Assembly (NCBI GenBank): GCA_951406725.2
Contig: OX597820.1
Coordinates: 79,856,001-79,920,000, forward strand
Direction of reading: 5' to 3'
Origin: Octopus vulgaris
Taxonomy: Eukaryota
DNA length: 64,000 nucleotides
The notes below the pieces were generated by a model. That model did not search any database. It saw nothing but the letters and a program-made list of their open reading frames with translations, and was not told the DNA's origin. Made by a program: the position numbers and the translations under genes. This document shows, one piece after another, positions 1-64,000 of this stretch. The stretch's first letter is position 1, and the number at the start of each line of letters is the position of its first letter.

Positions 1-562
1 TCTCACGTTTTAGATTAATAAAAGGAAGACGGATTTATTTTTGATTACATTGTTTAACTACTAAAATCTGCCAGAGTCGAAAATAATCGATTTTTACTAG
101 AATAAGTACTAGACTTACAAAGAATAAGTCCTCGCGTCGATTTGTGCGACTAAAGGTTCTGCTCCAGCATGGCCGTAGTTAATAGACTGAAACAAAGGAA
201 TAAAAGAATGTAGGAGCAAACATGGTTTCCTGGTTAAGAAGTTCGCTTTGCAACCACATGGTTTCAGGATCAGTTTCATTTGGTGGAACCTAGGAAATAT
301 GTTTTCTACTATAATTCCAGACCGACAAATGCCTTGTGATTGAATTTGAAAGCGGAAGATCGTGGTATATATATATATATATATATATATCTATAAAATG
401 AGGATATAATTTAAAAAATGATTATATCAGTGGCCTAGCTCATAAAAGTAACCGTATAGGTAAAATTAAATCTTTTTAAAACATAATTATAATTAACTAC
501 TACGGGATGTGACCAGCGGCCTACGCTAGAAGAAGGCCGCTGGTCACATCCAGTAGCCCTTA

Positions 563-642
<80 letters not shown>

Positions 643-1210
643 ATGCGTGTATGTGTTTGTGTGTACGACTCTTTTACTCTTTGTTTTAGGCCCCTTCACA
701 CTTTCTTCACTCTGACCCTTTCTTTTCTCGTCCCTCCCTAATTCTTCAATCCCTCTGACCCCACCACTCTCCTCTCCTTCCACGTGACCGGTGTTTCGCC
801 AAGCCTGACCTTTCTTTCTTGGTTCGACTATCATCCGTGTAGCATCTCGTATTTTCCTTCCGATGACTTTCACCTCTTATGTTCCTACCGTAAGGCTTCA
901 CTTCCACACACGCCAGCTTAATTTAATTCGTCCTTAGTCGAAAGACATCTGTTGTTAATATCCCGTTGTTTGTATTTGTAATTGTGTACCATTTTTCCGT
1001 TTTTTCCGTCCTTGTTTTCGTATACATTCACTTGCTTTCTTTCAAGGAATCTCGTGATCTTAGCTCGAGTGTAAGCAGCCGAAACTGCAAAGACGATCTG
1101 GAACTCGACTGAGGATAGGAAGCTCCGAATGACCTGTCCTTTTTTGTATCGTCTAATTGTCTGGATGTTTTGTTGTCGCCTGTTATGTTCTTGTTCCATT
1201 TTCTGTCTTC

Positions 1211-1275
<65 letters not shown>

Positions 1276-1501
1276 GAAATATTAAAATTACTAAGTCTCT
1301 CTAAAAGAGAACAGCGGCAGCGTTCCCGGAAAATAATAGTTATCGCCATACTAATATGGCATTCTTATAAAAATAAGAATAAAGCTGTCCGCTTATTAGC
1401 TCCATGAGGCCATCGCCTTAAGTTAGCTATTTGATACACAAACTGTATCCATATAACCTTCGAACAAGGGAGGTCAGTCGCTCCACACTACTTGACCGGC
1501 A

Positions 1502-1543
1502 GCTACAGACGCGTTTCGGAGTATTGCCCCTTTTCAATGCAGC
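1502..1543 (-). ncRNA. Minimal hammerhead ribozyme, minus-strand copy
   Basis: Reverse complement of the motif. One C>U change in helix II gives a G-U wobble. Confidence 0.75.
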
Positions 1544-1863
1544 GTAGCCAGCCAGTAGGTGTCGCTTCTGACAATCTCTGTTCGATGGTTTTATTTACCT
1601 AGTTTCGGTGGAATACATCCACTTGTTTTCAATAATAGAAATATTAAAATTACTAAGTCTCTCTAAAAGAGAACAGCGGCAGCGTTCCCGGAAAATAATA
1701 GTTATCGCCATACTAATATGGCATTCTTATAAAAATAAGAATAAAGCTGTCCGCTTATTAGCTCCATGAGGCCATCGCCTTAAGTTAGCTATTTGATACA
1801 CAAACTGTATCCATATAACCTTCGAACAAGGGAGGTCAGTCGCTCTACACTACTTGACCGGCA

Positions 1864-1905
1864 GCTACAGACGCGTTTCGGGGTATTGCCCCTTTTGAAT
1901 GCAGC
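1864..1905 (-). ncRNA. Hammerhead copy with a core mutation (G5C), probably inactive
   Basis: The core reads UUCAAAA instead of UUGAAAA. Confidence 0.65.
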
Positions 1906-2284
1906 GTAGCCAGCCAGTAGGTGTCGCTTCCGACAATCTCTGTTCGATGGTTTTATTTACCTAGTTTCGGTCAAGTAGTGTGGAGCGACTGACCTCCCTT
2001 GTTCGAAGGTTATATGGATACAGTTTGTGTATCAAATAGCTAACTTAAGGCGATGGCCTCATGGAGCTAATAAGCGGACAGCTTTATTCTTATTTTTATA
2101 AGAATGCCATATTAGTATGGCGATAACTATTATTTTCCGGGAACGCTGCCGCTGTTCTCTTTTAGAGAGACTTAGTAATTTTAATATTTCTATTATTGAA
2201 AACAAGTGGATGTATTCCACCGAAACTAGGTAAATAAAACCATCGAACAGAGATTGTCAGAAGCGACACCTACTGGCTGGCTAC

Positions 2285-2326
2285 GCTGCATTGAAAAGGG
2301 GCAATACCCCGAAACGCGTCTGTAGC
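2285..2326 (+). ncRNA. Minimal type I hammerhead ribozyme (U3-A8 variant), predicted cleavage after 2320
   Basis: GCUGCA | UUGAAAA | GGGG-CAAUA-CCCC | GAAA | CGCG | UC | UGUAGC. This gives helix I, core, helix II, GAAA, palindromic helix III and a GUC site. Confidence 0.8.
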
Positions 2327-2854
2327 TGCCGGTCAAGTAGTGTGGAGCGACTGACCTCCCTTGTTCGAAGGTTATATGGATACAGTTTGTGTATCAAATA
2401 GCTAACTTAAGGCGATGGCCTCATGGAGCTAATAAGCGGACAGCTTTATTCTTATTTTTATAAGAATGCCATATTAGTATGGCGATAACTATTATTTTCC
2501 GGGAACGCTGCCGCTGTTCTCTTTTAGAGAGACTTAGTAATTTTAATATTTCTATTATTGAAAACAAGTGGATGTATTCCACCGAAACTAGGTAAATAAA
2601 ACCATCGAACAGAGATTGTCAGAAGCGACACCTACTGATTTTTCCTTGGATTACGTCGGATTATTTTATGCTGTAAGCTGTTATGTTAGTTCGTTCTGTT
2701 CTGGATTTAAACGTACAATTTTTGGAGTATTAACTTGTGGAACAAAGTAATTTTCGCCCTTCGGGGTAGAAAATTTCTTTTTATATATGAACTTTAATTC
2801 AGTGTGGAATTAATTTTTATCTTGTCTCTTGTGACAAGTCACTTGCATTTTAAT

Positions 2855-4273
2855 ATGGATCTTGACTTAACGTCAAATTCTGATTTTCCCGAGATAGGAG
2901 AAGTTATAAAAAATGGAAATCAAATGGATACAAAGGAGAAACAAAGTTTTTCGGAAGCCGTTGGAGGCAATGTTATAGAACTGGAAGTAACAATGGAGGA
3001 TCTCTTCAAGTTCAGAAAGTTCATACAAAGGAATGGAGAAGAAACGAGAATAATACCGCCCCCTGACACCTTACAAGCAATCCGTGAGAAGACGGTAATT
3101 TATAAGGTATATAATATTAAGGAAAAAAAGATTGCAGATGTAAGAAATGAATTGGTAGAACGGTGCATGGCACCAATTTGGAACAAGGTTCGCTATGTTG
3201 GCCGAGGAGTGAGAAGCGCTACTATTGAAGCGCATTTCGAGTCGGCTAGCATAGCGAAGGAAATTTCAACTCAAACGTTGAAGAGTGCAGACATCCTGTT
3301 GCTGCCCACGTACTTAGGGCGCAGAACAGCTAAGATAACAATAGAGGATATACCAACAGGTTACGATGTAATGTGGGCAGCAACAGCGGTCGTATTCGAC
3401 GTAGAAGAGAAATTAAACATTTTAAACATGAGGATGAAAGAGGCAAAATTTTGGAAAGGTCAGCAGCTTGAAATGATCGTTCAAGCTGACAATGCAACGC
3501 TGGAGAGTTTGCCAGACAGGGTCTTCGTGGGGGACGGACACACTGCGCGGATATCGGTGGAGGGACGTAGGCCCAGATGTTTCAAATGTGGGCAGAAGGG
3601 TCACGTCCGCTCAGAGTGCAAAAAGAAAAAACCCGTTAATGCCCCCATTCAAACCGCTGTGGAGAACAAAGCAGACATCACAGCAACAACAAAAGAGAAT
3701 ACCCGGAAAAAGCAAAATGAAAGTCAAAAGGAGGAAAAGAAAATGAATGGAAAACAAAGCGAAAACGAAAACGAGGTGGAAAATATTTTATCAAATGGAA
3801 AAGAACTGGAAGTAATGGAATATACGACTGTAACCAACAAAAGGAAGAAATCCAATACCCCGGACTCCCCACCCCAAACAAAAAGAAAAACAAACGCAGA
3901 AGAACAACACAAAAAAATTATCCAATCCCACCCCGCTGGCACTACTTTTGTAGGCCAGCATTTCATTAAACCCCAGCCCCCAACTTTAAAAGGATTCAAA
4001 AAAACCGATAGGTGCATTGCTTATAACACAAAAAACGAGAGAGTAGTTTGGTACATAAAGGCGAAACCAAACATAAAATGTTTCAAATCATCGGAAAAAA
4101 ACCCGGATTGGAGGTATGCGAAGGTTGGAGAGGAGGAATGGAAGGAGAGACTATTCCAACTACACGTGAGGGACAACCTGATTAAAGATGTCACACAAGA
4201 GGTGATAGCTGGAAAATTGAATATTAGCCCGGCAGCCACTCCATCCCAGAGCCCGGTGGCAAACGCCGGTTAA
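2855..4273 (+). CDS. LINE ORF1 (gag-like nucleic-acid-binding protein with zinc knuckle), about 472 aa
   Basis: Open frame 2804-4273 with first ATG at 2855 (MDLDL). CX2CX4HX4C knuckle CFKCGQKGHVRSEC followed by a basic, low-complexity region, as is typical of Tx1/L1 ORF1. Confidence 0.88.
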   Translation: MDLDLTSNSDFPEIGEVIKNGNQMDTKEKQSFSEAVGGNVIELEVTMEDLFKFRKFIQRNGEETRIIPPPDTLQAIREKTVIYKVYNIKEKKIADVRNELVERCMAPIWNKVRYVGRGVRSATIEAHFESASIAKEISTQTLKSADILLLPTYLGRRTAKITIEDIPTGYDVMWAATAVVFDVEEKLNILNMRMKEAKFWKGQQLEMIVQADNATLESLPDRVFVGDGHTARISVEGRRPRCFKCGQKGHVRSECKKKKPVNAPIQTAVENKADITATTKENTRKKQNESQKEEKKMNGKQSENENEVENILSNGKELEVMEYTTVTNKRKKSNTPDSPPQTKRKTNAEEQHKKIIQSHPAGTTFVGQHFIKPQPPTLKGFKKTDRCIAYNTKNERVVWYIKAKPNIKCFKSSEKNPDWRYAKVGEEEWKERLFQLHVRDNLIKDVTQEVIAGKLNISPAATPSQSPVANAG

Positions 4274-4370
4274 ATGCCCAGCAACAACGGAGAGTGTGGG
4301 GGAGGCAGGCAGACAAAAGCTGCCATGCTCCCTCTCACAACCGTAAGTAACAAACTTTCTTCATTCATCG

Positions 4371-7300
4371 ATGATTAAGTTGGGCTGTATAAATGTGCGT
4401 GGAATGGGGTCGAAATGGAAACAGGCTTGCTTGCTGGACGACCTCAGGACACACAGAATAGATGTAGCCATTGTCACCGAGTCCAAGATGAGAGGAACCC
4501 AAGCGTTCTCGCATCTTCTCAATGGTTACGAGAAATGTATTTCTCCTAGCCGAGGAGGGAGTGCAGGCGTGGCAGTCCTTATCAGGAAGAACTTGGACTT
4601 ACAGGTAAGTACTGTCTTTATGGACCCAGAAGGTAGGCTGGTTGTCCTCGATGTAACTCACGTGAGTAAGCAGTCCTTCAGGTTGGTAGCTGTTTATGCT
4701 CCTAATGAGGGTAGGCAGACTGGTTTTTATCGGAACTTGGAGCACTTTCTAGTGACGTCTAAAACGGTAGTATTGGTAGGGGATTTCAACACTATCATCG
4801 ATGCGCGGATAGATAGTGTGGGCTCGTCTGATAGAAGGGGGAATCCTTGCCTTAAGGGTCTACTGACGAGCTTTAATCTAGTAGATCGGTTTCGAATGGA
4901 TGAGCCGAGCATTCCACAGTGGACGTGGAGTAACAATGACGGCTCACGCAGATCGTATATAGATAGGGTATTTGTTAAAGAACGAGATAGGAATAGCATT
5001 AGCTGTCCACAATTTTGTATTGTGCCTTACACGGATCACAAATTAGTGACGTGTGAGGTACATGTAGATAAATGCCATAGACAGGGACCCGGATACTGGA
5101 AAATGAACAAGTCTATTTTGGCTTGTGAAGCTTTCCGTAACCGGATTATGGAATTAGTCCAGAGGGCATTTTGTGGAACCATCATTAATAATAGATGGTG
5201 GATCGCCCTCAAAAGAGCCATCCGTTTGGAGTCCATTAGATTTAGCAACCAGCTAAGTTTAGATAGGACTAGAATAGAGGGCGATTTAGTTAAGAACTTA
5301 GACGAGGCAATGGGATCTGGCTGTGCATCTAGAGTGTTAGCAGAGAGAACGATCTTGTACCGTCACCTCAATGCCAAGCATGAAGGATGTAGAGTCAGAG
5401 CTAAGCTACGTGCAGTGAAACGAGAAGGTATTAATGTTGCCGGATGGGCACGTCGTGTGGAGAGTCAGAAGGGCAAAAAGTCCTCTATTAAGTCTTTAAC
5501 TGACGAACAGGGACGCAAAATCTATGGACAGGAGGAGATACAGAAGGTCTTTCAACAGCATTTCGCTCGGTTGTTTGGGGAGGGCGATCCACTCGAGCGA
5601 GGGGAGGACTTACAGAACTTCCTAGCTGGTGGGCCTCGGCTCTCGCCAAGCAGAGCGGAACGCTGTGAAGGACCGATTACTCCCGCGGAGGTAAGAGGGG
5701 TTTTGGCTGAATGCGCCCGGGAAAAGTCGCCGGGACTGGATGGTCTGCCCTATGAGTTTTATTGTTGTATGCCGGACTTGTTCGGGGACATACTGGCAAG
5801 CGTCAACGCAAACTGGCAACAGAATGGGAGGATTCCCAGTTCTGTGAGCCGGGGAGTTGTGACGCTGATCCAGAAAGACCCGAGGAAGGGGGATAATATT
5901 AGTAATTATAGGCCCATAACTCTACTTAATGTAGAGTTAAAGATTTTGGCCAAGGTGTTAGCAGAAAGGTTGAAGGTCGTCATGGAAAAACTTGTCAGAA
6001 AGGCACAGACATGTGCAATCCCAGGCAGGTCGATCGAAGATAATCTTCACCTTCTACGCTACACTATAGACAGGGTTGGGCAATTAGCCGGCAAAGGAGG
6101 GGCATTGGTCCATTTAGACCAAAGTAAAGCATTTGATAGGGTAGATCATCAGTACCTGGCGACGGTTCTCGAAGCGGCTGGGCTAGGTCCTGACTTTCGC
6201 GGGTGGATATCAGCTATGTACAGCGGTATCAAGTCCACAGTCCAGATAAACGGTTACTTAACGGAACCGTTTTCGATTAAGCGTTCAGTTCGTCAAGGAT
6301 GTCCCTTGTCCCCTCTCCTGTACGTTTTGGCTCTTGAGCCATTGCTGCGGGAGTTGGAGACGGTGAGATGCAATCCTAATGAAATCGGATGCGGTAAGTC
6401 TGTTTCTGCGTATGCGGATGACGTCACCTTCATCGTGTCCAACGAAGCACAACTAACTCGTGTAGAAGGTGCTCTCCGAAGATACGAAGCGGTGGCTGGG
6501 GCAAAAGTTAACAAGGACAAGTCCACTGGTTTGCGCCTCGGCACCTGGAGGAACAAGCCGATATCGTCCAGTGTTGTTGGACACTGGACAGATGGTCCTG
6601 TTAAATTGCTTGGAGTTTGGTTTGGTTCAGACTCCCAGACGGAGAAAAATTGGAGCGAGGTAGTGACCAAGGTAGAAGCCATAGTTCGGGAGTGGTCCGG
6701 AAGGCATCTTTCCTTGAAAGGGAGGGCGGAGGTGGTACAGGTGTTTATAGCATCTGTAATCACCTATCGCCTGACTGTCGTGCCTTGCCCCGATTTGTGG
6801 CTAAGCAAGTTGGATCGACTCCTTTTCCGCATTTTGTGGAAGGGAAGAAAGTCACTTGTAAGGCGCTCCGTGTGTTGCCAGGAACCACTAAAGGGTGGGC
6901 TGGGGATGCCTTGGTTAATGATGCGCAGGCATGCGCTGAGACTGAGACATCTCTGGTTTCACCTGGAAGGTGATAAGGTGTGGAGTCCGCTGGCAGATAA
7001 TTTCTTCCCGCAACCGGACTCTATGGAGAGATTTAAACCCGGTTTCATTAAAAGACGGAACCTGACTTTATGACAGAAAGAGTGCCGACAGGCACTCTGG
7101 CTGATCCACAAGATAGGCAAAGCCGGCTGCGGGAATACCACCTCGACATTTTATAGAAGGATGGTAGAGGCAAAAAATGACGACGTCCTAAGAGGGGCTC
7201 TGGGGTTCGATGAGGATCAACTATCCGACCTGTTTAAGAAGACTTTCAAGCCGGGGTATTTGGACAATTACCAAAAATCCCTGACTTGGCAGTGCTATAG

Positions 7301-7769
7301 GAATGCTCTACCTGTTCGCGATAAGTTATATAGGCATGGAATGTCAGTGCCACCGACATGTCCAAGATGTGGGTTGGACGATGAAACCGTCCAGCACGCT
7401 TTTGTACATTGTCAGGAGCTGTCAGGCTTAATAAGTTACGTAGAACACGTGTTGTCGCATCTGGGACGAGTACAGCTATCGGCTGGTTCTATAATAAAGA
7501 TGATACCGCCAGCTGGACTCTCAAAGGAAGGTGAGGCTTGTTTTCACTGTACGGTGGCAGTACTGAAAGAGTGTGTGTGGAGAACTAGATTGGAAGGTTT
7601 GGTGTCAGGAACCTTTGTCTCTGGATATGGTATGTTAAAATACTTCAGATACCATCTAAAGAGCAAGATGGATTTAGAGAAGAGGAACCTGACACAGAAA
7701 AAGTATGTGAATCGATGGAAGGATGTGATAAAAAAGGTGGGTGTGAGTAACCCTGCTTGGTCATCATGA
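4371..7769 (+). CDS. LINE ORF2 (AP endonuclease + reverse transcriptase + C-terminal CCHC), about 1132 codons, interrupted by one in-frame TGA at 7071-7073
   Basis: APE motifs INVRG, VYAP, GDFN, YIDRVF, TDH. RT motifs KSPGLDG, YRPITLLN, DQSKAFDRV, RQGCPLSPLLY, YADD. C-terminal CPRC...HAFVHC. ORF 7161-7769 is in frame with 4371 and the segment 7074-7160 is open. Confidence 0.93.
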
Positions 7770-8032
7770 AGGGAGAAAATAGTCTCTGGGCTCTTAGGCT
7801 GTCGGGTAAGAATCCTGACTGTGATATACCTAGCTGGCCAAAATCATTTTTAATTTAAAAAAAAAAAAGGAGAAAGTAAAGTTTAGTATCATAATCAATA
7901 ATCAACATATGTAAATATCAAACGAACAACGTAAACTTTTTGTAATTATGTTTTGTATTGTAATGTACTATCTCTGTAAGATTTTTATAATCATAATAAA
8001 GATTTTAGAAGCGACACCTACTGGCTGGCTAC

Positions 8033-8074
8033 GCTGCATTGAAAAGGGGCAATACCCCGAAACGCGTCTGTAGC
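8033..8074 (+). ncRNA. Minimal type I hammerhead ribozyme (same family), predicted cleavage after 8068
   Basis: Same motif as 2285-2326. Confidence 0.8.
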
Positions 8075-8394
8075 TGCCGGTCAAGTAGTGTGGAGCGACT
8101 GACCTCCCTTGTTCGAAGGTTATATGGATACAGTTTGTGTATCAAATAGCTAACTTAAGGCGATGGCCTCATGGAGCTAATAAGCGGACAGCTTTATTCT
8201 TATTTTTATAAGAATGCCATATTAGTATGGCGATAACTATTATTTTCCGGGAACGCTGCCGCTGTTCTCTTTTAGAGAGACTTAGTAATTTTAATATTTC
8301 TATTATTGAAAACAAGTGGATGTATTCCACCGAAACTAGGTAAATAAAACCATCGAACAGAGATTGTCAGAAGCGACACCTACTGGCTGGCTAC

Positions 8395-8436
8395 GCTGCA
8401 TTGAAAAGGGGCAATACCCCGAAACGCGTCTGTAGC
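8395..8436 (+). ncRNA. Minimal type I hammerhead ribozyme (same family)
   Basis: Same motif as 2285-2326. Confidence 0.8.
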
Positions 8437-8599
8437 TGCCGGTCAAGTAGTGTGGAGCGACTGACCTCCCTTGTTCGAAGGTTATATGGATACAGTTTGT
8501 GTATCAAATAGCTAACTTAAGGCGATGGCCTCATGGAGCTAATAAGCGGACAGCTTTATTCTTATTTTTATAAGAATGCCATATTAGTATGGCGATAAC

Positions 8600-8643
<44 letters not shown>

Positions 8644-8937
8644 AGATAAAAGAATACACACACACACGCAAACACAAGCACGCACACACACACACATATA
8701 TATATTTATATATTCTTTAATTCTTTTAATTAATTCAGTCATTTTACTACGGCCATGCTGGAACACCACCTTTAGTGGAACAAATCGACCCCAAATCCAC
8801 TCACAAGGCTATGGTCCGCCCGAGGCAATAGTAGAAGACACTTGCCCAAGGTTCCACGCAGTGGGACTGAACCCGGAAGCATGTTGGTAAGCAAGCTACT
8901 TACCACACAGCTATTGCTGGGCCTACCAGCCACTCCT

Positions 8938-8997
<60 letters not shown>

Positions 8998-9045
8998 CAT
9001 ACGTATATGTATGTATGTATGTATGTATGTGTGTATGTATGTATG

Positions 9046-9104
<59 letters not shown>

Positions 9105-9523
9105 GCATATATGTATGGGTGTATGTCTTTGTATGTGTTAATCTCCCACTACGGTTGACAACCGGTGTTGGTGTGTTTACGTCCCCGTAACTTAGGGACT
9201 TATCGAATAAGTATCAGGCTTCAAATAGAAATAAGTACTGGGGTCTCTCAATTCAACTAAAAATTATTCAAGACGATGGAACAAGTAAACGATGAATGGT
9301 AAATGATGATTATTCAAAGAGTTGAAATGCATCTGGAAAGTCATACACAGCATGTGACTATCTGCCTTTACGTTCTGAGTTCAATTTCCGCCGATGTCAA
9401 CTTTGCCTTTCATCTTTTCGGGGATCGATTAAATAAGTACCAGTTACGCATAGGGGTCGATATAATCGACTTAAACCCTTTGTCTGTCCTTGTTTGTTCC
9501 CTCTCCGTTTACCCGCTTGTGGG

Positions 9524-9838
9524 CAATAAAGAAATAAACGCATGCACCGTTTCTATTTCATTTCTTAATTATTTGTCAATTGGTTAAGTATTGAGCCACA
9601 AGGCTAATCAATTGTTTGATTAATCATTTGTTTAATGAATCAGTGAGTTATGAGAAAGAAAGACTAGAAGCTGAGCTGGAGGAGAGAGGGCATGTCCTTG
9701 AAGAAGACTTTGATAAACCTAAATGACTGATTGATTAACCGAATGTCAACAAACGAGTAATTACTTAAGTGATTAAATATTTAATCAACTGACAAATATG
9801 AAAAAAAATGAAATAGAACCAGTGTGTTTCTTTATTGC
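9524..9838. mobile_element. MITE-like element with long imperfect terminal inverted repeats
   Basis: TTCTATTTCATTT...ATTTGTCAATTGGTTAAGTATT (about 9550-9593) is mirrored by AATATTTAATCAACTGACAAAT...AATGAAATAGAA (about 9776-9818). Outer GCAATAAAGAAA/TTTCTTTATTGC. Confidence 0.55.
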
Positions 9839-10537
9839 TAGCAAAATACAGCAAAATATATCGTATATTCAATGCGATTTCTTTTATAAAACTGTGCCTC
9901 TTTCGAACACGACTAAATCAAGGTGTATTCACGATAATGCCATAATGCCACGATAATACCACGATAATGCCACAATAATGCCAATGACTTCAAAACGGAT
10001 CTTATTTCACGAATACGTATATATGACATTTACACATTACAGCGTGATGAGTTCAAAGACATTACTGGACTAGCAAATTTTTTGTTTTTGTGTTCGATAT
10101 TTTTGTTTGACTTAAAGAAAACTCATTGAAGAATATTTTCTTTTGTGTAAGCAATCAAGTCTCCGGAAGTTCATGCCACAAGAAATGTATCAGTAATTTG
10201 ATGACACCCACAACATAAGATGAAACAACTGTATTGTAGTGTACAGCAATATTACAAAAAAAAAAGAAGAAAGTGATTAGTGCAGCAACACGAATCAAGA
10301 ATGTTGCGAAAAATGCAACAGTAATCACCGCATTCTTCACAAATATGCATTAGAGAAAAAACAAAACAAATTAATTTCCATTAGGCATGGTTGCGTTGTG
10401 GTTAAGCAGCTCACTTAGCGACCACATAATTATAAGTTCAGTCTCACTGCACAGCACGTTGGGCAAGTGTCTTTAACCCAGGGCCGACCAAAGCCTTGTC
10501 AGTGAATTTTGTAGACAGAAAGGGTGTGGTAGCCTCG

Positions 10538-11815
<1,278 letters not shown>

Positions 11816-11825
11816 AATGAATAAC

Positions 11826-11979
11826 TTATTTACATTATTTACATTTGATGGATATTTGACTTCATCTTGTTTGTTGTTAACACAGTGTTTCGGCTGATAT
11901 ACCCTCCAGCCTTCATCAGGTGTCATGGGGAAATTTCGAATCTGGGTTCTCACTCCCAAGGTATTTTTCAATGTTGTCA

Positions 11980-12066
<87 letters not shown>

Positions 12067-12150
12067 TAGGTCACTGCTTGGAATCGAACTCTGAATCTTG
12101 GGGTTAGTCGCCCGCGCTCTTAATCAATACGCCATATGACCGTGGGCATA
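11826..12150 (-). mobile_element. Second copy of the tRNA-head/hammerhead SINE-like element
   Basis: Reverse complement of 16141-16440. Hammerhead at 11879-11924 with a mutated helix III (GAAACACU). A partial plus-strand copy follows (12151-12440). Confidence 0.78.
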
Positions 12151-12198
12151 TGGAGGGTATATCAGCCTTTGTGTTAACATCTACTCGCTGTGTTAACA

Positions 12199-12364
12199 TC
12201 TACTCGCGATACCAGAGGGCGTACACTCTCCTACCCTGATGTAATCTCCAAGGATACAGGCATCCAGCAACAGGACTTCCGTAATGCTATGATGGACCGT
12301 GAAGTCTGGTGTAGCATGGTAAATTCCATTGTCTGGACCACGGTCGAACAATGACGATGATGAT
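12199..12364 (+). mobile_element. 5'-truncated 3' end of an RTE-like LINE with a (GAT)n tail
   Basis: Encodes GRTLSYPDVISKDTGIQQQDFRNAMMDREVW...EQ*, an RTE-type C-terminus. (TGA)n tail. Flanked by TGTGTTAACA (12189-12198 and 12364-12373). Confidence 0.65.
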
Positions 12365-12445
12365 GTGTTAACAAGAAACAAAATGAGGACAAATATCCGT
12401 CAAATGTAAATAATGTAAATAATGTAAATAATGTAAATAACTTAT

Positions 12446-13095
12446 GTACCTAAGTTTTGACATCATCTTCTTCGAAATATCCACTTTGCGCAGCAATGTA
12501 TCGGTTCCAGCGTTCCTGCCAGTTTTGGAATCCAGCTTGGAAGTCGTTTTCCGTAAGCGAGTCGAGGACCTCCTGCGATTCGCTCTTGATCTCGACAACA
12601 ATGTTAAAACGGCGACCTTTGAACTACATTTTCAGCTTGGGGGAAGAGATTGAAGTCGGCAGGTGCTAAATCTGGGGAATGGGGCAGGTACGGGAGCGAA
12701 ACCATGTTGATTTAGCAAGAAACTTAAGAATGAGGTGAGCTTGGTGACATGACACATTGCCGTCGTGAAGAATTCTTCGCGCTCCACAGATCCGGTCGCT
12801 TTCGCCGAACGTCCTCTCTCAAATGCTTCAAAACGTCGCAGTAGAACTCTTGTGTGGCGGCCTGGCCCTGGGGGACAAATTCTCGATGCACAATACCACA
12901 TTTCCAGGGATGACGGTCGTGGTAGTTCCTCCAGATAGCTCATCGTCTTCCAGGGACGTTCTCCTAGTTTTGAAGCATACGTGCCACTCGAAACCTTGCG
13001 TACAACCCATTGCCTGGTCACCGAAAGCTGGGCGAAGCATGCTCAATGTCTCTATAGCAGACTTCCCAAGTTTAACGCTGGGTGTCGTGAGAAAA
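12446..13095 (-). mobile_element. Degenerate mariner transposase fragment
   Basis: The minus strand gives VKLGKSAIETLSMLRPAFGDQAM...FEWH..FK...SLEDDELSG (mariner HTH). A frameshifted SPDLAPADF-like segment lies near 12650-12680, and the terminus reads YFEEDDVKT*. Confidence 0.85.
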
Positions 13096-14267
13096 TGTTC
13101 TTGTGAGAAATCAGAAAGTGCTGTTGGAATATTTGATCGATCATAGATATCGATTAACCTACTCATTAACAAATAAATTTTGGCGATCAAGAAATGTGAA
13201 ATCAATATTTTTTCAGCTAATAATAAAATGGTAACATTATCATGTAAATTGCAAACTGAATCTCATCTGTGGAATAAAATACTTTTGACTATATTGGTGA
13301 TTCTTAATGACTTCTTTCAAGAATCTGACCTGGTTTTGGAGTTAAAATCGGTAATGACATAGTTTTCAAAATTTTGGCAAAGGGCCAGCAATTTCTGGGG
13401 AGTGGGTAAGTCGATTACATCGACCCCAGTATTCAACTGGTACTTATTTTATCGACCCCGAAAGGATGAAAGAGGAAGTTGATCTAAGCGGAATTTGAAC
13501 TTAGAGCGTGAAGACGGACGAAATGCCGCTAAGCATTTTCCTGGCGTGCTAAAATCCCGCCAGCTTGCTGTCTTCATGACTCAAAGCCTGTTACCCAGTT
13601 TCCACGGTGTATAACTCAGGCCACAACATTACCCCTGAACGGGACGCCAGTCTATTGCAAGATTGCAAGTCTGCAATTTTGAAGAGACGCAGCAAGTCGA
13701 TTGCATCGACCCGAGTATTAACTGGTACTTTATGGAAGAAGTGCCGCTAAGCATTTTGTCCGACGTGCGAGAGCGTGCTCTCTCTCTCTCTCTCTGTAAC
13801 ATATTTATTTCAAATTTTAGCAACCTTAGAGGAATTTGAACTCAGAACGTGAAGACGGACGAAATGGCACTAAGCATTTCGTCCGGCATGTTAAAGATTC
13901 TACCAGCTCACCGCCTTTCCTTTCTGTAACATGTTAACAGCGTTTATTGATTTACGTCGTCAGGTGAAATAGTAAGTCGATTTCAGTTGACTTGGAAACC
14001 AATCATCAGATTATTATAGACCCCCACCTTACTTTAAACATATTTGAACTGTCTCTGTTTGTGATTAATTTCTCTATGCTAGGATTAACAAATGCTCCAA
14101 ATGGTTATCTGCTTTAATAGATATCTTCAAGATTATGCCAAGATTGTAGTGCAAGATACATTTTGGCACTTACGTATATTCATTAAGAACAATCGGCACC
14201 TCATATCTCGAAAATATTTATATATATTTATATACATCTATTGCAAAGACGGCGAGCTGGCAGAGAC

Positions 14268-14830
14268 GTTTGCACGCCGGGCGAAATGCTTAGCGGTATT
14301 TCACCTGCCGTTACGTTCTGAGTTCAAATTCCGCCGAGGTCGACTTTGCCTTTCATTATTTCGGGGTCGATTAAATAAGTACCAGTTACGCACTGGGGTC
14401 GATATAATCGACCTAATCCGTTTGTCTTTCCCTGTTTGTCCTCTCTGTGTTTAGACCCTTGTGGGTAGTAAAGAAATAGGTATTTCGTCTGCAGTTACGT
14501 ATTGAGTTCAGATTTCACCAAGGTCGACTTTACCTTTCACCTTTCGGGGTCGATAAATTAAGTACCAGCTACGCACTGGGGTCGATATAATCGACTTAAT
14601 CTCTTTGTCTGTCATTGTTTGTCCCCTCTAAGTTTAGCCCCTTGTGGGCAAGAAATAAATAAAAAAGAAATAAGAATAGTTAGCACTTCGGGCACATTGC
14701 TTCGTGACCTGACTCGTTACGATCTGAGTTCAAATCCTGGCGAAGTCAACTTTGTCTTTCATACCTTTTGGATCGATAAAACAAAGCACCAGTCAATTAC
14801 ACGAGATCCATATAATAGGCTTGTCTCTTC
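14268..14830 (+). mobile_element. SINE family B, multimeric copy
   Basis: Head at 14268, followed by three successive core modules. Confidence 0.82.
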
Positions 14831-16140
14831 CCACTCCAAAATTGCTGGGCGTGAACCCTGTACCTAACCGGCATCCCACCCTTGGGAATGTTTTGATTGT
14901 GGCTGTTTATATATCATGAAAACTGGGTAACCGGCCTTATGAGGTCTAGGGCTCAAGAAAAAATATTTATACAGGTGTACATACAGTCACATCTACATTG
15001 TTGCATTACTTATTTAAAAATTAATATAGATTATGCCAGTCAATCATCTTTATTTTACCCTCACAAAAAATATCCACATAAAGGCGGTTCAACCAGTCAA
15101 CAATTTCTCTGCAAATGTGTTTTATTTAATTTAGAAGCTCAAATTTGAACCTATAAACATAGGTTTGTTGATCTTAACTCAGATCTTGTTGATCTTAACT
15201 CAGGACATAGAGGAACAAACTGTAGTATATTGTTACACGAAGTAACGTTGAATAAAGTATATTCGTGTAAAGTTATATTTAACATGTTCGAGTGCATTTG
15301 GACATGTGAAGACCTTCCACTGCGGAAATAATGTTTTCACAATGTTTAAATGGAGAATTTTTCCCGAAACTATTCTCGCAGCGAAAGGTCTTAACACATC
15401 CTAATACACTTGAATGTGTTCAATATAATTTCATACGGATATATTTCATTGAACGCTGCTCAGCGCGACATTATTTATATCATTATGGCCTAGCCAGTTT
15501 TTACACACATCAACAAATATACCATACGCTGTTTTAATAAGAATAATTTCGTTGTTATCGGGCTTTCATTTGGTGTTCGTTATTGACGAAACAAAAGAAC
15601 GAAGAAATGCATTCGTTCTACGATCCAGTTTCATGATTCCAGCCTAATATATTTTCACTCATGTCTAGGAGGAGAATTTTCTGCCACAACAGTCTTCTCT
15701 CTCTCTCCCTCTCTCTCTTCCTCTTCTCTCTCTGTATGTGTACAATATCGCTCATTTAGATGTAGTATGGCAACTGTTACTTTAACATTGCACGTAAGTA
15801 GTTAACGCCGTTCCTAATATATTTACAATAACACAGAAAGAGCTATGATCGTTCAAGCAGTTATCTTTTCTGAGAGAATATACGAAATGAATTTTTATTG
15901 AATTTGTTAGTTGACCCAGAGTAGATCGATCGTCAAAAGGCAGACCAGAAAACATTCCGACAGGATTCTCACGATTTTTATCTTCTTTTACTGTATTTCT
16001 TGTACCTTTTAACTCTTATCCATTACTTTATTTCAGTCATTGGACTGCGGTCATGCTAGGGCACAGCTTTGGAAATTCTAGTCGAACAAATCCATTCTAT
16101 TTTATTGAACACTGTTATCGGGCTTTGCTTTGGTGTTATT

Positions 16141-16221
16141 GCCCAAGGGCATATGGCGTAGTAGTTAAGAGCGCGGGCTACTAACTCCAAGATTCAGAGT
16201 TCGATTCCAGACAGTGATCTG

Positions 16222-16271
<50 letters not shown>

Positions 16272-16440
16272 CAACAAGAACAACAACAACATCGGAAAAT
16301 ACTTTAGCAATGAGAACCCAGGTTCGAAATTTCCCCAAGGCACCTGATGAAGGCTGGAGGGTATATCAGCCGAAACGTTGTGTTAACAAACAATATGAGG
16401 ACAAGTATCCGTCAAATGTAAATAATGTAAATAGTGTAAA
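16141..16440 (+). mobile_element. tRNA-headed SINE-like element with a hammerhead ribozyme in its tail
   Basis: A box TGGCGTAGTAG (~16154), B box GAGTTCGATTCC (~16197) and an (AAT)n spacer. Hammerhead GGCAC CUGAUGA A GGCUG...CAGCC GAAA CG UU GUGUU at 16339-16384. Tail of AATGTAAAT repeats. Confidence 0.8.
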
Positions 16441-17619
16441 TCTACCCTAGTATTTATTCTATCGGTCTCTTGCGTCGGACCGCCAAGTTACAAAGAAGAA
16501 AGCAAACCTTCACCAATTGCCAAGCAGTGTGTGTGTGTGTGTGTGTGCGCGCGTGCGGTGATGGTAGTGAGGAGACTACACGAACAAAGACAGTTTTCGT
16601 CTGCCAGATTCAGTCAAAAGGCATCAGTCAACACGGGGCTATAATAGAAATCTCAAGTGCCGAGCAGTGGAATCGAACCCCAAATCCTGTTGTTGCAAAG
16701 CAAGCTTTTTACACCAAACGGCGACGCCAGCATCTATATGAATACATTTCATTTAAATAGAAACATAAAGAACCTTCTTTTTTAAGATTATGGTAATTGG
16801 ACATTCTAACAGCCAACGATGTCCCAGATTGGCCGAATCTCAGAGTAGACGCTTCATTGACCGCCCAAGTCCATATTGGTTTTTATATTCTTGTTTGATC
16901 ACGTTTCACTTCGGTTTCATATAAATGCAAGCATCTCAACATCAAATTTCTCCTTTTTCTTGCACTAAATAAAACAAGGAAAAAAAAAAACCGCAAGATT
17001 TCTCGTGTCACCTTGTAAATTACTGGAGAAATAAATGCAAAATTTCCTGATGCGCTTTCCACTCAACAAAAAGGAGAAAAACCTCAAGATTTCCGGAGTC
17101 ACAATGAAAAACGCTGGCGGAATGAATGCAAAGTGTTCTGCGATTCGATTTTTACAAATGCGCTTTCAGTTCAGACAGAAATAATCTGAACGCTTACCCC
17201 AAAGGTAAATTAAAAAATGAAATAAGTTCAGCAATAAAACAAAAACAATTATGGATTACGTCTGATGTGGCTGATGTAGAAAGACACACACACACACACA
17301 CGCGCGCGCGCGCATGTAAAGAAAAGCTAATAGAAAATATCCTATGATAAATTACAATTTGAAGAATATAAGAAGGAAATGATGATTTTAAGAAAGCCTT
17401 CCAAAATGGCAATTAGTAGGAACAAGATATAAGTTTTTCTTTTGATTTAGCAAAACCAATTACTAGTGAAATGGAAAACAAGTAAAATTAATTAGATGTA
17501 CATAAGAGTTCTAGTTTCTGTCGAAATATATATATTTATGTATATATATGTATATCTATGTATATCTATGTATGCTACTCCCTCTCTTTTTCTAACTCTC
17601 ACTTTCCCTCTCTCCCCAC

Positions 17620-17714
<95 letters not shown>

Positions 17715-18059
17715 CAGCATTACATTTCTATGCATATGGATGTATATGTACTTATGGCTATATATATATATGTATGCATATGTAGTACCAGTATATCTCT
17801 ATAATTATGTCTAGAGATGAATGTATGTGTATGTAAATATACTTGTCTGAATAGATACGTGTTTATATACATACAGATAAACAACTAGGCATTAGAAATT
17901 GCTTATAGAATTTTTCGAAAACATTTTTTGAACAGCCAACACTAATGGGGATTTTTTAATTATTTTCTTATTGTCTTATTTCTTATTTCCTAGCTGGCCA
18001 GTCGCTAAGATACTAGCAGGCTATGAAGTCTGGAATTCCATTGATTTGGTTCAGAGATG

Positions 18060-18580
18060 GTAGCGTGCATAGAAAGGTAAGAATGCAATACTACGTCCGG
18101 AGACAATAAAAAGTTTTCATGCAGAGCTGATGACTACGGACTCTGTGAATGATACAATAAGTGGTCGTCCAACTACGTCCCAATCAACGGAATGTTTAAT
18201 CGCAGCTCTCAAAAATCAACACGTCCAGCAGCTCGTGAAAGTTGACTTGCAAGTCACATAATACGTACGGTGCTGCATAAAGAATTGAATTTTCCTTCGA
18301 GGAAACCGCATTACGCGCAGGAGCTAAAACCTGAAGAGTGTGACCGCAGAAGTCCAGAACTCCAAGAAGTCCAGAACTCCAAGAAGTCCAGAACTCCAAG
18401 AAGTCCAGAACTCCAAGAAGTCCAGATTTCGCTTCATGTGATTTTTACCCGTGGGGTTACGCAAAAGAGGTGGTATACAATACAAAATATCGCACACTGG
18501 AGGACTTGGAGACACGGATTAAGGAGGTTCTCAATGATATCCCAGACGACATCTTTCGGAAGGTTGTTCACTTCATCCCT
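18060..18580 (+). mobile_element. Degenerate, internally deleted Tc1/mariner-superfamily transposase remnant
   Basis: SGRPTT-like motif near 18160. C-terminal VYNTKYRTLEDLETRIKEVLNDIPDD resembles DD37D/Tc1-type C-termini. Confidence 0.55.
18348..18426. repeat. 17-bp minisatellite (AGAAGTCCAGAACTCCA) x4.6
   Basis: Exact tandem copies starting at 18348, 18365, 18382, 18399 and 18416. Confidence 0.95.
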
Positions 18581-19800
18581 AGCCACTCCAGTCCACCCAC
18601 CTTCATCTCGCACATCTTCCCCAGCCTATCCTTTCCCTCCATCAAACGAGACTACAACCTGTGTGACCTCCTGACCCACAGTTTCTTCCTTAACCCCACC
18701 TCCTAGCCTAGCTCGTTTCCCTACTCCACTCACGCTGCCGTACTTGTCCCTACCTCTCCAACACCACCATCCTCGCAGGCACCCATCATTGTCCCTATCA
18801 CATTACCAACTCCTTTACCTGCACTTCTAATAACGTCATTTACTGCAGCTCCTGCTCTTTCTACCCTTTCCTGTACATCGGTCAAACAGGACACCCGCTT
18901 GGCTGACCGGTTCACGGAGCACCTCCGAAACACCAGACCCGGCAATGACAACCTGGTCTCGCGCTATTTCCGCTCTACCGATCAACATCCCTCTGTGTTC
19001 GGACTGTTTTTGCACAGGGGCCATCCGGACTCCCGCCTTAGCCGCGAACAGGAATTTTCTCTCTTCGCTCCTTTGCGTCACATGGGCTCAACGCCTCTCT
19101 TCATCTGACTCCCCTTCTCTCTTCATCTGACTCCCCTCCTCTCCTCATCTAACACCTACTTCCTCACTTCACTCCTACCTACCTCCTCTCTTCATTGATA
19201 GTACCCCACCCACCCCACCCACCTCTACCCAGCCCTAACCTCACCTACCCCATCTAACCCACCCATCCCTACTCCCACCATCTACCTCACCCCACCACAC
19301 CACTCCACATCACACCACACACTAGCACTGACCACTTCCCAACACCCACACACCACCATCCATACACCCACACAAAATCTTCAATAGCGTCACCACACAC
19401 ATCACTATATGAGCAGCCACATGTTACAGACGCACACACTTTCACACGCTCACACACACGCGTCAAAAGTCACTGGCCCTTATTCACACACACACACTTA
19501 CACATTCACACACACCATTCTCACATGCATACCATGCACACGTACCTTCATTTGGGATCACCAGTACTTTATTATCCCTCTTTCTTTCAACCGCTTCTTT
19601 CAAACATTTTTCTAATCATTCGCCATGCTTTGCCGATAAATCTGCAAGTTTTTTTTTCAATCTCTGTTTATTTTCTCTTATTTCTTTCTGTTGAAGAGCG
19701 TAGTCTCGAACGTAAAAGACTTATTCATTTTTCTGAGCGTCAAATTAATACCTCTGCTTCTTGTTCATACACCTGTCTTCGTCTTGTTTTTCTATGTTTC
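18580..19800 (+). mobile_element. Degenerate Penelope-like element 3' part (GIY-YIG endonuclease remnant plus 3' tail)
   Basis: About 18813-18925 translates FTCTSNNVIYCSSC...LYIGQTG..(fs)LADRFTEHLR. A C-rich tail follows, then a hammerhead-like motif at about 19683-19719. Confidence 0.75.
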
Positions 19801-19843
19801 AACCACACACATGCACACACGCGCGCATATACGTATAAGAATA

Positions 19844-19884
<41 letters not shown>

Positions 19885-19945
19885 GTGTGTGTGTGTGTGT
19901 GTGTGTGTATGTATATATATATATGTATGTATGTTTGTATGTGAA

Positions 19946-20270
19946 AGCGCATGGCTCAGTGGTTACAGCGTCGAGCTTAACATCATAAGGTTGTGAGTTC
20001 GATTCGTGGACCCGGCTGCGTGTTGTGCTCTTGAGCAAGACACTATTTCACGTTACTCCAGTTAACTCAGCTGTAGAAATGAGCTGCGACATACATCGCT
20101 GTATTGGCCTTTGCCTTTCCCTTGGATAACGTAAGTGGTATGGAGAGGGGAGGCTGTTATGCATGGGCGACTGCTGGTCTTCCACAAACAACCTTGTTCG
20201 GACTTGTGCCTCGGAGGGCAAATTTCTAGGTACAATCCCGTGGTCATTCATGACCGAAGGGGGTCTCCTC
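19946..20270 (+). mobile_element. tRNA-derived SINE family C, representative copy
   Basis: A box TGGCTCAGTGG, B box GAGTTCGATTC, then GTTGTG.TCTTGAGCAAGACACT..TTTCACGTT. Related copies lie at about 30690-30870 (-), 32090-32385, 40235-40440, 41165-41370 (-), 53550-53872 and 59675-59900. Confidence 0.82.
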
Positions 20271-20320
20271 CATGTACGTACGCACGTATGTATGTATGTA
20301 TGTATGTATTTATGTATGTA

Positions 20321-20356
<36 letters not shown>

Positions 20357-20385
20357 TGTATGTATGTATGTATGTATGTATGTAT

Positions 20386-20500
20386 GTACGAAGCTTGATC
20401 AACAAGTATCCGGACTGGAGCTATAGAAACAAAACTACAACACGTGCCGACATGGTATTTAATCGCCTTCAAAGTAGTCCCCTTCGGAAGCCACACACTT
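20386..20500 (-). mobile_element. Mariner 3' end with terminal inverted repeat
   Basis: TA-CGAAGCTTGATCAACAAGTATCCGGACT resembles a mariner TIR. The minus strand encodes the GDYFEGD* terminus. Confidence 0.65.
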
Positions 20501-21592
20501 ACTACCGTATATACATATACATACTCATACTGTTCACTCGAGTAAAAGCATAAAGGAAAGAAATTGAAAATGCACTTAGAGTCCTTAAGGAGAAATTTTG
20601 TATATTTACTCAACTGATTTCACATTTTCACGGTTTTCAAAATATGCGTTACCTTTTCTCAGGAGTTTCGAAGTTCGCTCCCTTTTGGGAAGAGATTACG
20701 GCTAAAATTCCCATCAGTTTGATTAGTTGAAGACCATCATGACATCACTCAAAAACTTAGATGACTTCACCGTGATGTCCTCATATTAACGTCGTGTGAT
20801 TGTATGAACGATACTTACACCAGAAGTTAAAGCTGCGAGAGTCCAGCGAATGTACCACGTGAGCATATGAATGAACAACTACGCGTCATGTAGGCGTAAT
20901 AGGTCATGTGACAGTATGGTCGATAACTGCGCCAAAAGTTAAGGCATTGATTGTGCTTTTGTGAATAACAATTTCTCACAATAGCTAAATGGTGTAGGAG
21001 ATCTAACTAAATTCTATGCCCAATTTCGTGATAATCCTCAACCAATCGAAATGTATGCTTGACGGCAAGTTGAGTCATAATCCCTTCACAAAACGGGGGT
21101 AGCTCCCAAAGTTGGTTAAGGTTACTTCTACAGATATTCCATAGAAATTATAGCCATCACCGATTTTTGCTACCAAGTTTCCTATACAAGACGTCACATA
21201 CAAACAATGAGATCGAAGAACGAAAATAGGTAATGGGCGGATATGCCCTATCTCGCGAGGTATTGTCCCTTCATAAGCACCCAGCTAACCCATTAATCAT
21301 CCTCTAACACATTACTTAAATAGCCACTGTAAACAGCGATGTTTAGTTACTGGATATACCAATTTACATATTCCTGGAGTTGATATGTAAATATTAATGA
21401 CTTGTAGGCACGTGGTATTTCGTTATGCAACCATAACATACTGTAAAGTATGTTAAAGGCTTTTTATAACTCAGCACCACGTCCTACTGCGTTAGCTGTG
21501 CTCTTTACATTATCTTGTTAAGGTTATTTCTACAGAAATTATAGCCAGCACTGATTTTTTGCTACGAAGTTTCCTGTACGAGACGTTTAGTA

Positions 21593-22095
21593 ATCTTTCC
21601 TACTGGAGGCACAAGGTCACAAACTTGTGGGGAGGGAACCAGTCGATTACATCGACCCCAGTGTTTCACTGGTACTTAATTTATCGACCCGGAAAGGATA
21701 AAGACAAAGTTGACCACCGCGGAATTTGAACTCAGAACGTAGCGACGGACGAAATACTGCTAAGCATTTCGTCCAACGTGCTAACGCTTCTGCCAGCTTG
21801 TCTTTAAAATAATCTTTTCTACACTAAGCACAAGGCCCAAAATTTTTGGAGAGGGGGGGGGCAGTCGATTAGATCGACCCCAGTACGCAACTGGTATTTA
21901 ATTTATCGACCCCGAAAGGACGAAAGGGTAAGTTGACCTCGGCGGAATTTAAAATATTCATTTCTACTCTAGGTACAAGGCCCAGAATTTTTGGAGGGGG
22001 GACCAGTCGATTAGATCGACCCCAGTACTTAATTTATCGACCCCGAAAGCATGAAAGACGAAGTCGACCTCGGCGGAATTTGAACTCAGAACGTA
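21593..22095 (-). mobile_element. Cluster of three SINE family B copies or fragments
   Basis: TTTCTACT..AGGCACAAGG...ATCGACCCCAGT repeats at about 21595, 21815 and 21961. Confidence 0.82.
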
Positions 22096-22342
22096 CGAGA
22101 CGTATAGTAATGGAAAAGTGCACTGTTAACGCAGTAGTATGTGGCATTGACTTATAAACAACATTTAATATAGTTTATAGAATATCAAGGCTGCATAACG
22201 AAATAGCACGTACCTACAAATCATTAGTCTCAAAGTTTGATCAGGGTTGAAATAAATACGGCAAAGCTCCAGATTAAATCATGAAAATGTGAAGGTCGTT
22301 TCCATGTGAGTGTGTGTGTGCATGTATAACTATGCATGTATG

Positions 22343-22400
<58 letters not shown>

Positions 22401-22692
22401 CACGCACACACACACGTATTGTTTTAATGTCAGATTCCAATAAAAACAATCTGACATTAAACTGAAGAATTATACAACATTCTTTTTGCAGACTTCATGT
22501 TTATTAAGTATTTACAAGGGCGGTGATAGTGACTTCGAAATCGGACTGTTCGACGAAGGCTATAAAGCCGAAACTTCGAAGTTACTGTCACACCTCTTAA
22601 TACGAGCTGGCCCACTCGCGATGCGCGCTATTAGTGTGTTTTTTTAAAAAATTGGATACGTATCTATTAAAACAGCATTTTTAGGAAAATAA

Positions 22693-23087
22693 TGCTTTCT
22701 GCTTTAGGCACAAGGCCTGAAATTTGGTGGAAGAGGGGGCAGTTGATTAGATCGACCCTAGTACGCAACTGGTACTTAATTTATCGAGTCCAAAAGGATG
22801 AAAGGCAAAGTCGACCTCGGCGGCATTTGAACTCAGAACGTACAGACGAAATACCTATTTCTTTACTACCAACAAGGGGTTAAACACAGAGGGGACAAAC
22901 AAGGAAAGACACACGGATTAAGTCGATTACATCGACACCAGTGCGTAACTGGTACGTATTTAATCGACCCCGAAAGGATGAAAGGCAAAGTCGACCTCGG
23001 CGGAATTTGAACTCAGAACGTAACGGCAGACGAAATACGGCTACGCATTTCGCCCGGCGTGCTAACGATTTTGGCAGCTCGCCGCTT
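22693..23087 (-). mobile_element. tRNA-derived SINE family B, representative copy
   Basis: Head GGCGAGCTGGCAGAA.CGTTAGCACGCCGGGCGAAATGC and a duplicated core GTTCTGAGTTCAAATTCCGCCGAGGTCGACTTTGCC. Related copies lie at about 9360-9540, 13365-13570, 13690-13918, 14268-14830, 21593-22095, 31130-31315, 32420-32817 and 38093-38270. Confidence 0.88.
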
Positions 23088-23392
23088 ATTTTAGGAAACC
23101 AATGTCGTCCTCAATAGAGATCTTACCCAGCAACCTAGAAGGCCAGAATATATTCCTCTCTCCTTTCTGACATTATAAATACTCGTTTCTTTTGTCAGTC
23201 ACTACACTCCCAGTTCGTTCTTAACAGTAAAACCGAAGCAGTAAGAGAGGAAGTTAACAAGATACCTTTCTTTGCGCTACTGAGGGATCCGGTTTAATAC
23301 GCGCCTTTTATTTTATTTTCTCACTCAATGGACCGTGGTCATACTGGGGCATCGCCTTGAAGGGTCTTAGTCGAACGAATCGATATTTTTTT

Positions 23393-23597
23393 CTTTTACT
23401 TGTTTCAGTCATTTGACTGCAGCCATGCTGGAGCACCGCCTTTAATCGAACAGGACTTATTCTTTGTAAGCCTAGTACTTATTCTATCGGTCTCTTTTGC
23501 CGAACCGCTAAGTTACGGGAACACACCAACATTGGTTGTCAAGACACACAGACACACAGATACAGACACACACAGACACAGACACAGACAGACAGAC

Positions 23598-23693
<96 letters not shown>

Positions 23694-23812
23694 ACATATA
23701 TATATACGACGGGCTTCTTTCAATTTCCGTCTACCAAATCCACTCACAATGCTTTGGTCGGAACCATGTGGTTGGGAAGCAAGCTTCTTACCACACAGCC
23801 ACTCCTGCGCCT
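23393..23812 (-). mobile_element. SINE family A copy
   Basis: Same head and tail, with an internal (CA)/(GACA) microsatellite. Confidence 0.85.
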
Positions 23813-24118
23813 ATATATATATGTATGGCGGTTTATTTTTTCAAAATATACGCTGATACATATGTTTTGAGTATTTGGGTAATTTGGTAGAAATAAAAAG
23901 ATAATATAGAAATAAACACATTAGTTTGGTAATCAATGAATTAAGGACACTGTTTTCTTCTTTGACCACCATTTAATATCATTTTGTGATGAATTTTTAA
24001 TGATTTTCTCGAGACCAAATTGTTTCTAATAAGCTTGGGGTACTTTGTCTGCATCGTTGCACACACTTCTGTTTTTATTCTTATACATACATGTACCTTC
24101 ATATATTAATATATCTTG

Positions 24119-24164
<46 letters not shown>

Positions 24165-26265
24165 GTTACACACACACACAAATACACATATGTATGCACA
24201 TACACATAGAGATACATATATGTATACAAATATATATATGCATGGCGGTTTATTCTTTCAAAATATAGTGGTTTGTAGTTTAACTACTCTTTCTAGCGAG
24301 TCAGTATGTCATGTTACGGCCATCTCTTATGTGTTTAAATGTACACTGTATTTTTATATGAATAACATATAGTCTATTGACTAATTTTTTCTTCTCGCTA
24401 GACCACTGGTAGCAAATAATTTTTCTAAATCTTTTTGCTACCCTAAAATTTATTAATATATATATATATATTCTGTAGCATTTTATACAATTCCTGTGAC
24501 TATAACAGTTTACAAATATTGATGGTGTATTGCATTTAGAAACAGACTGCTCCAAAGTGGTTGCAAGGAAAGGACTCTGATCAACCGACCAACCTAATTT
24601 ATTGTTCAAGCAATCGATTATTTAATGGTTTAAATGGTTAACCAATTGACAAATAACAATAAAGAAGTAACATAAAACCAGCGCGTTAATATTTTTGGCC
24701 TAATGACCCACCCACACCCAAGGTACAACAAAATATGTTTCCACGAATTCCCATCAAGAATCTTGCAAACCAAATGTGAAAAACAAATAGTGAAAACGTT
24801 ATTTAGAATTTACCATTCTTCCAGTTATATAATTCTTCCATTTAAAGAATTATACAAACGTACCATTAAACAGGAAAACACTGAGCCTTCAGGAAAAGAA
24901 GATTGTAGACTGAATTCAGAAAGAAATTGATCTAATGACAAAAGTAGCTATGTCGGATATGGGAACTGTACAAGCGGAAATTCTAGTTAATGAAATATTT
25001 AGATATTTCGGAATGGAAGAGACATTTGTTAAATAATATATACTTACTTTTATACGTACACCGTTTTTACTGACATGACACAACGATATAAATAATATAA
25101 CTAAATTCTCCGCTGAAAGAAATCGCTCTTTCCTTAAAAGAGGATAAACTTCTTTCACTTTTAAAACAATAAATCAGTCCAAAACAAATTACACTTATAT
25201 ATAAAGGGAACAACACTCTTCGTACAATCGAAATATGACAAAAAGGAAAGAAAGAAAGAAAGAAAAAGCCTTACACCGAGGTGAAGAAAGAAAGATTACC
25301 CACACAATAAAATCTACATGAGACTAAAGCAAACATCGAAGAATTCAAAGACAAATAACATGAAATATATACAAGAATAATTAATATATTCATTGAATAT
25401 AATTAATATATTCATAATGATGGATGAAGACGAATATATTGCAATAGTTAAGTATTTAGAAATATATCAGTAAATGAAAAGTCAAACTGAGTAAAATATA
25501 ATTTGGTGATAAACATGCAGATAAGTGCCCCATTTCTTCAGTATTAGATAACTACGATATGATAAAAATTTATAAACGAAAAAATTTTCTCCAACCCGTA
25601 ATATATTCCCATTCAGCAGCAAGTGGTAAATACCGACTTATTTTCGTAATTCGAATCAATCGTTTTGAACGTATCTCATCAACCATCCAATAACAGTCAG
25701 CCTTATATAGAAAGTGTGACCTCCTTAACACTTAGAAGTAAGCATCTGAACGATCAGTCGAGAGCGTTGCATTTGTGAACCTTCAAGTAATGCAGCTGTT
25801 TGTCAACACACACACATACACACACACACGTATCAGTCTCTCTTTCTCTCTCTTGCTCTGTCTTAAAGATAAGAAAATCTTTTCAGTAGTATTTTATGGC
25901 TGCTTAAGTAAGAGTTGAAGAATGATGTTGCAGTTCATAAAGAACAATGTAGTTCGACTTCGTGCATCATCCTAGATGAAAGCTCAGCTTTGCACTTCGA
26001 TGAAAGTTAACTTGCAGAGTACTCACAAAGATATTACTGTTTCGTTTAGTAATGTTCCCGTCTTTCAAGCATCTGGATTCAGTGGTGGCCCCCATAATTT
26101 GGTGCAAAGTTATCGAGACGCTTACAAAATATATCTCTTCTGCAGGCTTTATGCTGTAGGACAAATATCAAATTTGGTGACACTCTATAGCTGCATAGAA
26201 GCAGAATCGATTAATAAATAGATAATGAAGATCAAAAGGTTTAATTCTATACTTCAAACTCATTT

Positions 26266-26312
<47 letters not shown>

Positions 26313-26319
26313 AGGGAGG

Positions 26320-26373
<54 letters not shown>

Positions 26374-26786
26374 TCAGTATCCAGTGAGTTTAGCAATGTT
26401 CAATTACAATGCACCTAGTATTTTCAAAACAAGCGTCGAAGGCAAACATTCGAGATCATTGCTTTATATTTTCGAAAACTAGCATTTTTTCTCATGGACA
26501 ATAGGATAAAATTCTTTTTGGAACGCATTCACTTCTTGTTGTAAAAATAAGAAGAAGAGATAAGAACACTTAAACTAAACGCAATCACAAGGGTATAACA
26601 AAGCATAAAGTTTTCAAAGTTATTCTCTCCTAAGGCTGCATCTGTCTTCAGTGCCACTAATGTAGCATCTCGAAGACCGAAAGCTTCAGAAAAAAATACA
26701 AGTTCAAACAATACGAAATTGCATCTTTCAAAACTTATAGTTCTCAAACTAACTGAGACTCACATGTTTAATGGTAGCATGTATAT

Positions 26787-26871
<85 letters not shown>

Positions 26872-29107
26872 AACACACACACGCACGTACATACACATAC
26901 ACTCACACACGTACACACACACACACCCTACGTGCGCGGTACACATAAAGAAATGCATGTGTATAAATGTATATATTCATATAGAGATATATATTTTTAT
27001 ATATGTGAGTGTGTGTGCGTGTGTATGTGAGCATAATGCTTGTATGTAAGTGTACATACATATATAAATATCATACATACACACACACATATATATATAC
27101 ATCTATATATACACTCACACACATGTATATACTTATATATGTCTATTTATGTATCTCTCTACCTGTATGTATGTGTGTATGTGTGTGTGCATGTGTGAGT
27201 GTGTGTTGTCTGTATGTTAATAGATAGGCTTGGCGAAATGTTTCAGAAGTTTGGTTCAGAACTATGCGATCCCGGTTCAATGCCATAGCGTAGCATCTTG
27301 AGCAAGTATCTTTACCATCGCCTTTGGTGAAACCCTTCCTTAGAACATTGTCAGATGGAGTATACCAGTAACACAAATATTCAGTCTTGACTCAGTTGCT
27401 TCTTTCAGATTGTTACTTGCACTACACATCTACTCACATATGGCTGAAGCATCATTTCGACTTCTTTTTCATGGAGATATGTAAACATCCCCCGTTACAT
27501 GCAAAATAGAAGTTTGTCATTTTTCTCTTTGCCTTTTCTTGAATAAAATTTTCGAGTAAAGATCCGCTCTCTCTTGTAACGTGCGTCTTCCACAATCGTA
27601 TCCTTGTCCTGGAGCTGGCTCGTATTCAGTATAAAACTATGATCTGCGACATGTACAAAAGGTACTATTTAATAGTTGTAGTTGTAGTTGTAGTTGTTAT
27701 TTTTGGTGGTGTTTCTGTTACTCTTTGATCATTTAAGTTAGTATTTCCAACACTGTACTTGCGTTTCTCAAAGTGTAACTCTGTTAGCTTTTCTGTCATT
27801 TTGCTTCACTGTCATATCTGCAAGTCTTCTTGGGGTTTATTTTTGGAGCCGTAAGCATATTCTTGTTAGGCTCACCTGTCTTTCTATTTTTTTCTCTTGC
27901 AACCCTTCGTTATTTTTCTATAGCCTCCATTCGCACTCTAGTCTCGAAAGAGAATGGAGTCCTACAACAGGAATTGGAGCTTTATTCTTGTCAGTTTCTG
28001 AATTCGAGTATGAGACAACTTCTTCAGCCACTTCTGGAGCTTCGATCTGCAAGGCTCACCCAAACTCCATTTTCTCGATGGTAACCAAAACTGTTGACGC
28101 TCATCAAATAATTCTTTTGATATCTATTGTTTTTAATATGGTAAGAGGTGCTCACCAGGCCAATCTATATAATAACACAGGTTCATTCCCAATTGAAATT
28201 AAAGAAAACCATCTATTAATGATCATTAGATGTTATGGCTGACATAATACCGTATTTCCTCTTTTTAAAAATAGGTCTTTTTTCAACACAAACTCTTTTC
28301 CTTTACTCCTGCCTCAAAAGTAAAAATAATGACTTACATGTTTTCTCTGTTCGTTTGTTAGAAATCAGCACACAAAGTAAATCTAATTACCTGCGAAAAC
28401 TTTAACTGCTTGGCATAGGGCCATCATTTGTAAACTAGGGTTAATAATAGAGCAAAACTCTAGTGCTACTTTAAACACTTTGGTACACACATTTACAGTC
28501 CCAGTGCTTCCCAAATTCAACATTCATACCCTTTCATTTCTGGAAAAATATTTATGTAAATTTTGTTTTTCTCTTGCTGAGATAGACCATAAAAATCGCA
28601 GATAACATTGTCTGTAATCATTTCTAACCGCAAGGGAGTTATTAATGTGCGCAGACATGTTTTTAAGAGAGGAAAGTAAAAAGCAGATACATACATATAT
28701 ATAGTTATAGTTAAAAGAATACAATAACATTGTTATCAAATAAATCAGTAAGCTATTGTTTTTAAGCTTTCTAATTGATATTTAACTGAATGGGTTTCAA
28801 TCTAATGCTTTTAATTAATATCGTTTGATGAAAATTCATCTCACGTTGAAACAGTATAACAATATCTTTCATTTATCAAGAGAAGCTTTTTTAATAACGG
28901 AATCAGTAAAGTGACAGACTTAATGATCAAACATTCTGTATTTAAAAGCAGGCTTTTAGTACTTTATTTCACCGTCTCTATACCGCTTTATATTGCGTAA
29001 TGAAACAATTGACTCCTTCAAAAGGTGTATTTTTTATGATTGTGTCGGAAGGCATTATTTATTCTCTATAAAGAAAATATGAGATGCGATGTCCTATAAA
29101 AAAGTTA

Positions 29108-29514
29108 TCTTTATATATAAAAGTGAGGTTGTGTGCTGTCTGTCTCCTACGATTTAGATTCCTAACTACTCCCACATTTTGCGGTGCAGTTTAACCAAAA
29201 CCGGGTATCTTATAGTCGTGATTCATATCGAGCCCTTCTGGGTATTAGCGCGCGTCTACGATGAGTCTACGATGAGTCTACGATTAAAAAAAAATTTACC
29301 ATCAATTTTTCCCATTTTTAATGCATTTTTGGCATATATAAGGGAAGTAACTCTCTAAAAATTTATTATTAATTCTCAGAACGTAAAAAGCTACAGTAAC
29401 ACCCCCCCCTTTGTGGTTAGCCATATTGAGATGGCTATTATACTTTACATCTCTAAAAATGCTTATATAGTTATTTCCCTTACAAACCCGAGCAACGCCG
29501 TGCGATACTGCTAG
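29108..29514 (+). mobile_element. Non-autonomous Helitron
   Basis: A|TCTTTATATATAAA 5' end. GC-rich subterminal hairpin (CCCGAGCAACGCCGTGCG) shortly before the CTAG|T 3' end. No TSD and an A/T target. Confidence 0.8.
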
Positions 29515-31516
29515 TATATTATATACCATTTATTCTATGAGTTAGGATAAAATGTTGAACAATAATTGATTTGCTCTATTGAATATTTTCACATATACCT
29601 TTATTGAAATTCGCTTTATAAGCGTCATACATCTGATATTGGTAAATATGTCTATGAGCTTCAGGGATTTACAAAACTTAATAAACGACATTATATTAAC
29701 AACAGACAATCTAGACTTTAAACACAACACCCGTCTCTCGCTGGCTACCTCTGATTAAGATATGTTACAAAAGCATGAGTAATATGAATCTCACTTGCAA
29801 ACCTAACGAGACAAATTGAAGCAGATTTGAACTGAAGCGCCATTAAACGAACAAATCTTTTTTTCATTCACTTTACAACCATTTTTGTTCTAAAAGGTTA
29901 AGTTCAATTGTCTCTCCCTTTTGTGGATTCGGAGGAGGGGGCGGCGCCAGTGGTTGTAGTGGTGGGAGAGATAAAATAAAGTACCAGTCAAGTACTGGAG
30001 TCGATATAATTGACCTGATCCCCCCCCCCCTTAAAAAATTGCTGGTCATAAAAACCTGCAACGGGCTAGTGTCTCTTCGTGAAATGTTATGATCCCGGTC
30101 ACTTATACGCCACTGAAACTGAATAACCGGTCTTATGAGTCCTAAGGCTCATGAAAAAAAAAAAGGAAAAAAAAAAAAAAAATCTAAACGTGAAAGTAAA
30201 GAGGGAAGACAAATTCTTAAAACAAGGAATATCATTTATTTTGTTAAGAATGTTATCAACAACCTTTCTCTAAACTGCCTGTCGTTTCCAGCACAGCAAT
30301 TTACATAATATTTAAAAAGCATATTAAGTGAGTTTAGCACGTTTTTCATTCCTTTATTTTCCCTTCAGTTGCATAAACGAGAAAATAGTTTTACAAATAT
30401 ACATTTATGTTTCACCTTGTTATTTTGGCTGCGAAAACTAAGTTATTTAAACATTTCTTACGTAATCGAGTGCAACCTTAAGATTACGGGTTCACTTGTT
30501 TAAAATGTGTACATTTCTCCTTGAAATGATAAGATCTATTTTTCGTTTTGCATTGGTTACAGAATTAACGTTCATTTTGTGTATAAAAACAATCTTTTTA
30601 AATATGATCACGGAGTGTTATACATAGATGACCTCTGAATGTCACAGAATTTCCTTACTCTACAATTGTGCTCTCTAGTAGGGCCGTTTATCTGGTTTCC
30701 ATGGCGAAGAAGAGGCCAAAATTACATCTCCTCACAACAGGACACCAGTTCATTCCAGGGTAACTCATTTACACTGGAGTGGACCGGAGCAATGTGAGAT
30801 GAAGTGTTTTGCTCGAGAACACAGCGTATCGCCCGATTCGGAAATCGAAACAACGAATTTGAGATCATGTTCCTTTATGCATCAATCAAATTAATTGTAT
30901 CAGTTACGTTCATTCTTCAGTCCTCTTCGAGTTGGTTTTGATTTTATTTATACATGTTTTACCATGGTTCAAACACTTCAAAAGAATCTTAGAATGAATG
31001 TTGTCTCTAAATTATATAAATTGTAAATAAATTTTGAAGATGTCGCCACTAAGCAGAACTCGGTTTTAGTAGGTGAGCACAAAACAGCACTGGCAAATTC
31101 GAAACCCTCGTGGCTTGTTAATTGCTTTTAAATTATGGCACATGGCTAGTAATTTAGGGGATAAGTCGATTACATCGACCCCAGTACTCAACTGCTACTT
31201 GTTTCATCGACCCCGAAAGGGATAACAGGCGAAATCGACCTCGGTAGAATATGAACTCAGAACATAAAGACAGACGAAATACCGATAAGCATTTTGTCCA
31301 TTGTGCCAGCTTACAGCCTACTCGTGGATTACTCATGAACTTTTATTTCATATCACAATTTTGTAAACAGCAGCAGCATCGGTCACCAGATTCCACTCGT
31401 TTTTTATATTTCTTGTGGCGAAAGATAAGGTAAGTCTCTTGTGTTGAGCTTGAAATTCAGCACAAGTTACTTAGTTCGAAAACCACTGGTTACGCATCGT
31501 GGCTTACATTGGCCGG

Positions 31517-31579
<63 letters not shown>

Positions 31580-32419
31580 CACACACACACAACAACAACA
31601 AAGATGTAGCTGTTCTGCTCTACCTCAACCAGGAAGTGTAGCATAATTAATTGGACAAATATCTGAATCCAATGGCAAGAGACCGTTAACAATTGAAAGC
31701 TGATACAATTACAGTGAACGGTCATTCATCCACAAGGAACTCCTTCACACTTTCGACATGTTTTGTTTGTGATTGTGTTGGGTGTTCAGGTGCCCCTCCC
31801 TCCACCTCTCAACTTGGACGAAGATTGCCAAAGTCAAAATCATAATTCCTTACGTTATTTCTACAATGTTTGAGTAAAATTCGCACCATTATCTTGCATC
31901 GTTTCTTTGTGATTAAATCCTAAACGGAGGCAATGTTGCTTTACATTCTTCCAGGATCGATAAAAGCGAAAATACTATCGAGGTATGCTATGGTTTTAAG
32001 GGGAAGAATTTCGCTTCGGAACCATAAGGTTTAGAGTTCAATCACACGGCATATAATTCAGGATTGGTCGGTATAATTTCCGTCGACCTCGGCGGAATTT
32101 GAACTCGATATTACGATCGTAAGGTCGTGATATCGATTTCCAAGGGCGCGCTGTATCCTTATTTCCCATCGCTCCTGTCCACTCACCTGGCAAAAATAAG
32201 TTGCACACGTAATTCAAAGGGCTATCTTTGTCCCATTCTTTGTCACGCTGAATCTCTCTGTCAACTACTTTAAGAGTACCCATCTCTGTGGAGTGCCCAG
32301 CTCCTTGCACATTAATTTCGTGAGCAGGCTGTTCCGTTGATCGGATCAAGTGGAACATTCATCGTTGCAACCGACGGAGTGCCAGTAATAAATAAATAAA
32401 TAAATATATCTATGTATAA

Positions 32420-32817
32420 TCCTTTCTACTCTAGGCACAAGGCCTGAAATTTTGGGGGAGGGGGCCAGTCGATAAGATCGATCCTGGTACGCAACTGCTA
32501 TATAATTTATCTACCCCGAAAGATGAAAGGCAAAATCAACTTCGGCGGAATTTGAACTCAGAACGTAGCGGCAGACGAAATACCTATTTCTTTACTACCC
32601 ACAAAGGGCTAAACACAGAGAGGACAAACAAGGACAGACAAACGGATTAAGTCGATTACATCGACCCCAATGCGTAACCGGGTCTGAATTTATCGACCCC
32701 GAAAGGATAAAAGGGAAACTCGACTTCGGCGGAATATGAACTCAGATCGTAGCGGTAGACGAAATCCCGCGAAGCATTTCGCCCGGCGTGCTAACGAGTC
32801 TGCCAGCGCGCCGCCTT
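32420..32817 (-). mobile_element. SINE family B copy
   Basis: Collinear with 22693-23087. Confidence 0.85.
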
Positions 32818-32887
32818 TATATGCATGTATAATAAGAATAGATACTTCGTAAAAGAAATTTAAACTAAAATAAATTGTTACATATTC

Positions 32888-33108
32888 TCTTTACTCTTTT
32901 ACTCTTTTACTTGTTACAGTCATTTGACTGTGGCTACGCTGGATCACCGCCTTTAGTCGAGCAAATCGCCCCCAGGACTTATTCTTTGTAAGCGTAGTAC
33001 TTATTCTATCGGTCTCTTTTACCGAACCGCTAAGTTACGGGGACGTAAACACACCAGTATCGGTTGTCAAGCGATGTTGGGGGGACAAACACAGACACAC
33101 AAACATAT

Positions 33109-33198
<90 letters not shown>

Positions 33199-33355
33199 GA
33201 CGGACTTCTTTCAGTTTCCGTCTACCAAATCCACTCACAAGGCTTTAGTTGGCCTGAGGCTATAGGATAAGACACTTGCGCAAGGTGCCACGCAGTGGGA
33301 CTGAACCCGGAAACATGTGGTTTGTAAGCAAGCTACTTACCATCAAGCCAATCCT
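32888..33355 (-). mobile_element. tRNA-derived SINE family A (internal TA/CA microsatellite), representative copy
   Basis: Head GGTAAGTAGCTTGCTTAC..CCACATG..CCGGGTTCAGTCCCACTGCGTGGCACCTTG and tail GACTG.AACAAGTAAAAGAG. Related full or partial copies lie at about 100-365, 8712-8925, 9140-9290, 10381-10540, 11091-11670, 16020-16735, 23393-23812, 33900-34390, 41560-41770, 47895-48258, 49300-49680, 57585-58490 and 62263-63000. Confidence 0.88.
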
Positions 33356-35036
33356 ATATATTTTCGCTGGACACGAACTCGCATAATAATTGTTATTCCT
33401 GTTATTATTATTGCCACTTTATGCATCTTAAATTTTGATGTGGAGATTTACACCGAGAAAGTATCTATTATGACATTTCTGTTGGTTTCTTAATAAATCC
33501 TGGCTTAATTTGTAACAAAATCAGTGCGCGTGTGTATCTGTGTGTGTGCATTTGTCGTATTTGTCTTTATGTGTTTGACACAAAAACGCCAGTCATAACA
33601 AAACTGGCTTTGTGTCAAAATTGTAATTTAGTCAATCGATAAAATAAAGACTAAACACTTAATATGTCGCCCGGTTTAACTTGGCATTTGCAGATCTTTA
33701 GAGGACTTCACTCTATTACTACGATTCGGACCGAGTGTCCAGCTTGAGGATAACTGGATAACCTCATTCTATCAGTCTTGGCTGTAAGCACTGGTCATCC
33801 CAGCCAAACAAAATTGTAAAGAGGATATTACGAAGCTGAAATATAAACTGAGTGTTTTTTCTTGACGTAGTAAAACTCCTTGAAGGTGGTGTTCCTATTT
33901 GGCCGCAATCTAACGAACGATTAAGAAGCGCGCTTTGCAACTACATGGTCTCGGGTTCAGTCTCACTGCACATCCGTCTCGAGCAAGTGTATTCTAGTAT
34001 AACCTCGGGTCGATCAATGCCTTGCAAGAGAATGAGGTACAAGAAAACCGTGTGGAAACACATTGTACACACACGCACACGCACACGCAAGCATACATGC
34101 ACATGCACGCTCACACGCATACGCACGCACACATGCAAACGTACACGCACACATACACACATACACGCACATATATGCACATGTGTGTCTTTGTGATTCT
34201 GTTTGCCTCCACAACTGCTTAACAACCGGTATTTATTTGTTTACGCCCCTGTAACGAAACCGACGGAATAAGTGTCTGGCTTTCAAAAACAAGTACTGGG
34301 AGCGATTTGTTCAACTAAAATCCTTCAAGGTGGTGCCCCAGTATGGCCACAGTCCAATGACTAAAATAAGTAAAAGATAAATGAGAATAAAAGTCGTGGT
34401 TCAATTCTATCTGTCCTTCTCTTTTCACTATCAATGGAGGATACTTAACCGATTTTAAAAATCATTGTTTTTGTTTTCGTTGTTACCCATATAGGCCTTC
34501 ATCCAGCAAACCTTTGATCAAAGTTGAGCCCAATTGTAATCCTTCCGTTGAATGTGTCTCTCCCTTATTCCTATGAAGGTAGGGTGCGAATTTTTAGAGA
34601 AATATAACAACTATTTCTAGCATAACAAAAGGCTTTTTGTTGGTTCGATGTTATTTGATTTATAACGGGAATATGGGCAGTTTCAAACTCTTAATGCCAA
34701 GGAATTGAACCCAAATAACCGTGTTCTGACGTGAAAGCAAGTGAAAACACAATATACCCAATAGACTTGTTAGAGACCCCGTTGAAAAAGAACATAGTGG
34801 AATGTCATTAACGATTTTGTTTCTGGCGCCTATTCTTTTCCAACAGTAGTAGGATGCTGGCAGAATCCTCTTAAATGGTCAAATGACCTAAAAGTGACCT
34901 GTTGTGGTTATAATAGTAGTGATTGGAATTGTTCTGAATAAATTCATAGGTAGTGACTGATCTGAATGCATCGTTTTTAATATTTACGTGGGTATTACTC
35001 TAAGGACCTTGTAATAGTGTCATTTGTGGTGGACGC

Positions 35037-36853
35037 TTTTAAAAGGGGTTTATATTTTGTGATAAAATATGACTCTTTGTTAATGTGCTGACTACAGTTT
35101 GCATCGTCCCTGAATTTATAGAAGGAAAAATTCTGAAGCTGGGTTGTTCATTAGTGGCTCAAATGTCGATATGTTCGCTGAATGTTCGCTGTATTCCTGA
35201 ATTTTGATCTGGGATCTATGTAGAGCCATCCTTTGACGTAGACTGCTTTTGGTTTGGCCTATGTATTGCTCTCGACACCCTGGGTAAATTAATACATATA
35301 TTAGGTGTTCCGAAGCACACGTGAAGTTGTTTTTCACCGTAAAATGTTGACTCTGTTTGAAGAGACCTCCAATCCTGCAATTAGGTTGACGCATATACCA
35401 CAGTTAGGTCTTCTACATTTTTTTTACTGACGGCTTCAGTGTTGTTGCCGAGTGTACTTGGGCTTGTGTTAGGAGACTTTTCATAGATTTGGGTTGTCTT
35501 TTGCTTTTTATGATGGTGTATATTTTGCAGGGTTAAATTAATTCTGTGGTTCCTATTTAGTAGAGGTATGCTCTGGAGGATGGTGCCGAATGCTTCATTG
35601 TTAAGGAGGTTGTGTATGGAGATGTTTGGTAGGGCTTTTGGTTGTAAATCCTTCATGAGTTTGGGATGTCCGAGTTCGTGGATGTTGAGTTGTTGGGCAC
35701 GTTGAAAGCCTATATCAATTATTGATGAAGGGTGGTTCCTGGTAATAAGTGAATCCTTTAGTTCATGTAGTCGTGTGTCCCTGGTGCCTGTATTAGAAAC
35801 TATAGTATAAATCCTTTTTGCTATGTTGAAGGGGATATTCATTCTCGTGTGTCTGGGGTGGCATGAGTTGAACGGTGAGGATATCAAAGAATGGAAGTTG
35901 TTGATGGCTATATTCCATCGTGAACTGAATGTTTACGTCAAGTCCATTTATAAGCGTTTGAAATTCTTTAAGTCACTCTATACTTTCATGCCAAAGATGA
36001 AACAGTCATTCAGATATCTCTTTCAGTTATTTGCTATGTAGAGGGAGAATGGGTTGCCGTATTTTTCGTATTTTTCTAGTACCTTACGATAAAAGCTGAT
36101 TTCTAGATACCTCATGACTAAATTAGCAAGGGAGGGGGCCATTCTCGTACCTATTGTATTCTCCGATTTTTGTCGATAGAAGTTGTCTTTGAAGACTAAG
36201 TAGTTATTCTCAAAAATGAATTTAAAAAAAAATTTTGATGCGATGTTGGAGTTCATTGGCGTAATTCTCTAACCAGAATTGAATTGTCTCTATTCATAGG
36301 TTGTAGGGGATATTACAATAGAGGTTGTCTGCATCGAGGGATACTAGTAGAGTGTTTTTGTTCATTGTTTTAGGGAGGTGATTGCGCATATCTAGGTCAT
36401 CCCTTATGTAGCTTTTGATACGCTTGAAGAATGGTTTTAAGAGGGTATCTAAAAGTTTACTGGGGTGGTGAGTTTCGCATGCGGGGCCTGCTATTACAGG
36501 TCTTAATTTGAGGTCATTAGGAATAGGGACCTTAGTTATTATGTCTGTGGCTATCCAGCATGCGTTACTTATTTCTTCACTTTTGTGCATCTTAGGAATA
36601 TCGTAGAATTGACTGGATTTACTAATGAAGTTAGTCATATAATCGTATTCCTTACCGGTGCGCCCTTCTCTGTATAGGTTCAACATAGTTTTTAGGTTTC
36701 TCATTATTTTCTGCTGACTGTAGTGTTGGACCTTTTCATAGTATGTTATGTCTTCTAATATGGATAATACTAAAGTCGTATAGTATACCACGTCCATTAA
36801 AACAACTACACTCCCTTTATCAGCCTCTTTGATTGTTATTGTTTTATTATATT
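35037..36853 (-). pseudogene. Degenerate, 5'-truncated Penelope-like retroelement ORF (RT + GIY-YIG)
   Basis: The minus strand gives IKEADKGSVVV (DKG), LRPVIAGP, VSLDADNLYCNIP, YRQ...IGTRMAPSLANLVM, RYLNDCF (degenerate YxDD), HPRHTRMNIPF, FTCASEHLIY...QYIGQT..LRQRM..H. Multiple frameshifts and stops. Confidence 0.92.
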
Positions 36854-39800
36854 TTCCTTATACATATCAACTCGTGTGTTCCTTTTCAACCTTCTGCACA
36901 AACACACACACACACACACACGTGACACAACAAAAGTCAATTTCGGCGAAGAAATTCGACGACTATTACAATCTATTATCGTTGCTGACGCATAAACATA
37001 TCTCACGGACATACACGAACAAATTCACTTGGTGGAAATATCTCTTTTCTATCGTTTGTCGCAACAACAGTATTAATAAATATTTTTGTATCTGGACTTC
37101 ACACACATTTTTATTCTGTGAACCAACTAACTATAATGTTGTTTGATTTAGCAAGTGAACACGTTTTCCCGGTTGGTAAGACATATACTTGTGATATTGT
37201 AGACATTAACGTATTTTAGAGCAAAAGATGGATAGGGGAAGATAATTTTCATAGAATATCTTCCTTGGAGCAGGATGTTATGGTACCTTTATTGCTATAC
37301 ATTTATTGACAAGGCGGTTAAAAGACTGGATATTACACATGGCTACGTAGTAGATTAAAGAGTGTCGTCTCCTTCGACTGTAGTAGCCTTCACCCTAGCT
37401 TTCAGAGAAGAAGGCCTAATTCGCAATAAACAAGAACATGTTTACAATATATCCTCAATATCCCCGTTAACGTCAACGGGAACGACATCGGCGTTAATGA
37501 TTGCAGCAGGCGGAAATTTATAATAACATAAACACATAACACGCTTCTGTTCGTACTGTAGATTACAACATAGAGTAATTGAGAACTTGCTTTCCTGTCC
37601 GATTGCCGAGTACAGAAAAATAGTCAATCCTAAAACTGGCATTTTGATTCTATGTTTCCACATTAATCAATGAAACTAATCCGATAAAAACTGTCAGATT
37701 CTTTGAGAGTTCCCTCATGAAAGGGCTCGTTTACTCTTCGTGGTTCAGTCTATATTTAATTTCCTTCACCATAAAATAAATGAAGAAATGACCATAAGAG
37801 AAGTAGCACCAACATTAGTAACAGCGACGACGGCGACTGCAACAGTTTGAAAGCAACGCCAATGATAACCAAATGAATACAAGCGAAAGAAATACATTTG
37901 AACATACCATGATGATAGAATAAGCTGGTACACATACACACATACACAATCATGCACATAGACAGCCACAAATATATATACACACAGACACACTTTAGCA
38001 CAAGCACACACAGACACACTCACGCCCACACACATGCACACGCATACACATACACAAAGAATATTTATTTTTAGATTAACAGACAAGAGTAATTCTTTCT
38101 AAATTTGTCACAAGGCCAGCAATTTTGAGGAGAAGGAGGAGTGGATTACATCGACTCCAGTGCTCAACTGGTATTATTTCATCGATCCAGGAAGGATGAA
38201 AGCAAAGTCGACTTCGATGGAATTTGAATTCAGAAAGAGCCGGAAGAAATACTGCTAAGTATTTTCTCCGTAAACTGTTTTCTATTCTGGATTGATTGAA
38301 ACCTTTTTATACGATTCAGTGTATGCAAAGCAGCGTCCTTGACTTACCTGCAGGGCTCCCGAGAGTATTGAATGGAAGAGAAAAAAATATCTAGAGACCT
38401 AATTTCTTTTAAAGGCACCCACGAGATATACACCGATATTAAACGACGCAATGAATTGTGTCTACGTCAGTTCAAATATTTTTGAAAAGTGTGTGATAAA
38501 CAGGCATAGTTCCAGTTAAGCAAATCACGCGAAGCTAGGTAGTTCCCAGAAAGTTTACACCGACTGTTTAACAGGATTAGTCAATGGGAGCTATTATTAA
38601 AATAGGTTTTTGGAGTGTGTTAAGAAGACAATTAGTTCCTTCAAGAAACTCCCACTATCTATTTATAAATTCTTGAAAGGAAAATTAGGTAGGAGTTAAC
38701 AGGTGTGCATAGTAGAAATATTACAAGCTAGAAAGGTAATTAGAAGGTACTTGAATGGGAAAATAGAACACGCGGGGTGGCGAGAAGTACTATTAACCCA
38801 TTTCTTCTAAGTTAAATAATAAGTTTGTAATACTTGAATTATGAAAAGTAAAGTGTTTTGTGGCAAAGCTAAAAACAAGGAGACGCCACAGTTGCTCTTT
38901 GGTTTCAGATGACAGCAGCACAAACAGGAAAGAGATGATTCTGTGATTTTAAAACCTAATTCAAACGCTTACTGCAAATCTGCTCAAGATGCAAAATAAT
39001 TTCAAAGTATTACCAGAAGGATTAAAATATTGTACTGATGCTCAAAGAACCGATCATTGGAATATGATGGTCTATCCTATAGATTTCGTTTGAATAACTC
39101 GATTTGTCTAAATCGTTCAACGATTACAGAAACGGAAACCTTTGACCTGCGGTCAAATTCCTACTACGTGATAAGCATTTACCTTTGGTGGTGCTGCCAG
39201 ACCCTCACGCACTTATCAGATTCTAAGTAGACACACCGAGAAGAATACTCCTCTTTACGCAATACACTGCATGGTGAGCGGGAGCAGATTGTCTCAATGA
39301 AACTTTTCTGAATTTAAGCCAGTCAAAAGCGCGTGGAGATGGCCTCGTTTTCAGACCCTTGACGCTCAGAATTATAATTAATGCAAATCACAGTTTGCAG
39401 CTCAACCTATACATATGGATTTAATTGTAGATTAGCATCGGTGTCGGACTGTGGCTCCTATTAAATTGTTCGAGGCGTATCAGGTGTATCAGGACTAATA
39501 CAGACAACTGCAAGTGTAACCAGTATAATTCAAAAGATCACCCGCTCCATAAGGGTTTCAGAATGTCCCAGCATCTGATGACCAGAGATGAATTTGTACT
39601 GACTAAAGAGATTTAGTGCGAGATCATCGATAATTATCGGTGGATTATAATTCTTCCCGAGGAACACGTTTATGTAGATTGTCAGATTAACTGAGCCACG
39701 GTTCTAGGCAAATGAGAAATTAAATGGATGTCTGAAAGTCTATCCTCGACTTCAACCATGGAATAATGGAGAGAATGAGCAGAAGTAATGCTCGAGGTTG

Positions 39801-40018
39801 TACTGAGTTTCGCTAGAACATCAAAGTTTAGTAGAACGTCTTTTAGAAAATATTCATGTTGATCTTAAATGATCGAATAAAGAAACTGTAACCCAAGGAA
39901 TTGTCTCCTGTCGTGAATTCCGAGTCGATGAGCACATTTATAACAGTTGCAATTATGTATATAAAGGGTTCAGTTTGTTAAGAAAATATAGCTACAAGAT
40001 GCAATAAAATTAATTACA

Positions 40019-40089
<71 letters not shown>

Positions 40090-40883
40090 GCACACACGCA
40101 CACACACACACGCACACACACACAAACACATGCATCCCCCCACACACATTTAATGTATGTGTGTTGTTAAAACGTGAGGAGTTGCAGTTTCTCGTCTGGG
40201 AACGATTCCTTAAAAGACTCATGACGTTAAAGACCACAGTTGCTAAAGTGTCGCACTCACATTCACAAGATCGTGGTTTCGATTCCAGGACTGGGTGGCA
40301 CATTGTGTTCTTGAGCAAACCACTTCATTTCACGTTGCTCCATCCACTCGGCTGTAAATGAGTAACACCATGATGGTCTAGCACTCTGTTCAGAAGGAAT
40401 ATTTTGATCTCGGTCATCTATACGCCGTAAAACCCAGGTAACCTGCCCCATGACTCTTAAGATTCGAGGAAGTAAAGCCTAGGGATCGATAATGATCTGA
40501 AGATAGATATTGACAAGATTTAGGCGTGTGATAATTCAATGGTAGTTAAGCAGCACGTGTTTTTTTATTAAAAAATTAAAAAAATTGGCAATAATTAAAA
40601 CAATCATTAAAAATGTTTGGGTTAAACGCGCTGTAGTAATTGTGTCGTATATATGCGCTTGAAATAAAGTTCTTTTGGGTCACACACGTAAGTATGAACG
40701 GAAAATGTTCTGAGATATAATGGAGGAAGTCAAAATAAATGACTTGTAACTTGTCGGATCGAGATACGGTAAATTAATGATTCGTTCAGATGAAACCTAC
40801 CATTTGTTTCCTTTGAGGAAGCGAGATGAAACTATTAGATTTTGCCCGTTCGAGAGAGAGAGAGAGAGAGAGAGAGAGTGAGA

Positions 40884-40981
<98 letters not shown>

Positions 40982-41368
40982 ATAGCTTCATGTAGCCAAG
41001 TTCTGCCAAGAAATAAAAGAAAGCTGGCGGGAAGAAGAGCGGCTGCACCAGCGCTCGGCTTGCACGCCTTTTTAGTGGACTAGACTGGAGAAAAATAAAA
41101 TGAAACATTTTTAAGGGCACAAAACGGTGGCCCGGTCCAGGAAACAATGTCACGACTGTATGACCGTGACCTCAAACATGATTGACCATGGAATTGCACC
41201 TATAAAGTTGGCACCAGTGATGTCGCAACTCATTTCTACAGCTGAGTTAACTGGAGCAACGTGAAATAAAGTGTCTTGCTCAAGAACACAACACGCAGCC
41301 CGGTCCGGGAATCGAACTCACAACCTCAAGATCGTAAGCTCGATACTCTAACCGTTGAACCATACGCC

Positions 41369-41457
<89 letters not shown>

Positions 41458-41497
41458 TAAATATACATATATATATTATATTATATATATAATAACA

Positions 41498-41537
<40 letters not shown>

Positions 41538-42034
41538 GTATATGTGTGTGTATGTTTGTGTGTGTGTTTGCGCCTGTCTTTCTTTTTCGCACGACTGCTT
41601 GACAATTGATGTTGGTGTGTTTACACAACCGTAACTAGCTGTTCGACAGAAGCGACCTACAGAATAAGCATCTGGCTTTAAAAAAAATGTACTAGCACCG
41701 ATTCGTTCGACTAAAAGTTCTTCAAAGCGGTGCCCCAGCATGGCTGCTGTCTAATATGCCTGAAACGAAAGACATTAACGTCACTAACTGTGCGTTATAC
41801 AATTATTATTTTGCGTTTATATGAATTCTTGCAACTGTTTTTGCTCAGTGTTGTATATTTACTGTGTTATTTTTTCAAAAAGACAACAAGTCAGGGTTAG
41901 AGTCTTAGGGCAGGGGCGGATAGAGTGCCTTGCGGTATTTGTTCCGCCTCTCCGCGCTCTGAGCTCAAATCCTTTAACTTTGCAAGTCACCTTTCCAGAT
42001 ATATAGAATTGGACCCCAGTACAAGGCTCAATTC

Positions 42035-42454
42035 TTTCTTCTTCTTCTTCTTCTTCTTCTTCTTCTTCTTCTTCTTCTTCTTCTTCTTCTTCTTCTTCTT
42101 CTTCTTCTCCACTCCTCCTCCTCCTCCTCCTCCACCTCCATCATCATCATCATCATCTGTCTACTTGTCTCTTCCTCCCTCCCCCTCTCCACCCTAATAG
42201 CATGTTTTGTCAGAAGTCCACTCCTGCCACATATTTACACGGTAGTACTTACCTTAAAAGTACTCTTGTCTGCGGAGTACTCAGCCACTAGCTCACACGC
42301 TAATTTCGTTTGATGTTCACCATCAAAACCAGGAGAGAAATGTCTCCCCCCCCGCCGCCACCACCACCACCACCACCACCACTACCGCCGCTGTCGCCGT
42401 TGCTACATCACCATCTCCAGCGGCACCATCACCATCATAACCATCACCACCTTT

Positions 42455-42487
<33 letters not shown>

Positions 42488-42715
42488 AGCAGTACCACCA
42501 CCACCACCACCACCAACATCACTGCCGCCGCCGCCACATCACCATCTCCAGCAGCACCACCATTACCGTTACCGCCATAACCATCACCATCACCACTTTC
42601 ACCATCACCACCACACTCATCACATCAGCACCACAATCACCACAACAACGACCACCACCACCATCACCACCACCACCACCATCAACAACAGCAGTACCAA
42701 TGCCGCCGCCATCAG
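42035..42715. repeat. Trinucleotide low-complexity block (CTT, CCT, CAT, CCA, CAG)
   Basis: Consecutive degenerate trinucleotide microsatellites. Confidence 0.9.
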
Positions 42716-43824
42716 CACTACGTATTTCTGAAACCAGGGCGCCTATTTGCAGGAAACAATAACGAAATCAAGTGGTATTCTGTGATCAACAGATGGAAGT
42801 AGAAGCAACAACAGTGAAAAGTGCTGCTGACAGAAATGAAAGGAAACAAAAAGAAAAAAAGTCATAATATTCTTAGTTTACAAGCCTGGCAGCTCGCCCT
42901 TCCTGGCTTCTGGGGTTACCATATTTTAACCCCCGACTAAAACCTAAAATTAATATTGAATATTTTAACAGCCATATTTAATGGGGTTACCAGGTTACTA
43001 ACACCTTAGCTTAATCCACAACGATAAACCCTTCGATAAATGGCTGGATGAACGAACGAGTAATTAAGAGACTGTTTACGTAGCCGCCCGACTTCCTAGA
43101 TATAGCAGCCAAATATCTGTTAAATTATACTCTTACGCGTTTTTAACCCTTCTGGGTCTTGTGTATCACGTGATTCACAGGACTTATATGTTTTTTTTGT
43201 TTTTGTCAACTGTCTGATTAACTTGGGATTTAAGACTGAAAACAGGTATGGATATTTCGGATAAACTTATGGAAATGTTTCGGACTGGCAAAGAGTTAAA
43301 AAGCTCATAGCACAATATTGGATAATGCAAGATTGTATACACGATGTCAGCAGGAAAAAGCGAACCGGATGGTCATTTCTGGAGCGCTTTTGATCATGGT
43401 TTTTTTTTACTCAGTCGACAACTAGTCTCGACCACCATATGATACAATATGCAGTGTTGTTGTCCTCAGTCTAGTGAAGGACTGAGTCAATGGATCGAGC
43501 GAAACTGTGAGTTTGGGCTGAGCTGGAGTTAGACGACGGCGACAACAACAGCTGCAGCAGCAGCCAGAACAACGACATCAGCAACAATATCAGTAACAAC
43601 AACAGCAACAACAACAACACAGCAAAAGCCACCTCCACCACCATCCAACTGACCAATGAGACAGCCAACCAGCCGGCCGGCCGGCCGGCTCAGTTGTTCT
43701 TTTCTCGCGCATCTAATTATTATTCAGTAATTCATGTACTTTCGTACCTTTTCGTTTTCGCAGTCATTCACATAAACACACGCACACACACACACACACA
43801 TACACGCACACACGCACACACACG

Positions 43825-43855
<31 letters not shown>

Positions 43856-44981
43856 TCATACATACATACATACATACATACATACATACAGAGAGTTACA
43901 GACACACGCACACACCCATGCACATGTATACGCGCACACACATTAATACAGATAATTAGGAAGAAAACGAGAAGCAAGCAAACACACACAAACAAACAAA
44001 ATCTCGCACGCGCACTTTCTGTCTAAGCATACGGACACAGAGGGAGGCGTGTAACGTTGTCACTGAGGCTGCTAGAAACAGCAGTTAAATTTCATTGCAT
44101 ACATAATAACGTTGTCTTGGATACGTAATTTGAATAATACGGGGTGGTTATGATTGGAATGTCTGCCCAATCAGCGCAAACCTGGAGCAAAATAACAACA
44201 ACAACAGCAACACCAGCAGACATTTGCACCAACACGTATGCTTCACTGAACACACGCGCACTTACACACACACACACACACACGTACATATACACACACG
44301 CGCGCGCACACACGTTCGCTCACACACACACACACACATACACAACATACACACATGAGCTCACACTCTTCTACAAGCATGGAAGTAGTAGAAGTCTTTT
44401 AATCTAGGAAGGGAAAAATGTTAGCAATTGGCGAAGATAAGGAAGAAGAAGAAGAAGAAGAAGAAGAAGAAGAAGAAGCGAGGAAGGTGAAAGAGAAGGG
44501 GAAAAGAAGGAGGAGGAAAGGGTAAAAAAAGAAAGAAAAAAAGAAAAGACGAAAGTAATGTGTGTAGCTACATTTGTTTAATACCATCAGGACTGGTTCG
44601 TAAAAAGAACTAAACTTTAATTGGTGTGCTGTTCGAATTTTGTTCTTAGTAGTACTACTGCTACTACTAGTAAACCAGATGTAGGCGAAGGAGCAGTACT
44701 AGTTGTAGACCGAAGTCTTTTTTTTTTTTCTTTTTTCCCGTTTTACTCTTGCATACGCGAATGAGGAAGAGCGAGTGTGTGCGAATGCGTGTGCGCGTGC
44801 GTGCTTGCGTAGGTATATATGTGTGTGTCTTAGAGCTTGTGTTTGTTGGTGTAAATGTGGCGCTGTTTAGAACAAATAGACAAAACACCTCTCACTCTAT
44901 CTTATCTACACACACACTCGATATCTTCATTCATTGAGACAAATATACAGACACAACTATTGAGGCTTATATTTATTCCAC

Positions 44982-45025
<44 letters not shown>

Positions 45026-45344
45026 ATGGTAACGTTATTTAAGTAGAACGAATAAGTGGGGAAAAAACTCAGTCAAGGAGAAGCCCTCTCAGTCTAAAAG
45101 TTCTGAAATATAAACTTAAAAGAAAAAAAAAAAAAAAATTCAAGGAACAAAGTAAAAAAAAAAAAAGCGAAATAGTTTTTGGGGACCGAATATTTTTTGT
45201 AATGGAGTTTTACTGATGTAAAAATTTAATTGTCAAATATTTCACGCAATATTTGATTTAAGTTTGTTTCGTTTGAGAAATCTTGTCTCTGTCTATTTAA
45301 AAAAAAAAATTATACATATAAAAAAATTAGCAATAATAATTTCT

Positions 45345-45394
<50 letters not shown>

Positions 45395-45835
45395 ATTTTA
45401 TCCAAGATATGTTTATCAAATCTTAAAATGTGATGAAAAAAAATTTAGCAAAATAAAGAATGGAATTATGAATAAAAATATTGTTAAAATTCACTAATAC
45501 ACACACGCACACACACAAACACTTGTAAACACACAAATACAGACACACAAACACAACCATTACACACACACATACAAATACACAAAAACACATACACACA
45601 CACATACAAATACACAAAAACACATACACACACATACGCACACTTTTGGTAAAATTATAAAATGAGGAATATTCGCTAACTGGAGATGACAGTACGGATT
45701 GCGTGACAGGGTCTTCGAAGACCGTCTAATCAAATCCTCATTTTTCATTTTCTTTTCTTTTTTCTCCCGCTTTCTTGTATATATATCTATATATATCTAT
45801 ATATATATATAGATATATATCAAGACGCGGGGGAA

Positions 45836-46047
45836 ATGACTACGGAAACAGCTCTTAAGAGAGACGAATCGATATTGCTCTCATTGACTCACGAGAACTA
45901 TTCTGAACTGCGGTCAATACAGCATCCATTCTGGGACCTTAAGGAACAAATTCCGCGGGAGTATCATACGATTATTGGAGTAATAACATCTTTTTCACTT
46001 ATTTTGTCTATCGGTGCCAATTGCCTGGTCTTCCTAGTAATCTGCAA
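45836..46047 (+). CDS. First coding exon of a class A GPCR, opsin-like (N-terminus + TM1); the remaining exons were not found in the window
   Basis: [70 protein letters not shown]. It has an NYS sequon, an HPxW motif and a P..xH.IIG pattern as in rhabdomeric opsins, plus a hydrophobic TM1 with the conserved Asn (1.50). It ends at a consensus donor GTAAGT (46048) in phase 2. Confidence 0.75.
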
Positions 46048-46146
46048 GTAAGTTTCCATATAATTTTCTTTTTAGAAATATTTATTCTTTACCTTTTCCA
46101 GTATTAACTTTTGGTCTTATTTCTTTCTTTTCTGCACTTCTAAACT

Positions 46147-46270
<124 letters not shown>

Positions 46271-46287
46271 ATGCATATATATGTATA

Positions 46288-46326
<39 letters not shown>

Positions 46327-46607
46327 ATTTAAGCACACCCACACCCACACATCACACATGCACATGCATACATACATGCATATATTCAATATGTTCTGTC
46401 TCCAGACTCATTGTGTTTCTGCCAGTCAGATTTTTTATTAAAGATTCTGATCATATCGAACCGCACTCAGCAGATTGGAAAAGCGACTGTAATTGTTTTT
46501 TTGTTTTTCAGCTTTTACATTTTTTACATAAACAGCGACAAAGAAAGCGGTCATATACAGGAAGAACCCAAACACCAAAAAGACAAAATAAGCACAGTAT
46601 GCTATGC

Positions 46608-46639
<32 letters not shown>

Positions 46640-47509
46640 TTGAGTGAGAGAGAGAGAGAGAGAGAAGAAAAAGCGAACGAAAATGATTTTGAACGAGTGG
46701 ACAAATTGTCACAGATAAAATATACGCTCCGAAAGTTATGAGATAAATTGCCGTAGTTTACTCTGATATAAGTCGCACTCACTAAATTATTGTCAAACCT
46801 TGGGACAAATTTTTTTTTTCTGTTCACAACCTTTGGCTTTGTCCTGCGCATAAGACGTACCCCATTTTTTTTTTCAGTTATAATCAAGCATAAAAAAGAG
46901 CGACTTCTACATGAGTAGATACGTTATATAGTGTATTCCTTTCGATTTGTTGCGTAGTTCTATATCCAAATATTTCTTCGTATCAGCTGTATCATTTTTA
47001 TTGAGCTTTTTACTGCAGAACCGGCCCTAAGTTTACTGGTGACCTGAGCGGTTTGATTTTCGGCGCTCATTATAAGTAAAATTTTTACTAATGTTTTATA
47101 GGGAGTGAAGTCTGTAAAATGTACGAATTAACTTTGTCATAATTTATTGAATATAAAAATTAAATGTTGACTGTGTTTGTTATATTAACGCTTCTCTTTG
47201 AATTTGGAAGATTTCAAGCTATGAATAGCCACCCTCAAACACATGGTTTCACATCCATTTTTCGATTTGTTTGTCGCTTCAACCGAACTTCATTGTCGTA
47301 AATCACTTTGCACATCTATTCTTATAATTATAATAGCTCTGTCCTTAAGCTATGTATATATGTACACATATATGCATGCATACATACATACATACATACA
47401 TACATACATACATACATACTAACATACATACATACATACATACATACTAACATACATGCATACATACATACATATATATACACACACACACACGTGTGTA
47501 TATATACAC

Positions 47510-47550
<41 letters not shown>

Positions 47551-47759
47551 AGTATATATATATACATATATCGTATATATACAAACACATATGCGTAGAA
47601 ATATACAGATGACTACACATCTACATGCGTCCCTACATACGTGTATACATATGTGTACATACTTATATACAAGCAAGTACACATACATGCTTATCTACAC
47701 ACACACATATATATAACATATATATAATATATATATATGTATACACATATATACATATG

Positions 47760-47802
<43 letters not shown>

Positions 47803-47811
47803 ATATATATC

Positions 47812-47854
<43 letters not shown>

Positions 47855-47894
47855 GTATATGTATATATATATATATATTCATATACATACATAA

Positions 47895-48054
47895 GCGCAG
47901 GAGTGGTTGTATGGTAAGGAGCTTGCTTCCTAACCACAAGTTCTGGGTTCAGTCCCACTGCGTGGCACCTTGGGCAAGTGTCTTCTAGTATAGCCTCTGG
48001 CCGATCAAAGCCTTATGAGTGGATTTGGTCGACGGAAACTGAAAGAAGCCCGTC

Positions 48055-48094
<40 letters not shown>

Positions 48095-48258
48095 GTGTGT
48101 TTATGTCTGCGTTTGTCTCCGATCATCGCTTGACAATTTAACTTAGCGGTTCGGCAAAAGGAGATCGATGGAATAAGCACCTGGCTGACAAAAGAATAAG
48201 TCCTGGGGTCGATCTGTTCGACTAAAAGCGCAGCTCAATCCTTGCTGCAGTCAAATGA
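47895..48258 (+). mobile_element. SINE family A copy
   Basis: Same head and tail as 32888-33355, on the plus strand. Confidence 0.85.
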
Positions 48259-48805
48259 ATGAACTCCCACGCGTGCACACACACATACACACACACAGAT
48301 GTCAACATATGTGAGACCAAGTATATATGCATGTGTCATTGTGTATTGATATATATGTATATATCAATACACGTCGACACATGCTTATACACCTGTATAT
48401 TAGATGAACTTCTGTACGTCTCATATTTTGTGAGATTATGGATTTCTACCTAAGCTATTTAACTTCAAGGTGCGAGCTCCGACAGGTTCAAAGTGTTTCT
48501 TTATGGAGCAGAGGCAGTTGGCCAAGCATGCAAATCTCCCTCTTTGAATGCTACAGATGTTGCTTGACGAAAACCTCCCGAGGGGCTGATAACGCTTGGC
48601 ACAAATCTTATCACCAGCGTTGCCGTTACAACGCAGAGTTGGTTTCAAACGCGCGAGCAATTTCGCCGTCCCGTTGATCTTCGGCATTTTAATTATCAAA
48701 TGCAAGAAGTCCGTCTGTGTGTCTGTAACATCTACATGTAAAGTATTCAATTATAAATGATTGACATATATGACAAATATATATATATATATATATATTC
48801 AAGTG

Positions 48806-48877
<72 letters not shown>

Positions 48878-50195
48878 CATATACTTATACACATATACAT
48901 ACATATATATATATGTACGTATACACTCGCGGGTGGTTGGCGTTAGGAAGGGCATCCAACTGTAGAAAAACTGCCAGATCAGACTGGATGCAGCCCCGGC
49001 TTCCAGACCCGTCGAATATGCTACACACACGATGATGATGATGATGATATATATATATACTGGAATAGAAGGATAAAATCACGTTAATGATTTCTATCAG
49101 GTAGTCAGCATGAAATAAAAATTCAGAGGTAATTTATATATATAGGATATACAAATATGTGTGTAGAGTATTTGTGAATGACAGATTATACAGATACACA
49201 AACGCATGTGTAAATGTTATAAGTGTGTGTATATATATATTTATATAAATGGACATACACGCATGCACGCACCTCCAGGCGCGCACACGCACTCACACAT
49301 TCTTTTATTCCTTTACTTGTTTCAGTCATTTGACTGCGGTCATGCTGGAGCACCGCCTTCAGTCAAACAAATCGACACCAGAACTTATTCGTTGTGAGCC
49401 TAGTACTTATTCTATTGGGTTCTTTTTGCCAAACCGCTAAGTTATGGGGTCGTAAACACACCAGCATCAGTTGTTAAGCGATGTTGGTGTGACAAGCACA
49501 GACACACAAACACACACACACACACATACATAAATATACAACAGGCTTCTTTCAGTTTCCGTCTACCATATCCACTCACAAGGCTTTGGTCGGCCCGAGG
49601 CTATAGTAGAAGACACTTGCCTAAGGAATTGAACCCGGAACCATGTGGTTGGGAAGCAAGCTTCTTAACACACAACCACTCACACACACACACACACACA
49701 CACATACACACACACACACACATATATATATATACATACATTCACAAATAGGAGCTATCGTTTGAGTTACGTTATTACTCAAATTATATTAAATACACAC
49801 ACACACATACATACACATACAGACACGCGCACACATACATGTGTATATACATACATATTCAGTATTTATACAACGCATGTTTGTGTCCGCACACGCATAT
49901 GTGTGTATGTGTATATGCATGTGTGTCTATGCGTGTACCGTATGCATACTCTCATCCACATCACAACAGATAAATGGATGATTGCTCAGCAATTTTTTCT
50001 TTATAATTTTGAAATTACTCCTCATTTTATTTCGAAATTTTTTTTTCTTTTTCATTAAATGTATATGAACATGTGCACGTGTTTATTTATGTATATTTTG
50101 AACTAAATTCAGCTACAAATATAATGTTTATACACTCTCTCTTTCACTCTCTTTCTCATTATATATACATACTTACATACACGCACACACACGCA

Positions 50196-50232
<37 letters not shown>

Positions 50233-50240
<8 letters not shown>

Positions 50241-51686
50241 AAAAAAGGTTTGAAAATGCAATTTAAACGATGTTTATTTACTTAACCGGTTTCACTCTTT
50301 GGTAAAAGATTGTCAAAAGTTACATTTAAGGAAACATTGAATAATATGGGTTCAAAAAAGTTTTTTACATAATTGTCACATTGAATATTATGCATTCAAA
50401 AAAGTTTTTTACATAATTGTCACATTGGATATTATGGGTTCAAAAAAGTTTTTTACATAATTGTCACATTGAATATTATGCATTCAAAAAAGTTTTTTAC
50501 ATAATTGTCACATTGGATATTATGAATTCAAAAATGTTTTTTTATACATAATTGTCACATTATTTGGGAAAATTTGGCAGAAAAGGATAAAACAAATATA
50601 TTATTGGGAATTGGTTGCGTTAATTATTGGTTGTCGCAAATTGTCACATTACATGTATATATATACAATCTTTGGTATATATATACAGCGTTTTGACAGC
50701 AAAAATTAAAATGGATTTTTTGTCCATCTCAGAATATTTTAAGTATGTTTTTACTGACCTGTTAGTATTAGCAGAAAGGCTGAACTGAGAGAACAGAAGT
50801 AGCCAATGTGGTGTATACTTCCCCTTTATGCATGAATGATTTTGGGGTTATCAGGAGGTTAGTATGCGGGTGTGAATAGATGTGTCCGTGCCTGCTGGTC
50901 AGACAGCGTCTGTTTGTCACACACATATATATACACACAAACACACACACACACACAACAACACACGTGTGTGTGTGTTTGTGTGTATATATATGTGTGT
51001 GACAAACAGACGCTGTCTGACCAGCAGGCACGGACACATCTATTCACACCCGCATACTAACCTCCTGATAACCCCAAAATCATTCATGCATAAAGGGGAA
51101 GTATACACCACATTGGCTACTTCTGTTCTCTCAGTTCAGCCTTTCTGCTAATACTAACAGGTCAGTAAAAACATACTTAAAATATTCTGAGATGGACAAA
51201 AATCCATTTTAATTTTTGCTGTCAAAACGCTGTATATATATACCAAAGATTGTATATATATACATGTAATGTGACAATTTGCGACAACCAATAATTAACG
51301 CAACCAATTCCCAATAATATATTTGTTTTATCCTTTTCTGCCAAATTTTCCCAAATAATGTGACAATTATGTATAAAAAAACATTTTTGAATTCATAATA
51401 TCCAATGTGACAATTATGTAAAAAACTTTTTTGAATGCATAATATTCAATGTGACAATTATGTAAAAAACTTTTTTGAACCCATAATATCCAATGTGACA
51501 ATTATGTAAAAAACTTTTTTGAATGCATAATATTCAATGTGACAATTATGTAAAAAACTTTTTTTGAACCCATATTATTCAATGTTTCCTTAAATGTAAC
51601 TTTTGACAATCTTTTACCAAAGAGTGAAACCGGTTAAGTAAATAAACATCGTTTAAATTGCATTTTCAAACCTTTTTTCTTATATA
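50233..51686. repeat. Near-perfect 1.45-kb palindrome (about 720-bp arms)
   Basis: The arms are reverse complements around about 50960. Mirrored ORFs appear in the track (50768-51037 - / 50882-51151 +). Confidence 0.95.
50351..50562. repeat. 44-bp tandem repeat x about 5 (mirrored at about 51358-51570)
   Basis: TTCAAAAAAG-like starts at 50351, 50395, 50439, 50483 and 50527. The variants alternate, giving an 88-bp higher-order unit. Confidence 0.9.
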
Positions 51687-51716
51687 ATCCCACTCGTGCG
51701 ATACCCCACAACTCAA

Positions 51717-51785
<69 letters not shown>

Positions 51786-51850
51786 ATAGATTTATATAGA
51801 TAGATACATATATCTATACAATTTCAAACACATACACACATATATATACA

Positions 51851-51898
<48 letters not shown>

Positions 51899-52104
51899 AC
51901 TTATAAATGAGGGCAAAAGACGATCTAAAGTCTATTCTCGGCATATTTGGCATAGGAATGTTTTCTTTTGTCCTTATTTATAAATTGTTTATAATTTTCA
52001 CCTTAAAAAGTATTTTTTAATATGCTGGCCTCTGATAAAACTTTTTGAGTGCATTTTCAACTTCTAGTTTGCCTATATATATATATATCTTATTTATATT
52101 ACCA

Positions 52105-52206
<102 letters not shown>

Positions 52207-52392
52207 ATATATATATATATATTTAAAGGATCGCTAAAGAGATCACAGTTCTGTGAGGAAAGTTTCCCAGACAATGGATATAAGAAAAAATGAGAACAAT
52301 AATAAACGAGTGAAGAACGAATATACAGTGCGTGTGTATTTGACAAAAAAACCCAACAAAAAACGAAAACAAAAAAGAAAATGACCATCCTG

Positions 52393-52428
<36 letters not shown>

Positions 52429-52576
52429 TTATATATGTATATGTATATTTAATGGAGTAGTTATATGATATCATTTTAAAGAGACTTGGGCAAGGCCGGA
52501 ATAAAGCTAGAAGATATACCCGAAACTACAAAAAGAGAAAGAAACAAAACAAAACGTAGTTGTAGCTTTACTTTAT

Positions 52577-52616
52577 ATATCTAATATTTCGGGGCTATCA
52601 TCCCTTCTTCAGGACA
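52577..52616 (-). ncRNA. Probable minimal hammerhead motif
   Basis: The minus strand reads UGUC CUGAAGA A GGG-AUGAUAGC-CCC GAAA UAU UA GAUA. The helices are short. Confidence 0.5.
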
Positions 52617-53358
52617 AGTGTGAGTGTACACACACACACACAGGTGCGCGCGCACATAATATATGTTTTTATGTTGAGTTATATATAAAGACAATTTAAC
52701 TCGATAATTTTTAGTAAAAGTACACATTGCTTATCTTTTGCCTCTGAAAGTTTACACACACACGTGCGCGCGTGCGCGCGAATATGCATGTCGACGTGTT
52801 ACTCAATAGCTACAATTTCAAGTGTATGCGTTGAGTACCGCTTCCGTTCGTTTATTCCCTCATTCTTACACACGTATTGATCCACACCTATTGTATAAAT
52901 CTGTGCACATATCTCCAATTTTCAACCTAAATGTCTATGTTTATGCGCATGATTCTGTGTATGTGTGTTCGATAGTGTGTGTGTGTGTGCGTGCGTATAT
53001 AGATGTATATATATTTTTGCATTTGCTTTCTTTTATCTCCAGTTTTCCGTTCGACCACAAATTTCATATACTTGTTTTATAAAATGAGTGCACTGGAATA
53101 GTACAATGTTAAGGCCGGTGGTTTTTTTTTTCCTCTGAATATTAATCTTGCTATTTATCTCTTCCTGTCCTCCCTCTTACACACACATAACAGATATGTA
53201 AAACCAGACGGTCCTGCACAATCGAGATAAAGTCGAGAAGAAACTACCGCACATCGACTGAATATGTATGACAAATATATGTCTAATAATTATTATGATT
53301 TGATGTCAACGACTTCGAAATTTTACCTGGTTATAGCTTAATATAAACCGTGAATATG

Positions 53359-53526
<168 letters not shown>

Positions 53527-53549
53527 ATATATACAGTATATTTCCAATG

Positions 53550-53872
53550 TGGAGGTGTAATGGCTCAGTGGTTAGGGCAGCGGATTCGCGGTCGTAGGAT
53601 CGCGGTTTCGATTCCCGGACTGGGTGTTGTGAGTGTTTACTGAGCGAAAACACATAAAGCACAACGAGATGGAGAACCCTACTGTACTCTTTCACCACAG
53701 CTTTCTCTCCTTTCTGTTTCGTGTTGTACTCGCATTTCAAGGGGCTATCTTTGTCACACTCTGTACACATGTCTGTGGAGTGCTCAGCCACTTGCACGTT
53801 AATTTCACGAGCTGGCTGTTCCGTTGATCGGATCAACTGAAACCCTCGTCGTCGTAACTGACCGAGTGCCAC
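53550..53872 (+). mobile_element. tRNA-derived SINE (family C head with an alternative tail)
   Basis: TGGCTCAGTGGTTAGGGCAGCGG...GGTTTCGATTCC head. The tail GCTGTTCCGTTGATCGGATCAACTG is shared with 32220-32385 and 59675-59810. Confidence 0.75.
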
Positions 53873-54273
53873 GTATATATCCTATGTTTACAATTATATG
53901 TATGACTTACTGTTGAGAATAAAGCTCCGCGTAGATTGTCATTTCTCCCATCTTTAATTATCTCTTACCCTTTCTCTTTCGTCTTCTTGTTTCTCTCTTT
54001 TGCCTTCCCGCTCCTCTTTGTCTCTGCTTGTCTTTCGCTTCCTTTCTACGTCTCCCTCAAAGTACTTAAAAAATGTCACTCCGTCTATCAAGCTTCAGAC
54101 ATTACTTCTCAGTAACGTAATGCAGCTAAGCGTTTTCTTGAATAACACTTGGTAAACCAAATTCCAAACAATCACGTTGGTGAAGTGTACGTAGAAACAA
54201 ACGATGTACACTTGTGTTTATCATAATTTCACACACACACACACACACACGCACACACACACACACACACACG

Positions 54274-54374
<101 letters not shown>

Positions 54375-54599
54375 TTATTTATACTCAAATGAATAATAAC
54401 GATGGTTAATTGTCAGCTCATTGCAGTTGTTTCTTACGCATCTTTTTAATATCAAACTTTAATTGGTGCATATCTTTTCAGGCACTTTATTCTATCTGAA
54501 TTCTTATTTTAATATATATATATATATATATATTTGGAAATTGATGCGTGGCGTTCAATTAAATTGTAATAATAAATAATATATATAATATATAATATA

Positions 54600-54665
<66 letters not shown>

Positions 54666-54670
<5 letters not shown>

Positions 54671-54832
54671 GTAAAATAATATGTGACAATTATTCAATAG
54701 CCAAGATAAAACTCTGAGTTTCGGATGGCGAGGTGAAGCGAAGAGATGGTGTTGTGTATTTCCACCTCGGCATCCGAAACTCAGAGTTATATCTTGGCTA
54801 TTGAATAATTGTCACATATTATTTTACAGATA
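54666..54832. repeat. Hairpin with about 72-bp arms next to (TA)n
   Basis: TATCTGTAAAATAATATGTGACAATT...GAGGTG / CACCTC...AATTGTCACATATTATTTTACAGATA with few mismatches. Confidence 0.9.
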
Positions 54833-54896
54833 AATTTCCTCTATTTACATAATATTGAGGTCTCTTTCTTTTTTTGTTATCTTACCGTTTTTACCA

Positions 54897-54953
<57 letters not shown>

Positions 54954-54997
54954 CACACATACACTTCGCATCCTAGCCGATGCATCTATCTATATTC

Positions 54998-55048
54998 GCA
55001 TTCTGAAGAGATTTACTTAAACCAGTAAATCGAAACGATCGTAAATGC
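54998..55048 (+). ncRNA. Canonical-core minimal type I hammerhead ribozyme
   Basis: GCAUU | CUGAAGA | GAUUUACU-UAAACC-AGUAAAUC | GAAA | CGAUCG | UA | AAUGC. Perfect 5-bp helix I, 8-bp helix II, palindromic helix III and a GUA site. Confidence 0.85.
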
Positions 55049-55132
55049 TTCCTTCTTTGTTATCTATTTAATTAAAGACATACCAGCGAAAACTACGAGT
55101 TTCCCATTGTTATTATATCCATTTTCTTCTCC

Positions 55133-55184
<52 letters not shown>

Positions 55185-55194
55185 AATATATATG

Positions 55195-55288
<94 letters not shown>

Positions 55289-55689
55289 GAAGTGTGTGAG
55301 TTCCTAACCGTACTTACTCTTCCTTGTGACTCTTTTATTTTTTTACTTTTTACTTTTTGTATATATATATATGCATGTATGGGTATAGGACGTCATCAAC
55401 TGTGCAAGTAACATGAAAGACATGAAAACAGGACAAGTAAACACAGAGAAAGGACCCTTCATCAGTTGTCAGCCGTCTATCTACTTCTAATTTCGAGCAT
55501 TCAACGACAATATGAGTCTTCAATGACAATTGCTCCCATAAATTCTTGAATAAAATTTAGTATTTATGGAGTGTCAAAGTTGGGAACAAAAACAGGATAG
55601 TGGAGACATATATATATATATATTCTTTTATTCTTCTATATGTTTTTAGCCCTAAGGCTGTGGCCATGCTGGGACATCGCCAGTGTAAT

Positions 55690-56283
55690 CACCTTTTTGT
55701 TGGCAAGCTCTGTGATTGACATTTAGTGAAGGAGGGAATTTTACAACGCTGCCCACGTTTGAGTTTCCTGCCTTGAGATTGGTTCATCTGGGATCTTGGA
55801 TAGGAAGAGGTTATGTTCTTTTTTCAAAACATCTACCCCCACTCCATGGAGATCCCTCAGATATTTTGGCAAGGAGTTAAATAGCTTTGGAGCCCTTGAA
55901 TCCCAAGCTATTGCAGTACAGGGTCCTCAGCTTAGATGGGACAGCTGGGATTTTGGAACAGTGCAGTGACGTCCAATTCGAGGTCTGGTATAACTCTTAA
56001 TTCCAAAGTTTGGTGCCACCTCTTCCAGTAGCTTCCATACATATATCACTGCATACCTCTCCCGTCTTCGCTCCAGCTAGTAGAGTCGTAGCTCTTTCAG
56101 TCTCTCCCAGTAGCTAAGCTGTTCCATTGATGTAATCTTCCTCGTATAGTATCTCTAAACTGTGCCTCAAGTTCTGCTATTAATCCGACACTGTAATGCG
56201 ACCAAAGTTGAGAACAGTCGTCCAGACGACTGAGGACAAATGTCCTCCATAGAACCAGCATCGTTTCCTGGTTCCTTGTTCTG
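55690..56283 (-). mobile_element. 3' fragment of a CR1/L2-like LINE ORF2
   Basis: RTRNQETMLVLWRTFVLSRLDDCSQLWS...ELEA, then frameshifted LSYWERLKELRLY*LERRRERY, typical of post-RT regions of CR1-group LINEs. Confidence 0.75.
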
Positions 56284-56435
56284 TATACATAGACATATAC
56301 ACACATAAACACGTATAAACACACTCACACCCACGCACACATATATGTAAGTGCGTGTATATCTATGTGTGTATATGTGTTAGATTGTCAATTGTATTTC
56401 TCTATTTAATTTATTGTTCGTTTGTGTGTGTATAT

Positions 56436-56467
<32 letters not shown>

Positions 56468-56480
56468 GTATATATTAGTA

Positions 56481-56527
<47 letters not shown>

Positions 56528-57513
56528 ATATATATGTATATATGTATATATCCATTACTGAAGATTTTTAACTACACGATTCAATCACAAGAGTAATTTT
56601 TATTCACTGTGACATCGTCATCTTAAACTGCGAGATTGGATAGCATTTGTTTTCGTTCCTGTTTATACTTCTGTAAATAAAAATGTCACACAAATATTTG
56701 CAACACTACTCTCTTCAGACACAACAGTAAAAACATTTCTCTAAATTATAACTCTAATCCGGCGTCAGTCGTATTAAGCTTATTTCAATATCCTTGAAAT
56801 TTTCTGATAATGAATGTAACCTGAAGGCTTTTACGTGGCTAAGTTACGTGAACATAATACCTGATTTCTTTACAAGTTCCTACGCCGCCTTTCAGTGTTT
56901 GCTATTTATTTTAAATGTATTTACTGAACGAATGAGTACTATTTAACGAATAAAAGACACAAAGGCAACATATTAGAAAATTTAACACAAACTGGGAATC
57001 AAATGTGTAAACAGCAAGCCTGGAAGTGGTCTTCCTGTCAGTATGTAAATAGATCATAAATTGTTCATATATATATAAATCTGAACACACACTGTATGAT
57101 ACTTTCATTGAAGTAACGAACAAACACACCAGTTAGTTTAGCCATCTCTTCTGAAGATATGATGAAATGGAACTGGCATTCATTAGCAATTTTGTTCAAC
57201 AGATTTATAGGTTTTCAGTCTGCTGGACACAGTAAGTAAATCTTCCGAAATTCACAACTTGCCGTCTTAGCTAAAGGCTATATTGACCAATACACGCATG
57301 CGTGTACTGGTCAATCACATCGTCTGCATATGTATATATGCAGACGATGTGATTGTTTTGAATGGGGTGACTTTTATCACTTGTCGCATTCGACTGCGGC
57401 TCTTATAAAATATCTATGATGCTTACTTCGACCCTATGGAAAAAAGGTCCTCGAACAAATTTTCCACAAATCATTCTAGCGCCTTCAATTGGAAAAAGAA
57501 GACCCATTAGAAT

Positions 57514-57563
<50 letters not shown>

Positions 57564-58173
57564 CGCGCATTTATATTTGTATTCTTTTACTTGCTTCAGT
57601 CATTTGACTGCGGCCATGCTGGAACATCGCCTTAAAGGGTTTTAATTGAACAAATCGACCCCAGGACTTATTCTTTGTAAGCCCAGTACTTATTCTATCA
57701 GTATCTTTTGCCGAACCGTTAAATTACGAGGTCATAAACTCACCAGCATCTGTTGTCAAGCGATCGTAGTGGTGGTGGTGGTGGAACAAGCAGAGACCAC
57801 ACACACACACACACACACACATATATGTATATGTTATCTCTGTTTGTCTCCCCCACCCCACCATCGCTTGACAAAACTGTCCGACGAACGGGAACGTGAA
57901 ACTCTGAGTAACACTTTTGTTATATTTCTGCAGCTTTTAAATAAAGCATATTACTCTACCTCTGGTAATTGAGCACTCTCTTTTCCACCTTGTTTCACAT
58001 TTATGTGCTTAGCCACTACACACATTTTTTGCTCTCCTTGTTTTTTCTCTGTCCCTTTCTGTAGAAGTGCGTAGGCTCGAAACGTAAAATACTTTTTCTA
58101 TTCCTGAGCGTTATACTAATACATCTGTTTGTTTTGTACACCACCTGTCTTCGTCTTTTGTTTTTTTCGTAAA

Positions 58174-58226
<53 letters not shown>

Positions 58227-58254
58227 CTCTCTCTCTCTATATTTTTTTTTTCGT

Positions 58255-58331
<77 letters not shown>

Positions 58332-59948
58332 TTATATATATACGACGGACTTATTTCAGTTTCCGTCTACCAAATCCACTCACAAGGCTTTTGTCAGCCC
58401 GAGACTATAGTAGAAGACACTTGCCTAAGGAATTGAACCCGAAACCATGTGGTTGGTAAGCAAGCTTCCTACCACACAGCCACGCCTGTATGTATTTTAT
58501 GATTTCGTTTAGGAATATCGAAATTAATAAGTCGTGGCTAAATCTCAGTATACATAAAATTAGAATAAAGCATTCGGCAAGAAATGAGCGTAATAAACTT
58601 TTTGAATGACAATGGATCCGGTGTTACGTATTCAAATTTCATTAGTTTATAACTGTTTCTACTATAAGAAGCAACGCTCTCAGACCTGAGTGCTTGTGCA
58701 CCATATTATAGCTTCCCCGGAGCCTTTGACGATTAGATACAAAGATATGCAATTCATACATTTATTCAAATGAATAGCAGAAAGATTCACGGATGACTTT
58801 GTTTCCTAATAAAAACGCACTGACACACGTGCGCGCGCACACACACATAACTAGTTCAAAGGAGAAATATTTTAATTAATCTAGATTGCTGTAATTTAGT
58901 ACATGGAAAAATCTTTTGTTTTTCCGGAAGATGGTGACATACGTGACTTTGCTGAAATTTCTTCTTTAAGCTATAGACAGGAATATAAAGCAAAACAACA
59001 ACAAACTAACAATAAGATATCCGCAAGCACTGTAAAACTTAAAGAAAAGAGTTACTAATTGAAAAAGTATTTTATTTACGGTAATTATGGAAAATAACAG
59101 TTTCATTTTAAGAAATAGTAGGTTTTCGTGAAAATTGCTTGAAACAATACGAGTAAATTGTACTTAAATTTTCCTATATATCTATTTTACGTCTGCGCAC
59201 ATTGAACGGTCCCATCTATATTTCAGATTCAAGAATTCTGAGCGAATCAAAATTGCTAAAGTCAATTTATCTTAAACTACGGCGAGTTCTTGTGGTTATG
59301 TTTATATTATGTATTAATGGATATAGGCAGACCCGAGTACATATGCATGCATATATACATACATACATGCATACATACATATATACATACATACATACAT
59401 ACACGCATGCATACATACATACATACATACATGCATACATACATACATACATACATACATACAGACAAACAGACAGACAAGCAGACAGACAGACAGATAG
59501 TCAGACATACATGCATACATACATGAATACGTACATAAAGACATACATACAGACATTCATGCATACATACATACAGACAGACAGACTTGTAGAAATGCAT
59601 ACATACACACAAACATACAAATATACATATTGACAGACATACATACAGAGAGACATACACACGCATGCGTCTTTGGCACTCCGTTGATTGCCAGTTGATT
59701 CGATCAACGGAACAATTTGCTCATGAAATTGAGGTGCAAGTGACCAAGCACTCCACAGACATGTGTACCCTTAACGTAATTCTCAGGGGGATTCAGCGTG
59801 ACACAGAGTGTGAGTGGTGAGTGGACTGAAGCAACATGGAATAAATGGTCTTGCTCAAGGAAACAACGCGCCACTGGAAATTGAACTTACAGTCGTGATC
59901 CGAATCTATATATATATATATGTATGTATGTATGTATATTTATATATG

Positions 59949-60005
<57 letters not shown>

Positions 60006-60014
60006 ATATATATA

Positions 60015-60092
<78 letters not shown>

Positions 60093-60931
60093 TACATACA
60101 TACATACATACATACATGCATACATATATATAACGGGAAGGTTTACGAAAATAAACAAAAGACGAAGGCAGGTGGAGTACAAACAAACAAATGTATTAGT
60201 ATGGCGCTCAGGAATAGAAATAGAACAAGTCTTTTACGTTTCGAGTCTACGCTCTTCGACAGAAAGATACACAGAAAAAAAAAACAAGGAGAGAAACAAG
60301 GAGAGAAAAAAATGCGTGTAGGAGCTAACGGTCTATCATGGCGTCCATACATATATATATGTATACATACATACATATATATATATGTATACATACACAC
60401 ATTTAGAATATATACACATATACACGCACATAAACATGCATAGTTAAACTATGAATACTCATTTACATATTTATAATGTGTGTATGTGTCCTACCGCCGC
60501 TTGACAATCGGTGTTGTTTGTTTACGACCCCGTAACTTAGAGGTTCGGCAAAGAAGATCGGGTTCGTTCCTAGCAAGTGGAACCACATTCTAAGTTATAA
60601 CGTCGACTAGTATTTTGCAAGTGAATTTTGGTTGACGGAAACTTTGGAGACTCAGCAAATACCTTTGAACACACAAACGCATAGACACACAGACGCATAC
60701 ACACACAAACACACACATATACACACACGAATAAATATGTATATAGATATATGAATGTGAGTGTGTGTATGCTTTGTAAGTGTTTTGCACTTTTGCAATT
60801 CGACACAAGAGATCGATAACAAAAGTGTTAGACGTAAAATGGGTGGTAAGATCGATACATGGTGTTAATGATTTGAAGACAGTGTTCCGTCTGAGTCGCG
60901 TGTAGCGAGTAAATGAAACATAACTCACACA

Positions 60932-61041
<110 letters not shown>

Positions 61042-61560
61042 CTCTCTCCTTCTCACACACTCACGCACTCAAACACATCATAAAAGTTTGCAATTTCATG
61101 TATATTGCTTTAGAAAGTGAACGGATGTGTAAACATTTCGTTATTCTCATCAGAAACCGAAAAAATAAGGGTATTGTCCTGATAAGATTTCCTTGCTGAT
61201 TAACCATTCCTCAGAAGATAAGAACCCGAACCCATCGACCAATCCAGCCAACAACGAAAACTTTATCGCAAAAACTAATTAAATTAATCACAAGCGAGTA
61301 ATTAACTGAAAAGCCCAGACTAAAGTTACATATTATACATAAATAGTTTCATAACCTAACAACATACATCGGAGAATCCATGAAGTGTGAAATATTACAA
61401 GCTAAGTTTATAACACGTACTCGGTGACGCGATATCTATATGTTTCACAGACTGCAATATATATATTTGCTCGGAGGTGTGCTTCAGCAAAAAGGTGCAC
61501 TTAACATTCTTAAAATTATGAATTATTTTAAGATTCGTCAAAAATGTAAAAAGGTGAATG

Positions 61561-61641
<81 letters not shown>

Positions 61642-61746
61642 AGAAAGATAGAGCAAGAGAGAGTTAATCTCTTGATATATGATCTAGAGGAAATATGTTT
61701 GGGCATACCTTGTACAAAATTACTTCCATAAATATATATTCTATTC

Positions 61747-61799
<53 letters not shown>

Positions 61800-61803
61800 A
61801 ATA

Positions 61804-62185
61804 CTAGCAGTATCGCCCGGCGTTGCTCAGGTTTGTAAGGGAAATAACTATAAAGCATCTTTAGAGAGTTATAGCCAAAAAATAGCAAAAAAATGGAAAA
61901 AAATGATGGTAAATTTTTTTTTGAGAGTAAAAAAAGGTTGAGTTGCGTCCCCTAGACAGTCTGTGGTTTGTTTTTTTTATTCTCGATCCCATGTCGAATT
62001 TATCGATTTTTTTCAGAACTGGGGAACTTTTCAAAATTTTCGCTGCGTTAGTTTTGAATTATGACATTGGGCTATGCGTGTGTCAAGTTTCATCAGAAGC
62101 GGTTGAAAGCCGTGGTCAGGGTGAGGGTACGAGAAAACAGACACACAGAAACACGCACAGACAAACTGCCGTTTATATATAGAGA
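61804..62185 (-). mobile_element. Non-autonomous Helitron (shares its 3' end with 29108-29514)
   Basis: The minus strand starts TCTCTATATATAAAC and ends CCTGAGCAACGCCGGGCGATACTGCTAG|T. Confidence 0.78.
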
Positions 62186-62205
62186 TATATATACATATAC
62201 ATATA

Positions 62206-62255
<50 letters not shown>

Positions 62256-62762
62256 CATATATAGGCGCAGGGGTGGTTGTGTGGTAAGTAGCTTGCTTAC
62301 CAACCACATGGTTTCGGGTTCAGTCCCACTGCGGGGCACATTGGGCAAGTGTCTTCTTCTATAACCTATGAGTGGATTTAGTAGAAAGAAGTCCATCGTA
62401 TGTATATATATATGTCTGTGTGTCTGTATTTGTCCCCAACATCGCTTCACAACCGTCACGGCAAGTACTAGGCTTACAAAAAGTAAGTCCTGGTATCGAT
62501 TTGCTCGACTATAGGCGCTGCTCCACCATGGCCGCAGTCAAATGACTGAAACAAATAAAAGAATAAAAGAATACACACACACACACATATATTGAACGTT
62601 TGATGTTGAAGCACACACACGTACACCCCCACCCACAAACCCACGCACACACACACGTGTGTGTGTATAATATGGAGAATATTATAAGCACACATGCACT
62701 TGCCCAAGGTGCCATATACTGATAGCCCACAATAATGTGGTGGACAAACTCAGACACACAAA

Positions 62763-62807
<45 letters not shown>

Positions 62808-62809
62808 AA

Positions 62810-62842
<33 letters not shown>

Positions 62843-63703
62843 CATTCGACGGGCTTTTTTCAGTTTCCGTGTGCCAAATCCACTCACAATGCTTTGGTTG
62901 GCCCGAGTCTATAGTAGAAGACACTTGCCGAAGGTGCCACACAGTGGGATTGAACCTGGAACTGTGTGGTTGGTAAGCAAGCTACTTACCACACAGCCAT
63001 ATATTTTTAAACTGTTTCAGGTTCATTCTGGAGCAATATATATATAATTCAACTTACATTGAAATTCAACAAAGTTTGCATTAGAAGAGTTGAGATGTAT
63101 TGAATGATACAGATAAGGAAATAATTTTATTCTCAAACACAGGTTAATACTAATAATATAACACGAACAAGATAAACTATCCATATTTTGCAGAAAAATC
63201 TCTTAGCGGCCAGCCATGAGACACGAATCACATCCCTGTGATTGCGCGTCAAGTGCTGTACCATTAAGCTAAACTGCCTCAACGACAAATTCTTCTGCAA
63301 ATTTAGAATATATATATCTGGCTTTATTAGACGCTATCGTACGTTAAATTCAACTTACGTTGAAAGTCAACAAAGTTTGCTTTAGAAGCGTTGAGATGTA
63401 TTGAAACATAAAGATAAAGAAATAATCTTATTCTCGAATGAAAAATATAAGAAAATGTTTAAAAGAGGGAAGCAATACTGGGCTACTCATGGAGAGCCCA
63501 CGAAAAGTTCACAAGCGTCACGACCACTAGTGCAACAACCCTCTCCCCATATTTCTCTCTCTCTCAACATCTCATGCTCAAAGTAGGCCCGTTGACATGG
63601 GCCATTATTTCTTCATTTTGTTCGTATCATACAATACACATTTTGACGCTTATAATAAAAATAAATGTAAGTTTGTTTATATTTATGCACACACACAAAC
63701 ACA

Positions 63704-63817
<114 letters not shown>

Positions 63818-63934
63818 AATTAGAAAAAAATCACCTTTTATCAATTCAATAATGAAAAATTACATATAAAAAGATTAAATATAAGATAAAACATATAATG
63901 ATGATTAAGTAATGTGCAAAATAATAAATAGAAC

Positions 63935-64000
<66 letters not shown>

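Follow-up and report, generated by a model that had tools for sequence, protein, structure and literature searches.

A LINE that lies, in the same orientation, within a tandem repeat encoding a predicted hammerhead ribozyme raises the question of whether such a position is typical of its family and, if so, what directs the element there and how its RNA would be made. The locus considered here lies within a 64,000-nt window of Octopus vulgaris DNA (assembly GCA_951406725.2, contig OX597820.1, positions 79,856,001-79,920,000, forward strand); all coordinates below are internal to this window, and features are on its forward strand unless otherwise stated. A preliminary description had placed the 5369-bp LINE at 2638-8006, flanked by a 17-bp target site duplication (TSD) within a 362-bp repeat, with hammerhead cuts predicted after 2320 and 8068, and direct-repeat and folding analyses bear this out. 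The longest direct repeat across the LINE junctions is 17 bp (2621-2637, identical to 8007-8023), and once the LINE and one TSD are excised the forward repeat reads as 1249 nt with a period of 362 and zero mismatches.

The forward repeat units occupy 1968-2637 on the 5' side of the LINE and, on its 3' side, include one full unit (whose hammerhead has a predicted cut after 8430) plus 175 nt, spanning 8069-8605 and ending at a (TA)n tract. Upstream is an inverted arm of about 1.9 units (1270-1971, reverse strand), the outer end of which corresponds to unit position 238 and adjoins (TA)n; 4 of its 702 positions differ, and one of its two hammerheads carries a core change. Such 5'-inverted arms of a retrozyme array are Penelope-like. 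An ORF with RT and GIY-YIG domains adjoining a retrozyme unit was found in none of the 12 long and 80 short loci scanned, in a genome with more than 2300 units dispersed as short arrays; a GIY-YIG-like fragment located 1.8 kb from a unit at one locus (L186) gave no Pfam match. With its 362-bp tandem unit, GC of 0.414 and one hammerhead per unit, the repeat falls within the class of non-LTR retrozymes as defined here (tandem units of 150-450 bp that are less than 50% GC and each carry a single type I hammerhead), and it resembles animal retrozymes of this class in unit structure, base composition (41% GC), hammerhead type and dispersal in short arrays (PMC7229834; bioRxiv 10.64898/2026.07.22.740005). 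It is unlike them in hosting a LINE, since the retrozyme passages of those same two sources mention no LINE parasite; nor do the available passages of the latter source mention Tx1, snRNA or a promoter.

Two hammerheads bracket the element, one at 2270-2340 (predicted cut after 2320; folded as an identical copy) and one at 8018-8088 (predicted cut after 8068, i.e., 62 nt past the LINE end; analyzed by folding and covariation). The predicted cuts, after 2320, 8068 and 8430, follow GUC, and the first two are 5748 nt apart. The fold is of type I: helix I is extended, helix II has 4 bp, helix III is palindromic and minimal, and the core is of the U3-A8 variant. The minimum free energy of the fold is -34.6 kcal/mol (z = -4.0), and none of 200 shuffles was equally stable. 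As the preliminary description had noticed, the TSD overlaps the base of helix I: its final bases open that extended helix. Among 12 sequences 93% of the cells are paired and two pairs have changed on both sides, whereas slid controls are 26-53% paired; the covariation score was matched by 0 of 500 shuffles, which is not a probability because the 12 sequences are related. An Rfam scan for the hammerhead returned no match, so that the ribozyme call rests on folding, covariation and the core consensus. On this basis the flanking repeat carries a type I hammerhead, with its core and three helices, that is predicted to be self-cleaving. As for a 5' ribozyme encoded by the element itself, Rfam, which also misses the flanking hammerhead, gave no match within 2621-2900 at E-values up to 1.

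The LINE has two ORFs. ORF1 (2855-4273; 472 aa, versus 493-496 aa in several other copies) contains a CCHC zinc knuckle (zf-CCHC), and ORF2 (4371-7769) has Pfam matches to an AP-like endonuclease (Exo_endo_phos), a reverse transcriptase (RVT_1) and a zinc motif (zf-RVT), with the catalytic motifs located. In the window copy ORF2 is interrupted at codon 901 (7071-7073), an in-frame stop, while an open ORF2 of 1132 aa is present in 9 of the 20 same-family copies examined. Its best match among solved structures is human L1 ORF2p (E = 7e-67, versus 3e-23 for R2), which, together with the AP-like endonuclease, reverse transcriptase and C-terminal zinc motif, points to a non-LTR retrotransposon of the L1 group. 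Both the 17-bp TSD and the existence of 5'-truncated copies (L096, L097, C2a) are traits of target-primed integration. An ORF1 with a CCHC knuckle is typical of the Tx1 clade, and this trait, combined with a preference for a site in a multicopy target, suggests that the element is Tx1-like; its named ORF2 homologues are a Ciona pol-like protein (27% identity) and two hypothetical proteins, with no named Tx1 reference among them.

Insertion of this family into the retrozyme is exact. The preliminary description had proposed that a LINE family may target the ribozyme repeat and that tabulating the flanks of other copies would be informative; the tabulation upholds the proposal. All 21 3' ends of the young LINE family (16 loci on 10 contigs) join one and the same retrozyme base, at which the right TSD (8007-8023) begins in the window, and 16 of 16 full 5' junctions directly follow the TSD. 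Exact target sites, either empty or 5'-side, number about 1119 and constitute only about 7e-6 of the genome. The young family thus targets the 362-bp hammerhead retrozyme at a single site; at C2 there are, in addition, three joints at which one LINE follows another with only a TSD in between. A poly(A) tail at the 3' junction is usual in L1, yet no poly(A) run occurs at any of the 21 junctions, despite an AATAAA (7995-8000) within the LINE 3' end, 6 nt before the element terminates, a hexamer that the related families examined also carry at their 3' ends.

Sister elements that have diverged by only 2-8% are found elsewhere, namely at the 5' end of U1 snRNA or at look-alike ATAC sites. One of ten sisters is at an Rfam-confirmed U1 5' end, and eight of the remaining nine sites begin with 3-7 bases matching the U1 start; conversely, among 30 U1 5' ends examined only one has a LINE 3' end at +1. 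These U1-type sisters share the 17-bp TSD geometry with the retrozyme type, and they have no ribozyme. Two elements (L109 and L483) carry U1 positions +1 to +17/18 at the element's 5' end within non-U1 flanks, which fits an RNA beginning at the host's +1. Between the U1 and retrozyme TSDs only 6 of 17 bases agree, yet no more than three of the first 153 endonuclease residues set both U1-type copies apart from the retrozyme type (at one further site these two copies are themselves unlike). Off-target copies occur at short sequence look-alikes without a promoter, and hence local sequence matters as well.

More distant relatives broaden this picture. Two-ORF relatives (88-90% ORF2 DNA identity) lie in two other retrozyme families, and 1.7-kb ORF1-only relatives (the L180 type) with nearly the same 3' end occur across many unrelated retrozyme families and at U2, sometimes stacked in tandem with two-ORF elements; in several unrelated retrozyme families the relatives' sites (many of them ORF1-only) are just 5' of hammerheads. 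For 100 listed of the 110 3' ends in a related family, classed by eye, 60 reach a hammerhead core in no more than 56 nt, 21 have the start of a retrozyme followed by another element or other DNA, 1 is at U2 +1 (by Rfam) and 18 are of other kinds; for the first 30 loci, a strict script found the full hammerhead pattern in 13 and the eye count in 18.

Although these targets have little sequence in common, they share a U1/U2-type promoter-like motif that ends some 50 nt before the nick. In the window this predicted snRNA-type proximal element is at 2562-2578, with its core ending at 2570, 50 nt before the TSD. Using a matrix derived from only seven U1/U2 promoters, the site 47-51 nt upstream of the nick ranks first of 284 in five of five retrozyme families, and 0, 2, 3, 4 and 0 of 2000 shuffles, respectively, score as high. 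The motif ends 50-52 nt upstream of the U1 5' end in 21 of 30 cases and 50-51 nt upstream in two U2 genes. The retrozymes thus have the proximal-element spacing of an snRNA-type Pol II promoter; SNAPc binding and the start base are predictions, by which the left TSD (2621-2637) would correspond to +1 to +17 of the retrozyme transcript. Among seven evaluable out-of-sample promoter-side junctions, two fall at 49-52 nt, four, from one sublineage, at 56-63 nt, and one is confounded by TA expansion; accordingly the spacing varies within the clade. In retrozymes the motif often falls inside a palindrome, and it could be an RNA hairpin rather than a promoter element. A Pol III promoter of the U6 type was rejected as an alternative: the motif is absent from 20 U6 loci, four of which were negative on the matrix, and a T5 run directly follows the TSD. 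A precedent for an snRNA-type Pol II promoter in a ribozyme repeat is newt satellite 2 (PMC2220036, as far as its available passages go).

The reading favored here, to which we assign a probability of roughly 0.6, is that an L1-group (Tx1-like) LINE inserts at the likely start of an snRNA-type promoter within the retrozyme and would borrow that promoter for its own transcription. The host promoter would start the RNA at the first TSD base (2621), so that 17 host bases precede the LINE; transcription would read through the LINE end into the host, and the 3' end of the RNA would be made either by cleavage downstream of AATAAA or, in this copy, by the hammerhead that lies 62 nt on. The endonuclease would then nick a fresh target twice, at +1 and roughly +17, and the host-derived 3' tail would pair with the nicked strand. 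With such pairing, reverse transcription could begin precisely where the LINE ends and no poly(A) would be copied, and each insertion would regenerate the site, giving tandem stacks of the LINE-TSD-LINE kind. The exactness of insertion at U1, U2 and retrozyme starts is likely due to the lineage homing on the transcription starts of a single class of promoter, and switches among these targets with little protein change are likely possible because promoter context and the inherited tail help in site choice. The broader proposition that the clade selects targets by promoter class (the first bases of snRNA-type/SNAPc Pol II units) and is retargeted by the host tail of its own RNA, with almost no change in the endonuclease, is put forward tentatively, at slightly less than even odds. 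The ribozyme, from this standpoint, is an optional property of the host, which may trim the 3' end and is not needed. Of 20 records containing the stretch, from 6 studies and 3 organisms, none is listed as RNA.

Other explanations need to be weighed against this. A few chance insertions might have been followed by copying of LINE and retrozyme together by the retrozyme's Penelope-type machinery, in which case targeting would be illusory. This agrees with the finding that seven of the eight loci in the youngest subgroup share one repeat haplotype (binomial P between 0.0007 and 0.06 according to the base rate assumed) and with three irregular loci: at L097 a truncated LINE meets an inverted arm at a 7-nt microhomology, at L098 the segment 3' of the LINE lacks the array's private changes, and L091 has a second LINE end (70 nt) within its inverted arm; L097 and L098 look like joint copying of LINE and repeat. 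L096, however, a young 5'-truncated copy with a TSD, is in a different repeat haplotype with private changes on both sides, which points to separate insertions; the three haplotype-B LINEs form no clade and need three changes on the tree; tandems separated by a TSD alone occur; and independent lineages (27% ORF1 identity) occupy the equivalent site of other retrozyme families. Co-copying is thereby already weakened as the main mode and, as a full account, very improbable, though a minority of loci may still be explicable by it. Almost as improbable is the model by which two hammerheads would cut a host read-through RNA into a 5748-nt unit, possibly circularized, that serves as the template. 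Intact hammerheads do lie on both sides of the element, one LINE-unit-LINE joint at C2 matches the monomer repeat, and coral, mussel and axolotl retrozymes yield cut monomers and circles (PMC7229834, in part). Yet the U1-type sisters attain the same geometry without a ribozyme; the upstream repeat passes the target site without a LINE in 8 of 16 loci, which speaks against the usual template being a cut-to-cut circle; and the unit upstream of the LINE breaks off short of its own hammerhead in several loci. Moreover, passages on hammerheads with a short palindromic helix III point to dimer-dependent cleavage (PMC4209133), so that the helix III seen here suggests a need for a dimer, and only one hammerhead lies 3' of the LINE in 13 of 16 loci. 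Of the model in the preliminary description, then, the borrowing of transcription from the host and a short 3' tail matching the target probably stand, and the definition of both RNA ends by hammerheads is not supported as proposed: in addition to the ribozyme-free sisters, the promoter motif ends exactly 50 nt before the TSD, which makes 2621 the likely 5' end (5448 nt to the 8068 cut) rather than 2321, and AATAAA provides an alternative 3' end.

A weightier alternative, unlikely but deserving to be taken seriously, is that the sequence-specific endonuclease of each subfamily reads its own target, and that promoter-proximal spots were selected inasmuch as transcribed copies leave descendants. 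Target choice in this group is described as mainly set by the endonuclease (PMC4494074, in part); three endonuclease substitutions track the switch from U1 to retrozyme; off-target sisters sit on ATAC-like sequence devoid of a promoter; and a second sublineage nicks 6-13 nt further downstream. Against it are the low similarity (6 of 17 bases) between the targets of such close relatives and the spread of ORF1-only elements, with nearly one 3' end, over many unrelated retrozyme families and U2; and tail pairing explains the ATAC bias equally well.

Insertion at a promoter start, as favored here, has partial parallels. Ty3 (at Pol III start sites), Dictyostelium TRE5/TRE3 and Tf1 insert at a fixed distance from small-RNA promoters into unrelated target sequences. 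The octopus LINEs would similarly be placed at a given distance from a putative small-RNA promoter in targets of unrelated sequence; those elements, however, act through Pol III or mRNA promoter factors and for the most part land next to the gene, whereas the octopus site is within the first bases of a putative snRNA-type Pol II unit. HAL1 (half-L1) elements encode ORF1 only, and the 1.7-kb relatives have the same layout; unlike HAL1, they share targeting to retrozyme and snRNA starts and stack with two-ORF elements. Known site-specific Tx1-clade LINEs include Keno (U2 snRNA), Tx1L in Tx1D, and Kibi/Koshi, as well as the crocodilian Tx1-Mar in Mariner-N4 and Tx1-8_Crp/Tx1-4_AMi in LTR elements, and occasional reliance of Tx1 elements on flanking transcription has been discussed (PMC4494074, in the passages available). 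These are likewise L1-group elements with an AP endonuclease and a fixed site in a multicopy sequence, including transposons (PMC4494074); judged by the same passages, the octopus target differs in being a hammerhead retrozyme and snRNA +1, rather than an internal U2 site or a DNA or LTR transposon, and the octopus lineage differs in the promoter-like motif shared by unrelated targets and in its junctions without poly(A). Like R2, the octopus element is site-specific, and it would likewise be transcribed from the host, with a ribozyme that may take part in RNA processing; but R2, as described in passages of PMC5035012, encodes a 5' HDV-like ribozyme and a restriction-like endonuclease. The octopus ribozyme is the host's own and is situated on the 3' side of the LINE, and the U1-type sisters have none. 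No earlier report of a LINE targeting retrozymes was found in the literature searched, which did not extend to Repbase, most subscription journals and supplements, where such families may be listed; a 2026 octopus repeat paper mentions neither hammerhead, ribozyme, snRNA nor nested.

Work is under way to turn site-specific LINEs into tools for inserting genes, and the way in which such elements change target is an open question. Relatives diverged by 2-8%, with targets alike at 6 of 17 bases and several open ORFs, constitute a natural experiment on the respective roles of endonuclease, RNA tail and promoter tethering. The insertions reveal three layers, namely retrozyme, LINE and ORF1-only hitchhiker. 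If the proposed mechanism holds, this would be an RNA-assisted, switchable site-specific retrotransposon parasitizing ribozyme parasites, whose insertions would map the promoters and start sites of animal retrozymes, for which the newt is the only precedent found. Relatives in metagenomes (26-38% identity) showed no hammerhead at the element end by pattern in 80 loci (Rfam being applied to 20 of these), and their flanks include U1, U2 and U4.

Copies of a 17-bp direct repeat lie on either side of the LINE at 2638-8006 (+), which splits a tandem repeat whose 362-bp period is free of mismatches over 1249 nt once the insertion is removed; the preliminary description of a 17-bp target-site duplication (TSD) and a LINE within a hammerhead repeat is recovered. 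An inverted repeat arm lies upstream of the element, and (TA)n occurs at both ends of the array. Each unit of this repeat, termed here a retrozyme, carries one type I hammerhead. Its core is a U3-A8 variant, helix I is extended, helix II has 4 bp, and helix III is minimal and palindromic; fold and core predict cuts after 2320, 8068 and 8430. The hammerhead's folding z is -4.0, and its pairing is kept in 93% of cells among 12 related variants, with two pairs changed on both sides; an Rfam scan did not recognise it. ORF1 of the element encodes a CCHC knuckle, and ORF2 encodes endonuclease, RT and zf-RVT domains, its closest solved structure being human L1 ORF2p; the defining features of the L1 group are present except for a poly(A) tail. 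The element was earlier called a full-length two-ORF LINE, which holds for its domains, but ORF2 of this copy is interrupted at codon 901; an open 1132-aa ORF2 frame occurs in 9 of 20 same-family copies.

That this family targets the ribozyme repeat, as had been proposed, is now highly probable. When the last 200 bp of the element were used as a query, 30 of 40 matches were retrieved, of which 20 3' ends join the repeat at the identical base and 10 constitute a diverged sister group. Searching with an exact 3'-end pattern yielded 28 ends (21 from the window family and 7 from sisters), and a junction pattern recovered the same 21 together with 19 of another family and one other, while its control gave 4. 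These 21 ends come from 10 contigs and 16 loci. Every one of the 16 full 5' ends directly follows the TSD, and divergence is 0-1.9% among the 20 copies whose length permits alignment. Because the genome contains more than 2300 retrozyme units and 1119 exact intact target sites, about 2% of sites are occupied.

The retrozyme-targeting clade (support 100/99) is placed among sister LINEs that are 2-8% distant. The 3' end of one sister coincides with the transcript start (+1) of a U1 gene, confirmed as U1 by Rfam; at another, a previous element is followed by U1's first 17 bases--that is, by the same length as the TSD--and then by the sister. In eight of the nine other sister flanks, the initial 3-7 bases match the start of U1, and at locus L110 such bases lie within a 10-bp TSD and therefore belong to the target. 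Two copies far from any U1 gene (L109 and L483) begin with the first 17-18 bases of U1, which fits an RNA that would start at the host's +1. On contig C18, a U1-type promoter motif is followed, some 49 nt on, by a pile of related fragments exceeding 12 kb (64-97% identity). This pile (L118-L123; G000:C18:48.998-49.055 Mb) comprises at least 10 LINE fragments of differing age inside a U1 gene cluster. U1 promoters in the genome are of two or more kinds (L302, L305, L307 and L308 versus L309-L330), and it is the minor kind that precedes a truncated C18 sister.

A short motif ends 50-52 nt upstream of +1 in 21 of 30 U1 5' ends and 50-51 nt upstream in two U2 genes; it was sought in 20 U6 loci, none of which has it. 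When a matrix derived solely from seven U1/U2 promoters was applied to five retrozyme families, the top-ranked of 284 positions lay 47-51 nt ahead of the nick (the TSD start) in each of them; in the window retrozyme the distance is exactly 50 nt. Among the seven evaluable out-of-sample junctions (in most retrieved loci the promoter-side junction was not evaluable), the spacing is 49-52 nt in two, 56-63 nt in four and confounded in one. The clade therefore inserts no more than about 13 bases into the predicted transcript, and does so in two or more registers. The distance from nick to hammerhead also varies, cores lying 21-38 nt beyond a common 3' motif. A passage of PMC2220036 reports an snRNA-type Pol II promoter for a newt hammerhead satellite.

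The LINEs might instead have spread mainly by being copied together with the repeat, since seven of the eight youngest loci share one repeat haplotype (P 0.0007-0.06), and L097 and L098 look like such events. However, L096 is a 5'-truncated copy of the youngest LINE subgroup that has a TSD and is flanked on both sides by the private changes of its repeat haplotype; LINEs in haplotype B do not form one group on the tree; and contig C2 contains three LINE-TSD-LINE joints. Hence co-copying is highly improbable as the main mode; we read it as a minor one, the main mode being insertion by the LINE's own machinery. At the C2 locus (L105-L108; G000:C2:73.044-73.069 Mb), five nearly identical copies of the LINE follow one another inside a single retrozyme array; three joints contain the TSD only and one a whole unit.

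The site, the TSD, the family structure, the common upstream motif and the host 5' bases on two off-target copies are direct observations. To the account as a whole--a LINE at a predicted snRNA-type start, host read-through, tail-primed reverse transcription and promoter context in site choice--we assign a probability of about 0.6. The RNA would start at 2621 (TSD base 1), read through from the LINE into host sequence and end either after a conserved AATAAA or at the hammerhead, which could shorten the tail to 62 nt at the window locus; pairing of the tail would set the start point of reverse transcription, and promoter context would be part of site choice. Site choice could alternatively be a pure endonuclease read-out combined with selection for promoter-proximal sites: within endonuclease residues 1-153, three differences set both U1-type copies apart from the retrozyme type, but the U1 and retrozyme TSDs are alike at just 6 of 17 bases, and this alternative is considered unlikely. 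Still less probable is the original proposal that hammerhead cuts define both ends of a 5748-nt RNA template: U1-type sisters have the same TSD geometry and need no hammerhead; the upstream target site is passed without a LINE at eight loci, a pattern not expected from a cut-to-cut circle; and only one hammerhead lies downstream in 13 of 16 loci, where its short palindromic helix III may require a partner for cleavage (a dependence described in PMC4209133).

Relatives of the element occupy other retrozymes. A 1.7-kb ORF1-only element (27% ORF1 identity over 235 aa) lies at the equivalent site in an older form of the repeat. Its relatives are found immediately 5' of hammerheads in retrozymes of other families, unrelated in sequence, and two of these families also harbor two-ORF relatives with 88-90% ORF2 identity. 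A related-family 3'-end pattern found 110 ends (control, 0); the 100 listed, classed by eye, comprise 60 that adjoin hammerheads, 21 at a retrozyme start beyond which another element or other DNA follows, one at U2 +1 and 18 others, and on the first 30 a strict script confirmed 13 versus 18 by eye, the latter count including mutated cores. Because U1-pile fragments branch outside both retrozyme-targeting groups on an endonuclease tree (midpoint root, weak inner support), repeated target switching, its order left aside, is suggested. ORF1-only elements (L180:2541-6117, i.e., G000:C1:121.026-121.030 Mb; loci L251-L300, L351-L380 and L461-L489) occupy this kind of site in many retrozyme families, and they often form tandem stacks, either among themselves or together with two-ORF elements.

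Passages of PMC4494074 and PMC4640811 name U2, microsatellites, and both DNA and LTR transposons as targets of known Tx1-clade members, whereas the octopus family and its relatives target retrozymes and snRNA starts. Because distant relatives in metagenome contigs flank U1 (L381, L391, L402, L403 and L447), U2 at a Keno-like site (L390, L416, L432, L438, L456 and L459) and U4 (L430, L442 and L445), snRNA targeting itself is widespread; U1 and U4 are not among the Tx1-group targets described in the literature passages compared. The literature searched contains no account of a LINE directed at retrozymes, or at start sites of the snRNA type in general.

Variant hammerhead cores missed by Rfam (U3-A8; C at position 4) occur in at least six retrozyme families (L071, L352-L378). 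A fragment resembling, by eye, the Penelope GIY-YIG endonuclease region (L186:2223-2918) lies 1.8 kb from a retrozyme unit; a Pfam search of it gave no match. The window also contains a 183-bp dimeric repeat (14295-14648), and a 44-bp unit forms two inverted arrays at 50334-51585. Retrozyme arrays often consist of two head-to-head arms (as at 1270-8605 and further loci) whose outer ends fall at unit position ~175 or ~238, beside (TA)n; this arrangement suggests that the products of two primed reverse transcriptions became linked 5' end to 5' end.
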